A stretch of 64,000 nucleotides of DNA. Source: an uncultured Thiotrichaceae bacterium. Its GTDB lineage: Bacteria > Pseudomonadota > Gammaproteobacteria > SZUA-229. Positions 1 to 64,000 of this stretch are shown in pieces (position 1 is the first letter of the stretch; every line of letters starts with the position of its first letter). The DNA lies in assembly GCA_964600755.1 (NCBI GenBank), contig CAZRKQ010000050.1, forward strand, positions 4,926-68,925, given 5' to 3'. The notes beneath the pieces are model-generated. The model was not told where the DNA came from and did not search any database. It worked only from the letters and a program-made list of their open reading frames with translations. A program made the translations under genes and the position numbers.

Positions 1-80
1 TCGGCCTGCATCAACATCAGGCAGCGTAAACGGGTGCTGTCCGCCAGCATCTTGAACAAGGTATCTGTTTCGTTGAGCAT
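1..80 (-). CDS. ArsR-family transcriptional regulator (N-terminal part; gene continues beyond the left edge of the window)
   Basis: Reverse-strand translation from ATG (complement of 78-80) reads MLNETDTLFKMLADSTRLRCLMLMQA. This matches the ArsR/SmtB HTH signature LFKxLADxTRLRxLxLL. Confidence 0.5.
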   Translation of the reverse strand, partial: MLNETDTLFKMLADSTRLRCLMLMQA

Positions 81-215
81 GGCGCGGAATATACGCGAAC
101 ACATATATATGTTCAAGCATATATTATATGTGGCCATATTTTATCGAGGTTACATTGTTGCAACGCATATTACGTATTCAATGTGTACGCTGTGCCTCTG
201 TGGCAAAATACCCCG

Positions 216-839
216 ATGAAACATTCCAAACGTGATTTAGCCATCGCCCTCGCCGGTGTTTTTCAGGCCGCTTCCCTGGTTAAACAAATTTCCAATACTG
301 GTATGGCAAACAGCGCTGTAATCGAATCCAGCCTTGAAACCCTGTTCAAATTTGATGCCGAGAGCGTAGAAGATGTTTACGGCGGTGTGGCTGGCGTCGG
401 TGCCGGAATTCGCGAACTGAACAGGCAAATCGGCTCATCCAGGGGAGAGCGCGATGTAGATATAACGCGTTATGTTATTTCGATGCTGACACTTGAGAAA
501 AAGCTGTCAGCCAACACTGATATGCTGGATCAAATCGCAAAAACACTCGATAACATCAAGTCGGGCCTGGATTATTTCTCGTTGATGCACGAAAACACCA
601 TGCTGAAAATCGGACAGCTGTATAAAGACACCGTCAGTAACCTGAGCCCGCGTATCATCGTCAGCGGTGAACAGGTACATTTGAGCAATGAAAACAATGC
701 CAGTCGTATCAGGGCGCTGCTTTTGGCAGGCTTGCGTTCAGCAATTTTGTGGCGCCAGTGTGGCGGATCGCGATTATCCGTTCTATTTAACAGAAAGAGG
801 TATGAAAACGAAAGTACGTTGCTGCTGCGCGAACTGTAA
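216..839 (+). CDS. hflD: High-frequency lysogenization protein HflD (DUF489)
   Basis: ORF 183..839. Clear similarity along its length to E. coli HflD (LAIALAGV..ASLVKQ...TRYVISMLTLEKKLS...LLAGLRSAILWRQCGG). Probable start at MKHSK (216). Confidence 0.8.
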   Translation: MKHSKRDLAIALAGVFQAASLVKQISNTGMANSAVIESSLETLFKFDAESVEDVYGGVAGVGAGIRELNRQIGSSRGERDVDITRYVISMLTLEKKLSANTDMLDQIAKTLDNIKSGLDYFSLMHENTMLKIGQLYKDTVSNLSPRIIVSGEQVHLSNENNASRIRALLLAGLRSAILWRQCGGSRLSVLFNRKRYENESTLLLREL

Positions 840-945
840 TCATGATAGCCAATAAGTTGTAATAGCCTGAACTTAATCTGACAATTGCTGCAGGTTTTCG
901 CCTGGCCGATTAACCAGCCGATGCTGGAGGTTTAACATCCTGTTT

Positions 946-1045
946 TCTCGCAGAGGCGCAGGGAACGCAGAGGTGACATGTATTATTTGCAAAAACAGTA
1001 TCGTTTTATTCATCTTTCTTTGCGTTCTCTGCGCCTCTGCGAGAG
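946..1045. repeat. GC-rich REP/MITE-like inverted repeat element, copy A. Arms are CTCGCAGAGGCGCAGGGAACGCAGAGG and its reverse complement, separated by a ~47-bp AT-rich loop.
   Basis: Left arm 946-973 and right arm 1021-1045 are reverse complements with one mismatch. The same motif family recurs at 2207-2350, 41413-41444 and 47976-48008. Confidence 0.7.
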
Positions 1046-1107
1046 TAAATATCTATAGCTTTTTCTATACAGCCAATCCTGACTGTACTGACAAAAAATC
1101 ATAGAAT

Positions 1108-1268
1108 GTAGGTTGGGTTAGGCGTTTTTCGCCGTAACCCGACATTATAGTGAAAGACGAACAATGTCGGATTACAGAATACATCCATGTATTCTGCCCT
1201 TCGGGCCAGCGCAAGGCTGTTCAAATTCGGTCCTACCGAATTTAGTACGCTTCGCTAATCCAACCTAC
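1108..1268. ncRNA. Highly structured intergenic element: candidate sRNA, or a complex 3' UTR/terminator of the convergent hflD and grx-like genes
   Basis: Outer 9-bp stem GTAGGTTGG (1108-1116) pairs with CCAACCTAC (1260-1268). It encloses four local hairpins: CCGACATT...AATGTCGG; CAGAATACA-TCC-ATGTATTCTG; GCCC-TTCG-GGC, which has a UUCG-type tetraloop; and AAATTCGG...CCGAATTT. On the minus strand a T-run (TTTTTTGT) follows about 10 nt after the outer stem. Confidence 0.4.
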
Positions 1269-1283
1269 GGGCTGTAATCGTGA

Positions 1284-1919
1284 TTACAAATAGGCTGCCA
1301 GAGCTTCGTCCAGCTTCTTTTTGTTAAATCCGTCCACTCTTCTGTAGCCAACATATACTAAAGGCGTTCCCGGTGCTTCCAGTGCCTTGAAATTGCGTTT
1401 CGCAAAGGCACTTTTGTCTATATCGAACTCAGTGAATTCGACTCCTTCGTCGTTAAAATACTCTCGCGCCTTGATGCAGTAGCCGCATCTTTGTGTTGCA
1501 TACATGACAACGCGCGGCTTACCCGCTGAGTCAAAATGCCTGGCCATGATTTTCTGCTCCTGTCGGGTCAGCAATTTCTGGCCATGAACTTCGGCGAGAG
1601 CACTTATCATTTCATGTTTACTAAATCCGGAAAGTTTGCGGTTACCGGTTACCATATACGGCAAATACTTACCTCCACCATAAGCTTTCATTTTTTCAGT
1701 CTGCTCATCTCCGTCAGACACATTGAACTCTTCAAAATCAACGTGTCTTTTTTTCAGCAATGTTCTTGCATCATCACAAGGCTTACAGCCATTGAAGGTA
1801 AACAATAATGTCTGAGGATTGCCGTTTTCATCATAGGCTGCAGTGGCATGCTCCTGATATCGCGCATATAGCTGATAGCCGCCTGCGACAATAATGACCA
1901 GAATAAGTAAGTTGCGCAT
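1284..1919 (-). CDS. Membrane-anchored or periplasmic tandem glutaredoxin-like protein (two Grx/NrdH-like domains with CxxC: CKPC and CGYC)
   Basis: 211-aa ORF with a hydrophobic N-terminus (MRNLLILVIIVAGGYQLY). It has two repeated modules, each with CxxC followed by a ...VDFEEF / ...VEFTEFDID pattern and a GxxxxDGF end, typical of glutaredoxin-fold domains. Confidence 0.6.
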   Translation of the reverse strand: MRNLLILVIIVAGGYQLYARYQEHATAAYDENGNPQTLLFTFNGCKPCDDARTLLKKRHVDFEEFNVSDGDEQTEKMKAYGGGKYLPYMVTGNRKLSGFSKHEMISALAEVHGQKLLTRQEQKIMARHFDSAGKPRVVMYATQRCGYCIKAREYFNDEGVEFTEFDIDKSAFAKRNFKALEAPGTPLVYVGYRRVDGFNKKKLDEALAAYL

Positions 1920-2206
1920 GTCTTCCCCTGAATGAGTGCTTTCATCCAGATATTAGACGATGCGGTGTAGATTTCAGATTTGCGGGTAATATGCTGCGGT
2001 GCCGTTTGGAATCACGTAGAGATATACTGCGAAAAACTGGCATGCACTGCCTGCAAGTACAAACAGGTGTCAGCCCCAGCCATCACGCAGGTTGACCAGT
2101 GTAAACGGTGTGTAAGTACCAGCAATAAGCAGGAAAATCGTTATTCGTCAACGGCTTAACCGCAACGAAACATAATCCGAGGATACTCATTTTTAAAAAT
2201 AACTTT

Positions 2207-2350
2207 CACCGCAGAGGCGCGGAGACGCAGAGGCTATTGCAGGTGTTCGTAGGATCGGTTTTAACCGCGAACATTTACAATTCGAGGTTAAATCCGCTAC
2301 TACAACAACCAGTAAGAACTCCGCGTCTCCGCGCCTCTGCGGTAAATCAC
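2207..2350. repeat. GC-rich REP/MITE-like inverted repeat element, copy B. Arms are CACCGCAGAGGCGCGGAGACGCAGAGG and its reverse complement, separated by a ~85-bp core.
   Basis: Arms 2207-2233 and 2319-2350 are near-perfect reverse complements. The core contains GTAGGATCGGTTTTAACCGCGAAC, which is related to the inverted repeats flanking the IS481 element at 39756-39782 and 41352-41380. Confidence 0.7.
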
Positions 2351-2437
2351 ATGTTTGTGATAACAAACGTAGTCAGCCTGGATGAAGCGTAGTGTACAAA
2401 TTCAACTGGATTAGATTCTGACTATTACAGATTAACT

Positions 2438-4180
2438 TTATGCCCAGTTCGTCTGTTTCGCCTTGTGCAGTTTCCTGTAGCCTTCAAGTAACTTGTTATG
2501 CAGCTCAAAACCTTCCAGGCTCAATCCCGGACTGTGCAGGCCATGAAATACTTCCCTGCCCTCGGCTATTTCAATACCGTTAATGACACTGTCTTCGCCA
2601 TACATCAGTACCAGGCTATTACTGTAATCTTCGAATTTACGATTTTCGTCGTGCTTTATGTCCAGTAGCGCATTGATACAGCGATATTGGTTTGATCGCT
2701 TCTCGCCAAGCTGATCGATTTGCACACACCAGTCGACCCAATCGATGGCCTGTTCATCCTGCATGGCCAGACACAGCATTGCTTTAAGCTCACCTATTCT
2801 CAGGGTCGCCCAGGCGGTACCAGGGTCTGGTGCTATGCCTATAAACTCGGCAACGCGTTGAAAATCATTGTAGCCTGCTGCTTCGAGCCGGTTGAAGATA
2901 TCGCGCCAGCGTTCACTATCAAGCTCTTTCACAGACAGAACATCTTTTCTGAATAAAGCACCTTCATTGTTGTTATTCCAGACCAGGTCATCGACGGGGT
3001 AAATATCTGACATACCCGGTACGATGATGCGGCACGAATACACATCCAGGTGCTGGTAGTCTGAGATATAAATATCGAAACCCATGTCATGAATGACACC
3101 GCATAAATACTCAAATTCATCATGCGTGTTGGCATCATGTTCCCAGTCGGCAAATTCATAGTCCGCTGAGTGTTTGAAAAAGTCGTATGAAATCAGTCCG
3201 CTGGAGTCGATAAAATGCGATTCCAGGTTATGGTGGTCTGCTACCTCTTCGAGGTCGAAGCTTGGTTGCTGAAAGCCATCCAGCTGGTCCAGGCCCCTGC
3301 CCTGCAGCAGCTCGGTGACGGTGCGCTCAAGCGCAACTTCAAAACACGGGTGGGCACCGAATGATGCGAACACGGAGCCATTATTTGGGTTAATCAGCGT
3401 AACGCTCATAACCGGGAATTTGCCTCCTAAAGAAGCATCGGCAATACGCAGATGGTAACCATGCTGCTGTAATTCACTGATTGAAGCAGCGATACCTGGA
3501 AACCGGTTGATGACCTCGAGCGGCACTTCTGGCAGACAGATTCCATCTGCGATGATTCTGTTCTTTACATAGCGCTCAAAAACCTCGGACAATGCCTGCA
3601 CGCGGGCCTCGTTGGCAGTATTACCGGCGGACATACCGTTGCTGACGTAGATGTTGCCAATAACATTCACCGGGAACCAGGTTGTGTGTCCGTCTTTTTG
3701 CCGCTGGTAAGGCACCGCACATATACCACGCTGACCTGTGCCCGAGTTGGTATCGAATATTTGACCAGGTTTCAGCTGCCTGTCAGGGTCATAGTAGTTC
3801 CACAGGCCGTCATCAAGCAGACCGGCAGGCATCGTCTCAGCATCAGTCTGGAACCAGCGTTCGTCCGGGTAATGTACGAAGTCATCATTGGAAAATTCTT
3901 CACCGAGGTAGAAATCTGCGAAAAAATAATTGCAGCTCAGGCGTTCAAAATATTCACCCAGTGCACTGGCAAGACAGGCCTTGTGGCTGGCGCCCTTGCC
4001 ATTTGTAAACATCAGGCCACACTCCTTGTCCCTGATATGAACCGAGTAGACATTCGGCACAGGATTCAACCATGAAGCTTCTTCAATCTCGATACCAAGC
4101 GCTTTCAGTTTGTTCAACATGCTCTCGATGGATGATTCGAGATCACGGTCCTTGCCCTTTATGAATGTGATTTCAGACAT
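2438..4180 (-). CDS. ycaO: YcaO-domain protein (ribosomal protein S12 methylthiotransferase accessory factor-type)
   Basis: 580 aa. Collinear with E. coli YcaO (IEEASWLNPVPNV.SVHIRDKEC...GKGA...ALASALGEYFERLS.NYFFADF ... ACRIIVPGMSDIYP...). Confidence 0.9.
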   Translation of the reverse strand: MSEITFIKGKDRDLESSIESMLNKLKALGIEIEEASWLNPVPNVYSVHIRDKECGLMFTNGKGASHKACLASALGEYFERLSCNYFFADFYLGEEFSNDDFVHYPDERWFQTDAETMPAGLLDDGLWNYYDPDRQLKPGQIFDTNSGTGQRGICAVPYQRQKDGHTTWFPVNVIGNIYVSNGMSAGNTANEARVQALSEVFERYVKNRIIADGICLPEVPLEVINRFPGIAASISELQQHGYHLRIADASLGGKFPVMSVTLINPNNGSVFASFGAHPCFEVALERTVTELLQGRGLDQLDGFQQPSFDLEEVADHHNLESHFIDSSGLISYDFFKHSADYEFADWEHDANTHDEFEYLCGVIHDMGFDIYISDYQHLDVYSCRIIVPGMSDIYPVDDLVWNNNNEGALFRKDVLSVKELDSERWRDIFNRLEAAGYNDFQRVAEFIGIAPDPGTAWATLRIGELKAMLCLAMQDEQAIDWVDWCVQIDQLGEKRSNQYRCINALLDIKHDENRKFEDYSNSLVLMYGEDSVINGIEIAEGREVFHGLHSPGLSLEGFELHNKLLEGYRKLHKAKQTNWA

Positions 4181-4342
4181 TACGATCCTGAAACAGCTGC
4201 TGCAAATGTGACTTCATCGGGTTATTCCACTGGATTTATCTTAATATTGTTATGTATTCTTCAGCTGCGAAGTCTACAACAACGGCAACAGGTACTTTGT
4301 ATAAAATTACAGCCGCCACGCTCAAATGCTATGAATTAAATC

Positions 4343-5248
4343 ATGCCAAACAAAAATATAATATTTATACCCGGCAAGAACCCGAAACCACCCCCGAAAC
4401 AACACCGTGAAATGTTGTGGCGCTCCCTGGCGGAAGGTGTGAGGCGTGCACAGCCGGATATCGCTGCAGATATCGACAAGCGTATGAAGCAGTTCAGGCT
4501 GATCGCCTGGAATCAGCTTTATTACGAGGCTGAAAAAGACAGTAATCGCGACCTGCCCTGGATCGATGAGCTGATAAATACACATGGCCCAACTCAACAC
4601 GATATCAAGGATGCGCATTCATGGCATCGAAAACTGGACCGCACGCTGTATGCTATGGCCGACCATTTTCCCTATATCATCCGTTTTCTTTCCGGCCCCG
4701 CCTGTGCAACAGTTAACGAGCTCAGTCGTTATTTTAAAAACAGCCACAATATCGCCTATCACATTCGTGAACAATTCAAGAAAGTAATCCGTCCCATGCT
4801 CGACAATAACGAGCATGTGCTTGTTATTGGCCATAGCATGGGTTCTATTATTGCTTACGACGCACTGTGGGAGCTGTCTCACATCGAACATCGAAAAGAC
4901 AAGCTTGATTTTCTCTCTATTGGCAGTCCTTTAGGAATGAACTTTGTTCAGCACAGACTGGTTGGAAATAACGAGCAAGGTACACGCAAGTACCCGACCA
5001 TAATCAGGCGCTGGATAAATGTGGCCTCGGTCGGTGATATTACCGCGCTCGACCGGCATTTCCGCGATGATTTCCAGCCCATGCTGGACCTTGACATCAT
5101 TGAATCGATCGAAGACCATACTGAAGGTATATACAACTTCTTCCATAATGAAGATGGCCTGAATTGTCATCGCTCATATGGCTACCTGGTGAATCCGGCG
5201 ACAGGCAAAATCATCGCAGACTGGCTGTATAACTCAGGCGCTGATTAG
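4343..5248 (+). CDS. alpha/beta-hydrolase-fold protein (lipase/esterase-like, GHSMGS nucleophile elbow)
   Basis: 301-aa ORF with a GxSxG motif (VIGHSMGSIIAYDA) and downstream Asp/His candidates. No closer family assignment is possible from sequence alone. Confidence 0.5.
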   Translation: MPNKNIIFIPGKNPKPPPKQHREMLWRSLAEGVRRAQPDIAADIDKRMKQFRLIAWNQLYYEAEKDSNRDLPWIDELINTHGPTQHDIKDAHSWHRKLDRTLYAMADHFPYIIRFLSGPACATVNELSRYFKNSHNIAYHIREQFKKVIRPMLDNNEHVLVIGHSMGSIIAYDALWELSHIEHRKDKLDFLSIGSPLGMNFVQHRLVGNNEQGTRKYPTIIRRWINVASVGDITALDRHFRDDFQPMLDLDIIESIEDHTEGIYNFFHNEDGLNCHRSYGYLVNPATGKIIADWLYNSGAD

Positions 5249-6457
5249 GCTCAAAAGCTCCAAAACCACAAAGCCGGCACTGACAAGAAATCCAAGCAAG
5301 GGGACATACAGCGGAAATATAATCAAACCTTCCGGTTTCGGTTGTTTGCGCTTTACCTGCAATAAAGATAGATTCACCAGCGCAAACACGATCAACATGA
5401 TCAGCGATGTCGCTTCTGCCAGTGACGCCAGCGTTCCACTTACTGCAAGCAGCAGAATTGCAACTGTAGACAATGCGGTTGCAACCAGGGGGGTCTGCGT
5501 GCGCTTGTCTACAAAGCTGATTATGGCTGGAAGCAGCTTGCGGCAACTCATGCCATAAAGCACCCGTGATGCCATGATCATTTGTATCAGGGCCCCATTG
5601 ATCAGTGCAAAAAGACCAATAATACTGATGATGACGGCATCATCGCCGGTTGAATGCTCATACAAACGCGCCAGAGGCACCTGGGTCTGGGCCAGTTGTT
5701 CGGGAGGCATAACCATTACCGCCGTTACCATGATCGCCATGTAGAGCAATGTTGTTATACCCAGGGTAAGCAGGATGCCAATGGGAAGATTGCGTCGTAC
5801 CTGCCGGGTTTCCTCGGCGACTTCCACCATGTCCTCGAAACCAATAAAGGCATAAAAAGCGAGCAATGAACCCGCGTAAATACCATACCAGCTTGCACTA
5901 TCCGCGGCGGGCACCAGCTCCTGCCATCTGTCAGGTAATTCAGTCAGTCCGCTATAACTGACGGCAATAATCAGCAGCAGGCCTGCGATTTCTATCAATG
6001 TTACAAATGCGGCAATCGTGACAGATTCCGCTATTCCCCAGGCAGCAATTGCGCCGATTACCAGACTGACGATAATGATTGCTGTGACTCGATCAAGCTC
6101 AATGAATTCACCAAGATAGGCTGTAAAGCCATTGATTATCGCCGCTGAAGATACCAGGCCAGCTGCAATCACCAGCAGGCCAACAATGGTTGACAAACGT
6201 TCAGAGGAAAAGCCTTCCTTGACATACAGCGCTGCCCCAGCACAACGTGGATATCGTCCGGAGAGCTCGGCAAAAGACAATGCTGTCAGTGCGGCCATGA
6301 TTGACGCAACCAGGAACGAGACTGGAGCGTAGTAACCGGATATACCGGCCATTTCACCAACGAGAGCGTATATACCGGCACCGATAGTTGTACCCAGGCC
6401 GTAAAGTACAAGCTGAGGCAGACCCAGTGTACGTCTAAGTGCTATCGGATCAGGCAA
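5234..6457 (-). CDS. APC-family amino acid permease
   Basis: 407 aa and highly hydrophobic with about 12 TM segments. N-terminal LVLYGLGTTIGAGIYALVGE is typical of the amino acid/polyamine/organocation superfamily. Confidence 0.7.
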   Translation of the reverse strand: MPDPIALRRTLGLPQLVLYGLGTTIGAGIYALVGEMAGISGYYAPVSFLVASIMAALTALSFAELSGRYPRCAGAALYVKEGFSSERLSTIVGLLVIAAGLVSSAAIINGFTAYLGEFIELDRVTAIIIVSLVIGAIAAWGIAESVTIAAFVTLIEIAGLLLIIAVSYSGLTELPDRWQELVPAADSASWYGIYAGSLLAFYAFIGFEDMVEVAEETRQVRRNLPIGILLTLGITTLLYMAIMVTAVMVMPPEQLAQTQVPLARLYEHSTGDDAVIISIIGLFALINGALIQMIMASRVLYGMSCRKLLPAIISFVDKRTQTPLVATALSTVAILLLAVSGTLASLAEATSLIMLIVFALVNLSLLQVKRKQPKPEGLIIFPLYVPLLGFLVSAGFVVLELLSLISA

Positions 6458-6460
6458 GGT

Positions 6461-8059
6461 TTATTTCCCGCTTGCAAGTATTGCCTGCTGAAGATGAAGA
6501 CTGATACGGGCAATGTGGTGACTGACGCGATCCAGCCAACGAATAGCTTCCAGGCAATCCGTGGCATCTGCAACACCAAGTTTGCCATTGGCAACGCTCG
6601 CAGCAATAATATCGCGCATGGGATCGACCTGCTCGGTTATATCAAGCTCCACCTGGCGGCTGCGCACAGTAATGTCGTCCCAGTTGGCTAGCATGATTTT
6701 CTCCTGGATATCGACATTCGCAGATATCAGGCTTTGCTTTATCGACGATAAGTCAGCTGTCTCCCTTGCGGTGATGGCACGGTCTTCATCTTCTTCACAA
6801 CGTTCATGCAAGCGCTGTAAATGATCGAGCGCATGTACCAGCGCAAGCATACGTTCCCAGTTTGCATCAGAGGCGCCTTTTAGTTCAATTTTATCAAGAT
6901 ACTCATGCATTTCGTCCAGCGCTGTCTGCATACGCGCAAGATCTGCCCTTTTGCCGTCATTGTCATTGCTTAAAATCGATTCGATATGATTCAACAAGGC
7001 CACATAATAGATCAACACATTTTCCTGCACGGCGTTCAGCGCGAACCCGGGTGTTTGCAGCAGAGTATCATCATAAACAGTGGTATAAATCGATTTCGCT
7101 TCCGGCAACAGCTTTATTATCAGCCTGGCGAACTGGCTGGTGAATGGCAATACCAGGATGACACCGAGAATATTGAAGCAGGTATGAAACGCAACCAGAG
7201 CAATTTCAGTGTTGGCTTGCAATGCTCCAGGTGAAATGTAGTTCCATAAGATGATATACGGCGTAATCAGGAGCAATGCACCTGCACCCGTAAACAGGTT
7301 GTAGATAAGATGAGACAGCCCAGTTCGTTTTGCGCCAATAGTGCCGCCAATACTTGCGATTAACGCGGTAAAGGTAGTGCCAATGTCCATACCGATAACG
7401 AGCGCAAGACCCTGTTCGACACTGATTGCCCCCGCATATAACGCTGTCATCACTGCCGCAACACCGGCACTGGAGGATTGTGTAATGACGGTAGCTATTA
7501 CACCGAGAAATACAATTTCAATTCGGCCAATCATAGAATCGGGCGGCAACATCTGCGGAGTTATAGTGCCCTGCAGTCCCGCCATTGCTGTCTGCATGAT
7601 ACTGATAGCAACGAATATCAGGCCAAATCCGGCGATTGCATAGCCTGCTGACCGCGCTTTCCCTTTTGCAAACAGGCGCATTATGGCGCCGATAAATATC
7701 AATGGCAGCATTAGAGTGCCTAGCTTGAGTTTGAAACCGACCAGGGCTACCATCCAGCCGGTGATCGTTGTGCCGATATTTGCACCAAAAACAATGCCCA
7801 GCGAAGATGTGAAAGTCATCAGCCCGGCGCCTACAAAACCAACTGCAGCAACTGTAGTTGCACTGGAGGATTGCAGAATGGCTGTACTGATAGCACCGGT
7901 AACAGCACCGGATGTCGGGCTCGAGGTAAACCGCATCAAGGCAGAGCGTATTGCATCACCTGCCATTTCCTTCAGACCCGCGGTCATGATGATCATGCCA
8001 AGAAGAAAAATACCGAGCCCGCCGAGTGCCTGTATAGCTATAAAGAGGTTCTCAGTCAC
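6461..8059 (-). CDS. Na+/phosphate cotransporter family protein (NptA/YjbB-like) with C-terminal PhoU-like domain
   Basis: 532 aa. The N-terminal membrane domain has duplicated Na/Pi-cotransporter motifs (QSSSAT..). The C-terminal ~150 aa is soluble, helical and PhoU-like. Confidence 0.75.
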   Translation of the reverse strand: MTENLFIAIQALGGLGIFLLGMIIMTAGLKEMAGDAIRSALMRFTSSPTSGAVTGAISTAILQSSSATTVAAVGFVGAGLMTFTSSLGIVFGANIGTTITGWMVALVGFKLKLGTLMLPLIFIGAIMRLFAKGKARSAGYAIAGFGLIFVAISIMQTAMAGLQGTITPQMLPPDSMIGRIEIVFLGVIATVITQSSSAGVAAVMTALYAGAISVEQGLALVIGMDIGTTFTALIASIGGTIGAKRTGLSHLIYNLFTGAGALLLITPYIILWNYISPGALQANTEIALVAFHTCFNILGVILVLPFTSQFARLIIKLLPEAKSIYTTVYDDTLLQTPGFALNAVQENVLIYYVALLNHIESILSNDNDGKRADLARMQTALDEMHEYLDKIELKGASDANWERMLALVHALDHLQRLHERCEEDEDRAITARETADLSSIKQSLISANVDIQEKIMLANWDDITVRSRQVELDITEQVDPMRDIIAASVANGKLGVADATDCLEAIRWLDRVSHHIARISLHLQQAILASGK

Positions 8060-8095
8060 GCTGGTGTTTCAACCCACATGTCGCACAAAGGCGGG

Positions 8096-8848
8096 TTAAA
8101 GCTCCATTATCATAGGCAGAGCTTCAGCAAGTAACTTATGCACACTTGCCTTCGCGGTATTCATGTTGCTTTTGATAATATCTATTAACACTTCTTCCTG
8201 GTTTCCTTTACCTGCTGCCCAGTTCACCACCACGGCGCAACATGCGTAGGTAATACCGAGCTCGCGTGCCAGTACTGCTTCAGGCATGCCGGTCATGCCT
8301 ACGACGTCACAGCCATCACCTTCCAGGCGTTTTATTTCCGCTGCTGTTTCCAGGCGAGGCCCCTGAACGGCCCCGTATGTACCCCTGGATACCACAGGTA
8401 AGTTCAGGTTAACAGCTGACCTGTTCAGCACCGTACGCAATTGCTCATCATATGGCCAGGTGAAATCAACGTGAACGACCGGCTCCTGATTATTCTCGTA
8501 AAATGTCTGGTTTCGGCTATGCGTGTAGTCGATGATCTGGTCGGGTATTACCAGCGTAATCGGTGACATGTGCTCAGTAATACCGCCAACAGCTGCAGTA
8601 GCTATGATGTGTGTTACTTCAAGTTCTTTCAGTGCCCACATGTTCGCCCTGTAATTGATTTCATGCGGTGCAAGTGTATGGCCGAAACCATGGCGGTGAA
8701 TAAATACGATATCGCCGCCATTCATTTTACCGAAAAGCAGCGGGCTGGATGTCGCACCATAAGGCGTATTCACCATTTCGCGGTGACTGACTTCCAGGTT
8801 TTCTACCGTATCAAGGGCGCTGCCGCCAATTACACCTACTTTAGGCAT
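8096..8848 (-). CDS. mtnP: S-methyl-5'-thioadenosine phosphorylase (PNP family)
   Basis: 250 aa. Carries the MTAP-type signature (VGVIGGS...FGHT...THIIATAAVGG...VVGMTGMPEAVLARELGI.YA). Confidence 0.85.
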   Translation of the reverse strand: MPKVGVIGGSALDTVENLEVSHREMVNTPYGATSSPLLFGKMNGGDIVFIHRHGFGHTLAPHEINYRANMWALKELEVTHIIATAAVGGITEHMSPITLVIPDQIIDYTHSRNQTFYENNQEPVVHVDFTWPYDEQLRTVLNRSAVNLNLPVVSRGTYGAVQGPRLETAAEIKRLEGDGCDVVGMTGMPEAVLARELGITYACCAVVVNWAAGKGNQEEVLIDIIKSNMNTAKASVHKLLAEALPMIMEL

Positions 8849-8859
8849 GATTATATTCT

Positions 8860-9441
8860 CTAGGTTGGTATCGCATAAATCCTGTTGAGATGCCTCAATT
8901 TACCCTTGTAGTCCATGCCATAGCCGAACACATAGCGATCATCTACCTCAAGCGCGACGAAATCGCAGTACATACCTGCCTTCAGACGATCATGCTTTTT
9001 CTGCAATAGCACAGCTGAAATAACATCCCTGGCACCTTGATCCCGGCAATACTGTTCTATGGCAGCCAGGGTATAACCCTCATCGAGAATATCATCCAGT
9101 ATCAGTACAGTACGATTTTCGAGCTTCTTATTCGGATATGCCAGCCATTCGATCGCATCTCCTGTTGTATTGTTGCCATAGCGCGTTGCGTGTATGTAAT
9201 CAAACTCAACATCAAGTGGTAGCAGCGACATGATCTTAGCAGTGAACATCAAACCACCCTGCATGACACAGAGCACCAGCGGTGACGCATCGCCAAGCCG
9301 CTCTGTAAGACGCTGTGCGAGCTTATCTATAGCTGACTCTATATCCTCTGCATCGAATAAGAGTTCTGCCTGCTGAAGCACCTGCTGTAGCTCCAGGACA
9401 TTATTTGATGGATTGGTTTCCAGTGTTTTCGACTCGGGCAT
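8860..9441 (-). CDS. hpt: Hypoxanthine-guanine phosphoribosyltransferase
   Basis: 193 aa. PRTase motif VLILDDILDEGYTL and Hpt-like overall pattern. Confidence 0.85.
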   Translation of the reverse strand: MPESKTLETNPSNNVLELQQVLQQAELLFDAEDIESAIDKLAQRLTERLGDASPLVLCVMQGGLMFTAKIMSLLPLDVEFDYIHATRYGNNTTGDAIEWLAYPNKKLENRTVLILDDILDEGYTLAAIEQYCRDQGARDVISAVLLQKKHDRLKAGMYCDFVALEVDDRYVFGYGMDYKGKLRHLNRIYAIPT

Positions 9442-9500
9442 AGCTTGCTATCACAAACGGGAAAAACAGTAATGTTTAAAAAAGGTGAAATATAGGCCAA

Positions 9501-9863
9501 TCAGTAGGTAAATGTAACGGTGTTATCACTCATCGCTTCCTCAATAACGTAAGCAGCACCGATAGTCTCATCAATTTCAGCAATCAGTTCCTTGCCCCAC
9601 ATTTCGAGTGTTGGAGTACAGACCTTGAAAACCACCCCTGCCTTATGCGCTTCCCTGATTACATCATACACAGTGCGGTGCTGCTGAACATTGAGGATTA
9701 CATTCTCGGCGTGTCCGGCAACAGCCAGCACACCGGAAAGACCAGTGAATATAACTTCAACCTTGTGTGACATGGCTGCCGCTACTATAGCCTGGAACAA
9801 GGGTGCGCTGAATTCTTCAGGATTTTCAGGATCAGAGTTGGCGAGAATAATGAATAGTTTTTT
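9501..9863 (-). CDS. DsrE/DsrF-like family small protein
   Basis: ORF 9501..9893; likely start at MVKKLFIIL. About 120 aa with DsrE-fold sequence features (KLFIILANS...FTGLSG...FKVCTPT). Confidence 0.5.
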   Translation of the reverse strand, partial: KKLFIILANSDPENPEEFSAPLFQAIVAAAMSHKVEVIFTGLSGVLAVAGHAENVILNVQQHRTVYDVIREAHKAGVVFKVCTPTLEMWGKELIAEIDETIGAAYVIEEAMSDNTVTFTY

Positions 9864-10002
9864 GACCATCAAATTTACCTGATAATGTAACAATGCCGTG
9901 AGCGGATTTTAAACCAGGCAACGGCTGATAATATAGCTTGTGTGAAGTATATGAGCACTTTGCATCAACTGTTAACGCCCTGTAAATAAGCGTAATAAGC
10001 TT

Positions 10003-11049
10003 CTAAACGTCCAATTCCATCCATGGGGACTGATCCAGTTCAGCAATCATCGTGGAAGTCTTTTTCCAGTCAAAGCTCTTGTGTAATTCCGCATAGGATA
10101 CATCACGCTTGCCATGCATCCGAATCAGGCGCATTTGTGATGTCGGGTTATTATAACCCTTCAAGTGCTCTACAACGTCTGCAACACCTTCGGGATGGTT
10201 GCATACGAGCACCATGTCGCAGCCGGCTTCCAGTGCCTGCTGGGCGCGGCTGCCATAATCACCGGCAACACCAGCCGCCTCCATACTGAGATCATCACTG
10301 AATATGACGCCCTGAAAGTTCAGTCTTGTTCGTAATATATCCTGTAACCAGATTTTTGAATAACCAGCCGGCATATTATCTACCTGGTCATAGATAACAT
10401 GTGCCGGCATGATGCCGCTCAGATCATTCGCTATCATTTTTACAAATGGCACAATATCTTCCTTAAGCAGGATACTCAATTCCCTGTGATCGACTGGCAG
10501 CGCAAGATGCGAATCTTCAGCAACGCCGCCATGTCCGGGAAAATGTTTACCTACTGCGTGCATACCAGCGCGCAGCATTCCGTGCATGCTGGCATAGGCC
10601 AGTGTTGCGACAACATCCGGCCTGGCATGATACGCACGGTCTCCGATGACACCACTGACGCCATGGGCGAGGTCAAGCACAGGCGCAAAACTGAAATCGA
10701 CGCCTATCGCCCTGAGTTCAGCCGCCAGCAACCAGCCGGCCTGCTCGGCATATTTTCGCGCCTTGTCGGGATCATCCCTGTACATCTTGCCAAAAACACT
10801 GGCCGGGGGAAGCCTGGTAAATCCTTCATGAAAACGCTGTACACGCCCACCCTCATGATCGATGGCAACCAGTAAATGGGGAGAGCGTACTGCATGTATT
10901 TCGTTTACCACTGCAGTGATCTGATCAATCGATTCATAATTCCGAGTGAATAAAATCACGCCGCCGACAAGCGGATTTTCGAGTAATTCCTGTTCCGCAT
11001 TGGAGATCCCTGTTCCTTCAAGATCCATCATTACCGGGCCGAGTGACAT
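10003..11049 (-). CDS. nagZ: beta-N-acetylhexosaminidase NagZ
   Basis: 348 aa. GH3 NagZ motifs (LLVAIDHEGGRVQRF, KHFPGHGGV..DSH). Confidence 0.9.
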   Translation of the reverse strand: MSLGPVMMDLEGTGISNAEQELLENPLVGGVILFTRNYESIDQITAVVNEIHAVRSPHLLVAIDHEGGRVQRFHEGFTRLPPASVFGKMYRDDPDKARKYAEQAGWLLAAELRAIGVDFSFAPVLDLAHGVSGVIGDRAYHARPDVVATLAYASMHGMLRAGMHAVGKHFPGHGGVAEDSHLALPVDHRELSILLKEDIVPFVKMIANDLSGIMPAHVIYDQVDNMPAGYSKIWLQDILRTRLNFQGVIFSDDLSMEAAGVAGDYGSRAQQALEAGCDMVLVCNHPEGVADVVEHLKGYNNPTSQMRLIRMHGKRDVSYAELHKSFDWKKTSTMIAELDQSPWMELDV

Positions 11050-11088
11050 CAGGTATTCCTGCGTATAGTTAATAGCAAAATATTCGAA

Positions 11089-11673
11089 TTAACTTTCAGT
11101 AACATTACAGAATGAGAGTATTCTATCCAGGTATCTGTCAAATTCGCTAAATTCATGACTACCACCCTGCTCGACAATGGATGGGCAATCGGCGTATTTC
11201 TCCAGCGCTTCCCTATAGTCCAGGGTTTCATCACCTGTCTGCAACATCAGCAGGTACCTTTGCGGCTTTGATATTTTCTCAATATAGAGTTCACGAAACT
11301 GCTCAATATGCGTATTGTCGAGCACCCAGCTCTCGGCTGTATAATAATTTGTATTCTCTCCTAAATACTTTTTCAGTAACTCATGTGGCTTTACTGCTGG
11401 ATTTATTAAAACTGCCGGGCAGTTATATTGTTCTGCCAACCAGGTTGCATAAAAACCACCCAGAGAACTACCTGCTAACGACAAATCGTAGTGTTTAACT
11501 ATCTCTTCTGCATGATGCTGTAGAAGCTCAATGGCATCAGCAGGAACAGGTGGAATCTCCGGAATATCAATACGGTCACTCAAACCTGAGCGCTTCATAT
11601 ACTCATGCAACACTTTAGCCTTGTGTGATTCGGGAGAGCTGTTAAAACCATGCAGGTAAAGAATCTTGTTCAT
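11089..11673 (-). CDS. yqiA: Esterase YqiA (UPF0227)
   Basis: 194 aa. MNKILYLHGFNSSP...GSSLGGFYATWLAE matches the YqiA family. Confidence 0.8.
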   Translation of the reverse strand: MNKILYLHGFNSSPESHKAKVLHEYMKRSGLSDRIDIPEIPPVPADAIELLQHHAEEIVKHYDLSLAGSSLGGFYATWLAEQYNCPAVLINPAVKPHELLKKYLGENTNYYTAESWVLDNTHIEQFRELYIEKISKPQRYLLMLQTGDETLDYREALEKYADCPSIVEQGGSHEFSEFDRYLDRILSFCNVTES

Positions 11674-11774
11674 TATTGATCAGGCAAACAGCCAGGCATT
11701 ACTGAAGATATTATAAACTCAACCAACAGTTATCAGGTTCGGCATTGCCTGTGAAATGCACAGACCATAAATAA

Positions 11775-11815
11775 AAACCCCTGCAAAACAATGTCTTACA
11801 GGGGTTTTGTTATTG
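11775..11815 (-). terminator. Rho-independent terminator of the HU-like gene
   Basis: On the minus strand, CCCCTGtaagacattgttttgCAGGGG is followed by TTTTTATTTAT. Confidence 0.6.
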
Positions 11816-11846
11816 CCTTAAAGCCAGATATATTCTGACAGCTTTA

Positions 11847-12269
11847 TTACTTGGCAGCCATATCCTTCAGCGCTTTCAGAGGCAGCACTTTAACAACCTT
11901 GCGTGCCGGCTTCGCAGATACGTCCATGGTTTCACCTGGACGGAACGGATTTGGAACATTCTTGCGTGCCTTGGTTGCCGGCTTCTTGTTAACTTTAACC
12001 TTGAGCAAACCTGGCAGCTTGAACTCGCCTGCACCACGACTCTTGATGTGGCCTTCGATTACATCTGAAAGTGAATCGAAAACTTGCGCAACATCTTTTC
12101 TTGCAAGTCCGGTATATTCAGAGATGTGAGCATACAGTTGAGATTTTGTGTAGCCCGCGCTGATTGCCTTGACTGATTTTGCTGGAGCTGCTTTTTTTGC
12201 TACGCGTTTTTTAGCAACTTTCTTCTTGGCAACTTTCTTTTTAGCAACTTTTTTCTTTACTGGTGACAT
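11847..12269 (-). CDS. HU/IHF-family DNA-binding protein with N-terminal lysine-rich (KKVAK)n histone-H1-like extension
   Basis: 140 aa. N-terminus is [31 protein letters not shown]. The C-terminal ~95 aa has the HU-fold pattern (YTKSQLYAHISEY..L..KDVAQVFDSLSDVI...GEFKLPGLLKVKV...NPF.PGE). Confidence 0.8.
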   Translation of the reverse strand: MSPVKKKVAKKKVAKKKVAKKRVAKKAAPAKSVKAISAGYTKSQLYAHISEYTGLARKDVAQVFDSLSDVIEGHIKSRGAGEFKLPGLLKVKVNKKPATKARKNVPNPFRPGETMDVSAKPARKVVKVLPLKALKDMAAK

Positions 12270-12412
12270 TGTTTTTAGACCCTTTGGTGTTTGGTGGAAA
12301 TTCTGTGGGCAATTTTTATACCTTTATCTCAAGAATGTAAATACATTTTTTGAAAAAAAAGCGTTTTTTCCCGAAAAAAACAGTAAAAATTGATATTAGT
12401 AACGAAATTTTA

Positions 12413-12904
12413 TCAACTGACAAGCATAACGACGCTGTGAACAGCTATACCTTCTTCCCTGCCGATGTAACCAAGTTTCTCAGTAGTAGTGGCTTTTATA
12501 TTGATTTGATTGATACTGCTATTGAGTTCAGCAGCCAGACGTTCACGGATTGGCTGAATAAAAGGAGCAAGCCTGGGTGACTGAGCTATTACCGTAGCAT
12601 CCAGATTGCCGAGTTTATAACCAGCATCTACTACCATTGTGTAAACTTTTGCTAACAGTACACAACTATCTATGTTTTTATAAGCCATGTCTGTATCAGG
12701 AAAATGCTTGCCGATATCACCAGCAGCTATCGCACCCAAGAGGGCATCGCATATCGCATGAATTAACACGTCACCATCAGAATGTGCTTCAAATGCATGT
12801 GTATGCGGTATTTTTACACCGCCGAGAACAATACTATCGCCTTCTTTAAAACGGTGAACGTCGAATCCATGGCCGATACGAAATGGCAAATGTTGTTGGC
12901 TCAT
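12413..12904 (-). CDS. ispF: 2-C-methyl-D-erythritol 2,4-cyclodiphosphate synthase
   Basis: 163 aa. [12 protein letters not shown]...HSDGDV..HA..DAL motif set. Confidence 0.9.
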
Positions 12905-13638
12905 ATACGATCTCCAGGATCAGACTCAGCCGCTATAGCCTTCAAATAGAGCTCAGCCAGACGCAGGTCAGCTGGACGCGTTATTTTAATGTTGTCATCC
13001 CGGCCCTGCACCAATCTTGGACAATGCCCCGCCTGTTCCATTGCCGATGACTCATCTGTTACCAGGAATCCCTCTGTCAAAGCTGAGGTTAGCGCTCTTG
13101 ATAGCTGATCACATGCAAAAAGCTGTGGCGTTAAAGCATGCCAGAGTCCTGCCCTGTCTACTGTCTGCTTTACACGCTGGTTGTCATCCTGGCGTTTCAT
13201 GGTGTCACGTACCGGCATTGCCAGCAAACCACCCGCTTCAGTGCCTGCTGCAATATCTATCAAATGCTGAATATCGTTAATGCTGACACATGGTCGTACA
13301 GCATCGTGTACCAGCGCCCATGTAGTTTCAGGATTATAATCCGGCTGTATTGATAGAACATCAAGCGCATTCATCACGCTATGACAGCGTTCATCACCGC
13401 CTGCTGCAACAAGTACGGGTTTTTCAGTTTTAATGGCAAGCTTTGGCCAGTACGGATCATCAGCCTGTATAGATACGACGACACCTTTCACCTGGTCGAC
13501 TGCCAGCAGCCTGTCAATTGTGTGCTCAATCACCGGGCGATCAATAAGCTCCAGGTATTGCTTGGGTATATCAGACTGCATACGTTTGCCAATACCAGCG
13601 GCCGGTATCACGGCCCAGATTACACAGCCATTATTCAA
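12901..13638 (-). CDS. ispD: 2-C-methyl-D-erythritol 4-phosphate cytidylyltransferase
   Basis: 245 aa. [18 protein letters not shown] motif. 4-nt overlap with ispF. Confidence 0.9.
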
Positions 13639-13939
13639 TTGAGCCGTCCTTTAGAGACTCATCAGATTCACTATCTATGACCTGATAATAAATTTCATCC
13701 TTTTTAATCATGCCCATTTCGCTGCGTGCACGCTCTTCGATTGCCTCAATACCTGTTTTAAGGTCGGTGACTTCTGCATTGAGTGCCTTGTTTCGTTCCT
13801 GCAGTTTGTCAACTTCGTCCTGGACAGTCTCAATTTCCTCTTCCAGCTCGAGTACCTCAGGAACACCGCCATCACCGAGCCACAGCTTGTATTGCAGCCA
13901 TATCAACAATACAAACAGAATGGCGACAATCAGCTTCAA
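13631..13939 (-). CDS. ftsB: Cell division protein FtsB
   Basis: 102 aa. N-terminal TM followed by a coiled coil. Lies between eno and ispD as in other gammaproteobacteria. Confidence 0.85.
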   Translation of the reverse strand: MKLIVAILFVLLIWLQYKLWLGDGGVPEVLELEEEIETVQDEVDKLQERNKALNAEVTDLKTGIEAIEERARSEMGMIKKDEIYYQVIDSESDESLKDGSIE

Positions 13940-13940
13940 C

Positions 13941-15224
<1,284 letters not shown>

Positions 15225-15272
15225 TTACCCTAAATGACGAATTTATTGTTGTACTGTACTGAAGGCCCGTAA

Positions 15273-16102
15273 TCAGCGTGTTTCTTCAAACTGATCTGAT
15301 TTTACTATGTTGTCGAGAGCGATGAGAGTTTTCAGCAAAGATTCTATCCGGTCGAGTGGCCAGGCATTCGGTCCGTCACTCAGCGCTTTCTCCGGGTCAG
15401 GGTGTGTTTCCATGAACAGCCCCGAGATGCCGGCTGCAACAGCGGCCCTGGCAAGTACGGGTACATGTTCACGCTGACCACCGGATGATGTGCCCTGCCC
15501 GCCAGGCAGTTGCACCGAATGTGTGGCATCGAACACAACCGGGCAGCCCGTATCCCTCATGACTGCAAGTGCGCGCATATCTGAAACCAGGTTGTTGTAA
15601 CCAAAAGAAACCCCTCGTTCACACACCATAATCTGTTCATTGCCGGTCGAGCGCGCCTTATTGACTACATTCTTCATATCCCATGGTGCGAGAAACTGAC
15701 CCTTCTTGATGTTGACCGGTATACCTGTTGACGCGACCTTTGTAATGAAATTTGTCTGCCTGCATAAAAAAGCCGGTGTCTGCAGCACGTCGACCACATC
15801 CGCAACTTCATCAATGGGTGTATCTTCGTGCACATCTGTGATCACGGGTACACCGATTTCATCCTTTACTTTCTGCAGAATACGCAAACCATCTTCAATT
15901 CCAGGCCCACGAAAACTTGTGCCGGCGGAACGGTTGGCCTTGTCAAAGGATGATTTATAAATGAAATGAATACCAAGCTTTTCAGTAATGGCTTTCAGCT
16001 CGGCAGAGGTATCCAGTGCAAGTTGTTCGCTTTCGATCACACATGGCCCTGCGATCAGGAAGAACGGCTGATCCAGCCCTGCCTCAAAACCGCAAATATG
16101 CA

Positions 16103-16103
<1 letters not shown>
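15273..16103 (-). CDS. kdsA: 3-deoxy-8-phosphooctulonate synthase
   Basis: 276 aa. KdsA motifs ([30 protein letters not shown]). Confidence 0.9.
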
Positions 16104-17782
<1,679 letters not shown>

Positions 17783-17984
17783 TTAAACGACCAGGCCAGG
17801 ATGCTATGGTCTCAATGGGTGGCTATAGTATCAATTATCATGAAGGGTCTCAATGGAAATGATTTTGCCGGCCTGGAAAAGACTGGCAAAATCATATCTT
17901 ACGAATACATTATACCGTAGATAGTCTAAACTTTAACAATACATTATATCTTATTGATATTTATATATTTACAGTATGGTATTC

Positions 17985-19088
17985 ATGCAGCCAATAGAGG
18001 CCTACCAACAACATCTGAAGAAAAACGGGTTTGTCGCAGATCCTGCCCAGGAACAGGCGGTGGCTGCACTTCAACTTCTTCATGCTGAACTGGTCGCCAG
18101 TACCACGTCACAGATTACAATTATCAAACGGATGCTATGTTTGTTAACACGCTGCCATACAACACCGGTACAGGGCATGTATATATGGGGCAGTGTTGGA
18201 CGTGGCAAGACCTGGTTGATGAATCTGTTCTATGAATCACTGCCGTTTGATAACAAGCTTCGGCTTCACTTTCATCACTTCATGCTTGATGTTCATGAGA
18301 AACTGGCTAACTTGCACAACAGGAAAAACCCATTAACCGTCATTGCCAAAGATTTCGCGGCAGACTACCAGGTACTTTGCCTGGACGAATTTATTGTTAC
18401 AAACATAACTGACGCAATGCTGCTCTCAGGATTACTGGAAGCCCTGTTCAAAAATGGCGTTACGTTGATAGCCACATCCAATAGAGTACCGGATGATTTA
18501 TACAAGAACGGCCTGCAGCGAGAACGTTTTCTGCCGGCAATAGAATTGATCAAGCAACACACTCATGTTATACATGTGGACGGCGATACCGATCACCGTA
18601 TTGCATTACTCGAACAGGATGATGTTTATTACACGCCAATCACAGCAGAAACCAATGACAAACTGACAAAACGCATGCAATCGCTGGCGCCCTGCGCGAT
18701 CAGCCATAATTCTGAATTAACAATACTTAAGCGCCCGATAAAAACGCTTATGCAAGCTGAAGAGATTGCCTGGTTTGAATTCGGTGCACTATGCAATACA
18801 CCCCGTGCGACACCTGACTATATTATACTGGCGCGTGAATACCACACGATAATACTGTCCGGTGTTCCTGTGATGGATGAGAATATGGACGACAAGGCAC
18901 GACGCTTTATATATCTCATTGATGAACTCTATGATCGCAGTGTAAAGCTGATCATTAGCGCTGACGCAATGCCTGAAAAATTGTACACTGGCGAAATGCT
19001 TAAATTTGCATTTAATCGTACCAGTAGCCGCCTCGTAGAGATGCGTTCGAAAGAATACCTGGAAAAACCGCATAAATCCGAAAGATGA
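17985..19088 (+). CDS. zapE: Cell division ATPase ZapE (AFG1-like)
   Basis: ORF 17976..19088. Walker A GSVGRGKTWLM and AFG1-family layout. Start taken at MQPIEAY. Confidence 0.85.
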   Translation: MQPIEAYQQHLKKNGFVADPAQEQAVAALQLLHAELVASTTSQITIIKRMLCLLTRCHTTPVQGMYIWGSVGRGKTWLMNLFYESLPFDNKLRLHFHHFMLDVHEKLANLHNRKNPLTVIAKDFAADYQVLCLDEFIVTNITDAMLLSGLLEALFKNGVTLIATSNRVPDDLYKNGLQRERFLPAIELIKQHTHVIHVDGDTDHRIALLEQDDVYYTPITAETNDKLTKRMQSLAPCAISHNSELTILKRPIKTLMQAEEIAWFEFGALCNTPRATPDYIILAREYHTIILSGVPVMDENMDDKARRFIYLIDELYDRSVKLIISADAMPEKLYTGEMLKFAFNRTSSRLVEMRSKEYLEKPHKSER

Positions 19089-19288
19089 ATCCAGATCTTC
19101 CAGCTCACCTCCAATCTACAATCGAATATATCTGCGAGCTCGGCTGTGACAGGGTAAATGAAATTATTAACACGCTGGAATGCGGAAACTCTGTCGAGGA
19201 AACAAGCGGGCTGGATAAAACCGATCAACAAAGGGTGCTGCGAGAACTTAAAGAGATAATGGCCGTATATGACAACAATCAGGCCTGA
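19085..19288 (+). CDS. Small Cys-containing hypothetical protein, translationally coupled to zapE (ATGA overlap)
   Basis: 67-aa ORF that starts within the zapE stop codon. No recognisable family. Confidence 0.35.
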   Translation: MNPDLPAHLQSTIEYICELGCDRVNEIINTLECGNSVEETSGLDKTDQQRVLRELKEIMAVYDNNQA

Positions 19289-19478
19289 ACGAGTAACATA
19301 CCGTTAAAATATGTCATTATAACGACAGAATTATGTCGATATCGTTTACACAATTAGTGATTTTCAAGTACGCAAAAATCCGCTTAATTTAGTAACTCTT
19401 TGTTAATTATATAAATAAGCTATCGTGGCACAAGACTTGCTCGATTAATCACGTATAGCATGACTAATTGTGAAAAAA

Positions 19479-19646
19479 ATGAAACGTGTCACCAAACCTT
19501 TATTGCTATTTGTATGCAGTTTTGCATTAGGCGTTTGTATTGCTCCTGAAATAAATGTTGAGAAAGAGCCCGTCTCTGAACCGGCACAGAAACCGATACA
19601 GCCTGATCGAAACAGGTACGGTGAAGTTATCAAGCGCATTGTCTGA
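19479..19646 (+). CDS. Small secreted or membrane-anchored hypothetical protein (55 aa, signal-peptide-like N-terminus)
   Basis: MKRVTKPLLLFVCSFALGVCIAPE... has a Lys/Arg n-region followed by a hydrophobic core. It lies antisense to the listed 64-aa minus-strand ORF, which has no features. It was missed by the ORF track because it is shorter than 60 aa. Confidence 0.35.
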   Translation: MKRVTKPLLLFVCSFALGVCIAPEINVEKEPVSEPAQKPIQPDRNRYGEVIKRIV

Positions 19647-19674
19647 TTACTTGACCGGAAACGAATAGGAACAA

Positions 19675-21045
19675 TTAGCTCACTTCTTCAGCGAAAGGCA
19701 GTTCCAGCCTTGCGCCAAGCCCGCCCACATCCGATTTGTGCAGTGTCAATGAACCATGATACAGGTGTGCCAAATCAATCACGATAGCCAGGCCCAAGCC
19801 ACTACCTTGTACTGTTTCATCAAGCCTGCGGCCTCGCTGTAATACAGCATCTTTCTGATCTTCAGGAATACCCGGTCCATCATCATCAATGTTGATAATC
19901 AATCGTGTATCTTTCTGCTCACCACTTACAATAACCTTACTGTTTGCCCATTTGCATGCATTGTCCATAAGGTTGCCCAGCATTTCTTCAAGGTCCTGCG
20001 CATCTCCTTTGAAATAAAGCCCTTTCAAATCCTTCAGAATTATATCGATGTTCTTATCCTGGTACATGTGCGCCATTAGATAACAGATATCTTTTGTTAT
20101 GGGCTGCACTGACACACTGGCCCCAATGATATTGGCCGAACCAGCAGCACGTGCACGCGATAGATAACGTTCAACATATGCGCCCATAGCGTCAGTTTTT
20201 TCACGTATTAGCTGGCCACGTTGATCTTTGATTTCATCGGCTTCGTTTCTGATCACAGTGAGCGGATTTTTCAAAGCGTGGGCCAGGTCACCCACCTGCG
20301 TTCTTGCTCGCTCAAGCAACCCCTCGCTGTGATCAAGTAATGCGTTCAATTCATGCACAATCGGCTGTATCTCGGTTGGGAAATTTTCAGGCAGGCGATT
20401 TTCTCTGCCTGTTCGAATGTTTGATAATGAATCTTTAAGAAAACGTAATGGCTTCAAACCAAAACGGATCTGCAACAACACAACAATAAGCAAGCCGGTG
20501 CCGAGAATGATGAGAGTAATTCCGAGTTTTGAGGTAAAACCTTCAACATCCCGCCTGATACTGTTAACAGAGCCCGCAATCGCAAATGTATATAACCTGG
20601 TTGTGCCCTTCAGTTTTACATCGAGTACAAGCGCTCTTAATGTTTCATTTCCCGGTCCTGTGACTTTTTGAATTTGGCTATAATTTTCAGCTTCGGGCAA
20701 TATGAAATCAATCGTGTCGTTGAGAAGTGACTCAGAGCCCGCGACCAGACTATCTTCTTCGTAAATTTGCCAGTACCACCCTGAATGTGGATTCATAAAT
20801 CTTGGATCTGCCGGTATCCATGTTAAATACAACTGCCCCTGCTCATCTATTCTCGCAGCGGCAATACTTTCTTCCATGTGGTCAAACATGAAAGCATCAA
20901 AGTATTCTTCTATATGGCGTTGAAACAGTATAGTTAGCAATACGGCAACAATAGCCAGGGTTAACGTTACCCAGGCGACTGAAGTTATTACCAGCCTGGA
21001 TGTAAGCGTATTATGAATCATCAGGTTCAACCAACTGATAACCAA
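19675..21045 (-). CDS. Two-component sensor histidine kinase (two TM segments, periplasmic sensor, HisKA + HATPase_c)
   Basis: 456 aa. H-box HELNALLDHSEGLL and LAHALKNPLTVI. C-terminal G-boxes (DDDGPGIPEDQ, GSGLGLAIV). The start may be at an internal Met, giving a short overlap with the regulator gene. Confidence 0.85.
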   Translation of the reverse strand: MVISWLNLMIHNTLTSRLVITSVAWVTLTLAIVAVLLTILFQRHIEEYFDAFMFDHMEESIAAARIDEQGQLYLTWIPADPRFMNPHSGWYWQIYEEDSLVAGSESLLNDTIDFILPEAENYSQIQKVTGPGNETLRALVLDVKLKGTTRLYTFAIAGSVNSIRRDVEGFTSKLGITLIILGTGLLIVVLLQIRFGLKPLRFLKDSLSNIRTGRENRLPENFPTEIQPIVHELNALLDHSEGLLERARTQVGDLAHALKNPLTVIRNEADEIKDQRGQLIREKTDAMGAYVERYLSRARAAGSANIIGASVSVQPITKDICYLMAHMYQDKNIDIILKDLKGLYFKGDAQDLEEMLGNLMDNACKWANSKVIVSGEQKDTRLIINIDDDGPGIPEDQKDAVLQRGRRLDETVQGSGLGLAIVIDLAHLYHGSLTLHKSDVGGLGARLELPFAEEVS

Positions 21046-21679
21046 GCCCTCGATGTGTCTTGATTAAGCTGGCTCCAAGTTTGTTTCGCAGACGATTTAC
21101 AAGAACTTCAATAACATTGGAATCACGATCGAAGTCCTGATCATATATATGCTCGGTAAGTTCTGTTTTAGAAATCACTTCACCCTTGTGATGCATCAGG
21201 TACGACAGCATTCCTAGTTCCAGCGCTGTCATTTCGATTGACGCACCGTTATGTGAGACACGATTAGTCGTAGTATCGAATTCTACAGACCCACAGGTCA
21301 GTACAGGTTTACTGTGTCCAGTCGCGCGACGGATCAAAGCCTCTACACGAGCCAGAACCTCTTCGATTTCAAACGGCTTGGATAAATAATCATCTGCACC
21401 AGCGCGCAAACCCACTACTTTTTCCCGCCAGGTATCCCGGGCGGTAAGAATCAGCACCGGCATATCCCTGTTTTCATTTCGCCACTGTTGCAACACCTTG
21501 ATACCATCAACTTTCGGCAGGCCCAAATCAAGGATAACGGCGTCGAAAGATTCGTGGCTACCCAGGTAAAGCCCTTCCTCGCCGTCATGCACAACCTCGA
21601 CCACATAACCTGCATTTCTTAGCGAAGTTTCTATTTGCCTTGCTACTTGTTGATCATCCTCAACCACAAGGATTTTCAT
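21011..21679 (-). CDS. OmpR/PhoB-family response regulator
   Basis: 222 aa. Receiver domain (MKILVVEDD...DAVILDLGLP..DG) plus winged-helix C-terminus (RLRNKLG...IKTHRGLGYQL). Confidence 0.9.
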   Translation of the reverse strand: MKILVVEDDQQVARQIETSLRNAGYVVEVVHDGEEGLYLGSHESFDAVILDLGLPKVDGIKVLQQWRNENRDMPVLILTARDTWREKVVGLRAGADDYLSKPFEIEEVLARVEALIRRATGHSKPVLTCGSVEFDTTTNRVSHNGASIEMTALELGMLSYLMHHKGEVISKTELTEHIYDQDFDRDSNVIEVLVNRLRNKLGASLIKTHRGLGYQLVEPDDS

Positions 21680-21990
21680 TATCCGTCTCCTGGTTCATGC
21701 TCGAATGTTGTGTATCTATGTGATATTTTATATACCGCTTTGCATTGTTGCCCTCCCCTGAATCAGGGTTAATGCAATAATTTAAAGCGGCTTGAACAGT
21801 GTTATGATAAAATTTAGTAACTATCTGATTTATCAGTAAATTTTGCCCTCACCAACCTTAAATTAAGCTTAAAATAACTGTCAGCGTAGCTTAAGGTTAC
21901 ATCCGTTATAGTTCTATCGTTGGTTGTTAACAGCAAACTGCTTTTAGCAGAACTAACATATTCATTGCGCACGGGTCGGTTAAGCTGATC

Positions 21991-22043
21991 CATAGAAACG
22001 GGATGTCGACCTAATCCTCAAGGGTCGGCGTCCCGTTTCTAGT
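21991..22043. promoter_or_regulatory. Strong imperfect hairpin (18-bp stem) in the divergent promoter region between the response regulator and the cyc2-like gene
   Basis: AGAAACGGGATGTCGACC-taatcctcaag-GGTCGGCGTCCCGTTTCT. No flanking T-run on either strand, so it is not a canonical terminator. A second 8-bp inverted repeat, TTATCAAG...CTTGATAA, lies 20 bp downstream. Confidence 0.4.
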
Positions 22044-22172
22044 TATGCCGCCTTAATTTATCAAGATAGAACTTTTCCCTAACTTGATAAATGTCAAGCC
22101 GTCCGTGTCCCTTCAGTGTATTATTTTTTTAGTCGATCATCATACTAAAATAATCGCTCGCAAGGTATAACA

Positions 22173-23483
22173 ATGCTTTCTACAACGCGTCTGGGCTTTC
22201 AACCGAGTGTCTACATTTTCTCATTAATATTTATCACCCTGTTCTTGTTGATTACGCTGATACCATCCATGAGTGAAGCCATGCCGGTATTCGCGCGTAA
22301 ATACAACATGAGCTGTAGTACCTGCCATGCCGCCTTCCCCAGGCTTAACGAATTCGGTGAGCAGTTTGCCAGTGACAACATGCGCCTGCCAAACTGGAAA
22401 GATACAACTGTATCCACTGGCGATGATATGCTCGCCCTGCCTGACACAGTGCCACTGGCGCTGAGAACACAGGCCTATGTACAGCAACGTGAAGCAACAA
22501 CCATCGACGTTGAGACCGGTGAAGAAATATCCGCTGACACAGACATCCAGGCTCCTTATCAAATCAAGTTACTCTCCAGTGCGCCGCTGTCAGACCACAT
22601 TACCTACTACTTTTATGCCATTTATGCCGAAAAAGGCGGCAATGGCGAGGTGCTTGTCGAAGATGCCTGGTTCAGGCACGATGACATTTTCAATACGAAC
22701 ATCGGTATGATGCTGGGGCAGTTCCAGGTATCCGACCTGATGTTTGCGCGTGAAGTCAGGCTGACATTCCAGGATTTCATGGTCTATCGCATGGCCGGTC
22801 TCACTTATGACCGCGGGCTGTTATTTGATTATGCTGCAGGGCCTGTTGACCTTGCCCTGGGCTGGGTCAATGGCAATGGTATCGAAGAAAATTTCACCAT
22901 TAACAGCCCCGGCTACAAACGCGCGGATCATTTGTTCGATAATAACGGCGGTAAAGCGATATTTGGCCGCGTCGGCACAGACATTGCGGGTGTTGGTATT
23001 GGCTTGTTCGGTTATTCGGGTACACAGAAAAATGCCGAAGCACCTGCTGGATTAACTAGCGGCGATCGTGATACAGACAAAATATCATATGGCTTTGACC
23101 TGTCGGGCAAGTTTACCGAGAAAACCTACTGGTTCGCACAGCTGTTACAAAACCAGTGGGATGGTTTCCTGCAAGCTGATACCACCTATAAGTGGTTTGG
23201 TAGTTTTGTCGGTGTTGACTATATTCACAGTGATCGCTGGGCCTATTCCCTGCTCTACAATTACACGGATGCCAATGATTTCGAGAATACCGATACCATC
23301 TATGAGGGTATCGATATGAATACGATTACATTCACCGCCGCCTACTACTTCATGCGTAACATTAAAGGTGTTATTGAAGTCAATCTCGACCTGCTTGACC
23401 CTGTTGCTCAGACGGGAACATATTTCACCGGGCATCTCACCGGCGAGAACTATGCCCTTGTTGGCTTTGATGCGGCTTTCTAG
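22173..23483 (+). CDS. cyc2: Cyc2-like fused monoheme cytochrome c / outer-membrane beta-barrel porin (candidate Fe(II) oxidase)
   Basis: 436 aa. N-terminal signal peptide, then MPVFARKYNMSCSTCH, which matches the Cyc2 signature PxFARxxxxxCxxCH exactly. The remainder is rich in alternating beta-strand patterns and ends in a C-terminal Phe (...LVGFDAAF), typical of OM beta-barrels. Confidence 0.75.
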   Translation: MLSTTRLGFQPSVYIFSLIFITLFLLITLIPSMSEAMPVFARKYNMSCSTCHAAFPRLNEFGEQFASDNMRLPNWKDTTVSTGDDMLALPDTVPLALRTQAYVQQREATTIDVETGEEISADTDIQAPYQIKLLSSAPLSDHITYYFYAIYAEKGGNGEVLVEDAWFRHDDIFNTNIGMMLGQFQVSDLMFAREVRLTFQDFMVYRMAGLTYDRGLLFDYAAGPVDLALGWVNGNGIEENFTINSPGYKRADHLFDNNGGKAIFGRVGTDIAGVGIGLFGYSGTQKNAEAPAGLTSGDRDTDKISYGFDLSGKFTEKTYWFAQLLQNQWDGFLQADTTYKWFGSFVGVDYIHSDRWAYSLLYNYTDANDFENTDTIYEGIDMNTITFTAAYYFMRNIKGVIEVNLDLLDPVAQTGTYFTGHLTGENYALVGFDAAF

Positions 23484-23532
23484 ACAAAACGATTTCCGTC
23501 TTTGACAGCATAAATAGTAATCACCGTTAATA

Positions 23533-24939
23533 ATGGCTATCGATGTCCAGATATTCGGCGCCGCTGACGAAGTCACCGGTTCCTGCCACCTGGTGACAGT
23601 GGGTAACAACCGCGTCCTGCTTGATTGCGGCCTTATCCAGGGACGCCGCAAGGATGAAGAACGTAACAAGGAGCCATTCCCGTTCGATCCAGAATCCATC
23701 GATGCCGTGGTGCTGAGCCATGCACACATCGACCACTCAGGTCGACTGCCGATGCTGGTAAAAGCGGGCTTCAGCGGCCCGATATATACCCACCGTGCCA
23801 GCCGGGACCTGTGCCGCATTATGTTGAAAGATTCCGCCTTTCTCAATGAAAAGGATATCGAGTGGGAAAACCGCAAGCGCCTGCGCAAAGGCTTGAAGCC
23901 AGTTGAAGCTTTATACACCGTTGAAGATGCACGCTCTGCAATGTCCCGGTTCAAGGGTCTTGTTTACCAGAAAAAAGTCAAAATACTGCCGAATGTGACG
24001 CTATGTCTGAACGATGCTGGACATATCCTGGGATCCGCTATCGTGGAATTGTGGCTTGAAGATGCAGGAAACGTACGCAAGCTGGTGTTCAGCGGTGATT
24101 TAGGTCGACCAGGCATGCCGATACTGCAGGACCCTGCCGTCATTCGACAGGCAGACCACGTTATCATGGAGAGTACCTACGGTGACCGTATGCATCGTTC
24201 GTGGGAGGATACGTTAACGGAGATAGAAAGTGTTGTTCGAAACACCACAAAAAGCCGGGGTAATATTCTGATACCTGCTTTTGCAGTAGGACGCACACAG
24301 GAAATTCTGTATATGTTTGCCAGGTACTATAAGGAATGGGGCCTTGAACGCTGGCAGGTGTTTCTCGATAGCCCGCTGGCGATTGAAGCAACACGTGTAT
24401 TTACCCGACACAGTGATTTATTTGACTCGGAGATGAAGGAATTATGGCAACAGAACAAAGCGCAATCGATCTTGCCTAACCTGCATATTTCCAGAACATC
24501 AAATCAATCGATGGCACTCAACCGGATCCACTCCGGAGCCATCATTATTGCCGGCAGCGGCATGTGCAGCGGCGGTCGCATCAAGCACCACCTCAAGCAT
24601 AATATCTGGCGGCGAGAATGCCATGTCGTCATCTCCGGTTTCCAGGCAGGTGGAACGCTGGGCCGTACTCTGGTCGATGGTGCCAAATATATCAGGCTGT
24701 GGGGAGAAACAGTTCGTGTCGCAGCAGGTATCCACACAGTTGGCGGGCTCTCTGCCCATGCAGACCAGCTCGGCCTGAAAAACTGGTATGCCAACTTTGA
24801 AGGACGACCGCCAGTGGCCCTGGTCCACGGCGAAACCACTGCACTTGAGAACCTGGGCAACACCCTGAAAAACGAACTGGATGCACCTGTTACGATCGCG
24901 AAATACGGGCAGAAACTGGATTTGACTAATCTCAGGTAA
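23533..24939 (+). CDS. MBL-fold metallo-hydrolase of the beta-CASP family (RNA-metabolising, RNase J/CPSF-like)
   Basis: 468 aa. Motif HAHIDHSG, then the beta-CASP and C-terminal RMMBL region (GGLSAHADQ). Confidence 0.8.
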   Translation: MAIDVQIFGAADEVTGSCHLVTVGNNRVLLDCGLIQGRRKDEERNKEPFPFDPESIDAVVLSHAHIDHSGRLPMLVKAGFSGPIYTHRASRDLCRIMLKDSAFLNEKDIEWENRKRLRKGLKPVEALYTVEDARSAMSRFKGLVYQKKVKILPNVTLCLNDAGHILGSAIVELWLEDAGNVRKLVFSGDLGRPGMPILQDPAVIRQADHVIMESTYGDRMHRSWEDTLTEIESVVRNTTKSRGNILIPAFAVGRTQEILYMFARYYKEWGLERWQVFLDSPLAIEATRVFTRHSDLFDSEMKELWQQNKAQSILPNLHISRTSNQSMALNRIHSGAIIIAGSGMCSGGRIKHHLKHNIWRRECHVVISGFQAGGTLGRTLVDGAKYIRLWGETVRVAAGIHTVGGLSAHADQLGLKNWYANFEGRPPVALVHGETTALENLGNTLKNELDAPVTIAKYGQKLDLTNLR

Positions 24940-25034
24940 ACTACATCCATGAATTATCTTGACCAGTGTCAAAACAAGGCACGGCAAGTTAGTGTCTAAT
25001 TAAATAAAGAAAACAATCTGGAGGGTAGGAATAC

Positions 25035-25478
25035 ATGAGAAAAACATGGGTAATTGTTGCCGACAACAGTCGAGCACGCATTTTCACTTCAGAAACTCCA
25101 TCATCAGCGTTAATAGAAGTAGACTCTATTGTTCATCCGGAAGCCCGTATGCATGATCGCGATATCACCAGCGATTTACCGGGCCGTGGCTCTGGCACAG
25201 GCGGATCACGTCATTCTTATGAGACTGAAACAGATGCGAAGGATTATGAGAACCTGGGTTTCGCCAAACGCATTGCCGGTTTTCTTGATGAGGCGCGTAA
25301 AAGTGACAAATTCAAGCAGTTGATTATTGTTGCCGCACCGTCATTACTGGGCAACCTGCGCAGTGGATTGAATCATCAAACCAGAAAATTGGTCAGCCTG
25401 GAACTGGACAAGAATCTTTCACAACTTAGTCCTGATGAAATCCGCAAGCACATGCCGGAATTTCTTCCGAACAAGTGA
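25035..25478 (+). CDS. Host_attach (PF10116) family protein
   Basis: 147 aa. WVIVADNSRARIF...DLPGRG...LIIVAAPSLLGNLRSGL matches the conserved layout of the 'host attachment protein' family. Confidence 0.6.
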   Translation: MRKTWVIVADNSRARIFTSETPSSALIEVDSIVHPEARMHDRDITSDLPGRGSGTGGSRHSYETETDAKDYENLGFAKRIAGFLDEARKSDKFKQLIIVAAPSLLGNLRSGLNHQTRKLVSLELDKNLSQLSPDEIRKHMPEFLPNK

Positions 25479-25500
25479 ACTTGCAGTAGCAAGTATATTT

Positions 25501-25876
25501 TGAACCACAAAGGTCACAGGGGTTCACAGAGAATGTTTTCTGTTGTCCTGCAGCAGCAAGGCTTCACAAATGAAATAAACTGTAGTGGTCTGTAATTGAT
25601 CTTACAAACAGCGTCAGATTTACTCATGTCATATTTTTCATCTGAATAGCTGTATTTGCACATTCGAAGATAATCATAAAGCTTAATTATCCACAGATGA
25701 ACGCAGATAAACACAGATAAAGTTGTTTTTAAGCTTTTATACATCTGTGTTTATCTGCGTTCATCTGTGGACTTTTTTAAAGACCACCTAGTTTAAATCA
25801 GACAATTACTGTCAGATCAAGTCACGACCAGCACAAATAAACTCTGTGTCACTCTGTGACCTCTGTGGTTCAAATC
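25501..25876. mobile_element. MITE-like non-coding element with ~30-bp imperfect terminal inverted repeats and a central perfect 28-bp palindrome
   Basis: Left end TGAACCACAAAGGTCACAGGGGTTCACAGAG (25501-) and right end CTCTGTGTCACTCTGTGACCTCTGTGGTTCA (-25876) are inverted copies. Internally, CCACAGATGAACGCAGATAAACACAGAT (25691-25718) pairs perfectly with ATCTGTGTTTATCTGCGTTCATCTGTGG (25743-25770). TTATCCACA (25687-25695) matches the DnaA-box consensus. Confidence 0.5.
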
Positions 25877-25879
25877 CTT

Positions 25880-27700
25880 TTAAATAGCATCTGCCACTGT
25901 TTCAAGGGCAATCTCGTGTTCACGTTTTTCCTGTTGTAGTTGCCATAGCTGCGCATACAGGCCCTCCTGTGCCAGTAATTGCTGATGTGTCCCCTGTTCC
26001 ACGATTGAACCCTTGTCCAGCACGAGTATATTGTCAGCATCAATGATCGTTGACAGTCGATGCGCAATCACCAGCGTGGTATGTTTCATCGCAACCTCTT
26101 TAAGTGAAGACAGTATGGACTGCTCCGATCGCGAATCCAGCGAGGATGTTGCCTCATCGAATACCAGAATCCGCGGATTTTTCAAGATAACTCGAGCTAT
26201 AGCAATGCGTTGTTTCTCACCGCCTGAAAGTTTCAAACCACGTTCGCCTACGATAGTCTCATACCCATCCGGCAGGCTTTTAATAAATTCATGAATGTTC
26301 GCCACCCTGGCTGCGTGTACAACATCATCCATACTCGCGTCTTGATTGGCGTAATGGATATTGTGGAAAATCGACTGGTTAAACAGCACCGTATCTTGCG
26401 GAACGATACCTATATTTTCCCGCAGGCTATCCTGAGTAACATCACTTATGTCCTGATCATCGATAAGGATGCGACCTGAGTCTGCTTCATAAAAGCGAAA
26501 CAACAGCCTGGACAATGTCGACTTGCCAGCGCCTGACGGGCCAACCACAGCAACCTTTTTGCCGGGTGGTATTTCAAAGCTGACATCGTCAAGCACCTGC
26601 CTGTCAGCATTATACGAGAACGATAGATGTTCTACACACACATGCGCATCGCTGACTTTCAATGGCCCGGCCTGGCCCTTATCTGATATATCCAGCCTGG
26701 TATCAAGCAAGCGCATCATCATGTCCATATCTGCCAGTGAGTATTTAAGCGCACGATATATAACACCAAGAAAGTTCAATGGTAAAAACAGCTGTAGCAT
26801 CATGGTATTTACCAGCACGAGATCACCCAGTGTCATGGTTCCATTTACGACACCCTGTGTTGCGAAAACCATCATGAAAGTTACGCCAACCGCGATCACC
26901 GCTCCCTGACCGAAATTAAGCAGTGACATTGAGTTCTGGCTTTTAACCGCGGCGTTTTCCCAGTCTTTCAGTGTCTCGTTATAACGTGATAACTCATAAT
27001 CTTCATTGTTGAAATACTTGACCGTCTCGTAATTGAGCATGCCATCGACCGCGTAGGTGTTGGCCTCCGATTCCAGCGAGTTCATCTTCAACCTGTAATG
27101 CATGCGCCATTCAGTAACTGACAGGGTAAAAAGGATGTATATAACAACAGTAATAAAGGTAACGAAGGCAAATCTAGCTTCATACTGCCCGAGCAGAATC
27201 GCAGCAACCAGGACAAATTCCGCAGCCGTTGGAATGATATTGAATACGAGGTAATTTAGAATCGAACTGAGGCTGCTAGTACCGCGCTCAAGATCCCGGA
27301 TTATGCCACCTGTTTTACGATCAAGGTGGTAGCGTAATGATAAGGAATAGAGGTGACTGAGAACCCGATTCGAAATACCGCGCATCGCATGGTAACGAAC
27401 CCTGGCAAATATTGCGTCGCGTAATTCGTTAAACAGGCTGCTCGTCATCCGCAATGCACCGTATGCTAACAACAGCACGACGGGCAGGACAAGTGTGCCA
27501 TTTTCACTGTCCAATCCATCAATGATTTCTCTCAGTACCAGTGGCATACCAACAACAGCCAGCTTGGACAGGACCAGGCAAGCCAAGGCTATTAATACCC
27601 TGCCCCTGAATTCCCAGACAAAAGGAAGCAGCCTTTTAAGATTCTTCCAGTCTTTTCTGTCAGAATGCGGCTTACTGGTTTGGCGATGTACCATAATCAT
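25880..27700 (-). CDS. ABC transporter, fused permease/ATP-binding protein (ABCB/Atm1-HMT1-like exporter)
   Basis: 606 aa. N-terminal 6-TM domain. Walker A GPSGAGKST, signature LSGGEKQRIAIAR, Walker B ILVFDEATSSLD. Confidence 0.9.
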   Translation of the reverse strand: MIMVHRQTSKPHSDRKDWKNLKRLLPFVWEFRGRVLIALACLVLSKLAVVGMPLVLREIIDGLDSENGTLVLPVVLLLAYGALRMTSSLFNELRDAIFARVRYHAMRGISNRVLSHLYSLSLRYHLDRKTGGIIRDLERGTSSLSSILNYLVFNIIPTAAEFVLVAAILLGQYEARFAFVTFITVVIYILFTLSVTEWRMHYRLKMNSLESEANTYAVDGMLNYETVKYFNNEDYELSRYNETLKDWENAAVKSQNSMSLLNFGQGAVIAVGVTFMMVFATQGVVNGTMTLGDLVLVNTMMLQLFLPLNFLGVIYRALKYSLADMDMMMRLLDTRLDISDKGQAGPLKVSDAHVCVEHLSFSYNADRQVLDDVSFEIPPGKKVAVVGPSGAGKSTLSRLLFRFYEADSGRILIDDQDISDVTQDSLRENIGIVPQDTVLFNQSIFHNIHYANQDASMDDVVHAARVANIHEFIKSLPDGYETIVGERGLKLSGGEKQRIAIARVILKNPRILVFDEATSSLDSRSEQSILSSLKEVAMKHTTLVIAHRLSTIIDADNILVLDKGSIVEQGTHQQLLAQEGLYAQLWQLQQEKREHEIALETVADAI

Positions 27701-27775
27701 ATATGCAATAAAGACAACTACTTGTACACTATCATTACAGTGCCTAAAGTTGCTGCCGTCGAATTATAAAAAGAC

Positions 27776-28870
27776 ATGATTATATCGAATTTACATACAC
27801 GATTTTTATTAATCCCGCTGCTGCTTGTCAGCGGAATGATTGTCGGCGCCTGCGACAGCACCAATAGTTCCGGCCAGGCCAGCTCCAGGCAAACTAAACA
27901 GACCCCGGATCATGTGGTAGAAACCAAACAGGCTGGTATTCAAACTGTACAAAGCAAGCTTACAACCTCAGGAACAATAGAAGCCGGAACCAGGGTAAGG
28001 TTATACAACGAAGTCAGCGGTAAAATCAGGTACCTTCCCTATCATGAGGGCGATGCCGTTGCAGAACACACCATCGTAATCGGGCTCGACGACGAGGTCA
28101 TACAAGCTGAGCTGGACAAGGCCATTGCCACGAGAGAGCAGGCAAAAATTGATTACGATCGATTAAAGAAGCTGAAAAAACAGCTCGCATCAGATGAGGA
28201 AATCGCACGCGCGAGCACGGCTTACGATATCGCCGTTGCAGAGGAAAAACTTCAGCAAACGCGCCTGAATAAAACAGTAATAAAAGCGCCTTTTGATGGA
28301 ATAATCACCGAACGTCATTATGAGCCAGGCGATGTTGTCCCCATGCATGGCCACATCTTAAGCATGATAGATCCTGATTCGCTCAGGGTAAGAATATATT
28401 TATCAGAACACTGGATTCCACAGATACAAACCGGCGATCAGGTTGAGATTCAAATTGATGCCCTGGCTGACTCCATACATGCCGGCCAGATCAAACGCAT
28501 TCACCCCACTATTGATGCCAGCACACGCAAAGGCATTGTTGAAATAGAATTTCTGCCGGCACCATTTGGCGCTCAGGCAGGACAACTTGCACGCGTTTAT
28601 CTGCAAACTCATCCCACCAGCAAACTGGTTATCCCCGTACATGCGATCCATCACGACGGTAGTGGGGCTTACGTTTATGTGGTTGATGATGAAAGCAAGG
28701 CCAGCAAAACATATGTTCAAAAAGGCGTTCAATATGGCGAGACTATCGAGATTACCAGTGGCATTAACCTCAATGATTCGATAGTCGTAAAAGGCTTTAA
28801 CGGTCTGAGAGATGGCAAGAAAGTAAAAGTTCATCATATGGAAATTGAGGATGTAGCCAACGCATTATGA
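27776..28870 (+). CDS. RND efflux periplasmic adaptor (membrane fusion protein, HlyD family)
   Basis: 364 aa. Signal anchor, coiled-coil, then beta-barrel MFP layout. 4-nt overlap with the downstream RND pump gene. Confidence 0.85.
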   Translation: MIISNLHTRFLLIPLLLVSGMIVGACDSTNSSGQASSRQTKQTPDHVVETKQAGIQTVQSKLTTSGTIEAGTRVRLYNEVSGKIRYLPYHEGDAVAEHTIVIGLDDEVIQAELDKAIATREQAKIDYDRLKKLKKQLASDEEIARASTAYDIAVAEEKLQQTRLNKTVIKAPFDGIITERHYEPGDVVPMHGHILSMIDPDSLRVRIYLSEHWIPQIQTGDQVEIQIDALADSIHAGQIKRIHPTIDASTRKGIVEIEFLPAPFGAQAGQLARVYLQTHPTSKLVIPVHAIHHDGSGAYVYVVDDESKASKTYVQKGVQYGETIEITSGINLNDSIVVKGFNGLRDGKKVKVHHMEIEDVANAL

Positions 28871-31800
28871 AACACCGCTTTCGCTCCGGCGGCCTCGCTG
28901 CATGGTCAATCAATCACCCGGTCGGCATTTCCATGTTGGCACTGTCCGTAGTTGTCCTTGGGTTTTTCTCATTTCAGCGGCTCAGTATCGATTTGCTGCC
29001 ACACATCATTTACCCTGATATACGTGTACGCGTACTGGAACCCGGTGTACCTGCACAGATCATGGAAGATCTTATTACCCGTCAGCTTGAAGAGCAGCTT
29101 GCAATAACCGAAGGCGCAATTCAGGTGCAGTCAAAGTCCAGCGAAGGCCGCAGCAATGTAGATTTAAGCTTTCCCTACGGCATAGATATCGACATCGCAC
29201 TGCGTGATGCGAGCACCCGGCTGGACCGGGCACGTCGTTTTCTACCCGAAAACGTAGAACCGCCAATCATCTACAAGCGCGACCCGTCGCAGATCTCCGT
29301 CATGGAATTGATACTCAGCTCGAGTGAACGTGATCCGGTTAATTTACGCAGCTGGGCCGACTTCACTTTTTCACGCTGGTTTCTGAACCTGCCCGGTGTT
29401 GCCTCCGTTGAAATCGGTGGCGGACTGGAACGAGAGGTACAGATCATCGCAGACCAGGAGAAACTCGCCAGTATTGGACTGTCATTGGCTGACCTGGCTA
29501 ACCTGATTGAACGCAATAATGCTGACGCATCGGGCGGCCGCTTGATGAGCAGCACACAGGAAATAACCACCAGGACCCGTGGCCGCTTTGACAGTATCGA
29601 ATCAATCAGGAAATTACCTTTATGGAGCAGTGAATCGAACAGCGTTGACAGGGTGTTGCATCTGGAAGACGCCGCTGACGTAGTCGATTCCCATGCAGAT
29701 GAAAGAATACGTATACGCCTGAATCACCAGCCCGGTGTAAAACTGTCTATGCAGAAACAACCCCAGGCAAACACAGTCTCGGTTGTTGATGAAATACTCA
29801 ACAGACTCGAAGTACTGAAAAATAAAAACCTGATACCTGCTGATATTGAAGTAACAGCAGTCAGCGATCAATCAACCTACGTGCGTCATGCATTGAATAA
29901 CGCCAGTCTAGCGGCTCTCAGTGGAGCCGTATTGGCAATGATCGTAATATATCTGTTCCTGGGTAATATCATTCGAACATTAATCATTGGCACTGCCATA
30001 CCGATTGGTATTCTGGTCACCTTTACCATCATGGACATGAACGGACTCACATTGAACATCATGACACTCGGCGGCCTCGCCCTGGGTATGGGCCTGTTAA
30101 TCGATAGCACGATTGTTATGCTGGAAAATATCACCCGCCATCAGGACGATGCAGGATCGATAAAAGACAATGCGGCAACAGCCGCGGCAGAGGTCAACAG
30201 CCCTATTGTGGCTTCCACGGGCACAAACCTGGCTGCTATCCTGCCATTCCTGTTTATCGGTGGACTCACTGGGCTGCTGTTCCAGGAACTCATTATTACC
30301 ATCTCCTCGGCAATGCTCGCTGCGCTCATTGTCGCACTGACCCTGGTGCCCGCGCTTGGCGCACGGGTTCGTTCAGAACCACGTTCTGATAGATTTTTCA
30401 ATAGGTTATTAGAGAGACTTAAATCACTTTATTACTCACTTGTTCAACGCATCCTGAAGCATCCCCTGCCCGTCGTTATTGGCTTTTTGATTGCTTTTGC
30501 AGGCTCGTTGCTTGTGCTCATCGACAGTAAACCCATATTTCTGCCAAGCATGGACGAAGGCAGCGTCACGGCATCAGTGACGGGCGATTCAGGAATCAGT
30601 CTGGATGAAATGGACACTACACTTGAAAAAATTGAAACGCTGCTTCTGCAACAAGCAGAAGTTGAAACCATCTACGCAACAGTCGGTGGCTTTATCTTCG
30701 GACGATCGGAATTTGAAAAAAGCAATCGCAGTACTATTAATGTACAACTGCTACCAGTCGACCAACGCTCAATGAGCAGCAATGACTGGATTAAAACCAT
30801 ACAGAAGAAAATAAGCGATCTTCACCTCACAGGCTTCAAGGTCAGGATGTTCGTTCGAGGTGTAAGAGGAATTCAAATGAGCAGCGGCGACGATGATATC
30901 AGTCTTCGTATACAGGGACAGGATCTGGAAATCCTGCGCGAACTTGGCACAAAGGCTGTTGAACGTCTTCGCGGCATTCCCGGTTTAAGCAACCTCGAAC
31001 ATACTTATGAAGTACATCATGAAGAACTGAATGTGGCTATTGATCGCCAACGTGCTGCAGATCTTGGTATTCATGTTGACAGCGTTGGCAAGGCCTTGCG
31101 AATTGCACTGGAGGGCAGTGTTATCTCTGACTATATCGAGGGCGACCGTCAGTTCGATATACGCTTGCGTCTACCACGTTCGTACAGTGAAACGCCTGAG
31201 ATATTATCCAGTCTGCTCGTTGGTCAGCACCAGGGCCGTCCAGTACGCCTGTTTGAGATCGCCTCTATTTCCAGGGGCCCGGCACCGGCATCGATACAAC
31301 GTGACCAGCAGCAACGTATTGTTGAAATTACTGCCTCTGTTGATGACGCAGCAGCGCTGGATGAAACCATGACAGCGATATATGCAAACCTCGACGGCCT
31401 GCAACTACCTGATGGTTACGCCCTGTATGATGGTGGCGCCAGCAAAACACTCAACCAGGGCCAAAAAACCGGAGGCATTCTTCTTGCCCTGGCGATTTTC
31501 CTCGTTTTCGTAGTGATGGCCGTTCAGTATGAATCGCTGAGCAATCCACTTGTTATACTTTTCAGTATTCCGTTTACCTCTATCGGCGTCGGCCTTGGAC
31601 TCTGGCTGTTCGATATGCCATTATCGATGCCCGTTTGGCTCGGCCTGATTATGCTCGCAGGGATTGTGGTCAATAATGCCATTGTACTGGTAGAACAAAT
31701 TGAGATTGAGCGGGAGAAAAACAGTCAAATACTCGAAGCCATCAGTACGGCTGCAAGCCTGCGCCTGCGCCCGATATTGATGACGACGTTAACCACAGTG

Positions 31801-31965
31801 CTGGGTATGACTCCACTCGCAATCGGTCTTGGCGAAGGCTCCGAAATGCTGCAACCACTTGCATTTGTCATCGTCTGGGGCCTGAGCTTCTCTATGCTGG
31901 TCAGCCTGGTTCTGGTACCTGTTGTGTATAAGCTATTACATTATCGTCGGGCACAGCTGATGTGA
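28867..31965 (+). CDS. RND efflux transporter permease (AcrB/CzcA superfamily)
   Basis: 1032 aa. 12-TM topology with two large periplasmic loops. N-terminal AWSINHPVGISMLALSVVVLG is typical of RND pumps. Confidence 0.9.
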   Translation: MKHRFRSGGLAAWSINHPVGISMLALSVVVLGFFSFQRLSIDLLPHIIYPDIRVRVLEPGVPAQIMEDLITRQLEEQLAITEGAIQVQSKSSEGRSNVDLSFPYGIDIDIALRDASTRLDRARRFLPENVEPPIIYKRDPSQISVMELILSSSERDPVNLRSWADFTFSRWFLNLPGVASVEIGGGLEREVQIIADQEKLASIGLSLADLANLIERNNADASGGRLMSSTQEITTRTRGRFDSIESIRKLPLWSSESNSVDRVLHLEDAADVVDSHADERIRIRLNHQPGVKLSMQKQPQANTVSVVDEILNRLEVLKNKNLIPADIEVTAVSDQSTYVRHALNNASLAALSGAVLAMIVIYLFLGNIIRTLIIGTAIPIGILVTFTIMDMNGLTLNIMTLGGLALGMGLLIDSTIVMLENITRHQDDAGSIKDNAATAAAEVNSPIVASTGTNLAAILPFLFIGGLTGLLFQELIITISSAMLAALIVALTLVPALGARVRSEPRSDRFFNRLLERLKSLYYSLVQRILKHPLPVVIGFLIAFAGSLLVLIDSKPIFLPSMDEGSVTASVTGDSGISLDEMDTTLEKIETLLLQQAEVETIYATVGGFIFGRSEFEKSNRSTINVQLLPVDQRSMSSNDWIKTIQKKISDLHLTGFKVRMFVRGVRGIQMSSGDDDISLRIQGQDLEILRELGTKAVERLRGIPGLSNLEHTYEVHHEELNVAIDRQRAADLGIHVDSVGKALRIALEGSVISDYIEGDRQFDIRLRLPRSYSETPEILSSLLVGQHQGRPVRLFEIASISRGPAPASIQRDQQQRIVEITASVDDAAALDETMTAIYANLDGLQLPDGYALYDGGASKTLNQGQKTGGILLALAIFLVFVVMAVQYESLSNPLVILFSIPFTSIGVGLGLWLFDMPLSMPVWLGLIMLAGIVVNNAIVLVEQIEIEREKNSQILEAISTAASLRLRPILMTTLTTVLGMTPLAIGLGEGSEMLQPLAFVIVWGLSFSMLVSLVLVPVVYKLLHYRRAQLM

Positions 31966-32183
31966 ATATTGCCCGGTTCATGTTTCTTGCAGGCTAAAAC
32001 TCAAAGATATAACCAAGCTCAATCGAATATCCATAAGCAGCATATTCGATATCATTTTTCCCCACGCTGGTATCCACGGCAATAAATCAATCGCTGAAAT
32101 CACGCCAACGATCTTCAGTAAAACAAGCAAAAACTTCAACTATACTTGCAACATGTATAAATAATACTGATCCAGGTTTTATC

Positions 32184-32924
32184 ATGAAATACAATGACTT
32201 AATTACTTGCTGCGCACTTGCAGCACTTCCTGTCACGGCAGCTGCCGACGTATTATCCTTTGCTATTGGCGGCGGCGTCTGGAACGAGACTCCCGAAGGC
32301 AGCATCATCAAGCCCAGTAATGCACCCACTCCTAATGTGGATGTTAAAAACAACCTGTTCTGGGACGAGGAATCCCAGGGCTACCTGTTTGCAACGCTGG
32401 AACATCCCATACCGGTACTGCCCAACGTACGCCTGATGTACACCAGCCTGGATCATTCCGGCAGCGGCACTACCAGCTTTACTTTTGATGGCATTCCTTA
32501 CTCTGGTACTGTAGCCAACGAGTTCACCGTCGACCAAACAGACCTGCTTCTCTACTACGAAGTGCTGGATAATGTCGTCAGCCTTGACCTGGGACTGAAT
32601 ATTCGACTGCTGGACATAAACTATCAATTCAACGACGGTACTAGCACTGACAGTGGTTCAGTGAATGGCACTGTGCCAATGATATATGGGCTTGTTGGTG
32701 GCTCGCCCTGGCCCGGAGTGCTGCTTAGCGCTGAGGGTAATTATATGACCCTGTCAGGCAGCACCATATCCGACTTTAATGCCAAGATCTCTTATACAAC
32801 AGATTTCTTTGTTGGCTTTGAAGCTGGTTACAGGATGCAGAATATTGAACTGGATGATGTTGATGACACCAATGCAAACCTGGACTTCAAGGGTCCATTC
32901 ATTGGCGCCTACCTTAAATTCTAA
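32184..32924 (+). CDS. Small outer-membrane beta-barrel protein (OmpW/OmpA-like, 246 aa)
   Basis: Signal peptide (MKYNDLITCCALAALPVTAAA), amphipathic beta-strands and a C-terminal aromatic end ...GAYLKF. Confidence 0.65.
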   Translation: MKYNDLITCCALAALPVTAAADVLSFAIGGGVWNETPEGSIIKPSNAPTPNVDVKNNLFWDEESQGYLFATLEHPIPVLPNVRLMYTSLDHSGSGTTSFTFDGIPYSGTVANEFTVDQTDLLLYYEVLDNVVSLDLGLNIRLLDINYQFNDGTSTDSGSVNGTVPMIYGLVGGSPWPGVLLSAEGNYMTLSGSTISDFNAKISYTTDFFVGFEAGYRMQNIELDDVDDTNANLDFKGPFIGAYLKF

Positions 32925-32981
32925 TAGCCTTGTGTACAGTATTGGTCATTGTATAAGGTGACCAGTACTGTACAGCTCTTC

Positions 32982-33566
32982 CTAGTCGTCCTCTTTATTG
33001 TATTTCAATGCTGCCCACACTGTTCTGACATCCACATGTTCATGATGAATCAGCAGCGTAATTGCTATTTCTTCTAAAGCAGCCACTGCTGAAAATACGG
33101 CAGCTACCCTGAAAGGCCAGTCGAGCCATCCTGCAAAAAGTAATATATAACCAACAAAGGTCACCACAACAGCCACTTTAACAGTCCAGGTGTGATAACT
33201 GGTGATGGTGTTGAACTTGATGAGCCCTACGATGACAGGTGATGTAAAACTGATTACAATCACAACAAATGAGAGTAGTTCTTCAACAACAATCTCGGGC
33301 CAGAGTATCCATGCGCAAACAGCCATGGTGGTATAGATGGTGAAATCACCCCAGCTATCGAGGCGTGATCCCAATGCTGTTATCTGATTCAGCATGCGTG
33401 CAAGGAAACCATCCAGCACATCTGTAAAACCTGAAAACATCAGGCCAGCAAGAAACCAGACAGGTTTCTGGGTAAATGCAAAATAGAATAAAACCGGCGC
33501 CATCAGAATGCGTATAAAACTGACAAAATTCGGCAGGTTATAGATTTCTCGATTGGCTAAGTTCAT
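32982..33566 (-). CDS. CDP-alcohol phosphatidyltransferase family protein
   Basis: 194 aa, membrane protein. D-G-x2-A-R...G...D...D-type motif (DVLDGFLARML...GSRLDSWGD). Confidence 0.8.
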   Translation of the reverse strand: MNLANREIYNLPNFVSFIRILMAPVLFYFAFTQKPVWFLAGLMFSGFTDVLDGFLARMLNQITALGSRLDSWGDFTIYTTMAVCAWILWPEIVVEELLSFVVIVISFTSPVIVGLIKFNTITSYHTWTVKVAVVVTFVGYILLFAGWLDWPFRVAAVFSAVAALEEIAITLLIHHEHVDVRTVWAALKYNKEDD

Positions 33567-33605
33567 AATACTAAATTAAGATCTTGAATTATTTACCAAT
33601 AATAA

Positions 33606-34091
33606 CTAATAAGGCTTTTTACGTATACCCAGTTTATAGAAGATGTAGGACAGCAATAGCTCTGAAATAACAAACGCACATACGAGAATGATTATTGACT
33701 CCATATTGAGTTCAAATACATCCCTTAACATGATGGCCGGAAATAGCGACTCCGGAACCTGGTCAAGTAATGGCGCCATACTGCTTGGCGCCATTCCCAG
33801 GCGGCGCTTGATAAAACTGGAGAAAATATCTCCTGCAACCACATATAAAGCGACCAGTATGCCTGTTACTGCTGGGTAGCCAAGTAAAACAGCACCAACA
33901 GAGGTGAATATAAGGGCACCTGCAATGCCACGCCAGGTTTTTGATTTACCGAATAACGGATTGTCGTCAGCCAGCCGGCGACAAAAATCAACAGGCAAAT
34001 TCAGCCTGTTTTTCATCAGCGCGCGCAATACGACTGGTGCTCCATTTGCAATTATAATAAGCAACAGAAGATGTAATAAATTTATAGACAT
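33606..34091 (-). CDS. CarS-like (CDP-archaeol synthase / DUF46 family) integral-membrane cytidylyltransferase
   Basis: 161 aa with 4-5 TM segments. GKSKTWRG and the rest of the layout resemble the CarS/CdsA-related CTP-transferase family. It sits immediately upstream of the CDP-alcohol phosphatidyltransferase gene on the same strand. Confidence 0.5.
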   Translation of the reverse strand: MSINLLHLLLLIIIANGAPVVLRALMKNRLNLPVDFCRRLADDNPLFGKSKTWRGIAGALIFTSVGAVLLGYPAVTGILVALYVVAGDIFSSFIKRRLGMAPSSMAPLLDQVPESLFPAIMLRDVFELNMESIIILVCAFVISELLLSYIFYKLGIRKKPY

Positions 34092-34163
34092 GGCATATAC
34101 AGTTTATAATTACCTGTATCTAGTTTCTTGTAATATTTTACAGATAATGATTCACAACAAACA

Positions 34164-34916
34164 ATGGAAAGCAACACCCTCAAAGTTTTAACGTACAACA
34201 TACATAAAGGATTCAGTTCTACTAATCGGCATTTTGTACTCCATGGCATAAAAGAGTCCATACGCGAAGTTGATGCTGACCTGGTTCTATTACAGGAAAT
34301 TCACGGCGAACGGGATATCTCCAAAAACAGGTTTGATGACTGGCCCAGTAATAATCAATTCGAATTTCTTGCTGATGAAGTCTGGCACCACCACGCCTAT
34401 GCCAAGAATGCAATCTATAAGTCAGGTCATCATGGCAACGCAATACTCAGTAAATATCCACTCATCGAATGGGAAAATATTGATGTGTCACTTATGCCGT
34501 CACACAGCCGCAGTCTTCTGCATGGCACGATTGAAATAACACAAACACGGCAACATATACACATTATCTGTGTACACCTTGGTCTGTTTGGCATAGAGCG
34601 AAAACGGCAACTTGCCTCGCTTGTCAGCAGAATAGACTCTCATGTGCCTCATGATGCCCCCCTGATCATCGCAGGCGATTTTAATGACTGGTTAGGCAGG
34701 GCTGAAAAGTATTTTACCCACGACCTGGAAGTTCACGAGGTATTTAAAATGTCTACTGGCAGGTATGCCCGGTCGTTTCCAGCCTGGCAGCCGATGTTGT
34801 CGATGGACCGGATTTATAGCCGCGGTCTCGGCCTGGTCAATTGCGAGCGCATGCATGGCGATCCATGGAGAAAGATGTCTGACCATGTTCCTTTAATGGC
34901 CGAGTTTCAATTATAA
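34164..34916 (+). CDS. Endonuclease/exonuclease/phosphatase (EEP) family protein
   Basis: 250 aa. LKVLTYNIHKG...LVLLQEI...GDFND...SDHVPL. All EEP catalytic motifs are present. Confidence 0.85.
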   Translation: MESNTLKVLTYNIHKGFSSTNRHFVLHGIKESIREVDADLVLLQEIHGERDISKNRFDDWPSNNQFEFLADEVWHHHAYAKNAIYKSGHHGNAILSKYPLIEWENIDVSLMPSHSRSLLHGTIEITQTRQHIHIICVHLGLFGIERKRQLASLVSRIDSHVPHDAPLIIAGDFNDWLGRAEKYFTHDLEVHEVFKMSTGRYARSFPAWQPMLSMDRIYSRGLGLVNCERMHGDPWRKMSDHVPLMAEFQL

Positions 34917-35061
34917 TAATAAATTGAGAATGTTTATTCAGTGTTAATTTAAAATTATTTCAGTTCTCTCTGTCTCTATACAATGTATAACTGGCTGAAC
35001 ATGATTGAATTGCGCAAAAATCACCACCTTCAAGCTTCAATAATTTCATGGAGTTATCCTG

Positions 35062-35448
35062 ATGATATCTGTTCAAAAATTTATAGCTATTCTCACGTCA
35101 GTCGCACTTATGAGCCTGTCTTTCACCAGTACTCAGGCTGCCCTGGTAAGCAACGACCTGGTTATAAATCATGTGCAACATAATAGCGCTAAAACGGAAT
35201 TAATACAGACAATAAACCGTGATGATATTAAACAACAACTGTTAAACATGGGCGTCAATCCAGAGGATATTACAAGCCGCATCGATTTGATGACGCATGA
35301 AGAGATAGCGCAACTGAATCAGCAAATTGACGAACTACCGGCTGGTGGTGATGTGTTAGGTGTTATTCTTATAATATTTATTGTATTTGTTATTACGGAT
35401 GTTATTGGCGCAACAGATATATTCCCGTTTATCAAGCCTGTGAACTGA
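35062..35448 (+). CDS. PA2779-family small protein (signal peptide + C-terminal TM)
   Basis: 128 aa. Signal peptide, helical middle region, C-terminal hydrophobic segment (VLGVILIIFIVFVITDVIGA). Immediately followed by a PA2778-type peptidase gene. Confidence 0.5.
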   Translation: MISVQKFIAILTSVALMSLSFTSTQAALVSNDLVINHVQHNSAKTELIQTINRDDIKQQLLNMGVNPEDITSRIDLMTHEEIAQLNQQIDELPAGGDVLGVILIIFIVFVITDVIGATDIFPFIKPVN

Positions 35449-35461
35449 TACCTGATAATGA

Positions 35462-36448
35462 ATGGCCATTAACATAACATGGCTAAGGCTTACTGCCTGT
35501 CTGCTACTCGCCTGCCTGCTTTATATGCAGGGCTGCTCGACCGTGCATAAAAGCAGGCAGACTCTTCCTGATGATGTTCCACCCGCAGTCGAACTGCCAC
35601 ACACGCCGTTTTATCCACAAAGCAAGCATCAATGCGGTCCGGCTGCGCTTGCAACCGTGCTACAGTCTCAACAGGTAGATGTAACACCGGAAACTCTGTC
35701 ATCACAGCTGTATATACCTGGACGCAAAGGCAGCTTGCAAATCGAGATGGCAGTAACGGCCAGACGTTATGGTATGCTGCCTTATCCACTTGCACCACGG
35801 CTCTCAGACTTATTGGTCGAGATCGCTGCCGGCAATCCTGTGCTTGTGCTGCAAAATCTCGGCTTCGAACGGTGGCCTCAATGGCACTATGCTGTTGTTG
35901 TCGGCTATGACATAGCAAACAACGAGCTAATACTGCGCTCCGGCACAACGAAACGCTGGGTAACATCTTTTGAAGCGTTTAACAACACGTGGAACCGGGC
36001 AGATAACTGGGCCCTGGTAATCATGCCAGCGGGTGAGATACCGGTGACAGCCAGTATCTCTACATATCTAAAAACAGCTTATGCATTTGAAGAAACCGGT
36101 TTAACTCGACATGCACTTGATGCTTACCGCGCTGCAACAAGTGTATGGCCCGAGCATAGCTCAGCGTGGCTGGCACTTGGTAACATGTTATATATAGCCG
36201 GCAACAGTGATGAAGCTGTATCTGCACTTTTCAAGGCTTCAAGGCTGAGTCCCGCTACGGTAAGCGTATGGAATAATCTTGCGTATGCACTGTATAAGAA
36301 TGGTTGCGCGCAGCAATCATTTAGCTCTTTACAATGCGCCTACCATCTATCACCCGATGATGACAATATTCGCGATTCCGAACAGGAAATAAAGAATATG
36401 GCTATGCAGCCCCAGACGGGAAACTGTCCAGAAATTGCTTGTAATTAA
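35462..36448 (+). CDS. PA2778-family C39-like cysteine peptidase lipoprotein with C-terminal TPR repeats
   Basis: 328 aa. Lipobox LLYMQGC. Cys motif QCGPAALATVL of C39/papain-like peptidases, with a downstream His (WHYAVVVGYD). C-terminal TPR-like repeats (AWLALGNMLYIAGNSDEAVSALFKA...). Confidence 0.65.
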   Translation: MAINITWLRLTACLLLACLLYMQGCSTVHKSRQTLPDDVPPAVELPHTPFYPQSKHQCGPAALATVLQSQQVDVTPETLSSQLYIPGRKGSLQIEMAVTARRYGMLPYPLAPRLSDLLVEIAAGNPVLVLQNLGFERWPQWHYAVVVGYDIANNELILRSGTTKRWVTSFEAFNNTWNRADNWALVIMPAGEIPVTASISTYLKTAYAFEETGLTRHALDAYRAATSVWPEHSSAWLALGNMLYIAGNSDEAVSALFKASRLSPATVSVWNNLAYALYKNGCAQQSFSSLQCAYHLSPDDDNIRDSEQEIKNMAMQPQTGNCPEIACN

Positions 36449-36596
36449 ATAACGGGTCATACAGTACGCCATGTTCTGTAATTTTGCCATCGCGTCAACC
36501 CCATCATAATCCAGTTAATTTAAAAAAGGGGCCGGCAACAACAAACAACCATTGCCACCAGCCCCGTCACACACCTAGCGTGAAACAGGCTTGTAA

Positions 36597-36833
36597 CTAG
36601 CCTGAAGGTTTTAACCTGTATATTTCGTAATCAATGCCATACTCGGTCGTGCCTATGTAGGCACCAATGAACCCGTCGTAATCCCAATTGATTTCTCCGG
36701 GTTTCTCCATCGTTCCTGCCACACGTTCACATAACGACCTGTAACAGGCTTCCATTGCCAATGTTGTTGACACAAAGAAAGACTCGTGTAACTCGGGATC
36801 ACCATGTAATGGCCACACCTGAATTACGTACAT
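36597..36833 (-). CDS. Small hypothetical protein (78 aa)
   Basis: Strong RBS (GGAGG 7 nt upstream of the ATG). No recognisable family. Confidence 0.45.
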   Translation of the reverse strand: MYVIQVWPLHGDPELHESFFVSTTLAMEACYRSLCERVAGTMEKPGEINWDYDGFIGAYIGTTEYGIDYEIYRLKPSG

Positions 36834-36943
36834 TGCAATCCTCCTTTTTCAATATTGGACAAGTGTAATTTAGTACCTTGAGGGAGACATGACTTGACCA
36901 TATACGCCAATCGCTTAACAGGAAAAACAGGTTCTAGATACTA

Positions 36944-36980
36944 GGAACTGGGGACTGGGGACTGGGGACTGGGGACTGGA
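36944..36980. repeat. Heptanucleotide tandem repeat (GGGGACT)x5, preceded by TACTAGG
   Basis: Read directly: ctaggaactggggactggggactggggactggggactgga. Same family as the repeats at 43301-43337 and 48023-48052. Confidence 0.85.
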
Positions 36981-37004
36981 CGCGGTTTCTATGTTCTCCG
37001 TGGT

Positions 37005-37793
37005 TCAATCCGGTTTTTTATTTTCGCTGAGAAATCCGCTTAGTCCACGCCTGGAGTCCTGTGATAACCACTCACGCAAATACTCTACTTCCTCGGTATT
37101 TGCTATTCCTTCAAGTGATTTATCGCCTGACCTGACCGCTCGATAGGCCTGTTCCAGAGTTCGGTAGCGATCACCTTTAATACCTGACCTGCGTAAGCCG
37201 ACTGCATTCAAGCGGTAATGATGTGCCTTTTCGCCGGCGACCATGGTAAATGGCATAACATCTTTTCTTACCGCTACGAAGCCGGCAATCATGGCATTTC
37301 GGCCTATTCGGCAAAACTGATGAACTGCAACACTGCCGCCAAACACAGCATTATTGCCGATCTCCACATGACCGCCGATTGCGGTATTAATTGTAAGAAT
37401 TACCCCATCACCAACATTGCAGTCGTGACCGATATGTGTGTTAACCATGAGGAAACCATTCGAGCCCAGTCGGGTAGCTTTAAGAGTCGATGTTGAACGA
37501 TGGATAGTAACGTTTTCACGCAGAGTATTGGCATCACCGATTTCAACCCAGGTTTCGGTGGATCGATCAAAAGAAACATCCTGCGGCAGGTCACCAATAA
37601 CTGCGTGAGCATGTACGCGGTTTTCAGCACCCATACGTACATAATCATAAATCACAACATGGGGCCCAATTACAGTATTTGAACCAATCTCGACGTGATC
37701 ATGAATAATCGAAAAGGGCCCCACTGTAACACCTTCGGCGAGCACTGCATTCGGGGAGACAATGGCAGTAGGATGTATACTTGGTTCAGGCAT
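37005..37793 (-). CDS. Second LpxA paralog (acyl-ACP--UDP-N-acetylglucosamine O-acyltransferase-like, left-handed beta-helix)
   Basis: ORF 37005..37976. The first 61 codons have no similarity, so the probable start is MPEPSIHPTAIV (37793). Hexapeptide repeats plus the LpxA catalytic region (NTHIGHDCNVGD...VHQFCRIG) and the LpxA-specific C-terminal helical domain. Distinct from the canonical lpxA at 48058-48828. Confidence 0.75.
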   Translation of the reverse strand: MPEPSIHPTAIVSPNAVLAEGVTVGPFSIIHDHVEIGSNTVIGPHVVIYDYVRMGAENRVHAHAVIGDLPQDVSFDRSTETWVEIGDANTLRENVTIHRSTSTLKATRLGSNGFLMVNTHIGHDCNVGDGVILTINTAIGGHVEIGNNAVFGGSVAVHQFCRIGRNAMIAGFVAVRKDVMPFTMVAGEKAHHYRLNAVGLRRSGIKGDRYRTLEQAYRAVRSGDKSLEGIANTEEVEYLREWLSQDSRRGLSGFLSENKKPD

Positions 37794-37953
37794 AGTGTTT
37801 ATCAGGTTATTGGCAATATGTACGATATTAGCGGACAAATTCCACATCTTTTGAGTGTGAAAAAACCACCTGAAAATGAAGGAATTATTGGGCACTAATC
37901 TTGTCATATTTTTGGTAGAATCCCTACTAGTTTCAGACACACACGAGGTTGAT

Positions 37954-38331
37954 ATGTCAGATATACAGTTCAACAATCAGTTAACCGATCAAATCAATGT
38001 ATCGCCGGAAGCAGCAAAGCAATTACTGGCTTTGACTGAAAATGAAGAAGGCGTTAATGGTGTTCGCATATTCGTTTCAGGTGGCGGTTGCGGTGGTATG
38101 AGCTATGGCATGACTTTCGTAGATCAGCCAAATGAATATGACTGCACACTGGATAAAGATGGCCTGAAGGTATATGTCGATGCTGTTGCGCTAAGTTATC
38201 TTGCCGGTGTCGAAGTCGATTACCAGACACAGGGCGCCAACGCCAGCTTCGTATTCAAGAATGTATTTGCCAATACTGGCGGATCAGGAACCTGCGGCGC
38301 TTGCGGGGCAGCAGGCGGCGGTTGCGGCTAG
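37954..38331 (+). CDS. HesB/IscA-family (A-type carrier-like) protein with Gly/Cys-rich C-terminal tail
   Basis: ORF 37876..38331; start at MSDIQF. IFVSGGGCGGMSYGMTFVD matches the IscA core. The usual C-terminal CGCGESF is replaced by GTCGACGAAGGGCG. Confidence 0.6.
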   Translation: MSDIQFNNQLTDQINVSPEAAKQLLALTENEEGVNGVRIFVSGGGCGGMSYGMTFVDQPNEYDCTLDKDGLKVYVDAVALSYLAGVEVDYQTQGANASFVFKNVFANTGGSGTCGACGAAGGGCG

Positions 38332-38553
38332 CCAATAACAAGCTTCAGATGGTTGCAGGCAGCGGTTGAAACCAGCTTTGCACATCCTGTGCACGAGCAC
38401 AGCAAAGCGCATTACTGGTTTTAGCTTGCTTCCGTACCAGCTGAAATCTCTAACGATACCTTTCATGGTATTCAAGCGATTTCAAAACGTCTCCTATTAA
38501 TCTCTCAACCCAATAGCTACCGTATAGCCCCTTACCTGACCGCAGCAAAGCAG

Positions 38554-39720
38554 ATGGGGCTGCAGGTACTGATTGGATCCCGTGGTGAGCATTCACTCAC
38601 GACCGAAGTCAACCAGGGACTGCACATCGATCTGGATGACCATGATTCAGCCCTTGCCAGCATACTCGAAGAAGCCCGGCTAAGACCCTTTAGCGGCATC
38701 ATCGGCAGTGATGACAGTACTGTCGAGCTGGCCGCGCATGCAGCCAACAGGCTCGGCCTGCCCCATAATCCGCCTGAAGCTGCGCGCTCTACACGCAGAA
38801 AAGACCGCGCCCGGGCACAACTAATGCTGGCGGGCTGCCCTGTGCCAATCCACTGCCTGGTCGATATCAGCAAACCACTTGATAAGCAGATGTCCGGCCT
38901 ACCCTGGCCATGCGTTCTCAAACCAGTCAACATGTCAGCGAGTCGTGGTGTTATACGGGCAAATAATGAACATGAGTTTATTGATGCCTGCGAACGCCTG
39001 CGAAACATCATTTCCGAATCGATCGACGAATTTGAACGCTGCCATGTTCTTGTCGAAGACTACATAGACGGTATCGAAGTCGCCTATGAAGGCTACCTCC
39101 ACGCAGGCCAGTTGCACACACTCGCGGTGTTCGATAAACCGGATCCACTGACCGGTCCTTTCTTCGAAGAAACCATTTATGTCACTCCATCACAGCTCGA
39201 AGCCGACACCCTCAGGATTATCAAGCAGCGGGTACAGCAGGCATGCACAGCTTTTGGACTGACAACCGGTCCAATCCATGCCGAATTACGTGTCAACGCC
39301 AGGGATGCATGGATACTGGAAGTTGCATCACGTACGATTGGCGGCGAATGCGCACGCACACTGGATAGCGGCACAAATAAAAGCCTTGAACAATTGACCG
39401 TGTCACTCGCAATTGGTGAGCCAGTGCAACCGGCAGGCATAACTCAAAGCCGCGGTGTAATGATGATTCCGATCAGGCAGGCGGGACTACTCAGGCGTGT
39501 AGAAGGCATCCTGGCAGCCCAGAAAGTACCTCATATCGAAACAATTGATATTGTAATCAGTGAGGGTCATGAGCTGATACCTCTACCGGAAGGCAATCAG
39601 TACCTCGGGTTTATCTTTGCGAAAGCCGATTCGCCAGATATGGTGACCGCCGCACTTAGAATGGCACATGAAAAGCTGAATTTTGTCACCGCGCCCGTGT
39701 TCAAGTTGGCTTCGGTCTGA
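38554..39720 (+). CDS. ATP-grasp domain enzyme (carboxylate-amine ligase-like); N-terminus probably extends upstream to ~38470 using a non-ATG start, or the gene is disrupted
   Basis: 388 aa from the first ATG. The ATP-grasp core is HVLVEDYIDGIEVAYEG...IHAELRV. The same frame is open back to 38425 and encodes ...ISKRLLLISQPNSYRIAPYLTAAKQ-MGLQVLIG. This looks like the canonical N-terminal Rossmann-like pre-ATP-grasp strand, but it contains no ATG/GTG/TTG. Confidence 0.65.
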   Translation: MGLQVLIGSRGEHSLTTEVNQGLHIDLDDHDSALASILEEARLRPFSGIIGSDDSTVELAAHAANRLGLPHNPPEAARSTRRKDRARAQLMLAGCPVPIHCLVDISKPLDKQMSGLPWPCVLKPVNMSASRGVIRANNEHEFIDACERLRNIISESIDEFERCHVLVEDYIDGIEVAYEGYLHAGQLHTLAVFDKPDPLTGPFFEETIYVTPSQLEADTLRIIKQRVQQACTAFGLTTGPIHAELRVNARDAWILEVASRTIGGECARTLDSGTNKSLEQLTVSLAIGEPVQPAGITQSRGVMMIPIRQAGLLRRVEGILAAQKVPHIETIDIVISEGHELIPLPEGNQYLGFIFAKADSPDMVTAALRMAHEKLNFVTAPVFKLASV

Positions 39721-39885
39721 TTAGTATTGGAATTAACGCAAAGAGAATATTCAGTTTTTGTAGGAGCGGCATTAGCCGCGAACATCATCTGATCGTTCCT
39801 AACTGAGCATTTGATTTCGCCTTGCTGGCGAGTTACTTTTCTTTGCTTGTCCAAAGAAAAGTAACCAAAAGAAAAGACACGGTAC

Positions 39886-41187
39886 GAGTCAAGGACATAG
39901 GTAACAAAAGAGTCCAAGGACATGGGTTACACTTTCACCGTGATATAGGGCACGGTCTTACCCTTAATACTTCTTTCATCAAATCGTCCGAGTGTGACCG
40001 GTCCAAAATATACCTGCCAGATCCCCGCATCGACTTCTTCCAGTCCAACATGTTCACCTTTCAACAGGTGTGACACATAGACCAGCTTGTTATGCCAGTA
40101 CACCACGCCATTGCTGCTGACTTTGCGCACCTCAAAATAATTCGGATAGTGCAGCTCGGGTAGATGTTCCGGGTAAGGTCGGGGTGACGGTGCGTAGTGT
40201 GAGGCGGGCGTCTGCTGCTCAAGCGCCTCATGCGGACGCTGTTCATTGTACTCTGCACGAAAGGCATCGAAGCGTTGTTGCTGGGCTTTCATGTTCGCCG
40301 ACGGTGGCCGGGTCGCCGCTTGCTTAAGCGTGCGGTGCATGCGCTCATGCCGTCCATTCTGTTGCGGCTTGCCCGGCTCAATGCGCTCGGGCAGGATCCC
40401 CAGCCTGATCCACCACAGTGACAGTTGCGACAGGCCACCGCGGGCCGTGCTGGCAAAGGGTACGCCGTTGTCAGAACGGATGCGCTCAGGCAAGCCGTAT
40501 TGTCGGAACAGTCGGGTGAAGGTGGCCCGGGTGTCTTTCAGCCGCGGCCCTTTGAGGGCGTCGCAACCACACAGGTAGCGACTTTGATGGTCCATGACCG
40601 TGAGTGGATAACACCACTGGCCGTTACCCAGTTTGAACTGCCCTTTGTAGTCGACACTCCACACCCCATTGACCTGCTTCACCGGGGCAAACGGTTGTGG
40701 ATACGGCGTCACCCGGCGCCGGCGCCGGCGCGGGTGCACCAGGCCCGCACGGGACAGAATGTTGTAAATCGTGCTCTTTGAGGGAATGGCTTCATCGGGA
40801 TAACGCTGTGCCAGCAGCACCTGCAGCTTCTTGGCACCGGGCTGTGTCTGAAACTGCTGGCGCAGTTCGATGATGGCTTGCTGAATGCGGTAAGGGGTTC
40901 GCGTTGGACACGCGGTGGGTGTACGGCGTTGTTCATTCAGCCCGTCCAGCCCTTGTTGCTGAAAACGGTGTATCCACTTGTAACCCGTTTTTCGGCTGAC
41001 GCCATAGTGTGCACACAGCTCGGTCACGCTCGCTACCTGGCGCAGGTAGTCGGCAATAAACAGGACTTTTTGTTGCATCGGCTTCACCTCTTTCCAGGGC
41101 ATAGGCACCTCCTCTTGTCGGTGCCAACAGATTACTCAATCTGTTACCTATGTCCTTGGACTAATGTGTTACCTATGTTTATAAACC
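39886..41187 (-). mobile_element. IS481-family insertion sequence (about 1.3 kb) with duplicated terminal inverted repeats, GC-rich relative to its surroundings
   Basis: Terminal IRs: GTCAAGGACATAGGTAACA / GTCCAAGGACATGGGTTACA at 39888-39931, and TGTTACCTATGTCCTTGGAC / TGTTACCTATGTTT at 41143-41182. A single DDE transposase ORF lies inside. The coding DNA is visibly more GC-rich than flanking genes. Confidence 0.8.
39927..41108 (-). CDS. IS481-family DDE transposase (N-terminal HTH + integrase catalytic core)
   Basis: 393 aa. HTH (ELCAHYGVSRKTGYKWIHRF), DDE integrase core (WSVDYKG...VMDHQSRY..., SDNGVPF, ...QNGRHER), and a poly-Arg PRRRRRR linker. Confidence 0.85.
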   Translation of the reverse strand: MPMPWKEVKPMQQKVLFIADYLRQVASVTELCAHYGVSRKTGYKWIHRFQQQGLDGLNEQRRTPTACPTRTPYRIQQAIIELRQQFQTQPGAKKLQVLLAQRYPDEAIPSKSTIYNILSRAGLVHPRRRRRRVTPYPQPFAPVKQVNGVWSVDYKGQFKLGNGQWCYPLTVMDHQSRYLCGCDALKGPRLKDTRATFTRLFRQYGLPERIRSDNGVPFASTARGGLSQLSLWWIRLGILPERIEPGKPQQNGRHERMHRTLKQAATRPPSANMKAQQQRFDAFRAEYNEQRPHEALEQQTPASHYAPSPRPYPEHLPELHYPNYFEVRKVSSNGVVYWHNKLVYVSHLLKGEHVGLEEVDAGIWQVYFGPVTLGRFDERSIKGKTVPYITVKV

Positions 41188-41412
41188 GTACCGGGCGCAT
41201 TTTTTGGGTTACGTTTTTTGGGCGTTCAAAAAAGGTAACTCGCTCCAGCAGGAGCGAAACTAATGCTTAGTTACACGTGATAATAAATCGATAGATATTA
41301 TAATCAGTATCACAGCGTAATTTTCACGGTTAAAAGTGAGATTAAGTTAAGTTCGCGACTAATGCCACTCCTACAAAAGCTGTCCACGGCAGCCCCAACG
41401 TCTAAAAGATTA

Positions 41413-41444
41413 CTTTGCGCCCTTTGCGTCTCCGCGCCTTTGCG
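41413..41444. repeat. REP-like GC-rich repeat, copy C (single arm): CTTTGCGCCCTTTGCGTCTCCGCGCCTTTGCG
   Basis: Variant of the CGCAGAGG family in which CTCTGCG becomes CTTTGCG. Located just outside the right outer inverted repeat that flanks the IS481 element. Confidence 0.6.
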
Positions 41445-41471
41445 TTAAAAACCTGGTATCTACGCGGAAGC

Positions 41472-41759
41472 TTATTTCTTGCCGCCGCCGGCCTGGAAAC
41501 CTGCCGGCGCCTGGCCATAGTCCCCTTCGCCAAAGAAAAAGCCAGCCATGTGTTTTTCGATGAGCTCGATATTTTTCGGATCAGCCGTATTCAGGCCGTT
41601 TTCATTAATAATGGTTGTCAGGCGTTCTAGCCATTGTTGCCAGCCTTCCTTTGATACATTTTCGTAGATGCGGATACCTAAAGAACCCGGATGAGGCGGT
41701 TGCTCCAGCCCCTCGGCTTCTGTTTTGAGCACCACGCATTGAACCATTCTCGTCATCAC
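41472..41759 (-). CDS. yggX: Fe(II)-trafficking / oxidative-damage protection protein YggX
   Basis: 95 aa. Collinear with E. coli YggX (VQCVVLKTEAEGLE..PHPGSLGIRIYENVSKEGWQQW...LINE..LN). Confidence 0.8.
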   Translation of the reverse strand: MMTRMVQCVVLKTEAEGLEQPPHPGSLGIRIYENVSKEGWQQWLERLTTIINENGLNTADPKNIELIEKHMAGFFFGEGDYGQAPAGFQAGGGKK

Positions 41760-41770
41760 AACCTCAACAT

Positions 41771-42838
41771 TTACAGATTTGATTTCTCTTCGTATTTCTT
41801 CAGCAATACGCCTTCGTCACCGCAGCAGCTGGCCGGGCACTTCTTAACCTGATGCATTTCCTCAGCCTGGCTGTTTAGATAGAACTCGACCGGGCGGTTT
41901 TCCTTGGCACAATCACAACCTTTGTCATTATACACATAAACCTGCCGCAAGCCCGCACGCCTGCCCTGTTCTGCCGCGGCAAACAACACTTCGTCTGGTG
42001 TTGGCGGTGTATCCATTAATTTGTATGCCGGGAAAAATTTCGTGATATGCCAGGGGCTGTCTGCACCCAGGTTTTCACGTACCCAGCTCGCGATGGCGAA
42101 ATGTTCGTCAGGATCGTCGTTCTTTCCGGGAATGATATTTGTTCTTGTTTCAACATGGACGCCCAGATCATGAGCCGTCTTGATCGAATGCAGTACTTGC
42201 TCGACCGTGGCCGGGCGGCAGATCTCCCGGTAAAAATCATCGCGCATGCTCTTGATATCTGAGCACAGCACGTCCAGATGCGGCGCCACCAGCTGCAGTG
42301 CTTCATCAGTAACAAAACTGTTGGACACATACACCGTGTAAAGACCTGCTTCATGCGCCAGCTCGCACACATCCATGACATATTCTAGCCATACCGCTGG
42401 CTCAGAATAGGTAAAGGCAATACCCTGTACACCGGCCCGCTGGGCGGTTTCTACAAGGCTTTCGGGTGTCACCCAGGCTTCTTTTGACTGACCACGGGCG
42501 AGCTCGTCCAGCGCTTTCACACCCCAGGAAATATCAAGGTTGTGGCAACCGCCACAGCGAAAACTACAGCCATAGCTGCCAACCGACATCACCTGTGTAC
42601 CGGGCCGGTAATGCCTGATCGGTTTATCTTCAATCGGGTCAATATCGATCGATGAGAGGATGCCGTACGACAGGTTATACAGGGTACCGTTACGGTTGAC
42701 ATGCGCCTGGCAGAAGCCACGCTGGCCGTGGCCGATTTTGCAGCGCCACAGGCACAGGTTGCACCGTGTCGTGCCGTTAGCCAGCTTTTCCTGCAGCCTG
42801 GTCTCGACCAGCTGGTAATCCTGTAAATTTTTTGTCAT
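41771..42838 (-). CDS. AmmeMemoRadiSam-system-type radical SAM enzyme (PflA-like activase fold)
   Basis: 355 aa. N-terminal Cys cluster RCNLCLWRCKIGHGQRGFCQAH matches the C.LCP..C.L..G.rGfC..R signature of that family. Radical SAM CxxxCxxC at GCSFRCGGCHN. Confidence 0.65.
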   Translation of the reverse strand: MTKNLQDYQLVETRLQEKLANGTTRCNLCLWRCKIGHGQRGFCQAHVNRNGTLYNLSYGILSSIDIDPIEDKPIRHYRPGTQVMSVGSYGCSFRCGGCHNLDISWGVKALDELARGQSKEAWVTPESLVETAQRAGVQGIAFTYSEPAVWLEYVMDVCELAHEAGLYTVYVSNSFVTDEALQLVAPHLDVLCSDIKSMRDDFYREICRPATVEQVLHSIKTAHDLGVHVETRTNIIPGKNDDPDEHFAIASWVRENLGADSPWHITKFFPAYKLMDTPPTPDEVLFAAAEQGRRAGLRQVYVYNDKGCDCAKENRPVEFYLNSQAEEMHQVKKCPASCCGDEGVLLKKYEEKSNL

Positions 42839-42844
42839 AACTTT

Positions 42845-43183
42845 TTAGAGTGTAATCACCTGGTCTGGCATATTACCGGATAATGCCCCGTACAGATTCG
42901 GGAAACACCCTATTGTAGCGCCTTCGACCAGCATATCATCAATTTCCCGTTCATAGGCACACTGGTCGCAGGCCATCAATAACATGCCTTTGTCATTCGC
43001 CAGCCTGGCCAGGCGCTCGCCAATGGGATTTCCCTTCTGCAGCACATAGGCATTATCTTCAAAAAAGAACATACCCACGACCTCAACACCGTGTGTATCC
43101 TGCTCCAGCTGAGGAAGAATCATCTTACCGAGCTTGTATGAAACCGAGTGCCCCTGAGTAGAAAAAATATACGCAACCTTCAT
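42845..43183 (-). CDS. DsrE/DsrF/TusD-like family small protein
   Basis: 112 aa. MKVAYIFSTQGHS...VVGMFFFEDNAYV...LLMACDQCA pattern of the DsrE fold, with a conserved Cys. Confidence 0.55.
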   Translation of the reverse strand: MKVAYIFSTQGHSVSYKLGKMILPQLEQDTHGVEVVGMFFFEDNAYVLQKGNPIGERLARLANDKGMLLMACDQCAYEREIDDMLVEGATIGCFPNLYGALSGNMPDQVITL

Positions 43184-43300
43184 GTAGTTTCCCCTGCTAA
43201 ACTGATTTTATCTGATGAACTTTATGATCAAATCTAACAGGTATATGACTAAACATAACCGGATCTTGTTCAGGGATGTTCAGACACCATATAGTAACAA

Positions 43301-43337
43301 CCTGGCCCCTAGTCCCTAGCCCCTAGTACCTAGTACC
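43301..43337. repeat. Heptanucleotide tandem repeat (CCCTAGT/CCTAGTA variants), immediately downstream of the DUF503 gene
   Basis: cctggcccctagtccctagcccctagtacctagtacctg. Same family as the repeats at 36944-36980 and 48023-48052. Confidence 0.85.
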
Positions 43338-43342
43338 TGAAT

Positions 43343-43639
43343 TCAAAGCCAATGCTGCTCGATATTAGACACAGCAAGATCACCGCTAGACGCCAGTACC
43401 AGCTGCTCGACATTCCCTATTTGCTGCTGTAAATACCGCCTGTTGTTACTTACCAGGGTGACTGCAATCACACAACGCTGCCATTCATCAAGATAGCCCG
43501 TTTCTGCAACTGATGCATTCAGTTTTGCGCGCAGCTTGTCTATCAGGCTTTTAACAACTGTACGCTTCTGCTTCAGTGACTGTGAATGCGGAATATGGCA
43601 ATCAATTACCAGCAGTAGTACATGTATTGATTGTTCCAT
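43343..43639 (-). CDS. DUF503 family protein
   Basis: 98 aa. HVLLLVIDCHIPHSQSLKQKRTVVKSLIDKLRAK matches the DUF503 (YlxP-like) signature. Confidence 0.6.
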   Translation of the reverse strand: MEQSIHVLLLVIDCHIPHSQSLKQKRTVVKSLIDKLRAKLNASVAETGYLDEWQRCVIAVTLVSNNRRYLQQQIGNVEQLVLASSGDLAVSNIEQHWL

Positions 43640-43657
43640 TGAATTGTCAGCAGCAGG

Positions 43658-46615
43658 CTACAGATTTATAACATCCAGACCCAGGTTCCCTTTCTGTTCA
43701 AGCGTAGCAGCATTAGTAATAATGGCCGTACTTGCTTTATCAGGATGCAGATAGGTTTGTGTTACACGTTTCAAGTCATCGAGTCTCACATTCAAAACGT
43801 TTTGTCTGAATGCCTGCAGTTTGTCCAGAGTACGCCCATGCAATAGATTGTGAAATGCCTGCCTGGCTTCACCCGCTGGTGACCCGGGTTTATCGATACT
43901 ACTGATAACACCAAGTATGGCTTCTTCAACCATTCTCCATTCATGCTTGCCGGTCAGCATCCAGTCAATTGCACGGTCGAAATCGTCAAGTGTCTCATCC
44001 AGTCTTGGGTCACGGTAGGAGAAAAAGCGAAAAGCAGCAATATTCGTGTCATGGCCTGCGCCACCACCATAGGCACCACCCTTCTCTCGAATGGCAGTAT
44101 GCAGGAAACCATTTCTGAGGAATCCGCCAAGTACAGACAAAGGAGCCGCATCGGGATGGTCCATCGGCACCGATTTGTAGGCACGCGCGCAAAAATTCAC
44201 CTGGGTATTCGTTACCCACATCTGTTTTACATTTTCATCAATGGTACTGGTACTGAATGACTTGAATGACTGGCCAGACTTTTCAGCTGTCCATATCCGC
44301 TCAAAACCATTTACCAGGTCATCAAGCTTTTCTTCTTCACCGATAATCATAAACTTTCTTGGAGCAGCGATAAGTTTCTGGTGAATATCACTAAACTTGC
44401 TGGCAAAGTCAGCAACTGCACCTTCCTTGTTAGCATCATCAACGGCTTTGAGAATACGTATACCTTCAAGGCCATTAAAGCGGTGCCCGAGGGAGGCAAC
44501 CGGGCACATGCCGCTTGAAGCTGCAGACATCGCCAGCGTATGCCCGCTACCAGTGACGCTTTGTTCGCGTCGTGCGCGTCGTTGCGAAATGATTTCCCGG
44601 ATGCGATCATGCTCATCAAAGCGAACATTTTGAATAGTCTCATGCATTAACTCAGACAGACTTTCATTGTTGCGTTCGAGGGCCTTGCCGGTAAATACAT
44701 AATAGCCTCGTGTTTGCTGCACATCATCACTGTGTCCGCGGATGCTGGAATGACCGCTTACCCCGCCACTGACGCTTGACTGCCAGCCCTGCACCTGCAG
44801 GTAATCCCTGTCTCCCACACCAAGCTCGGTCAAACAGCTCGAAAAAAATGGCAGCATATCGAGTTGATCCGGATCGAACGCAGGAAGATCAAGCACCATC
44901 TCATGATACACAAGGCCATTGGTACCTTGCGCATACAGCGTAGATTCTGTATTGGAAATCTGCCGTGCAATTGCTGAAGGTATTTTCATCTCGGGCGGCA
45001 CATCCTCAAGCCCGACTTTAGGCAGTACTGCGGGGTCATCTTCCTGCTGCTGGCGTAATGCCAGTTCAGCAGCACGTCTAATAACCTGTGATTTATCATC
45101 ATCCGACATGACCGCCTTCATCTTCTCAAGACGCTCGTGCTCTGCTTCTTCCTTACGCGCACTGAGTGTCGTATCAGGCTTCATTGTGAGGCGAACTCGA
45201 TGCGGATTATCCAGCAATAATTCTCGAACCAGGCGCTTGATATAAGTCTCATCCTTGATCTTTTCACGTAACGATTCGATGACAGGATCAAGGTTAAGCA
45301 ATTGTGACGGATCGCCACGGTGAATAGCCGCTGACAGGCCACTGAGGATCAACTGCAAACCATAAGGATAGCCATCACCGCCTATTTCGCGCTGACTCAG
45401 TTCAAGCTGGTGCAGTACGGCTTCGAGTTGCTCTTGTGCAACTCCATTCTCGGCAACATCCTGCAGGACATCAATAACCAGTTTTTCAAATGCTTCTGCA
45501 TCGCCAGGCTCACTGCCTTCAATGCCACACATGAAGCACATTTCATGGTTCGAATCTTCCAGCCCACACAGCGGTGAGGGTGCTGAACCCAGTTTAGTTG
45601 TTTCCAGTGCCTTGCGCAGAGGCGATGAACTGTTCTCCAGTAACACATGTGACAACAAATTCGACTTCATGACTTCATCAAGTGAAATACTGGGGCCGAG
45701 CAGCCAGCCAAGTACATGGTGAGTCTTGTGGTCCTCAGTCACACCTTCGACAACGTCAAATGCATATACATCCTCGATAACGACTGGCTTATCGAGGCGT
45801 TGTTCATCATCAACATGAATATTAACGTCAAGTTTGTCGAAATAGCTCAGGGCTTTTTCTTCGAACTGCTTCTGCTGTTCGTATGCCGGGATATCACCAA
45901 ATGTCATAAATACAGCATTACTCGGATGATAATGCGTTTGATAAAATGACTTGAGCTGCTGGTAAGACAGATCAGGAATATTTACCGGCTCACCACCACT
46001 GTTGTAATGATAAGTAGTCGTTGGATAAAGGTGCTCACTCAATGTTTGCCATAGCACGCTAACTGGTGAACTCATCGCGCCTTTCATTTCGTTGAACACG
46101 ACACCTTTAAATTCGAGTTCGCTTTGCGGGTTGTCTGCTTCCTTGAATTCAACGCGATGCCCTTCCTGTAAAAAATCAAGTTCATCCAGCCTGGAAAAAA
46201 ATGCCGCATCCAGATAAACATCCAGTAAATTATTGAAGTCTTTTCTGTTCTGGCTGGAAAACGGGTATGCCGTCCAGTCACTGCTGGTAAATGCATTCAT
46301 GAATGTGTTCAGTGATCGCCTTATCATCATAAAGAACGGATCACGCACAGGGTATTTTTTACTGCCACATAAGGCGGTATGTTCCAGTATATGTGCAACG
46401 CCTGTTGAATCCATGGGTACAGTCCTGAATGCAACGAGAAAAACATTTTCATTGTTATCAGCATCAATATGATAGTGCATGGCACCAGTCTTGATATGCT
46501 GATATTCCTCGATTGTTACATTGAGTGACTCAATGCGTTCGGATCGTATCCATGTAAAGGCCGGGTGTGAATTGCCTTTTACCGTGTTTGGAGTTTCTGC
46601 AACTTGTGTTGTCAT
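43658..46615 (-). CDS. M16-family (insulinase/PreP-like) zinc metalloprotease, about 985 aa
   Basis: Inverted zinc motif HILEHTALCGS (HxxEH) near the N-terminus. Size and domain organisation resemble the presequence-protease-like M16C enzymes. Confidence 0.8.
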   Translation of the reverse strand: MTTQVAETPNTVKGNSHPAFTWIRSERIESLNVTIEEYQHIKTGAMHYHIDADNNENVFLVAFRTVPMDSTGVAHILEHTALCGSKKYPVRDPFFMMIRRSLNTFMNAFTSSDWTAYPFSSQNRKDFNNLLDVYLDAAFFSRLDELDFLQEGHRVEFKEADNPQSELEFKGVVFNEMKGAMSSPVSVLWQTLSEHLYPTTTYHYNSGGEPVNIPDLSYQQLKSFYQTHYHPSNAVFMTFGDIPAYEQQKQFEEKALSYFDKLDVNIHVDDEQRLDKPVVIEDVYAFDVVEGVTEDHKTHHVLGWLLGPSISLDEVMKSNLLSHVLLENSSSPLRKALETTKLGSAPSPLCGLEDSNHEMCFMCGIEGSEPGDAEAFEKLVIDVLQDVAENGVAQEQLEAVLHQLELSQREIGGDGYPYGLQLILSGLSAAIHRGDPSQLLNLDPVIESLREKIKDETYIKRLVRELLLDNPHRVRLTMKPDTTLSARKEEAEHERLEKMKAVMSDDDKSQVIRRAAELALRQQQEDDPAVLPKVGLEDVPPEMKIPSAIARQISNTESTLYAQGTNGLVYHEMVLDLPAFDPDQLDMLPFFSSCLTELGVGDRDYLQVQGWQSSVSGGVSGHSSIRGHSDDVQQTRGYYVFTGKALERNNESLSELMHETIQNVRFDEHDRIREIISQRRARREQSVTGSGHTLAMSAASSGMCPVASLGHRFNGLEGIRILKAVDDANKEGAVADFASKFSDIHQKLIAAPRKFMIIGEEEKLDDLVNGFERIWTAEKSGQSFKSFSTSTIDENVKQMWVTNTQVNFCARAYKSVPMDHPDAAPLSVLGGFLRNGFLHTAIREKGGAYGGGAGHDTNIAAFRFFSYRDPRLDETLDDFDRAIDWMLTGKHEWRMVEEAILGVISSIDKPGSPAGEARQAFHNLLHGRTLDKLQAFRQNVLNVRLDDLKRVTQTYLHPDKASTAIITNAATLEQKGNLGLDVINL

Positions 46616-46616
46616 G

Positions 46617-47288
46617 TTATGTATTTTTTGTGAGTTTGTAGGCTGTTTCTATTAATGTAGTAAGACCACGCTGCTTGAATCTTGGTTCATCCTCAAGGAT
46701 ACTTTTTGCCGCAAGTTTTTCGACTCTGAAATTATCGCGGTAAAGCTCATTGACTTCTTCTTCGGAGACTGAAAATGGAGGCCCATACATTTCATTTTCC
46801 GGGTATGTAAGGGTAATCAACAATGTGCGTGTCCCTGGCTTTTGTAATTCAGTAATTTTGTTTACATACTCGCTGCGCATTTCCTTTGGCAGCGCAATCA
46901 GTGAAGCACGATCAAAAATATCGGTGATGTAGCCGATATTTTCAGCTTGCAGTGTAAAAAAATCACCCAGCAGGATTTCCAGCATGTCGGTTTTATACCT
47001 GACATGACTCTCCATGTTCGATTTGATGAAATTCAGCTGCTGCTCGGCAAAAAACTGTTCAACGGCCAGCTCACTGCACTCAACACCAACCGATTGATAT
47101 CCGCTTTGCTGCAACCACCACAGGTCTTTCGATTTCCCGCACAGTGGAACAAATACCCTCAATTCAGACCGCTTCTCCACCGCAGGTCCCATTTCGCCAT
47201 AATAGTAACCAAGGTAAGGGTTGACGTGATGCTGGTGAAAACCGGTTTCGCCCCTGCTCCAGCGTTCAAGCCAGAAATCTATTTCCAT
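46617..47288 (-). CDS. tpm: Thiopurine S-methyltransferase
   Basis: 223 aa. FWLERW..G..GFHQ..VNP.L ... RVFVPLCGKS.D..WL matches TPMT. Confidence 0.8.
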   Translation of the reverse strand: MEIDFWLERWSRGETGFHQHHVNPYLGYYYGEMGPAVEKRSELRVFVPLCGKSKDLWWLQQSGYQSVGVECSELAVEQFFAEQQLNFIKSNMESHVRYKTDMLEILLGDFFTLQAENIGYITDIFDRASLIALPKEMRSEYVNKITELQKPGTRTLLITLTYPENEMYGPPFSVSEEEVNELYRDNFRVEKLAAKSILEDEPRFKQRGLTTLIETAYKLTKNT

Positions 47289-47297
47289 TTAGGACGG

Positions 47298-47582
47298 TTA
47301 CCCTTCACCCGGTTTCCAGATACCAAAGGCCTCCTGCGAGGGCTGTGGGGGTGCCATATCGGTTTCTACCTGATCCAGAACCTGCCCCATGAATGCAGTC
47401 AGATCATTGAGAAAACCGTGCTTGTCCAGGCCCGGGTTCGTCTGGTGCGCAAGTACATAGCCAATAATGGCGGACAGATACTGCATAGTCATAAGATCAT
47501 CGTCTGCTGAAGCGTCATGTTGTACGAGTACCTCTTTGACGCCTGAAATCAGTTCACCGGATAGTTGAATGCCGCCACTCAT
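47298..47582 (-). CDS. Hypothetical protein (94 aa), co-directional with and immediately upstream of tpm
   Basis: ORF only. No recognisable motifs. Confidence 0.35.
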   Translation of the reverse strand: MSGGIQLSGELISGVKEVLVQHDASADDDLMTMQYLSAIIGYVLAHQTNPGLDKHGFLNDLTAFMGQVLDQVETDMAPPQPSQEAFGIWKPGEG

Positions 47583-47653
47583 ATTGGGATTTTCCTGTCT
47601 GAATAAAAAGTGTAGATTGTACGCTATCTGCCCTAATTTCCAAAAAACAAACC

Positions 47654-47965
47654 ATGTATAAAATATGTGTATTCGTCCCGGAAACTGCCGTCGAACAGGT
47701 AAAACAGGCCATGTTTGCAGCCGGTGCCGGCAAAATTGGTGACTATGACAGCTGCTGCTGGCAAACCTCGGGCCAGGGCCAGTTCAGACCACTGCAAGGC
47801 AGTTCACCCTATCTCGGAAAACAGGATCATGTGGAAACCGTGACAGAATTCAGGGTGGAAATGGTATGTGCTGACGAGTTAATAAAAGTCACAGTAGATG
47901 CCATGAAAAGCAGCCACCCCTACGAAGAGCCTGCCTACGATGTCTGGAAACTGGAAGATTTCTGA
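47654..47965 (+). CDS. Stand-alone PII-like/CutA-fold protein related to the insert domain of NIF3 (YqfO) family proteins
   Basis: 103 aa. ICVFVPE...VKQAMFAAGAGKIGDYDSCCWQT.GQGQFRPL.GS.PYLG......E.RVEMVC...L...V.AMK..HPYEEPAYDVWKLE. Recalled similarity to the NIF3 insert; this is not verifiable here. Confidence 0.45.
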   Translation: MYKICVFVPETAVEQVKQAMFAAGAGKIGDYDSCCWQTSGQGQFRPLQGSSPYLGKQDHVETVTEFRVEMVCADELIKVTVDAMKSSHPYEEPAYDVWKLEDF

Positions 47966-47975
47966 ATTTTTTCAA

Positions 47976-48008
47976 CGCAAAGACGCCAAGGCGCAAAGGA
48001 CGCAAAGA
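47976..48008. repeat. REP-like GC-rich repeat, copy D: CGCAAAGACGCCAAGGCGCAAAGGACGCAAAGA
   Basis: Three CGCAAAG units. Same family as the copies at 946-1045, 2207-2350 and 41413-41444. Confidence 0.6.
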
Positions 48009-48022
48009 ATTTATTTGATTTT

Positions 48023-48052
48023 CCTAGACCCCAGTACCTAGTTCCTAGTACC
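48023..48052. repeat. Heptanucleotide tandem repeat (CCTAGTA variants), immediately downstream of lpxA
   Basis: cctagaccccagtacctagttcctagtacc. Confidence 0.8.
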
Positions 48053-48057
48053 TTGCT

Positions 48058-48828
48058 TCATCGTGTCCAGCCGCGTTCGCTTGTACCCAGAAAATCGATT
48101 ACCTGCTTGACTTCAGGGTGAACGGCCGCAATTTCAGATACACGTTCGAGTTTTTCCTTTAGTGTACCTTTCGACTTGACCAGGATTTTATAGGTCTCCT
48201 GCAGGGCACGGATGGTTTCTGGCTTGAATCCTTTGCGCACCAGGCCTTCCTTGTTAATGCCGCGTGCCTTTGCCCTGTTGCCTGCCACTGTGAAATAAGG
48301 CAGCACGTCCCGGTCCAGAGCCGTTGCAAAACCGGTAAAGCAGTATGAGCCCAGACGTGTGAACTGGTGCACCGCAGTAAAGCCACCAAGAATTGCATAG
48401 TCTTCAACGACTACATGCCCAGCCAGAGTCGCGTTATTGGCAAGAATAATATTGTTGCCGATTATGCAGTCGTGAGCGACATGGACATAAGCCATAAACA
48501 GGTTGTCGTTACCAATTTGCGTAACGCTTCGATCTTCTTCTGTACCACGATGTATGGTGGTACATTCGCGAATGGTATTTCTATCGCCTATAACAAGCCT
48601 TGATTTTTCGCCATGAAACTTCAGATCCTGCGGATCTTCACCGATTGATGCAAACTGGAAAATACGGTTTTCCTCTCCAATTATTGTTGGCCCTTTAATA
48701 ACAACATGCGGGCCGATTACTGTACCGGCCCCGATCTCTACATCTGCACCAACAATACTATATGGCCCTATCTGAACATCACGTGCAATCACAGCAGACT
48801 CATCAATGATTGCGGTTTCGTGTATCAT
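48058..48828 (-). CDS. lpxA: Acyl-ACP--UDP-N-acetylglucosamine O-acyltransferase
   Basis: 256 aa. Canonical position after fabZ. HVAHDCIIG catalytic region. Confidence 0.95.
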   Translation of the reverse strand: MIHETAIIDESAVIARDVQIGPYSIVGADVEIGAGTVIGPHVVIKGPTIIGEENRIFQFASIGEDPQDLKFHGEKSRLVIGDRNTIRECTTIHRGTEEDRSVTQIGNDNLFMAYVHVAHDCIIGNNIILANNATLAGHVVVEDYAILGGFTAVHQFTRLGSYCFTGFATALDRDVLPYFTVAGNRAKARGINKEGLVRKGFKPETIRALQETYKILVKSKGTLKEKLERVSEIAAVHPEVKQVIDFLGTSERGWTR

Positions 48829-48833
48829 TAATA

Positions 48834-49280
48834 CTATTCCTTTTCAGTCGCTGCACAAAGCATAGTTGCAGACGTGACCAGTTCACCATCAACGCTTGCT
48901 TCACAGGTGAATTTCCAGATAATTCTCGTTCTTTTAACCAGTTCCACTTTCAACATCAGCTGATCTCCGGGAATCACCTGCCGCTTGAAACGCACATTAT
49001 CAACACCGACAAGCATGTAGAGCAGATCGTCTCTAGGGGTTTCGCTCATTGTCCTGAAGCCCAGCAGTCCGGTGGCCTGTGCCAGTGCTTCGATAATGAG
49101 CACGCCCGGCATTATTGCCGTCTGGGGAAAATGCCCCTGGAAGAACGGCTCATTCACTGATACATTTTTTATTGCAGTAAGAGATTCCCCGGGTGCGCAT
49201 TCAAGAACTCTGTCCACTAATAGAAAAGGGTATCGATGAGGCAAAAATTGTTTGACTTCTTCGGACAGCATCTCACTCAC
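48834..49280 (-). CDS. fabZ: 3-hydroxyacyl-ACP dehydratase
   Basis: 148 aa. [13 protein letters not shown]...FF.GHFP hot-dog fold motifs. Confidence 0.95.
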
Positions 49281-49300
49281 AGCATATCTCCAGCATGTTT

Positions 49301-50314
49301 TTATCTATTTTTTGTTTCCAGGGCTTTGATGCGTTTTGCCAGTTCATCCAGTTGTTTTATACGGGCAAGTATTCTTCGCCACTTGCTAGCTTCAAGCACG
49401 GGTATCACAGCAGCATACATTCCGGGTTGCTTGATTGAGGCAGCCACATTCGACCTGCCGGCGAGGATAACATTATCAGTGATTTCAATATTGTCACGTA
49501 TACCCACACCACCGCCGATGATACATTTCTTACCAATTTTGACAGAGCCGGCAGCGCCGCTTTGGCCGGAGATCGTAGTATGTTCACCAATATGGTCATT
49601 GTGACCAAGCTGAATCAGGTTATCTAATTTCACTCCGTCTTCAACGATCGTATCACCAATCGCGCCACGATCGATGGAGGTATTGGCACCAATTTCTACA
49701 TCATTACCAATTCTGACAGTACCCAGTTGAGGCACTTTCATGTATGAGTCCTGGTCCCAGACAAAACCGAAACCATCAGCTCCGATAACAACACCGGAGT
49801 GTAAAATATTGTTATCACCTACAGTACAACCCTCCCCTATTGTTACATTGGCAAAGAGTCGTGTATTAGCGCCAACTTTGACATTCTTTTCTAATACACA
49901 TCCTGGTGATATCCATGTACCAGGCCCGACTGATACACCACTTTGGATTACAGCACATGCTTCGACCCTTACAGATGAATCAACTTCAGCATCATCTGCA
50001 ATAACAGCATGCGGTGAAATCCATGGTTCCACTGCGGGCAATGGATTCAGTAGTAACGCAATTTTTGAAAATACGACACGTGGATTTTCAGCTATCAGGG
50101 CTGGCTTATCACAGCCATCCAGCATTTTTTCAGTGATGATCACTGCAGATGCATCAGTCGTTTTCAGGAGTCTTGTATATTTTGTATTTGAAACAAAGAC
50201 AATACTACCTTCTTCTCCACTGCAGATATCTGCAACTTTTTCGATATTGATATCACCGGACCCAGACAGGTCGGCCCCGGTATGCTCAGCTAATTCGAAA
50301 AGCTTGTATCCCAT
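49301..50314 (-). CDS. lpxD: UDP-3-O-(3-hydroxyacyl)glucosamine N-acyltransferase
   Basis: 337 aa. Hexapeptide-repeat LbH fold with the LpxD N-terminal domain. Confidence 0.95.
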
Positions 50315-50326
50315 TAAAGTGATTGT

Positions 50327-50839
50327 TTATTTCTTGAAGGCCTTCTTCATGCGTTCCAGAACTTTTTCTGAGATGTCCAGTTTCTCGTTAGCATAAGCCA
50401 CGCCCTCGCTGGTTAATATCAAGTCATATTTTTCGGCTTTGGCTATATCCTGGATAATGCTGCGAACAGACTGCTGCAATACGGCAAGTTCCTGGTTTCT
50501 GACCGTAGCCACTTCCTGTTGCAGCACAGCTTCTTTTTGCTTGAACTCCTGAATCTTGCCGATGATGCTGTTTTTCAACTCGTTGAGTTTATCTTCAGTC
50601 ATTACCAGTTCGTTTCGCTTGTAATTTTCCTGCATTTCGGTGACTTCCTTTTCCATTTCCTGTAGTTCGGTTTTACGCCCACCGAACCGCTCGAGCATGG
50701 AATCGTTCACGGCCTGAACCTGTGGAGCTTCTGTCAGGATTTTTTCAACACTGACATAACCTATTTTAGCCGCACTGGCCGCCATTACGTTTGCTGATGC
50801 AAACATCAAGATCATTAATGATGTAACTAAAGTTTTCAT
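50327..50839 (-). CDS. skp: Periplasmic chaperone Skp (OmpH)
   Basis: 170 aa. Signal peptide, then a long coiled-coil-like region. Lies between bamA and lpxD. Confidence 0.9.
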   Translation of the reverse strand: MKTLVTSLMILMFASANVMAASAAKIGYVSVEKILTEAPQVQAVNDSMLERFGGRKTELQEMEKEVTEMQENYKRNELVMTEDKLNELKNSIIGKIQEFKQKEAVLQQEVATVRNQELAVLQQSVRSIIQDIAKAEKYDLILTSEGVAYANEKLDISEKVLERMKKAFKK

Positions 50840-50850
50840 AAATCTTCCTC

Positions 50851-53175
50851 TTAAAAGAATGAACCAATACTGAACTGGAAGGCACGCAAGTCATCGCCCG
50901 GAACATCATTAAGCGGTACGCCATAACTGAACCTGAGTGGTCCAATTGGCGCTAACCAGACAAAAGACAAACCAGTCGACATTCTCAGCTGACTCGCATC
51001 AAAACCATTTTCTGTCGAATTATATGTGGGCGCCTTATCCAGAAATACGTTACCAATATCTAAAAATGCGCTTAGACGTACTGAGTTCGGCGGCTTTTCC
51101 ATGAATGGTATAGGAAATATCACGTCGGCACCACCGACAACGCGCAAATTACCGCCGATAGGGTCGTTCGAGAGAAGGTCTCGCGGCCCCAATGAATTGG
51201 TATTGTAAGCTCTGACAGTCCTCAATCCACCCGCAAAATAGCGTTCAAAAAATGGCAGCTCATCAGTAGCACCGTATCCATCTCCATAGGCGAGATCAGA
51301 ATGCAGCAGCAAGGTAAGATTTTGGGTCATCGAGAAGTAAAATTTCGTATCATAATTGAGCTTATAGTATTCAAGATCACTGCCTGGAACAGTAATATTC
51401 GATGCCACCGTCTGTGCACTGCCCCGCGTGGCAAACACCGTACGGTTTCGCGTGTCATGTGAAAAACTTGCGGTTAAAGAAAAGTTATCAAACTCATTAC
51501 CGTTCTTTGCAATAAACTCGATTACATCCAGTGATGGCGATGTGCCTATTCTCAAATCAATTGCATTGTAGCCGATACCCAGTCGTATCGTATTTACTTC
51601 AGACATAGGTATGCCATAAGAAAGACTGACGCCATATGAGTTGGACAGGTAATTAGCGATCTCTTCCTGTGCAGCATCTCGCTTTCTATACGAAGCACTC
51701 ACGGTCCTGCTGATGCCGTCTACCGTAGCGAAAGGTTCAGTATGTGCAATACTGTAAACAGTGTTCGCCCTGTCTGTGTTCACATTGACTGAAAGTGACT
51801 GCCCTGTACCCATCAGGTTTTCCTGGGTAAGGCCGACATTAAATAATAGCCCCTGGGCCTGTGAAAAACCTGCACCAATATTAAAGCTGCCTGATAATCG
51901 TTCTGTAACAGTTACGTCGATATCAATCTGGTTATCTGTGCCAGGTACCGGCCTTGTTTCAAACTCAACTTCCTCCACAAAAGACAAACGTTGAATACGA
52001 ATCTTTGAGCGCTCAAGCTTGTCACTTGCCAGTACAGAGCCCTCCATGAGCCTCATTTCGCGCCTTAATACTTCATCCCTGGTTTTGAAATTACCGAAAA
52101 ATGTAATACGGCGAACATACGCTTTCCTTCCCGGTTCCAGGTTATAGGTAAGGCTAATAGTGCGATCATCCTCATTAATCTCAGGCAACACGGCTACTTT
52201 TGCAAATGCATAACCTGTCATACCTACACGATCTTCAATCGCTTTCTGGGACTCAGTCATAAGTTTTCTGGAAAATGTATCTCCGGGTTGTGTTGAGATC
52301 AGTTGCTCCAGAACTTTTTTGTTGATGACCATATCACCGGTAAGCAGAACCTCGCCAACCGCAAATTTCTCACCTTCACTGACATTGATTGTCACGTAGA
52401 TATCTTTCTTGTCAGGTGTGATCGAGACCTGGGTAGAGTCAACGTTAAACTTGATATATCCACGATCGAGATAATATGAACGTATTGATTCGAGGTCAGC
52501 CTGTAATTTCGGTTTTGAGTACTCATCAGAATCTGAAAGGAATGCCCATGCGGAAGGTATTCCCAGCTGAATTTCATCTAGCAATTTCGCATCATCAAAC
52601 ACCGTATTGCCGATGATGTTGATTTGCTTGATAAGAGATTTGATACCTTCAGAAATATTGATATCGATATTGACCCGGTTATGGTCAAGATTCTCGACTT
52701 CGGCATCGATTTTTACATTGTATTTACCCTGGCTAAAATAGACGCTTTCAAGTTCCTGGGTGAGCTTTTCAAGTAAGGAGCGATTAAATATGCGCCCTTT
52801 AGACAGGCCAACGCCTTTCATCGCCTCTTCCAGGGTTTCATCGTCAATATCCGAGTTCCCTTCGAACGTTATATCGGTGATCGAGGGACGTTCTTTAACA
52901 CGCACAACCAGCACATCTCCATCCCTGAATAATTGTACGTCTGCAAAGAAACCGGTTTTATACAACTCCCGTATTGCAAAAACCACCTGCTTGTCATCGA
53001 GTGGATCACCCTGAATAACGGGTAAATAATTCAGCAATGTACCATCAGGTATTTTCTCCAGCCCTTCAAGACGGATATCACTGACGATAAAACTCTGCAC
53101 TGCCTCAACGATGGAAGCAACACTCAGTAAAATTATCAGGGAGAATATGCGTAGCAAATTACAGCAATTGTGCAT
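50851..53175 (-). CDS. bamA: Outer membrane protein assembly factor BamA
   Basis: ORF 50851..53220. Five POTRA domains plus C-terminal barrel ending ...FQFSIGSFF. Start placed at MHNCCNLLRIFSLIIL (53175) to avoid overlap with rseP. Confidence 0.95.
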   Translation of the reverse strand: MHNCCNLLRIFSLIILLSVASIVEAVQSFIVSDIRLEGLEKIPDGTLLNYLPVIQGDPLDDKQVVFAIRELYKTGFFADVQLFRDGDVLVVRVKERPSITDITFEGNSDIDDETLEEAMKGVGLSKGRIFNRSLLEKLTQELESVYFSQGKYNVKIDAEVENLDHNRVNIDINISEGIKSLIKQINIIGNTVFDDAKLLDEIQLGIPSAWAFLSDSDEYSKPKLQADLESIRSYYLDRGYIKFNVDSTQVSITPDKKDIYVTINVSEGEKFAVGEVLLTGDMVINKKVLEQLISTQPGDTFSRKLMTESQKAIEDRVGMTGYAFAKVAVLPEINEDDRTISLTYNLEPGRKAYVRRITFFGNFKTRDEVLRREMRLMEGSVLASDKLERSKIRIQRLSFVEEVEFETRPVPGTDNQIDIDVTVTERLSGSFNIGAGFSQAQGLLFNVGLTQENLMGTGQSLSVNVNTDRANTVYSIAHTEPFATVDGISRTVSASYRKRDAAQEEIANYLSNSYGVSLSYGIPMSEVNTIRLGIGYNAIDLRIGTSPSLDVIEFIAKNGNEFDNFSLTASFSHDTRNRTVFATRGSAQTVASNITVPGSDLEYYKLNYDTKFYFSMTQNLTLLLHSDLAYGDGYGATDELPFFERYFAGGLRTVRAYNTNSLGPRDLLSNDPIGGNLRVVGGADVIFPIPFMEKPPNSVRLSAFLDIGNVFLDKAPTYNSTENGFDASQLRMSTGLSFVWLAPIGPLRFSYGVPLNDVPGDDLRAFQFSIGSFF

Positions 53176-53182
53176 CGTCACC

Positions 53183-54550
53183 TCATTGCAACAACCGCTG
53201 AAAATCATTGAACAAGGCAATCATCATAAGAAGCGCGAGTATCATTACGCCAATTTGCTGCCCCCTGACCTCAAAGGTCTCTGATACGGGCCCGCCCTTA
53301 ATGGTCTCAATCAGGTAGTAAAACAGGTGGCCGCCATCAAGCATTGGAATCGGTAACAGATTAAGCACGCCCAGGCTGACTGAAATAATCGCAAGAAAAC
53401 CAATAAAGGTTGTGAACCCTATTGTGGCTGTAACTCCAGCGTACTGTGCAATTGTAATTGGGCCGGAAATATTATTTAGTGATGCCTCCCCCGTCACCAT
53501 CTTCCACAGCACCCGCAGAGTCAACAGTGACATATCCCAGGTCTTGATTGCTGCTTTTGGAATTGACTCAATAACTCCGTACTTGAGCTCAACAATCAAT
53601 TCATCTCTGACTTCGTCAGGTATGTTCTGGTATGCGCCGATATAGCCGACTTGCTCGTCAGCGTGTTTTTTAGTGCCGGGAATTACATCAATATCTATCA
53701 GCTGACCGCCCCTGTCGACAGAAAACTTCAGTAACTGATTCGGGCTTGCACGCACCAGCTCGACAATTTCACTCCACTCATACACGGGCTTGCCATTTAT
53801 CGAGCGTATAGTGTCTCCCTTTACAAGCCCTGCCTCGCTGGCCGCACCACCTTCCACTACCCCTCCAATTTCCGCTGGTAACTCGGGCTGCCACATCTCG
53901 AAACCGAGTTTGGTGACGATGTCAGTTTCGTCTTCGAGCACCCTGGTCTCACCCAGCTGAAGCGACCGCATAACTTCAAAGCCATCGACATCACGCACCT
54001 TTATATCAAGCTGGCCACCGTCCAGCCCCTGGTCAATCAGGGCAATCCGAAAAGTATTCCAGGATGCAACCCTGGATTCGCCGACTTGCAGGATTTCATC
54101 CTTTTCTGAAAAACCGGCCTGAGCGGCAACTGACTCTGCCAAAGACACACCTACTAGCGGACGTTGCGCAGTGGTACCGACCACAAATACCAGCCAGTAC
54201 AGGAAAATAGCCAGAATAAAATTAAATGCCGGGCCGGCAAACACAATCAGGGAACGCTTCCAAACCGGCTGCCTGTTAAAAGCACGGGGCAGCTCTTCTT
54301 CAGGCACATTTCCTTCTCGCTCATCAAGCATTTTTACATAACCACCGAGTGGTATAGCGGCAACAACATATTCAGCACGGTCAATGTCATTTTTACGCCT
54401 CCATGTAAACAGCGGCTTGCCGAAACCAACAGAAAACCGCAATACTTTTACACCCAGTTTTCGTGCCACCCAGAAATGGCCGAACTCATGAAAAGTAACG
54501 AGAACACCAATGGCTACAATAAAAAAGAAGATATTATGCAGTATGCTCAT
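53183..54550 (-). CDS. rseP: Sigma-E protease RseP (site-2 zinc metalloprotease)
   Basis: 455 aa. HEFGHFWVAR (HExxH) and two PDZ domains. Confidence 0.95.
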   Translation of the reverse strand: MSILHNIFFFIVAIGVLVTFHEFGHFWVARKLGVKVLRFSVGFGKPLFTWRRKNDIDRAEYVVAAIPLGGYVKMLDEREGNVPEEELPRAFNRQPVWKRSLIVFAGPAFNFILAIFLYWLVFVVGTTAQRPLVGVSLAESVAAQAGFSEKDEILQVGESRVASWNTFRIALIDQGLDGGQLDIKVRDVDGFEVMRSLQLGETRVLEDETDIVTKLGFEMWQPELPAEIGGVVEGGAASEAGLVKGDTIRSINGKPVYEWSEIVELVRASPNQLLKFSVDRGGQLIDIDVIPGTKKHADEQVGYIGAYQNIPDEVRDELIVELKYGVIESIPKAAIKTWDMSLLTLRVLWKMVTGEASLNNISGPITIAQYAGVTATIGFTTFIGFLAIISVSLGVLNLLPIPMLDGGHLFYYLIETIKGGPVSETFEVRGQQIGVMILALLMMIALFNDFQRLLQ

Positions 54551-54553
54551 GGA

Positions 54554-55747
54554 TTAAACAGTCTGTAGATTATTCATATGTGACCGTGCGATTTCACGTG
54601 CCGACTGGTCCACAGCCAGGATCTCATCGAGTGTGCTCGCATTTGTTATTGTTATTTTTTCTAAAACGCTTTGTATTAACCCTGCAATTGCTGTAAATGC
54701 GATCTTCTTCTGCAGGAACGCCTCAACAGCAATTTCATTCGCTGCATTCAGTGCAATACTTGCCGAGCCTCCTGCCTGTATTGCCTGGTAGCATAATTTA
54801 AGGCATGGAAATCGTTGCAAATCGGGTTTTTCAAACTCCAGTTTTGCGACATCAAAAATATCAAGAGGTTCAACACCTGAATCTATTCGTTCAGGCCAGG
54901 CCAGGCAATGTGCAATCGGTGTACGCATATCAGGATTACCCAGTTGAGCCAGAATTGAGCCATCAGCATATGAAACCATCGAATGAATGATACTTTGAGG
55001 ATGAATAACGACTTCGATGAGGTCGTGCGAAACATTGAAAAGCCAATGCGCCTCGATTACCTCTAACCCCTTGTTCATCATCGTAGCTGAATCAACTGAA
55101 ATTTTCCGTCCCATGACCCAATTCGGATGGCTAACGGCCTGTTCTGGCGTAATCTCATGAAATTGTTCGAGCGCTGTGGTTCTGAAGGGACCACCACTGG
55201 CAGTCAGCAATATCCTGTTAATGCCTGACTGTTGCGGGTTATCAGGCAGTTGATGCGGCATACACTGGAAAATAGCATTATGCTCACTGTCGACAGGCAG
55301 CAATAGCGCACCGTTATTATGCACGGCATCCATAAACAGACGCCCTGACATCACCAGTGCTTCCTTATTAGCGAGCAATACCCGCTTGCCTGACTCTGCA
55401 GCAGATAATGTTGGCTGCAAACCGGCTGCACCGACAATACCGGCGACCACGGTATCAACCTGCTCCAGGCTGGAAACCTGCTTCAGGCCTTCAATACCTG
55501 CAAGCACCTGCGTGTCCTGCCCCCTGGCTTTCAGTCTATCGAAAAGCTGTTGTGCACAGGTCTGGTCGCTCATCACGGCAAATTCCGGCCGCCATTGCAG
55601 ACACTGCTGCTCGAGCGCATCAACATCAGTATTTGCGGTTAAAGCGACAATTCTGTACTTGTCCTGGTGGCGTGAAACCACATCCAGCGTGTTTTGCCCG
55701 ATGCTTCCGGTAGAGCCCAGAATTGTTATTGCCCTGGATGCATTCAT
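54554..55747 (-). CDS. dxr: 1-deoxy-D-xylulose 5-phosphate reductoisomerase
   Basis: 397 aa. [10 protein letters not shown]-terminal NADPH motif and Dxr-specific central region. Confidence 0.95.
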
Positions 55748-56565
55748 ATACTGAGCACCGGCTGCAGCAATAACTCATACCCGACCAGGAATACAGGCAT
55801 GGCAGCCAGCACACTGTCAATTCTGTCGAGAATTCCACCATGGCCAGGAAGTATCGCCCCGCTGTCCTTGACGCCATGTTCGCGCTTCAACACACTCTCG
55901 TATAGATCTCCGACAACCGAGACCAGTGTAAGCACGACAGCCAGCAGTAGAAAGTAAATGGTGCTCCTGGTATCGAGACCGAAATAATACGCGGCTAGCG
56001 CCGTATATACGACCACAGCGGCAATAGCGCCGTATAAACCTTCACGCGTTTTTCCAGGACTGATTGCAGGTGCAAGTTTGTGTCGGCCAAAACGCTTGCC
56101 ACTGAAATAGGCACCGATATCAGCCACCCATACGAGCATCAGGCCATAAAGCAGCCATTCGGGGCCATTATGCTCTACATGGATGGCGTTCATGGCTAAC
56201 ACTGCAGCAGGAATGACCAGTATGCCGGCAAGCAGTTTAAGCGGTGATACCTTGCTGCTGACTTTTTCTGGCTGCGCCTTAAACAGGTAAAAGCTGATGA
56301 AAAGCCACCAGATTACACCCGCATAAATATAAAACTGCATATATTGGCCGGCATAGTTAATCACGATCCAGGGAATTGCACACATCAGCAACAGATAGAT
56401 GATTTGACCGACAGTGTTCAATCCGGCCAGTTTCGCCCATTCGTAGGCAGCTACTGCTGTAACAACCATCGTCAGCCAGAAAAAAACATGGCTTGGCTGG
56501 AAAAGGATAATCCAGATAATGCCTACGGCGAGAGGAATGGCTGTGAGTACACGTTGAAGCAACAT
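55744..56565 (-). CDS. cdsA: Phosphatidate cytidylyltransferase
   Basis: 273 aa. C-terminal SxxKRxxxxKDxGxxxPGHGGxxDRxDS motif ([25 protein letters not shown]). Confidence 0.95.
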
Positions 56566-56573
56566 AGCTGGCG

Positions 56574-57338
56574 TTATCCCGTTTGACTTCCCTGCGCGCC
56601 TTCTACCTGATCCCCGGTTTTTCCAAAACGGCGTTGCCGCTTGCTATACCAGTCCAATGCTTCGTCAAAAGCAGCATCATTAAATTCAGGCCAAAGCGTA
56701 TCAGTGAAGAACAGTTCAGTGTATGCAATTTGCCACAGCAGGAAATTACTGATTCTCTGTTCACCACCTGTACGTATAAATAGGTCAGGTTCCGGCAAAT
56801 CAACCAGACACAGTTCGCGGGTAAATGCCTCTTCAGTTATCTGATTCTCAACAATCTCGCCATTAACCAGCTTTCGTGACAAGTTTTGGGCAGCTTTCAC
56901 GATGTCCCATCGCCCGCCATAATTTGCAGCAATGTTGAGATTTAGTTTTGTGTTCGTTTCTGTTTTCTTTTCAGCAGCAGTGATACTTGCCTGAAGATTT
57001 TCTGAAAAGCGGGTGCGGTCACCAATGAAACGTATACGAACACCCTGCTCATGCAACTTGTTTAACTCTGAATTCAGTGTGGATAGAAACAGGGACATCA
57101 GGCTGCTGACTTCCTGTTCAGGACGGTTCCAGTTTTCGCTGCTGAAAGCAAATAGCGTTAATGCGCCTATTCCTTTTATTGCACATAACTCAACCAGGCG
57201 TCGCGTAGCCTTGACACCAGCTTTATGCCCGGCCGTACGCGGAAGAAAGCGATTTTTTGCCCAGCGGCCGTTACCGTCCATCACAACAGCTACGTGCTGT
57301 GGCACAATCTTATTGTTATCTGTTTGCTCTGTAGTCAT
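56574..57338 (-). CDS. uppS: Ditrans,polycis-undecaprenyl-diphosphate synthase
   Basis: 254 aa. HVAVVMDGNGRWA and later UPPS motifs. Confidence 0.95.
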   Translation of the reverse strand: MTTEQTDNNKIVPQHVAVVMDGNGRWAKNRFLPRTAGHKAGVKATRRLVELCAIKGIGALTLFAFSSENWNRPEQEVSSLMSLFLSTLNSELNKLHEQGVRIRFIGDRTRFSENLQASITAAEKKTETNTKLNLNIAANYGGRWDIVKAAQNLSRKLVNGEIVENQITEEAFTRELCLVDLPEPDLFIRTGGEQRISNFLLWQIAYTELFFTDTLWPEFNDAAFDEALDWYSKRQRRFGKTGDQVEGAQGSQTG

Positions 57339-57408
57339 TTACTGATGAAGCCGGTATAAAACATAACCCCTTACCCAGGTATAAAATCCGGATGACGCAC
57401 CTGAAAGC

Positions 57409-57966
57409 TTATACTTCCATCAACTCAGCTTCCTTATCAGCCAGCACCTTATCAATTTTGCCAACATAGGTATCTGTCAGCTTCTGAATATTTTCTTCAG
57501 CTTTACGCTCTTCGTCCTCAGATATTTCCTTTTCTTTCAGCAGATCCTTGAAATCACTATTTGCATCACGCCGGATATTGCGGATAGCTACTCGTGCTTG
57601 CTCCGCCTCGTGCCTGACGACCTTGACAAGATCTTTACGCCGCTCTTCTGTCAACGGTGGCATCGGTATTCGGATAACGGTACCAGCAGTTGCAGGATTT
57701 AGTCCAAGATCTGAACCCATGATAGCCTTTTCGACTTTTGCAACCATGTCCTTCTCCCAGGGAGTGACAACCAGTGTTCTGGAGTCTTCGACGTTCACAT
57801 TAGCAACCTGGTTGATAGGCGTGGCTGCACCATAATAATCAACATTGATTTGATCAAGCAGGCTGGGGTGTGCTCGACCTGTTCTTATTTTTGTGAATTC
57901 CGTATGTAATGAGTCGATACTCTTGCTCATGCGGACTTCTGCATCTTTAATAATCTCGTCAATCAT
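57409..57966 (-). CDS. frr: Ribosome recycling factor
   Basis: 185 aa. Canonical Frr sequence. Confidence 0.95.
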
Positions 57967-58697
57967 GCTGTTTCCTCCAATACAACAGTCGTGCCAATAC
58001 TGTGGTCACTCATTGTTGCAGGTAAAGCGCCTTTATCATTAAGATTAAATACACGTAGCGGCAGGTTATTGTCGCGACACATCACTATCGCTGTCATATC
58101 CATAACACCAAGATTTTTTTCAATGGCTTTAGCATATGTCAAAGTCTCGTAGCGTATTGCGTCCGGATTACTGGCTGGATCTGAATCGAATACACCATCA
58201 ACCTTGGTTGCCTTCATGATGACATCCGCTTCTATTTCAATGGCACGCAGGCAACCGGCAGTGTCTGTGGTAAAAAATGGATTGCCAGTACCTGCAGCAA
58301 AAATGACTATTCTGCCCTTCTCTAGATGACGTATCGAACGTCGGCGAACATATTCCTCACAAACACGATTAATACGAATAGCAGACATTACCCGGCATTG
58401 CTTACCGATTTTTTCAAGTGCATCCTGCATTGCCAGTGAGTTAATCACGGTTGCCAGCATGCCCATGTGATCACCAGTGACGCGATCAATACCTGCCTGG
58501 GCCAGACCCTGGCCCCTGAAAATATTGCCCCCGCCAATAACAAGGGCTACCTCTATGCCCATATCGGAGACCTCGGCTATTTCCGCTGCAACACGTGACA
58601 TCATGTTGGTTTCAATGCCGAAATCCATATTGCCCATGAGTGCTTCACCACTAAGTTTGAGCAATACCCGTTTATAGAATGGTTTGTTAGTAGTCAT
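57963..58697 (-). CDS. pyrH: UMP kinase
   Basis: ORF 57963..58760. Start at [20 protein letters not shown] by comparison with E. coli PyrH. Confidence 0.95.
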
Positions 58698-58772
58698 TAT
58701 TTTTATTATTCCAGCCACAAAAAACCGGGAAAGAAAATCCCGGTTTTTGTTTCGTAGCAAATCATCTTAAGT

Positions 58773-59654
58773 TTAACTAGCGTTAACTTGTGCCATTACT
58801 TCGTCAGCAAAATTTTCCTGTTTCTTTTCTATACCTTCGCCAACTTCATAGCGTACAAAACCGGTTACGTTTGCACCTTCATCTTTAAGTAAGGCACCGA
58901 CAGTTTTATCCGGGTCCTTGACAAAGGGCTGTCCGACAAGCGTGATCTCAGCGAGATACTTGCGTATACGGCCATCTACCATCTTTTCGATAATATCTTG
59001 CGGTTTGCCGCTGTCCTGTGCCTGGGCAATCAGGATTTCACGCTCCTTCGCCAGCATTTGCGCAGAAACCTGTTCCTCGGTTACACAGGTTGGCTTGCTT
59101 GCCGCAATATGCATTGCTACATCCTTGATCAAATCTTCATTACCATTTTCCATTTCAAGTAAAACACCAATGCGTGTGCCGTGCAGATAGCTGCCAAATG
59201 AGCCTGCATCTGCGCTCATGACCTCACAACGGCGAACCTGGATATTCTCGCCGATTTTCGAAATCATTGCCTTACGCTTGTCTTCAACACTCTGTGAGCC
59301 ATCGATAGAAAGCTCAAGTAGTGATTCAATCGATTCAGGCTTGTTGTTAAGAGCTACAGCAGCAATTTCATTGACGAAGTCCATGAAATCATCACCACCA
59401 GAAACAAAATCTGTTTCACAATTTACTTCGACGATAACTGCGGCTTTTCCATCATCGCTGATCTTGATCGCAATGCGGCCTTCGGCAGCTACACGACCAG
59501 CCTTTTTATCGGCCTTCGCAAGGCCGGATTTGCGCATATTTTCGATCGCGGTATCAATATCGCCGTCAGCCTCCTGCAGGGCCTTTTTGCATTCCATCAT
59601 GCCCGAGCCGGTACGCTCACGTAGTTCTTTTACCATTGCAGCTGTAATCTGCAT
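58773..59654 (-). CDS. tsf: Elongation factor Ts
   Basis: 293 aa. [24 protein letters not shown]. Confidence 0.95.
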
Positions 59655-59721
59655 GTTATTACCTCTGTGTCTGTTCGTTGTTTCTAACCATGTTCAAATT
59701 CAGTCAGCCAGCTCAGCTTAA

Positions 59722-60744
59722 TCAAGCTTTTTTCTTGACGGCCTTCTTCTTGGCAACTTTCTTTTTAGCTACCTTCTTCTTGGCGACTTTCTTTTTAGCC
59801 ACTTTATTCTTTGGCGCTGCAGCTGCCTTCTCTGTGACTTCTTCAACAGCTTCCTCGGCAACTTCTTCAACTACAACTTCTGCTGGAGCTTCAGCTTCTA
59901 CTTTTTCAGCCGCTTCTTTTACTGCTTCTACTTTTTTTGCAACAGGTGCTTTTTCCTCGGCTGCTTGTACGTGAGCCTTGGCTGTTTTCTTCACAGGCGC
60001 CTTCTTTACTGACACCTTTTTCTTTGGTGCTGTTTCTTCGACTTCTTCAGGCTGAATTACAGCAGAAGCACGTCCTTCAATGACAGCGTCGGCGATTCCC
60101 TGTGAATATAGTCGAATCGCCTTGATAGCATCATCATTACCGGGAACAATGTAATCAATGCCATCGGGTGAATTATTTGTGTCAACAATGCCGAATACTG
60201 GAATGCCGAGCTTGTTAGCTTCATTTATGGCAATCTCTTCATGGCCAACATCTATTACAAATAATGCATCTGGCAGACCTTTCATGTTCTTGATACCGCC
60301 AAGCACCTTCTCAAGCTTTTCCATTTCACGTTTCAAACCAAGCGCTTCTTTCTTGGTAAGCCTGGCAAAGCCCTCACCGGTAGACATTTCCTCTAGATCC
60401 ATCAACCTTTGTATAGACTGGCGAATAGTTTTGTAATTGGTCAGCATGCCGCCGAGCCAGCGATGGTTTACATATGGCATTCCACAACGCTGTGCTTCTT
60501 CCATCACCGTGTTGCGTGCTGCGCGTTTTGTGCCAACAAATAAAACAGTGCCTCGATTAGAAGCAATCTTGCCAATGGCATTTACAGCGTCGTTGTAAAG
60601 TGGCAGGGTTTTTTCAAGGTTGACGATGTGGATCTTGTTGCGGGCACCAAAAATGAATTCTGACATTTTTGGGTTCCAGAAACGGGTCTGGTGACCAAAA
60701 TGAACGCCGGCTTCGAGCATCAGGCGCATAGATACGTTAGACAT
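59722..60744 (-). CDS. rpsB: 30S ribosomal protein S2 with ~100-aa C-terminal extension (acidic E/A/V-rich region followed by a (KKVAK)n lysine-rich tail)
   Basis: 340 aa, versus about 240 aa for a typical S2. S2 core: [19 protein letters not shown]....VFVGTKRAA. The extension is ...[16 protein letters not shown]...[52 protein letters not shown]. Confidence 0.95.
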
Positions 60745-61019
60745 ATGTCTCTCCTAAAGGGGTTAGGCCTCCATACACCCCATGCAATAACCGTTTTTAT
60801 GTCGGCACCCAATTGCATGTGTCGGTGTATGTGCGAATTAAAATCCGATATAGTCGTCATTTTGGCGCCAATGCAGGTGCCTGATCAGACGTTTATCGAG
60901 TGAATTGCGTTAAACGCGGCGGCTTTATACCATATCGGGCGCCTGGAAACAACGGGAATATACATCGCCCAATATCGAGATATATGATGTAACTTATTTA
61001 TTTATAAGGATTTATTACT

Positions 61020-61787
61020 GTGTCAGTCAATATAAAAACCGTAGAAGAAATAGAAAAAATGCGCATAGCGGGCCACCTTGCGGGTGAGGTGCTGCAAATG
61101 ATACGCCCCTACGTAAAAGCAGGCATATCTACCGGGGAGCTGGACAGTATTTGCCATGACTATATCGTAAACACTCAGAGAGCAATTCCAGCACCGCTGA
61201 ACTATCATGGTTTCCCGAAGTCGATTTGCACTTCCGTTAATCACCAGGTCTGTCATGGTATTCCGGGTGACAAGATATTAAAAATCGGTGATATCCTGAA
61301 TATCGATATCACCGTGATCAAGGATGAATACCACGGCGACACCAGTAAAATGTTCATGATTGGCGAACCGAATATCAAATCGGCCCGAGTCAGTAAAATT
61401 GCGCACGAGTGCCTGATTATCGGCATTGAACAGGTAAAACCCGGAACGCATCTCGGTGATATAGGCCATGCAATTCAGCAGCACGCAGAGTCCAGTCATT
61501 GTTCTGTTGTACGTGAATATTGCGGCCATGGTATTGGACGTGGATTTCACGAAGATCCCCAGGTACTGCACTATGGCAAGCCCGGCACAGGTATTCAGCT
61601 TGAACCTGGAATGACTTTTACCATTGAACCCATGATTAATGCCGGCAAGCGCCACGTCAAGTTACTCAACGACAACTGGACTGTTGTGACCAAAGACCAC
61701 AGTCCCTCTGCTCAGTGGGAACATACCATCCTCGTAACTGCCGATAGTTATGAGGTCCTGACACAATGCCCAGGCGACGAGATCTGA
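61020..61787 (+). CDS. map: Methionine aminopeptidase type I
   Basis: 255 aa. Divergent from rpsB, as in E. coli. MAP metal-binding residues are in context. Confidence 0.95.
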   Translation: MSVNIKTVEEIEKMRIAGHLAGEVLQMIRPYVKAGISTGELDSICHDYIVNTQRAIPAPLNYHGFPKSICTSVNHQVCHGIPGDKILKIGDILNIDITVIKDEYHGDTSKMFMIGEPNIKSARVSKIAHECLIIGIEQVKPGTHLGDIGHAIQQHAESSHCSVVREYCGHGIGRGFHEDPQVLHYGKPGTGIQLEPGMTFTIEPMINAGKRHVKLLNDNWTVVTKDHSPSAQWEHTILVTADSYEVLTQCPGDEI

Positions 61788-61788
61788 C

Positions 61789-64000
61789 ATGCATGCAATA
61801 AATACAACATTGAACAACGATATCAACTGCCTTTTCGATGCACAGCAACTGAGGGAAGTACTGCAATCAGATCCAGACAATGCGTTGCCGACACTAAAGT
61901 CTTCTATCACAGCTATCAATGATGGCCTGAAGACCCTGTATCAGAGTGGAGCACCGGTGGAGGAAATCGTGCTTGGCCGTGCGTCCCTGGTTGATCGGCT
62001 GTTAATTACACTGTTTGAACATTATTTTTCATTAATCGGTCAACCCATTGCACTCATAGCGGTTGGCGGATATGGACGTGGCGAGCTGCATCCTGCTTCC
62101 GACATCGATCTGATGCTGCTATTGCAGGATGAAGAAGACGAGCAAACACAAGATGTTATAGAAAAATTCATTATGCTGCTGTGGGACGGCCGCCTCGAAA
62201 TTGGTCATAGCGTCCGCACCCTGGATGAATGCGCAGATGAAGCGGTAAACGACATTACCGTCGCAACCAATATCATGGAATCACGCCTGCTTTCAGGTGA
62301 TAAGGCGTTGTTTGATCAAATGCACATTTTGACTGGACCAGACAGAATGTGGGACGACCAGTCCTTCTTTCAGGCCAAGCTGAAGGAGCAAATTCTACGC
62401 AATGGAAAATACAATGACACTGCCTACAACCTGGAACCAAACATAAAAGAAGGTCATGGCGGCCTCAGGGACATCCAGATGATAGGCTGGGTAGCAAAGC
62501 GCCATTTTGGTGCATCCAGCTTATATGACCTGGTTGATCATAACTTCTTGCGTGAAGATGAGCTCAAGACATTACTTGACGGTCAGCAATTGCTTTGGCG
62601 AATTCGCTGCAGCATGCATTACCTGACCGGGCGTCGTGAAGATCGCCTGTTATTTGATTATCAACACCAGCTTGCTGTTGAGTTTGGTTTCGAAGACGAC
62701 AAAGAATCAGCAAGAAGCAATATCGCTATCGAGCAGTTCATGCAACAGTATTATCGCACTGTAATGGAACTCGAGCGATTAAATGAAACGCTGTTGCAGC
62801 TGTTTCGTGAAGCCATTCTGTATATGGACAAGCCCGGTGAAACAATTGTAATCAATGAGTCATTTCAGATAAAACATGGTTATATTGAAGTTACACATAA
62901 AGATGTTTTCAGGAACAGGCCAACTACCCTGCTGGAACTGTTCCTGGTCAATGAGCAACACCCCGAGATACAGGGCGTGCGCGCAGAAACAATTCGGCTA
63001 ATTCGCGAAAACAGGCACCTGATTAACGATGAGTTTCGCCAATCCGATGAGGCCAAACGTCTGTTCATACACATCATCCGTCAAAGCCGTGGTGTAACAC
63101 ACGAATTCAGGCGCATGAACCGATATGGCATTCTTGCCGCCTATATTCCTGCTTTTGCCCAGATTGTAGGACGCATGCAATACGATCTTTTTCATGCCTA
63201 TACTGTAGATCAGCATACGCTTTTCGTATTACGCAATATGCGTCGTTTGACAGTACCCGAATTCTGTCATGAGTTCCCACTGGCAAGCGGCATATCACAT
63301 CATCTGAAAAAACCCGAATTACTATATCTCGCCGGTCTGTTTCACGATATTGCCAAAGGTCGGGACGGTGATCACTCTGAACTTGGCGCTGTAGATGCAC
63401 TGGAGTTTTGTCTTGATCATGACTTGAACCAGGAAGATGCCGATCTTGTCAGCTGGATGGTTCGTAACCACCTCGTCATGTCGATTACAGCACAGCGCAA
63501 AGATATCAGCAATCCTGAAATAATCGCCGAGTTTACTGAGAAAGTAGACACCCTGGAAAAGCTCGATTATCTCTACTTGCTGACAATGTGTGATATACGC
63601 GCGACCAATCCCAAGCAATGGAACAGCTGGAAAGACAAACTGCTTATTGAGCTGTACAACAAAACCGCGCAAGTATTGCAGCAAGGATTTGAATACCAGG
63701 CCAACAGGCAGGATGATATTGACCATAACCGCACTTACGCATTCAGAAACCTGTCCAAGGAAGGTTTTGGCACGCTCGAACTCAGTGCTATCTGGGATAA
63801 TTTCACCGACGAATATTTTCTCCGGCATACGCCAGCCGAGATTGTCTGGCACACCAGGCTGATTAGCAAGCATGCCAACAAAGACATACCGGTAGTAAAA
63901 ACAAGAACCGACCAGCAAACTGGCAGCATGGAATTATTTGTCTTCAGCAGGTCTGTATCTCACATGTTTGCGCGAATTGTTAGTGTTCTCGGACAGTTAA
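61789..64000 (+). CDS. glnD: Bifunctional uridylyltransferase/uridylyl-removing enzyme GlnD (5' portion; runs off the right edge of the window)
   Basis: Open frame from ATG 61789 to the window end; it was not in the ORF track because it has no stop. Nucleotidyltransferase motif GGYGRGELHPASDIDL and HD domain (LFHDIAKGRDGDHSELG). Confidence 0.9.
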   Translation, partial: MHAINTTLNNDINCLFDAQQLREVLQSDPDNALPTLKSSITAINDGLKTLYQSGAPVEEIVLGRASLVDRLLITLFEHYFSLIGQPIALIAVGGYGRGELHPASDIDLMLLLQDEEDEQTQDVIEKFIMLLWDGRLEIGHSVRTLDECADEAVNDITVATNIMESRLLSGDKALFDQMHILTGPDRMWDDQSFFQAKLKEQILRNGKYNDTAYNLEPNIKEGHGGLRDIQMIGWVAKRHFGASSLYDLVDHNFLREDELKTLLDGQQLLWRIRCSMHYLTGRREDRLLFDYQHQLAVEFGFEDDKESARSNIAIEQFMQQYYRTVMELERLNETLLQLFREAILYMDKPGETIVINESFQIKHGYIEVTHKDVFRNRPTTLLELFLVNEQHPEIQGVRAETIRLIRENRHLINDEFRQSDEAKRLFIHIIRQSRGVTHEFRRMNRYGILAAYIPAFAQIVGRMQYDLFHAYTVDQHTLFVLRNMRRLTVPEFCHEFPLASGISHHLKKPELLYLAGLFHDIAKGRDGDHSELGAVDALEFCLDHDLNQEDADLVSWMVRNHLVMSITAQRKDISNPEIIAEFTEKVDTLEKLDYLYLLTMCDIRATNPKQWNSWKDKLLIELYNKTAQVLQQGFEYQANRQDDIDHNRTYAFRNLSKEGFGTLELSAIWDNFTDEYFLRHTPAEIVWHTRLISKHANKDIPVVKTRTDQQTGSMELFVFSRSVSHMFARIVSVLGQL

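Follow-up and report, generated by a model that had tools for sequence, protein, structure and literature searches.

A nested stack of extragenic repeats around an IS481-family insertion sequence, and its probable insertion at the arm/core junction of TwoAYGGAY-type elements

Introduction

As defined by ISfinder, the IS481 family comprises IS481 and IS1002 of Bordetella and their relatives, and IS481 itself targets a short site of the NCTAGN type. The transposon Tn7 reportedly inserts beside artificial triplex DNA, using TnsABC+E/D, in work by Rao, Miller and Craig (PNAS 2000). Several insertion sequences (ISs) target REP or BIME repeats, among them IS1397 and ISKpn1 of the IS3 family and IS621, ISPpu9, ISPpu10 and ISPa11 of the IS110 family (Tobes and Pareja 2006, PMC1525189), and the families named in that survey are IS3, IS110, IS4, IS256 and IS5, with IS481 not among them (PMC1525189). 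REP and REPIN elements are themselves mobilised by RAYT tyrosine transposases (PMC3116915, PMC2817692). Among structured RNAs, the TwoAYGGAY motif (RF01731; Weinberg et al. 2010, PMC2864571) is an orphan. Major-groove RNA triple helices occur in telomerase RNA and in the SAM-II and preQ1-II riboswitches, with ENE/MALAT1-type triplexes as further examples, and for prokaryotes a 2026 review names only riboswitches and group II introns (reviews PMC7583470, PMC13541005).

The locus described here, from an uncultured Thiotrichaceae bacterium, touches on each of these systems; the whole 64-kb stretch of DNA that was analysed is called the window. Its IS resembles the IS481 family in a length of ~1.3 kb, a single ~390-aa DDE transposase (HTH, leucine zipper, rve), terminal inverted repeats of the TG...CA type in its relatives and apparent short target duplications at simple insertions, but differs in having doubled subterminal repeats at each end and a site tied to a structured repeat. 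With the REP-targeting elements it shares the placement of (nearly) all copies at one position in a repeated extragenic palindrome, a preference for non-coding, 'safe' DNA, and nesting; its target, however, is the domain junction of a ~220-nt structured-RNA unit rather than a REP of 20-40 nt, and the REP units of the window lie outside the IS and are not hit. The outer repeat, in turn, is like a REP or REPIN in its GTAG head, GC-rich imperfect palindrome, extragenic location and inverted pairing, whereas its two units stand 1.57 kb apart and those of a REPIN a few nucleotides. The core of the intact repeat exceeds the RF01731 gathering score at five loci, although the Rfam model ends where the pseudoknot/triple-helix domain starts and the window copy has no core. 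That putative domain would share with H-type triplex pseudoknots a parallel U-rich third strand, U•A-U / C+•G-C covariation and a short second closing helix, and with 7-8 triples in succession it would resemble the ENE type; unlike them it belongs to a bacterial multicopy intergenic repeat and has neither riboswitch pocket nor poly(A) clamp. As in the Tn7 case, a short and constant distance separates the insertion from a triplex-forming pyrimidine/purine tract, yet the Tn7 triplex was artificial and, here, a DNA triplex and its sensing by an IS481 transposase are candidate ideas only.

The insertion sequence and its family

Ten other copies set the limits of the IS: L002-L010 are 100% identical to it over 1310-1313 nt and L001 is 99.9% identical, and in all of them identity ends exactly at GGTACGG / CGTACC, beyond which the flanks diverge. 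The identical transposase is carried by ten contigs. The terminal inverted repeats, GGTACGG...CGTACC here, read TGTACGG...CCGTACA in relatives, and each end holds two copies of a subterminal repeat, CAAGGACATAGGTAACA (39890-39931 and 41138-41178), which bears out the duplicated inverted repeats of the preliminary description; these doubled repeats look binding-site-like. The element has a single ORF, the longest version of which spans 39927-41108. Exact database look-up of this 393-aa, GTG-start version returned no match; the database entries start at the ATG at 41102, giving 391 aa.

Pfam matches to rve, rve_3, HTH_32 and LZ_Tnp_IS481 all lie above their cut-offs. The best family match is the NCBIfam IS481 equivalog (NF033577), to which the protein aligns from position 2 to 283 of the 284 in the profile with 218.2 bits, 6 bits short of the cut-off of 224, and the second-best NCBIfam family, IS3, reaches 123 bits. 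Homologues at 75-78% identity bear the name IS481 family transposase, and we treat the protein, with that 6-bit shortfall in mind, as an IS481 family member. The GC content of the IS is 56.2% vs 46.8% for the remainder of the window, and GC3 of the transposase gene is 0.65 vs 0.53-0.60 in neighbouring genes. Such GC richness had been read as a sign of recent acquisition; the excess is real, but the evidence for recent activity is not GC alone, and lies in copies that are 100% identical yet sit in arms only 74-92% alike. Judged by these copies, the IS is active.

Nested repeats between two convergent genes

Convergent genes for an ATP-grasp ligase and yggX bound the region, and between them several mobile or repeated elements are nested in one another (Table 1). 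From the outside in, three layers of host repeats follow one another. The first is a GCAAAG-arm element and the second a REP pair; the third consists of the arms of a TwoAYGGAY-type element, to which the window arms are assigned by their homology to arms on other contigs. Innermost, between these arms and where the cores would be, lies the 1312-bp IS. One of two earlier suggestions placed the IS in the centre of a single palindromic MITE- or REP-type element; insertion into a repeat holds, whereas there are three layers rather than one and the point of insertion is not the exact centre. Empty sites exist in the form of orthologous spacers of 194-211 bp that have no REP, no arms and no IS. Four orthologous spacers (L011, L012, L014 and L211) carry at the same position both full arms of the GCAAAG element and nothing else, and this outermost layer, a small palindromic element with arms rich in GCAAAG/GCAGAG, is present in related strains too; a full one also occurs at 2205-2346 of the window. 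On either side of the region the window contig is collinear with its relatives. The junction between arm A2 and the IS is seen in the independent assemblies L017 and L018, and that on the A1 side is known from the window assembly alone.

Table 1. Features of the nested locus, in window coordinates
Feature	Position	Strand	Basis or remark
GCAAAG-arm remnant TTAACGCAAAGAG	39733..39745	.	orthologous spacers with both full arms
Left REP unit, TTT + GTAGGAGCGGCATTAGCCGCGAAC	39757..39783	+	GTAG head, 5-bp GC stem
Arm A1 of TwoAYGGAY-type repeat	39791..39880	+	homologous arms flank other IS copies and also occur IS-free; covariation
A1 hairpin 1	39817-39831		
A1 hairpin S2	39832-39865		
A1 purine third-strand repeat CAAAAGAAAAG	39866-39876		
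A1 pseudoknot nucleotides GACA	39876-39879		
IS481-family insertion sequence, 1312 bp	39881..41192	-	identity to L001-L010 stops at termini
Transposase gene, 391 aa, DDE/rve	39927..41102	-	N-terminal HTH + leucine zipper; identical to P0001
Arm A2, inverted relative to A1	41193..41283	-	74% identity to A1; outer end ...CACGTGATAA
A2 S2	41208-41239		one G.G mismatch
A2 hairpin 1	41240-41257		
Right REP unit, inverted	41351..41377	-	2 mismatches to left unit
Full GCAAAG-element arm CCTTTGCGTCTCCGCGCCTTTGCGTTAAAA	41421..41450	.	87% complementary to 2204-2233; aligned with arms in L011, L012, L211

The left unit of the outer pair, TTTGTAGGAGCGGCATTAGCCGCGAAC, returns as its reverse complement on the right, a match for which 0 are expected by chance (100 shuffles), and once the flanks are included the pair covers 43 nt, 81% of them complementary (39752-39794 / 41340-41382). 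The preliminary description had this pair right, with coordinates 1-3 nt off, and placed a related motif at 2246-2272, which is real but looser (GTAGGATCGGTTTTAACCGCGAAC at 2249-2272). A GTAG head, a short GC-rich imperfect palindrome and an extragenic position, the characters of a REP, are all present (GTAGGAGCGGC-ATTA-GCCGCGAAC at 39760-39783), and together with the inverted copy at 41351-41374 and the variant at 2249-2272 there are three units in the window. The generalised pattern proposed for them, GTAGGANCGG-N7-CCGCGAAC, has no match in the window at up to 3 mismatches, the spacing varying between copies. REP units likewise lie outside the arms, in the same orientation and ~46-49 nt or 105-109 nt away, in L003, L120, L050, L060 and L121, and nine further REP copies occur in related loci.

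The intact repeat and its distribution

In its intact, IS-free form the inner repeat is a palindrome of ~500 bp that runs arm, core, core' (inverted), arm', with arms of ~90 bp and a core that is the Rfam motif TwoAYGGAY. An example at 3764-4264 of L050 consists of an arm, an RF01731 match (52 bits, minus), a partial RF01731 match (44 bits, plus) and arm'. Matches above the gathering threshold of 43 bits were found in L001 (58.2 bits), L002 (52), L050 (52), L040 (62 and 49.1) and L032 (45.1), and at each of these loci they adjoin the pseudoknot motif, the model stopping where the U-strand begins. RF01731 has no match in the window, because the core is absent there and only the non-Rfam 3' arms remain. 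In 11 IS-free convergent pairs the arms are spaced 220-490 nt apart, and coreless pairs number 0/11.

Arms free of the IS are found at over 100 sites in the genomes of four or more phyla; the units are multicopy (at least 20 in Dyella koreensis among the matches listed), with Dyella koreensis BB4 and Psychromonas sp. PT13 as cultured carriers of several copies, and polymorphic between strains, and related arms are found in MAGs labelled uncultured Gammaproteobacteria or Thiotrichales. Within the 64-kb window, neither the hairpin nor the outer end of the arm has a further copy, and a blastn search of the PLSDB plasmids with the intact element gave no match. A 25-mer of the pseudoknot described below, which lies directly 3' of TwoAYGGAY and outside the Rfam model, is identical in Gammaproteobacteria, Betaproteobacteria, Desulfobacterota, Bacteroidota and Selenomonadaceae (at least four phyla). 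When 111 genome blocks carrying it were searched with the transposase by tblastn, no IS481 gene was found, the sole trace being an IS end at the edge of contig L128, and the motif is thus independent of the IS. The pseudoknot domain also stands 3' of cores that RF01731 misses, in Mucilaginibacter, Desulfobacterales, Methylomicrobium, Actinobacillus and Selenomonadaceae. Two other identities were considered for the flanks and rejected. The arms are not MITEs of the window IS, as neither their outer ends (TTATCACGTGTAAC...) nor their inner ends match GGTACGGTTTATAAACATAGGTAAC, and a GTAAC pentamer is all that arm ends and IS ends have in common; nor are flank types B and C the ends of a group II intron or of another IS, since in Rfam type B is TwoAYGGAY and no intron match adjoins the motif.

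A putative pseudoknot and triple helix in the arms

From covariation we infer that the arm, read on the TwoAYGGAY RNA strand, encodes a pseudoknot of the H type that would contain 7-8 triples (U•A-U / C+•G-C). In it, a 14-bp hairpin would receive a U-rich strand parallel to its purine strand, and a 4-bp helix would join the 5' side of the U-rich strand to the hairpin loop. The hairpin (S2) is 97.9% paired over its 14 pairs, with compensatory changes in 10/14, and in the short helix (S1) 4/4 pairs covary, through 12 distinct and fully complementary 4-bp combinations. Pairing scores as high as those observed for S1 and S2 were reached by 0/500 shuffles, and slid controls were 47-61% paired. For the third strand, column 13 set against purine column 46 gives CG 37 times, UA 12 times and UG 4 times, with 0 unpaired; between columns 12-16 and 45-49 the consistency is 94-100%, and every column shows from 2 to 12 double changes. 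Variants that fit only a mirror repeat outnumber those that fit only a direct repeat by 17 to 1, on which count the reading of the purine tracts as direct repeats or protein-binding sites was rejected. The strand is supported by U.G wobbles, which are confined to the TwoAYGGAY side; an alternative with identical mirror symmetry is a fold of the purine-motif kind, formed either by the opposite strand or by single-stranded DNA. Hairpin 1 and the T-run that goes with it also fit the pattern of an intrinsic terminator, on the opposite strand, which reads inward.

The pseudoknot domain is possibly an undescribed RNA domain: literature searches covering the motif sequence, IS481 together with REP, and ENE-like triplexes in bacteria turned up no description of this system.

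Insertion at the arm/core junction

Both further copies of the IS and IS-free copies of the repeat, whose existence the preliminary description had left to be looked for, were found. Every readable end of the identical IS copies (22/22) lies at one arm/core junction, either on the arm side (...CAAAAGAAAAG + 3-7 nt) or on the core side. Among relatives whose transposases are 57-88% identical, 13/16 have left ends abutting a covarying arm, and a recognisable arm is absent from the left flank in the other 3/16. The IS stands 3-9 nt past the conserved hairpin and purine repeat, in either orientation, and since the arms beside identical IS copies share 74-92% identity, the insertions are independent. 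Taken together at the level of sequence, this indicates that the IS inserts site-specifically at the arm/core junction, and not at the centre of a palindrome as one earlier suggestion had it, a core of 220-490 nt always being present in intact elements. The transposase would recognise the arm DNA by its sequence or by its structure.

Simple insertions on five metagenomic contigs of the order arm-IS-core, whose flanks may be chimeric, are bordered by the direct repeats CAC (L007), GCC (L137), CGC (L147), AGTC (L136) and TTGGC (L143), and if the IS and one CAC are taken out of L007 the intact consensus AAAAGGCACCCCG results. Many of the supporting contigs are short and of metagenomic origin, and a left flank and a right flank joined over 1.3 kb of repeat may form a chimera, so that the counts of duplications and orientations carry less weight.

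Alternative readings and the origin of the symmetric copy

Inverted symmetry does run some 90-130 nt past the IS on either side; arms of 81 nt continue it at 74% complementarity (39851-39931 / 41142-41222), and the mirrored hairpins reported earlier are both there, a perfect 14-bp stem on the left and an imperfect one on the right. Hence the suggestion that hairpins and outer repeats are unusually long composite ends of the IS, of ~150 bp, in a mobile unit of ~1.6 kb. It is refuted, given that the ten copies are identical only between the IS termini and have flanks that are arm in some cases and core in others and that vary in sequence, that the many IS-free arms of at least four phyla have no IS481 gene in their 8-kb blocks, and that orthologous and same-locus alleles separate the layers. 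Causality might also run the other way, with TwoAYGGAY-type units inserting beside IS ends or IS and units spreading as one composite, for units that are multicopy and strain-polymorphic have been moved or copied. This is highly improbable nonetheless: the IS interrupts a unit found in one piece at other places, leaving the arm on one side and the core on the other, and the intact junction is regained on removing the IS and one duplication. Moreover, identical IS copies occur in differing arms and beside different core types, with which co-amplification is incompatible, and both orientations are found.

The best explanation of the locus, and in our judgement probably the right one, is a nested stack in which an IS481-family element inserted at an arm/core junction and the cores were lost by later recombination or deletion. 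In the window copy both sides carry arms but the core is missing, and the target-site duplication sought at the inner IS boundaries is absent too (GACAC/IS/GGGCG). Lacking both, the copy would owe its symmetry to a secondary event or to a collapse in assembly. It is accordingly a derivative, formed by two insertions followed by deletion between the two ISs, or by collapse of the double-IS state in assembly. Each intact element offers two mirror-image junctions, so that one element may receive two IS copies; where these lie in direct orientation, homologous recombination would then remove the cores, or the cores could be lost by a transposase-mediated adjacent deletion to the second target, and either route would leave arm-IS-arm' without a target-site duplication. 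An intermediate is seen in L002, which reads arm, IS, core, core', a second IS (a 118-nt 5' fragment, 96.6% identical) and outer arm'. Were the coreless structure not biological, a short-read assembler would have entered through A2, crossed one IS and left through A1', dropping the loop, and the real locus would be A2, IS, core(s), IS, A1' or another multi-copy order, with the targeting unchanged. We consider this rather unlikely, though a serious contender: the exact 1.3-kb repeat is present on at least 17 contigs, most IS contigs break within 100-300 nt of the IS, L002 contains such a double-IS element, albeit with a truncated second copy, and at the same locus in another sample, without the IS (L016), arm A2 continues directly into the core. 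Against it, the same arm-IS-arm' order recurs in L135, a 66% relative from a different sample and assembler, and the window contig keeps its collinearity on both sides. A single insertion that hit the very middle of an arm-arm' palindrome already without a core would account for the symmetric flanks and for the similar distances between motif and IS (3-4 nt and 6-7 nt). It is very improbable even so, as simple insertions of this IS clade show apparent duplications of 3-5 bp where the window has GACAC vs GGGCG, the minimum spacing of IS-free arm pairs is 220 nt, the two window arms are different variants, and an allele of this locus has A2 running into a core.

Significance

That an active IS481-family element should lie within host repeats is in itself fairly ordinary, and homing of ISs to extragenic palindromes is already known. 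A symmetric 'IS in a palindrome' in MAG contigs should be read with care, as it may be a recombination product or an assembly collapse. One point that goes beyond the known is the homing of an IS481-family element to the inter-domain junction of a repeat that resembles a structured-RNA gene. The association is kept among transposases that have diverged to 57% identity, and offers a tractable system for how DDE transposases read their targets.

Tentatively, and with a good deal less assurance than the account of the locus itself, we suggest that an undescribed, near-invariant, cross-phylum pseudoknot/triplex domain of 7-8 triples forms the 3' part of TwoAYGGAY-type and unclassified repeat RNAs, and that a whole IS481 clade, with identities of at least 57%, has come in evolution to target the DNA that encodes the boundary of this domain, possibly by sensing structure. 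If this is true, the orphan TwoAYGGAY motif gains a defined architecture, with a protected or structured 3' end, and there would be a natural bacterial system that ties a triplex-forming sequence to the choice of transposon target. A second point is the 25-mer beside TwoAYGGAY: if its three-way covariation, of a kind typical for long RNA triple helices, holds, the 16-year-old question of what TwoAYGGAY RNAs are becomes more testable.

The insertion sequence and its limits

The 1751-bp intergenic region between the convergent ATP-grasp ligase gene and yggX holds one long minus-strand ORF, whose product carries rve, rve_3, HTH_32 and LZ_Tnp_IS481 domains and has the IS481 equivalog as its best NCBIfam match (218.2 bits; the next, IS3, reaches 123 bits). 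The IS481 score is 6 bits under the cut-off of 224; with that shortfall, the element is best placed among the insertion sequences (IS) of the IS481 family. Database relatives at 75-78% identity bear the name IS481 family transposase. At least 17 public contigs encode the database protein P0001 (391 aa, ATG at 41102), which is identical to the window transposase. Ten of these were retrieved and compared, and when aligned on the gene they match the window up to GGTACGG upstream and CGTACC downstream and diverge immediately beyond; by BLAST against the window IS, nine are 100% identical over 1310-1313 nt and the tenth 99.9%. The repeats named in the preliminary description are all present: the outer inverted pair (two mismatches, with none expected by chance), the mirrored hairpins and the doubled subterminal repeats, with an inverted symmetry running well past the gene, and the IS is GC-rich as claimed (56.2% versus 46.8% in the remaining window). 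The limits of the IS leave the hairpins and outer repeat outside it, and the proposal that these were long composite IS ends is thereby disposed of.

Coordinates of the insertion sequence, its surroundings and other features of the window
Feature	Position	Strand	Remark
ATP-grasp ligase gene	38554-39720	+	left neighbour of IS region
yggX	41472-41759	-	right neighbour of IS region
IS	39881-41192		1312 bp; limits set by identity among copies
Doubled subterminal repeats	39890-39931, 41138-41178		IS ends
Mirrored hairpins	39832-39865, 41208-41239		perfect 14-bp; imperfect mirror image
Outer 27-mer (REP) and inverted copy	39757-39783, 41351-41377		
Third REP	2249-2272		in another small element
GCAAAG-rich arm, full	41421-41450		beyond right REP
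GCAAAG-rich arm, remnant	39733-39745		beyond left REP
Terminator-like patterns	39816-39845	+	
	41258-41229	-	
Small palindromic elements	2205-2346		GCAGAGG-rich 28-nt arms around REP and degenerate inverted REP
	946-1044		similar to 2205-2346
	25690-25771		perfect 29-nt inverted repeat TCCACAGATGAACGCAGATAAACACAGAT, 24-nt spacer
t44 RNA (RF00127)	60762-60853	-	79.3 bits; sole window Rfam match above gathering score
15-nt periodicity	12178-12273, 59717-59827		GCAACTTTCTTCTTG-like; other strand would encode Lys/Ala-rich repeats of histone-like proteins

A repeat unit split by the insertion sequence

Only three flank types lie outside the IS termini of the compared copies. Type A comprises a GC hairpin (hairpin 1), a 14-bp AT-rich hairpin (S2) and then CAAAAGAAAAG; type B reads GCACCCCGRCCAGTTTGCCC... 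and is the orphan motif TwoAYGGAY (Rfam RF01731), which lies on the opposite strand when the flanks are read from A to B; type C reads CACCCGGGCGCTCGTGCTTCGCAT... and partially matches the same model. The window IS has type A on both sides, inverted, and other copies show the combinations A/B, A/C, C'/B or B'/B (primes denote inversion). A scan for the 25-mer CAAAGAAAAGTAACCAAAAGAAAAG, which spans the 3' half of the hairpin and the purine repeat, with each species represented by a single genome, returned at least 111 stretches, and among the matches listed the carriers are Gammaproteobacteria (Dyella, with at least 20 per genome, Psychromonas, Cellvibrio, Methylomicrobium, Actinobacillus, Haemophilus and MAGs labelled Thiotrichales), Betaproteobacteria (Silvimonas, Burkholderia), Desulfobacterota, Bacteroidota (Mucilaginibacter, Bacteroidaceae) and Selenomonadaceae. 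In these listed blocks no IS481 gene was found and type A continues unbroken into a core of type B, type C or another kind, so that A (the arm) and core form one unit, which the IS splits. A complete element of ~500 bp on contig L050 (3764-4264) consists of an arm, an RF01731 core (minus), a partial RF01731 core (plus) and an inverted arm'; its outer ends are TTATCACGTGTAAC... and ...CTCGTGATAA. In eleven convergent pairs of arms without an IS the spacing is 220-490 nt, and no pair lacks a core.

Two variations on the unit were also seen. On contig L118 (4707-6095) two convergent arm-core units surround a 263-aa ORF (4968-5759) of no known function, and the units can thus bracket cargo. Gammaproteobacterial copies (L001, 2830-2905; also L109, L067, L092, L027, L081 and L085) have an insert of ~75 nt, GTTGCAAATCACATCCCTGTGATTTGCC...GATGAATTTGTC, between GTTAC and the S2 pyrimidine strand, where Selenomonadaceae copies have a different one; the ~75-nt insert may represent either a variable expansion or another very small mobile element inside the arm.

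Choice of insertion site

All 22 readable ends of identical IS copies adjoin the arm side or the core side of the arm/core junction, the arm-side ends lying 3-7 nt past the purine repeat, and both orientations occur there. Because the arms beside these identical copies are only 74-92% alike, the IS must have inserted separately into elements that had already diverged, and was not co-amplified with one of them. Among metagenomic relatives with transposases at 57-88% identity, 13 of 16 left ends adjoin an arm with covaried hairpin and purine repeat (ordered arm-IS-core in L134 and L137, arm-IS-arm' in L135), and these sequences show that the association is old. Direct repeats of 3-5 bp (CAC, GCC, CGC, AGTC, TTGGC) occur on arm-IS-core contigs, and removal of the IS and one CAC from contig L007 restores the intact consensus AAAAGGCACCCCG. 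The preliminary suggestion of insertion into the centre of a palindrome was partly right: the palindromes are nested and the repeat is the target, but the site is the arm/core junction.

Further insertion positions were seen in the wider clade. In the last ~130 nt of Dyella koreensis contig NZ_JADIKD010000008.1 (L128), another element of the IS481 clade has its left end (TGTATGGACCGGAGACATAGGTAACAG...) in the S2 hairpin loop, a second insertion position within the triple-helix motif, in another host. Soil and sediment relatives at 53-57% identity (L150-L210) carry GTTAG ~8-12 nt before their left ends, closing a ~50-nt hairpin CTAACG...GTTAG, apparently a different structured repeat and another homing target.

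The coreless copy and its nested surroundings

The window junctions read GACAC-IS-GGGCG, without the target-site duplication that the preliminary description had proposed to look for, and the core is absent between two arms that are different variants (74% identical). The same locus in another sample (L016) is identical over 330 nt from yggX through the right arm and then continues directly into core, without IS. A doubly occupied element (L002) consists, in order, of an arm, an IS, core B, core C', 118 nt from the start of a second same-orientation IS and the outer portion of arm'. If two direct copies of this kind recombined, the cores and one IS would be deleted, leaving arm-IS-arm' without duplication, and we infer that the element in the window lost its core in this way; a transposase-mediated deletion to a second, mirror-image target would yield the same product. 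The junction of right arm and IS is confirmed in L017 and L018. Less probably, the MAG assembler created this order by collapsing a double-IS locus. In L017 (2532-2685, the locus of window 41100-41200 in sample ERZ27295567), 51 nt of the IS left end, counted from the terminus, are joined to inverted interior: the sequence resumes at nt 27 of the right end and proceeds, reversed, into the 3' end of the transposase gene. The switch falls within a 17-nt repeat, CAAGGACATAGGTAACA, common to both ends; the interior appears to have been flipped by recombination between the two inverted subterminal repeats of the IS, or else the join is a rare artefact of assembly.

Each outer 27-mer is a REP unit that has a GTAG head and a GC stem of 5 bp. 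REPs are found outside arms, in the same orientation, in related loci, at 46-49 or 105-109 nt; the window has one of each class, 48 nt from the arm on the left and, as read from the sequence, about 126 nt away on the right. Orthologous spacers of related strains (L011, L012, L014 and L211; 194-211 bp) carry the outermost GCAAAG-arm element alone, with no REP, arms or IS, which gives the nesting from outside in as GCAAAG-arm element, REP pair, TwoAYGGAY-type arms and IS. In L211 (3001-4168), whose genome is a close relative, gene calling splits the ATP-grasp gene into two ORFs (137 and 256 aa), which suggests a frameshift or sequencing error there.

A predicted triple-helix fold of the arm

Read on the TwoAYGGAY strand, the arm has the sequence 5'-GGG-[UGCC]-UUUUCUUUU-G-GUUAC-UUUUCUUUG-[GGCA]AG-CAAAGAAAAG-UAAC-3', followed by the GC hairpin (brackets mark the segments of helix S1). 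In an alignment of 53 distinct arm instances, pairing in S2 reaches 97.9% and 10 of its 14 pairs show compensatory change. Its strand is fixed by 14 U.G wobbles at one position; these would be C.A mismatches on the other strand, which has no G.T. All four S1 pairs covary: 12 different 4-bp combinations are fully complementary, compared with a mean of 3 of 28 for shuffled partners. The U-rich strand at the 5' side fits the purine strand in parallel register and covaries in step with the Watson-Crick pyrimidine strand: columns 13 and 46 give CG 37, UA 12, UG 4 and unpaired 0, and columns 12, 14, 15 and 16 show 2-6 double changes each. This covariation, the sole basis of the fold, is characteristic of an H-type pseudoknot in which the first loop would lie in the S2 major groove as U•A-U and C+•G-C triples, probably in RNA. 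Sequence variants fit the mirror repeat only in 17 cases and the direct repeat only in 1; the same mirror symmetry would hold if the complementary strand, or single-stranded DNA, adopted a purine-motif fold. The RF01731 model ends at exactly S1 and the start of the U-strand, and the domain also sits on cores that RF01731 does not recognise; literature searches with the motif sequence and reviews of RNA triple helices yielded no description of it. On the inward-reading strand, hairpin 1 and the T-run fit an intrinsic-terminator pattern facing each flanking gene, as do hairpin 1 and the T-rich S2 strand in L050 (3790-3819 and 4244-4211), and the arms may also terminate the ATP-grasp and yggX transcripts.

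Mechanism and comparison

Members of the IS3 family, which is related to IS481, transpose by copy-out/paste-in, and by analogy the transposase, a DDE enzyme, presumably does likewise; it probably recognises the junction from the DNA of the arm. Since GTAAC is all that the arm has in common with the subterminal repeats of the IS, sequence mimicry is weak, and sensing of structure by the transposase is speculation. The nested-palindrome picture is accounted for by known processes, and the window element behaves like the REP-homing ISs catalogued in families IS3, IS110, IS4, IS256 and IS5 (PMC1525189). What is unusual here is the insertion target itself, together with the conserved triple-helix domain, predicted from covariation, that the IS exposes.
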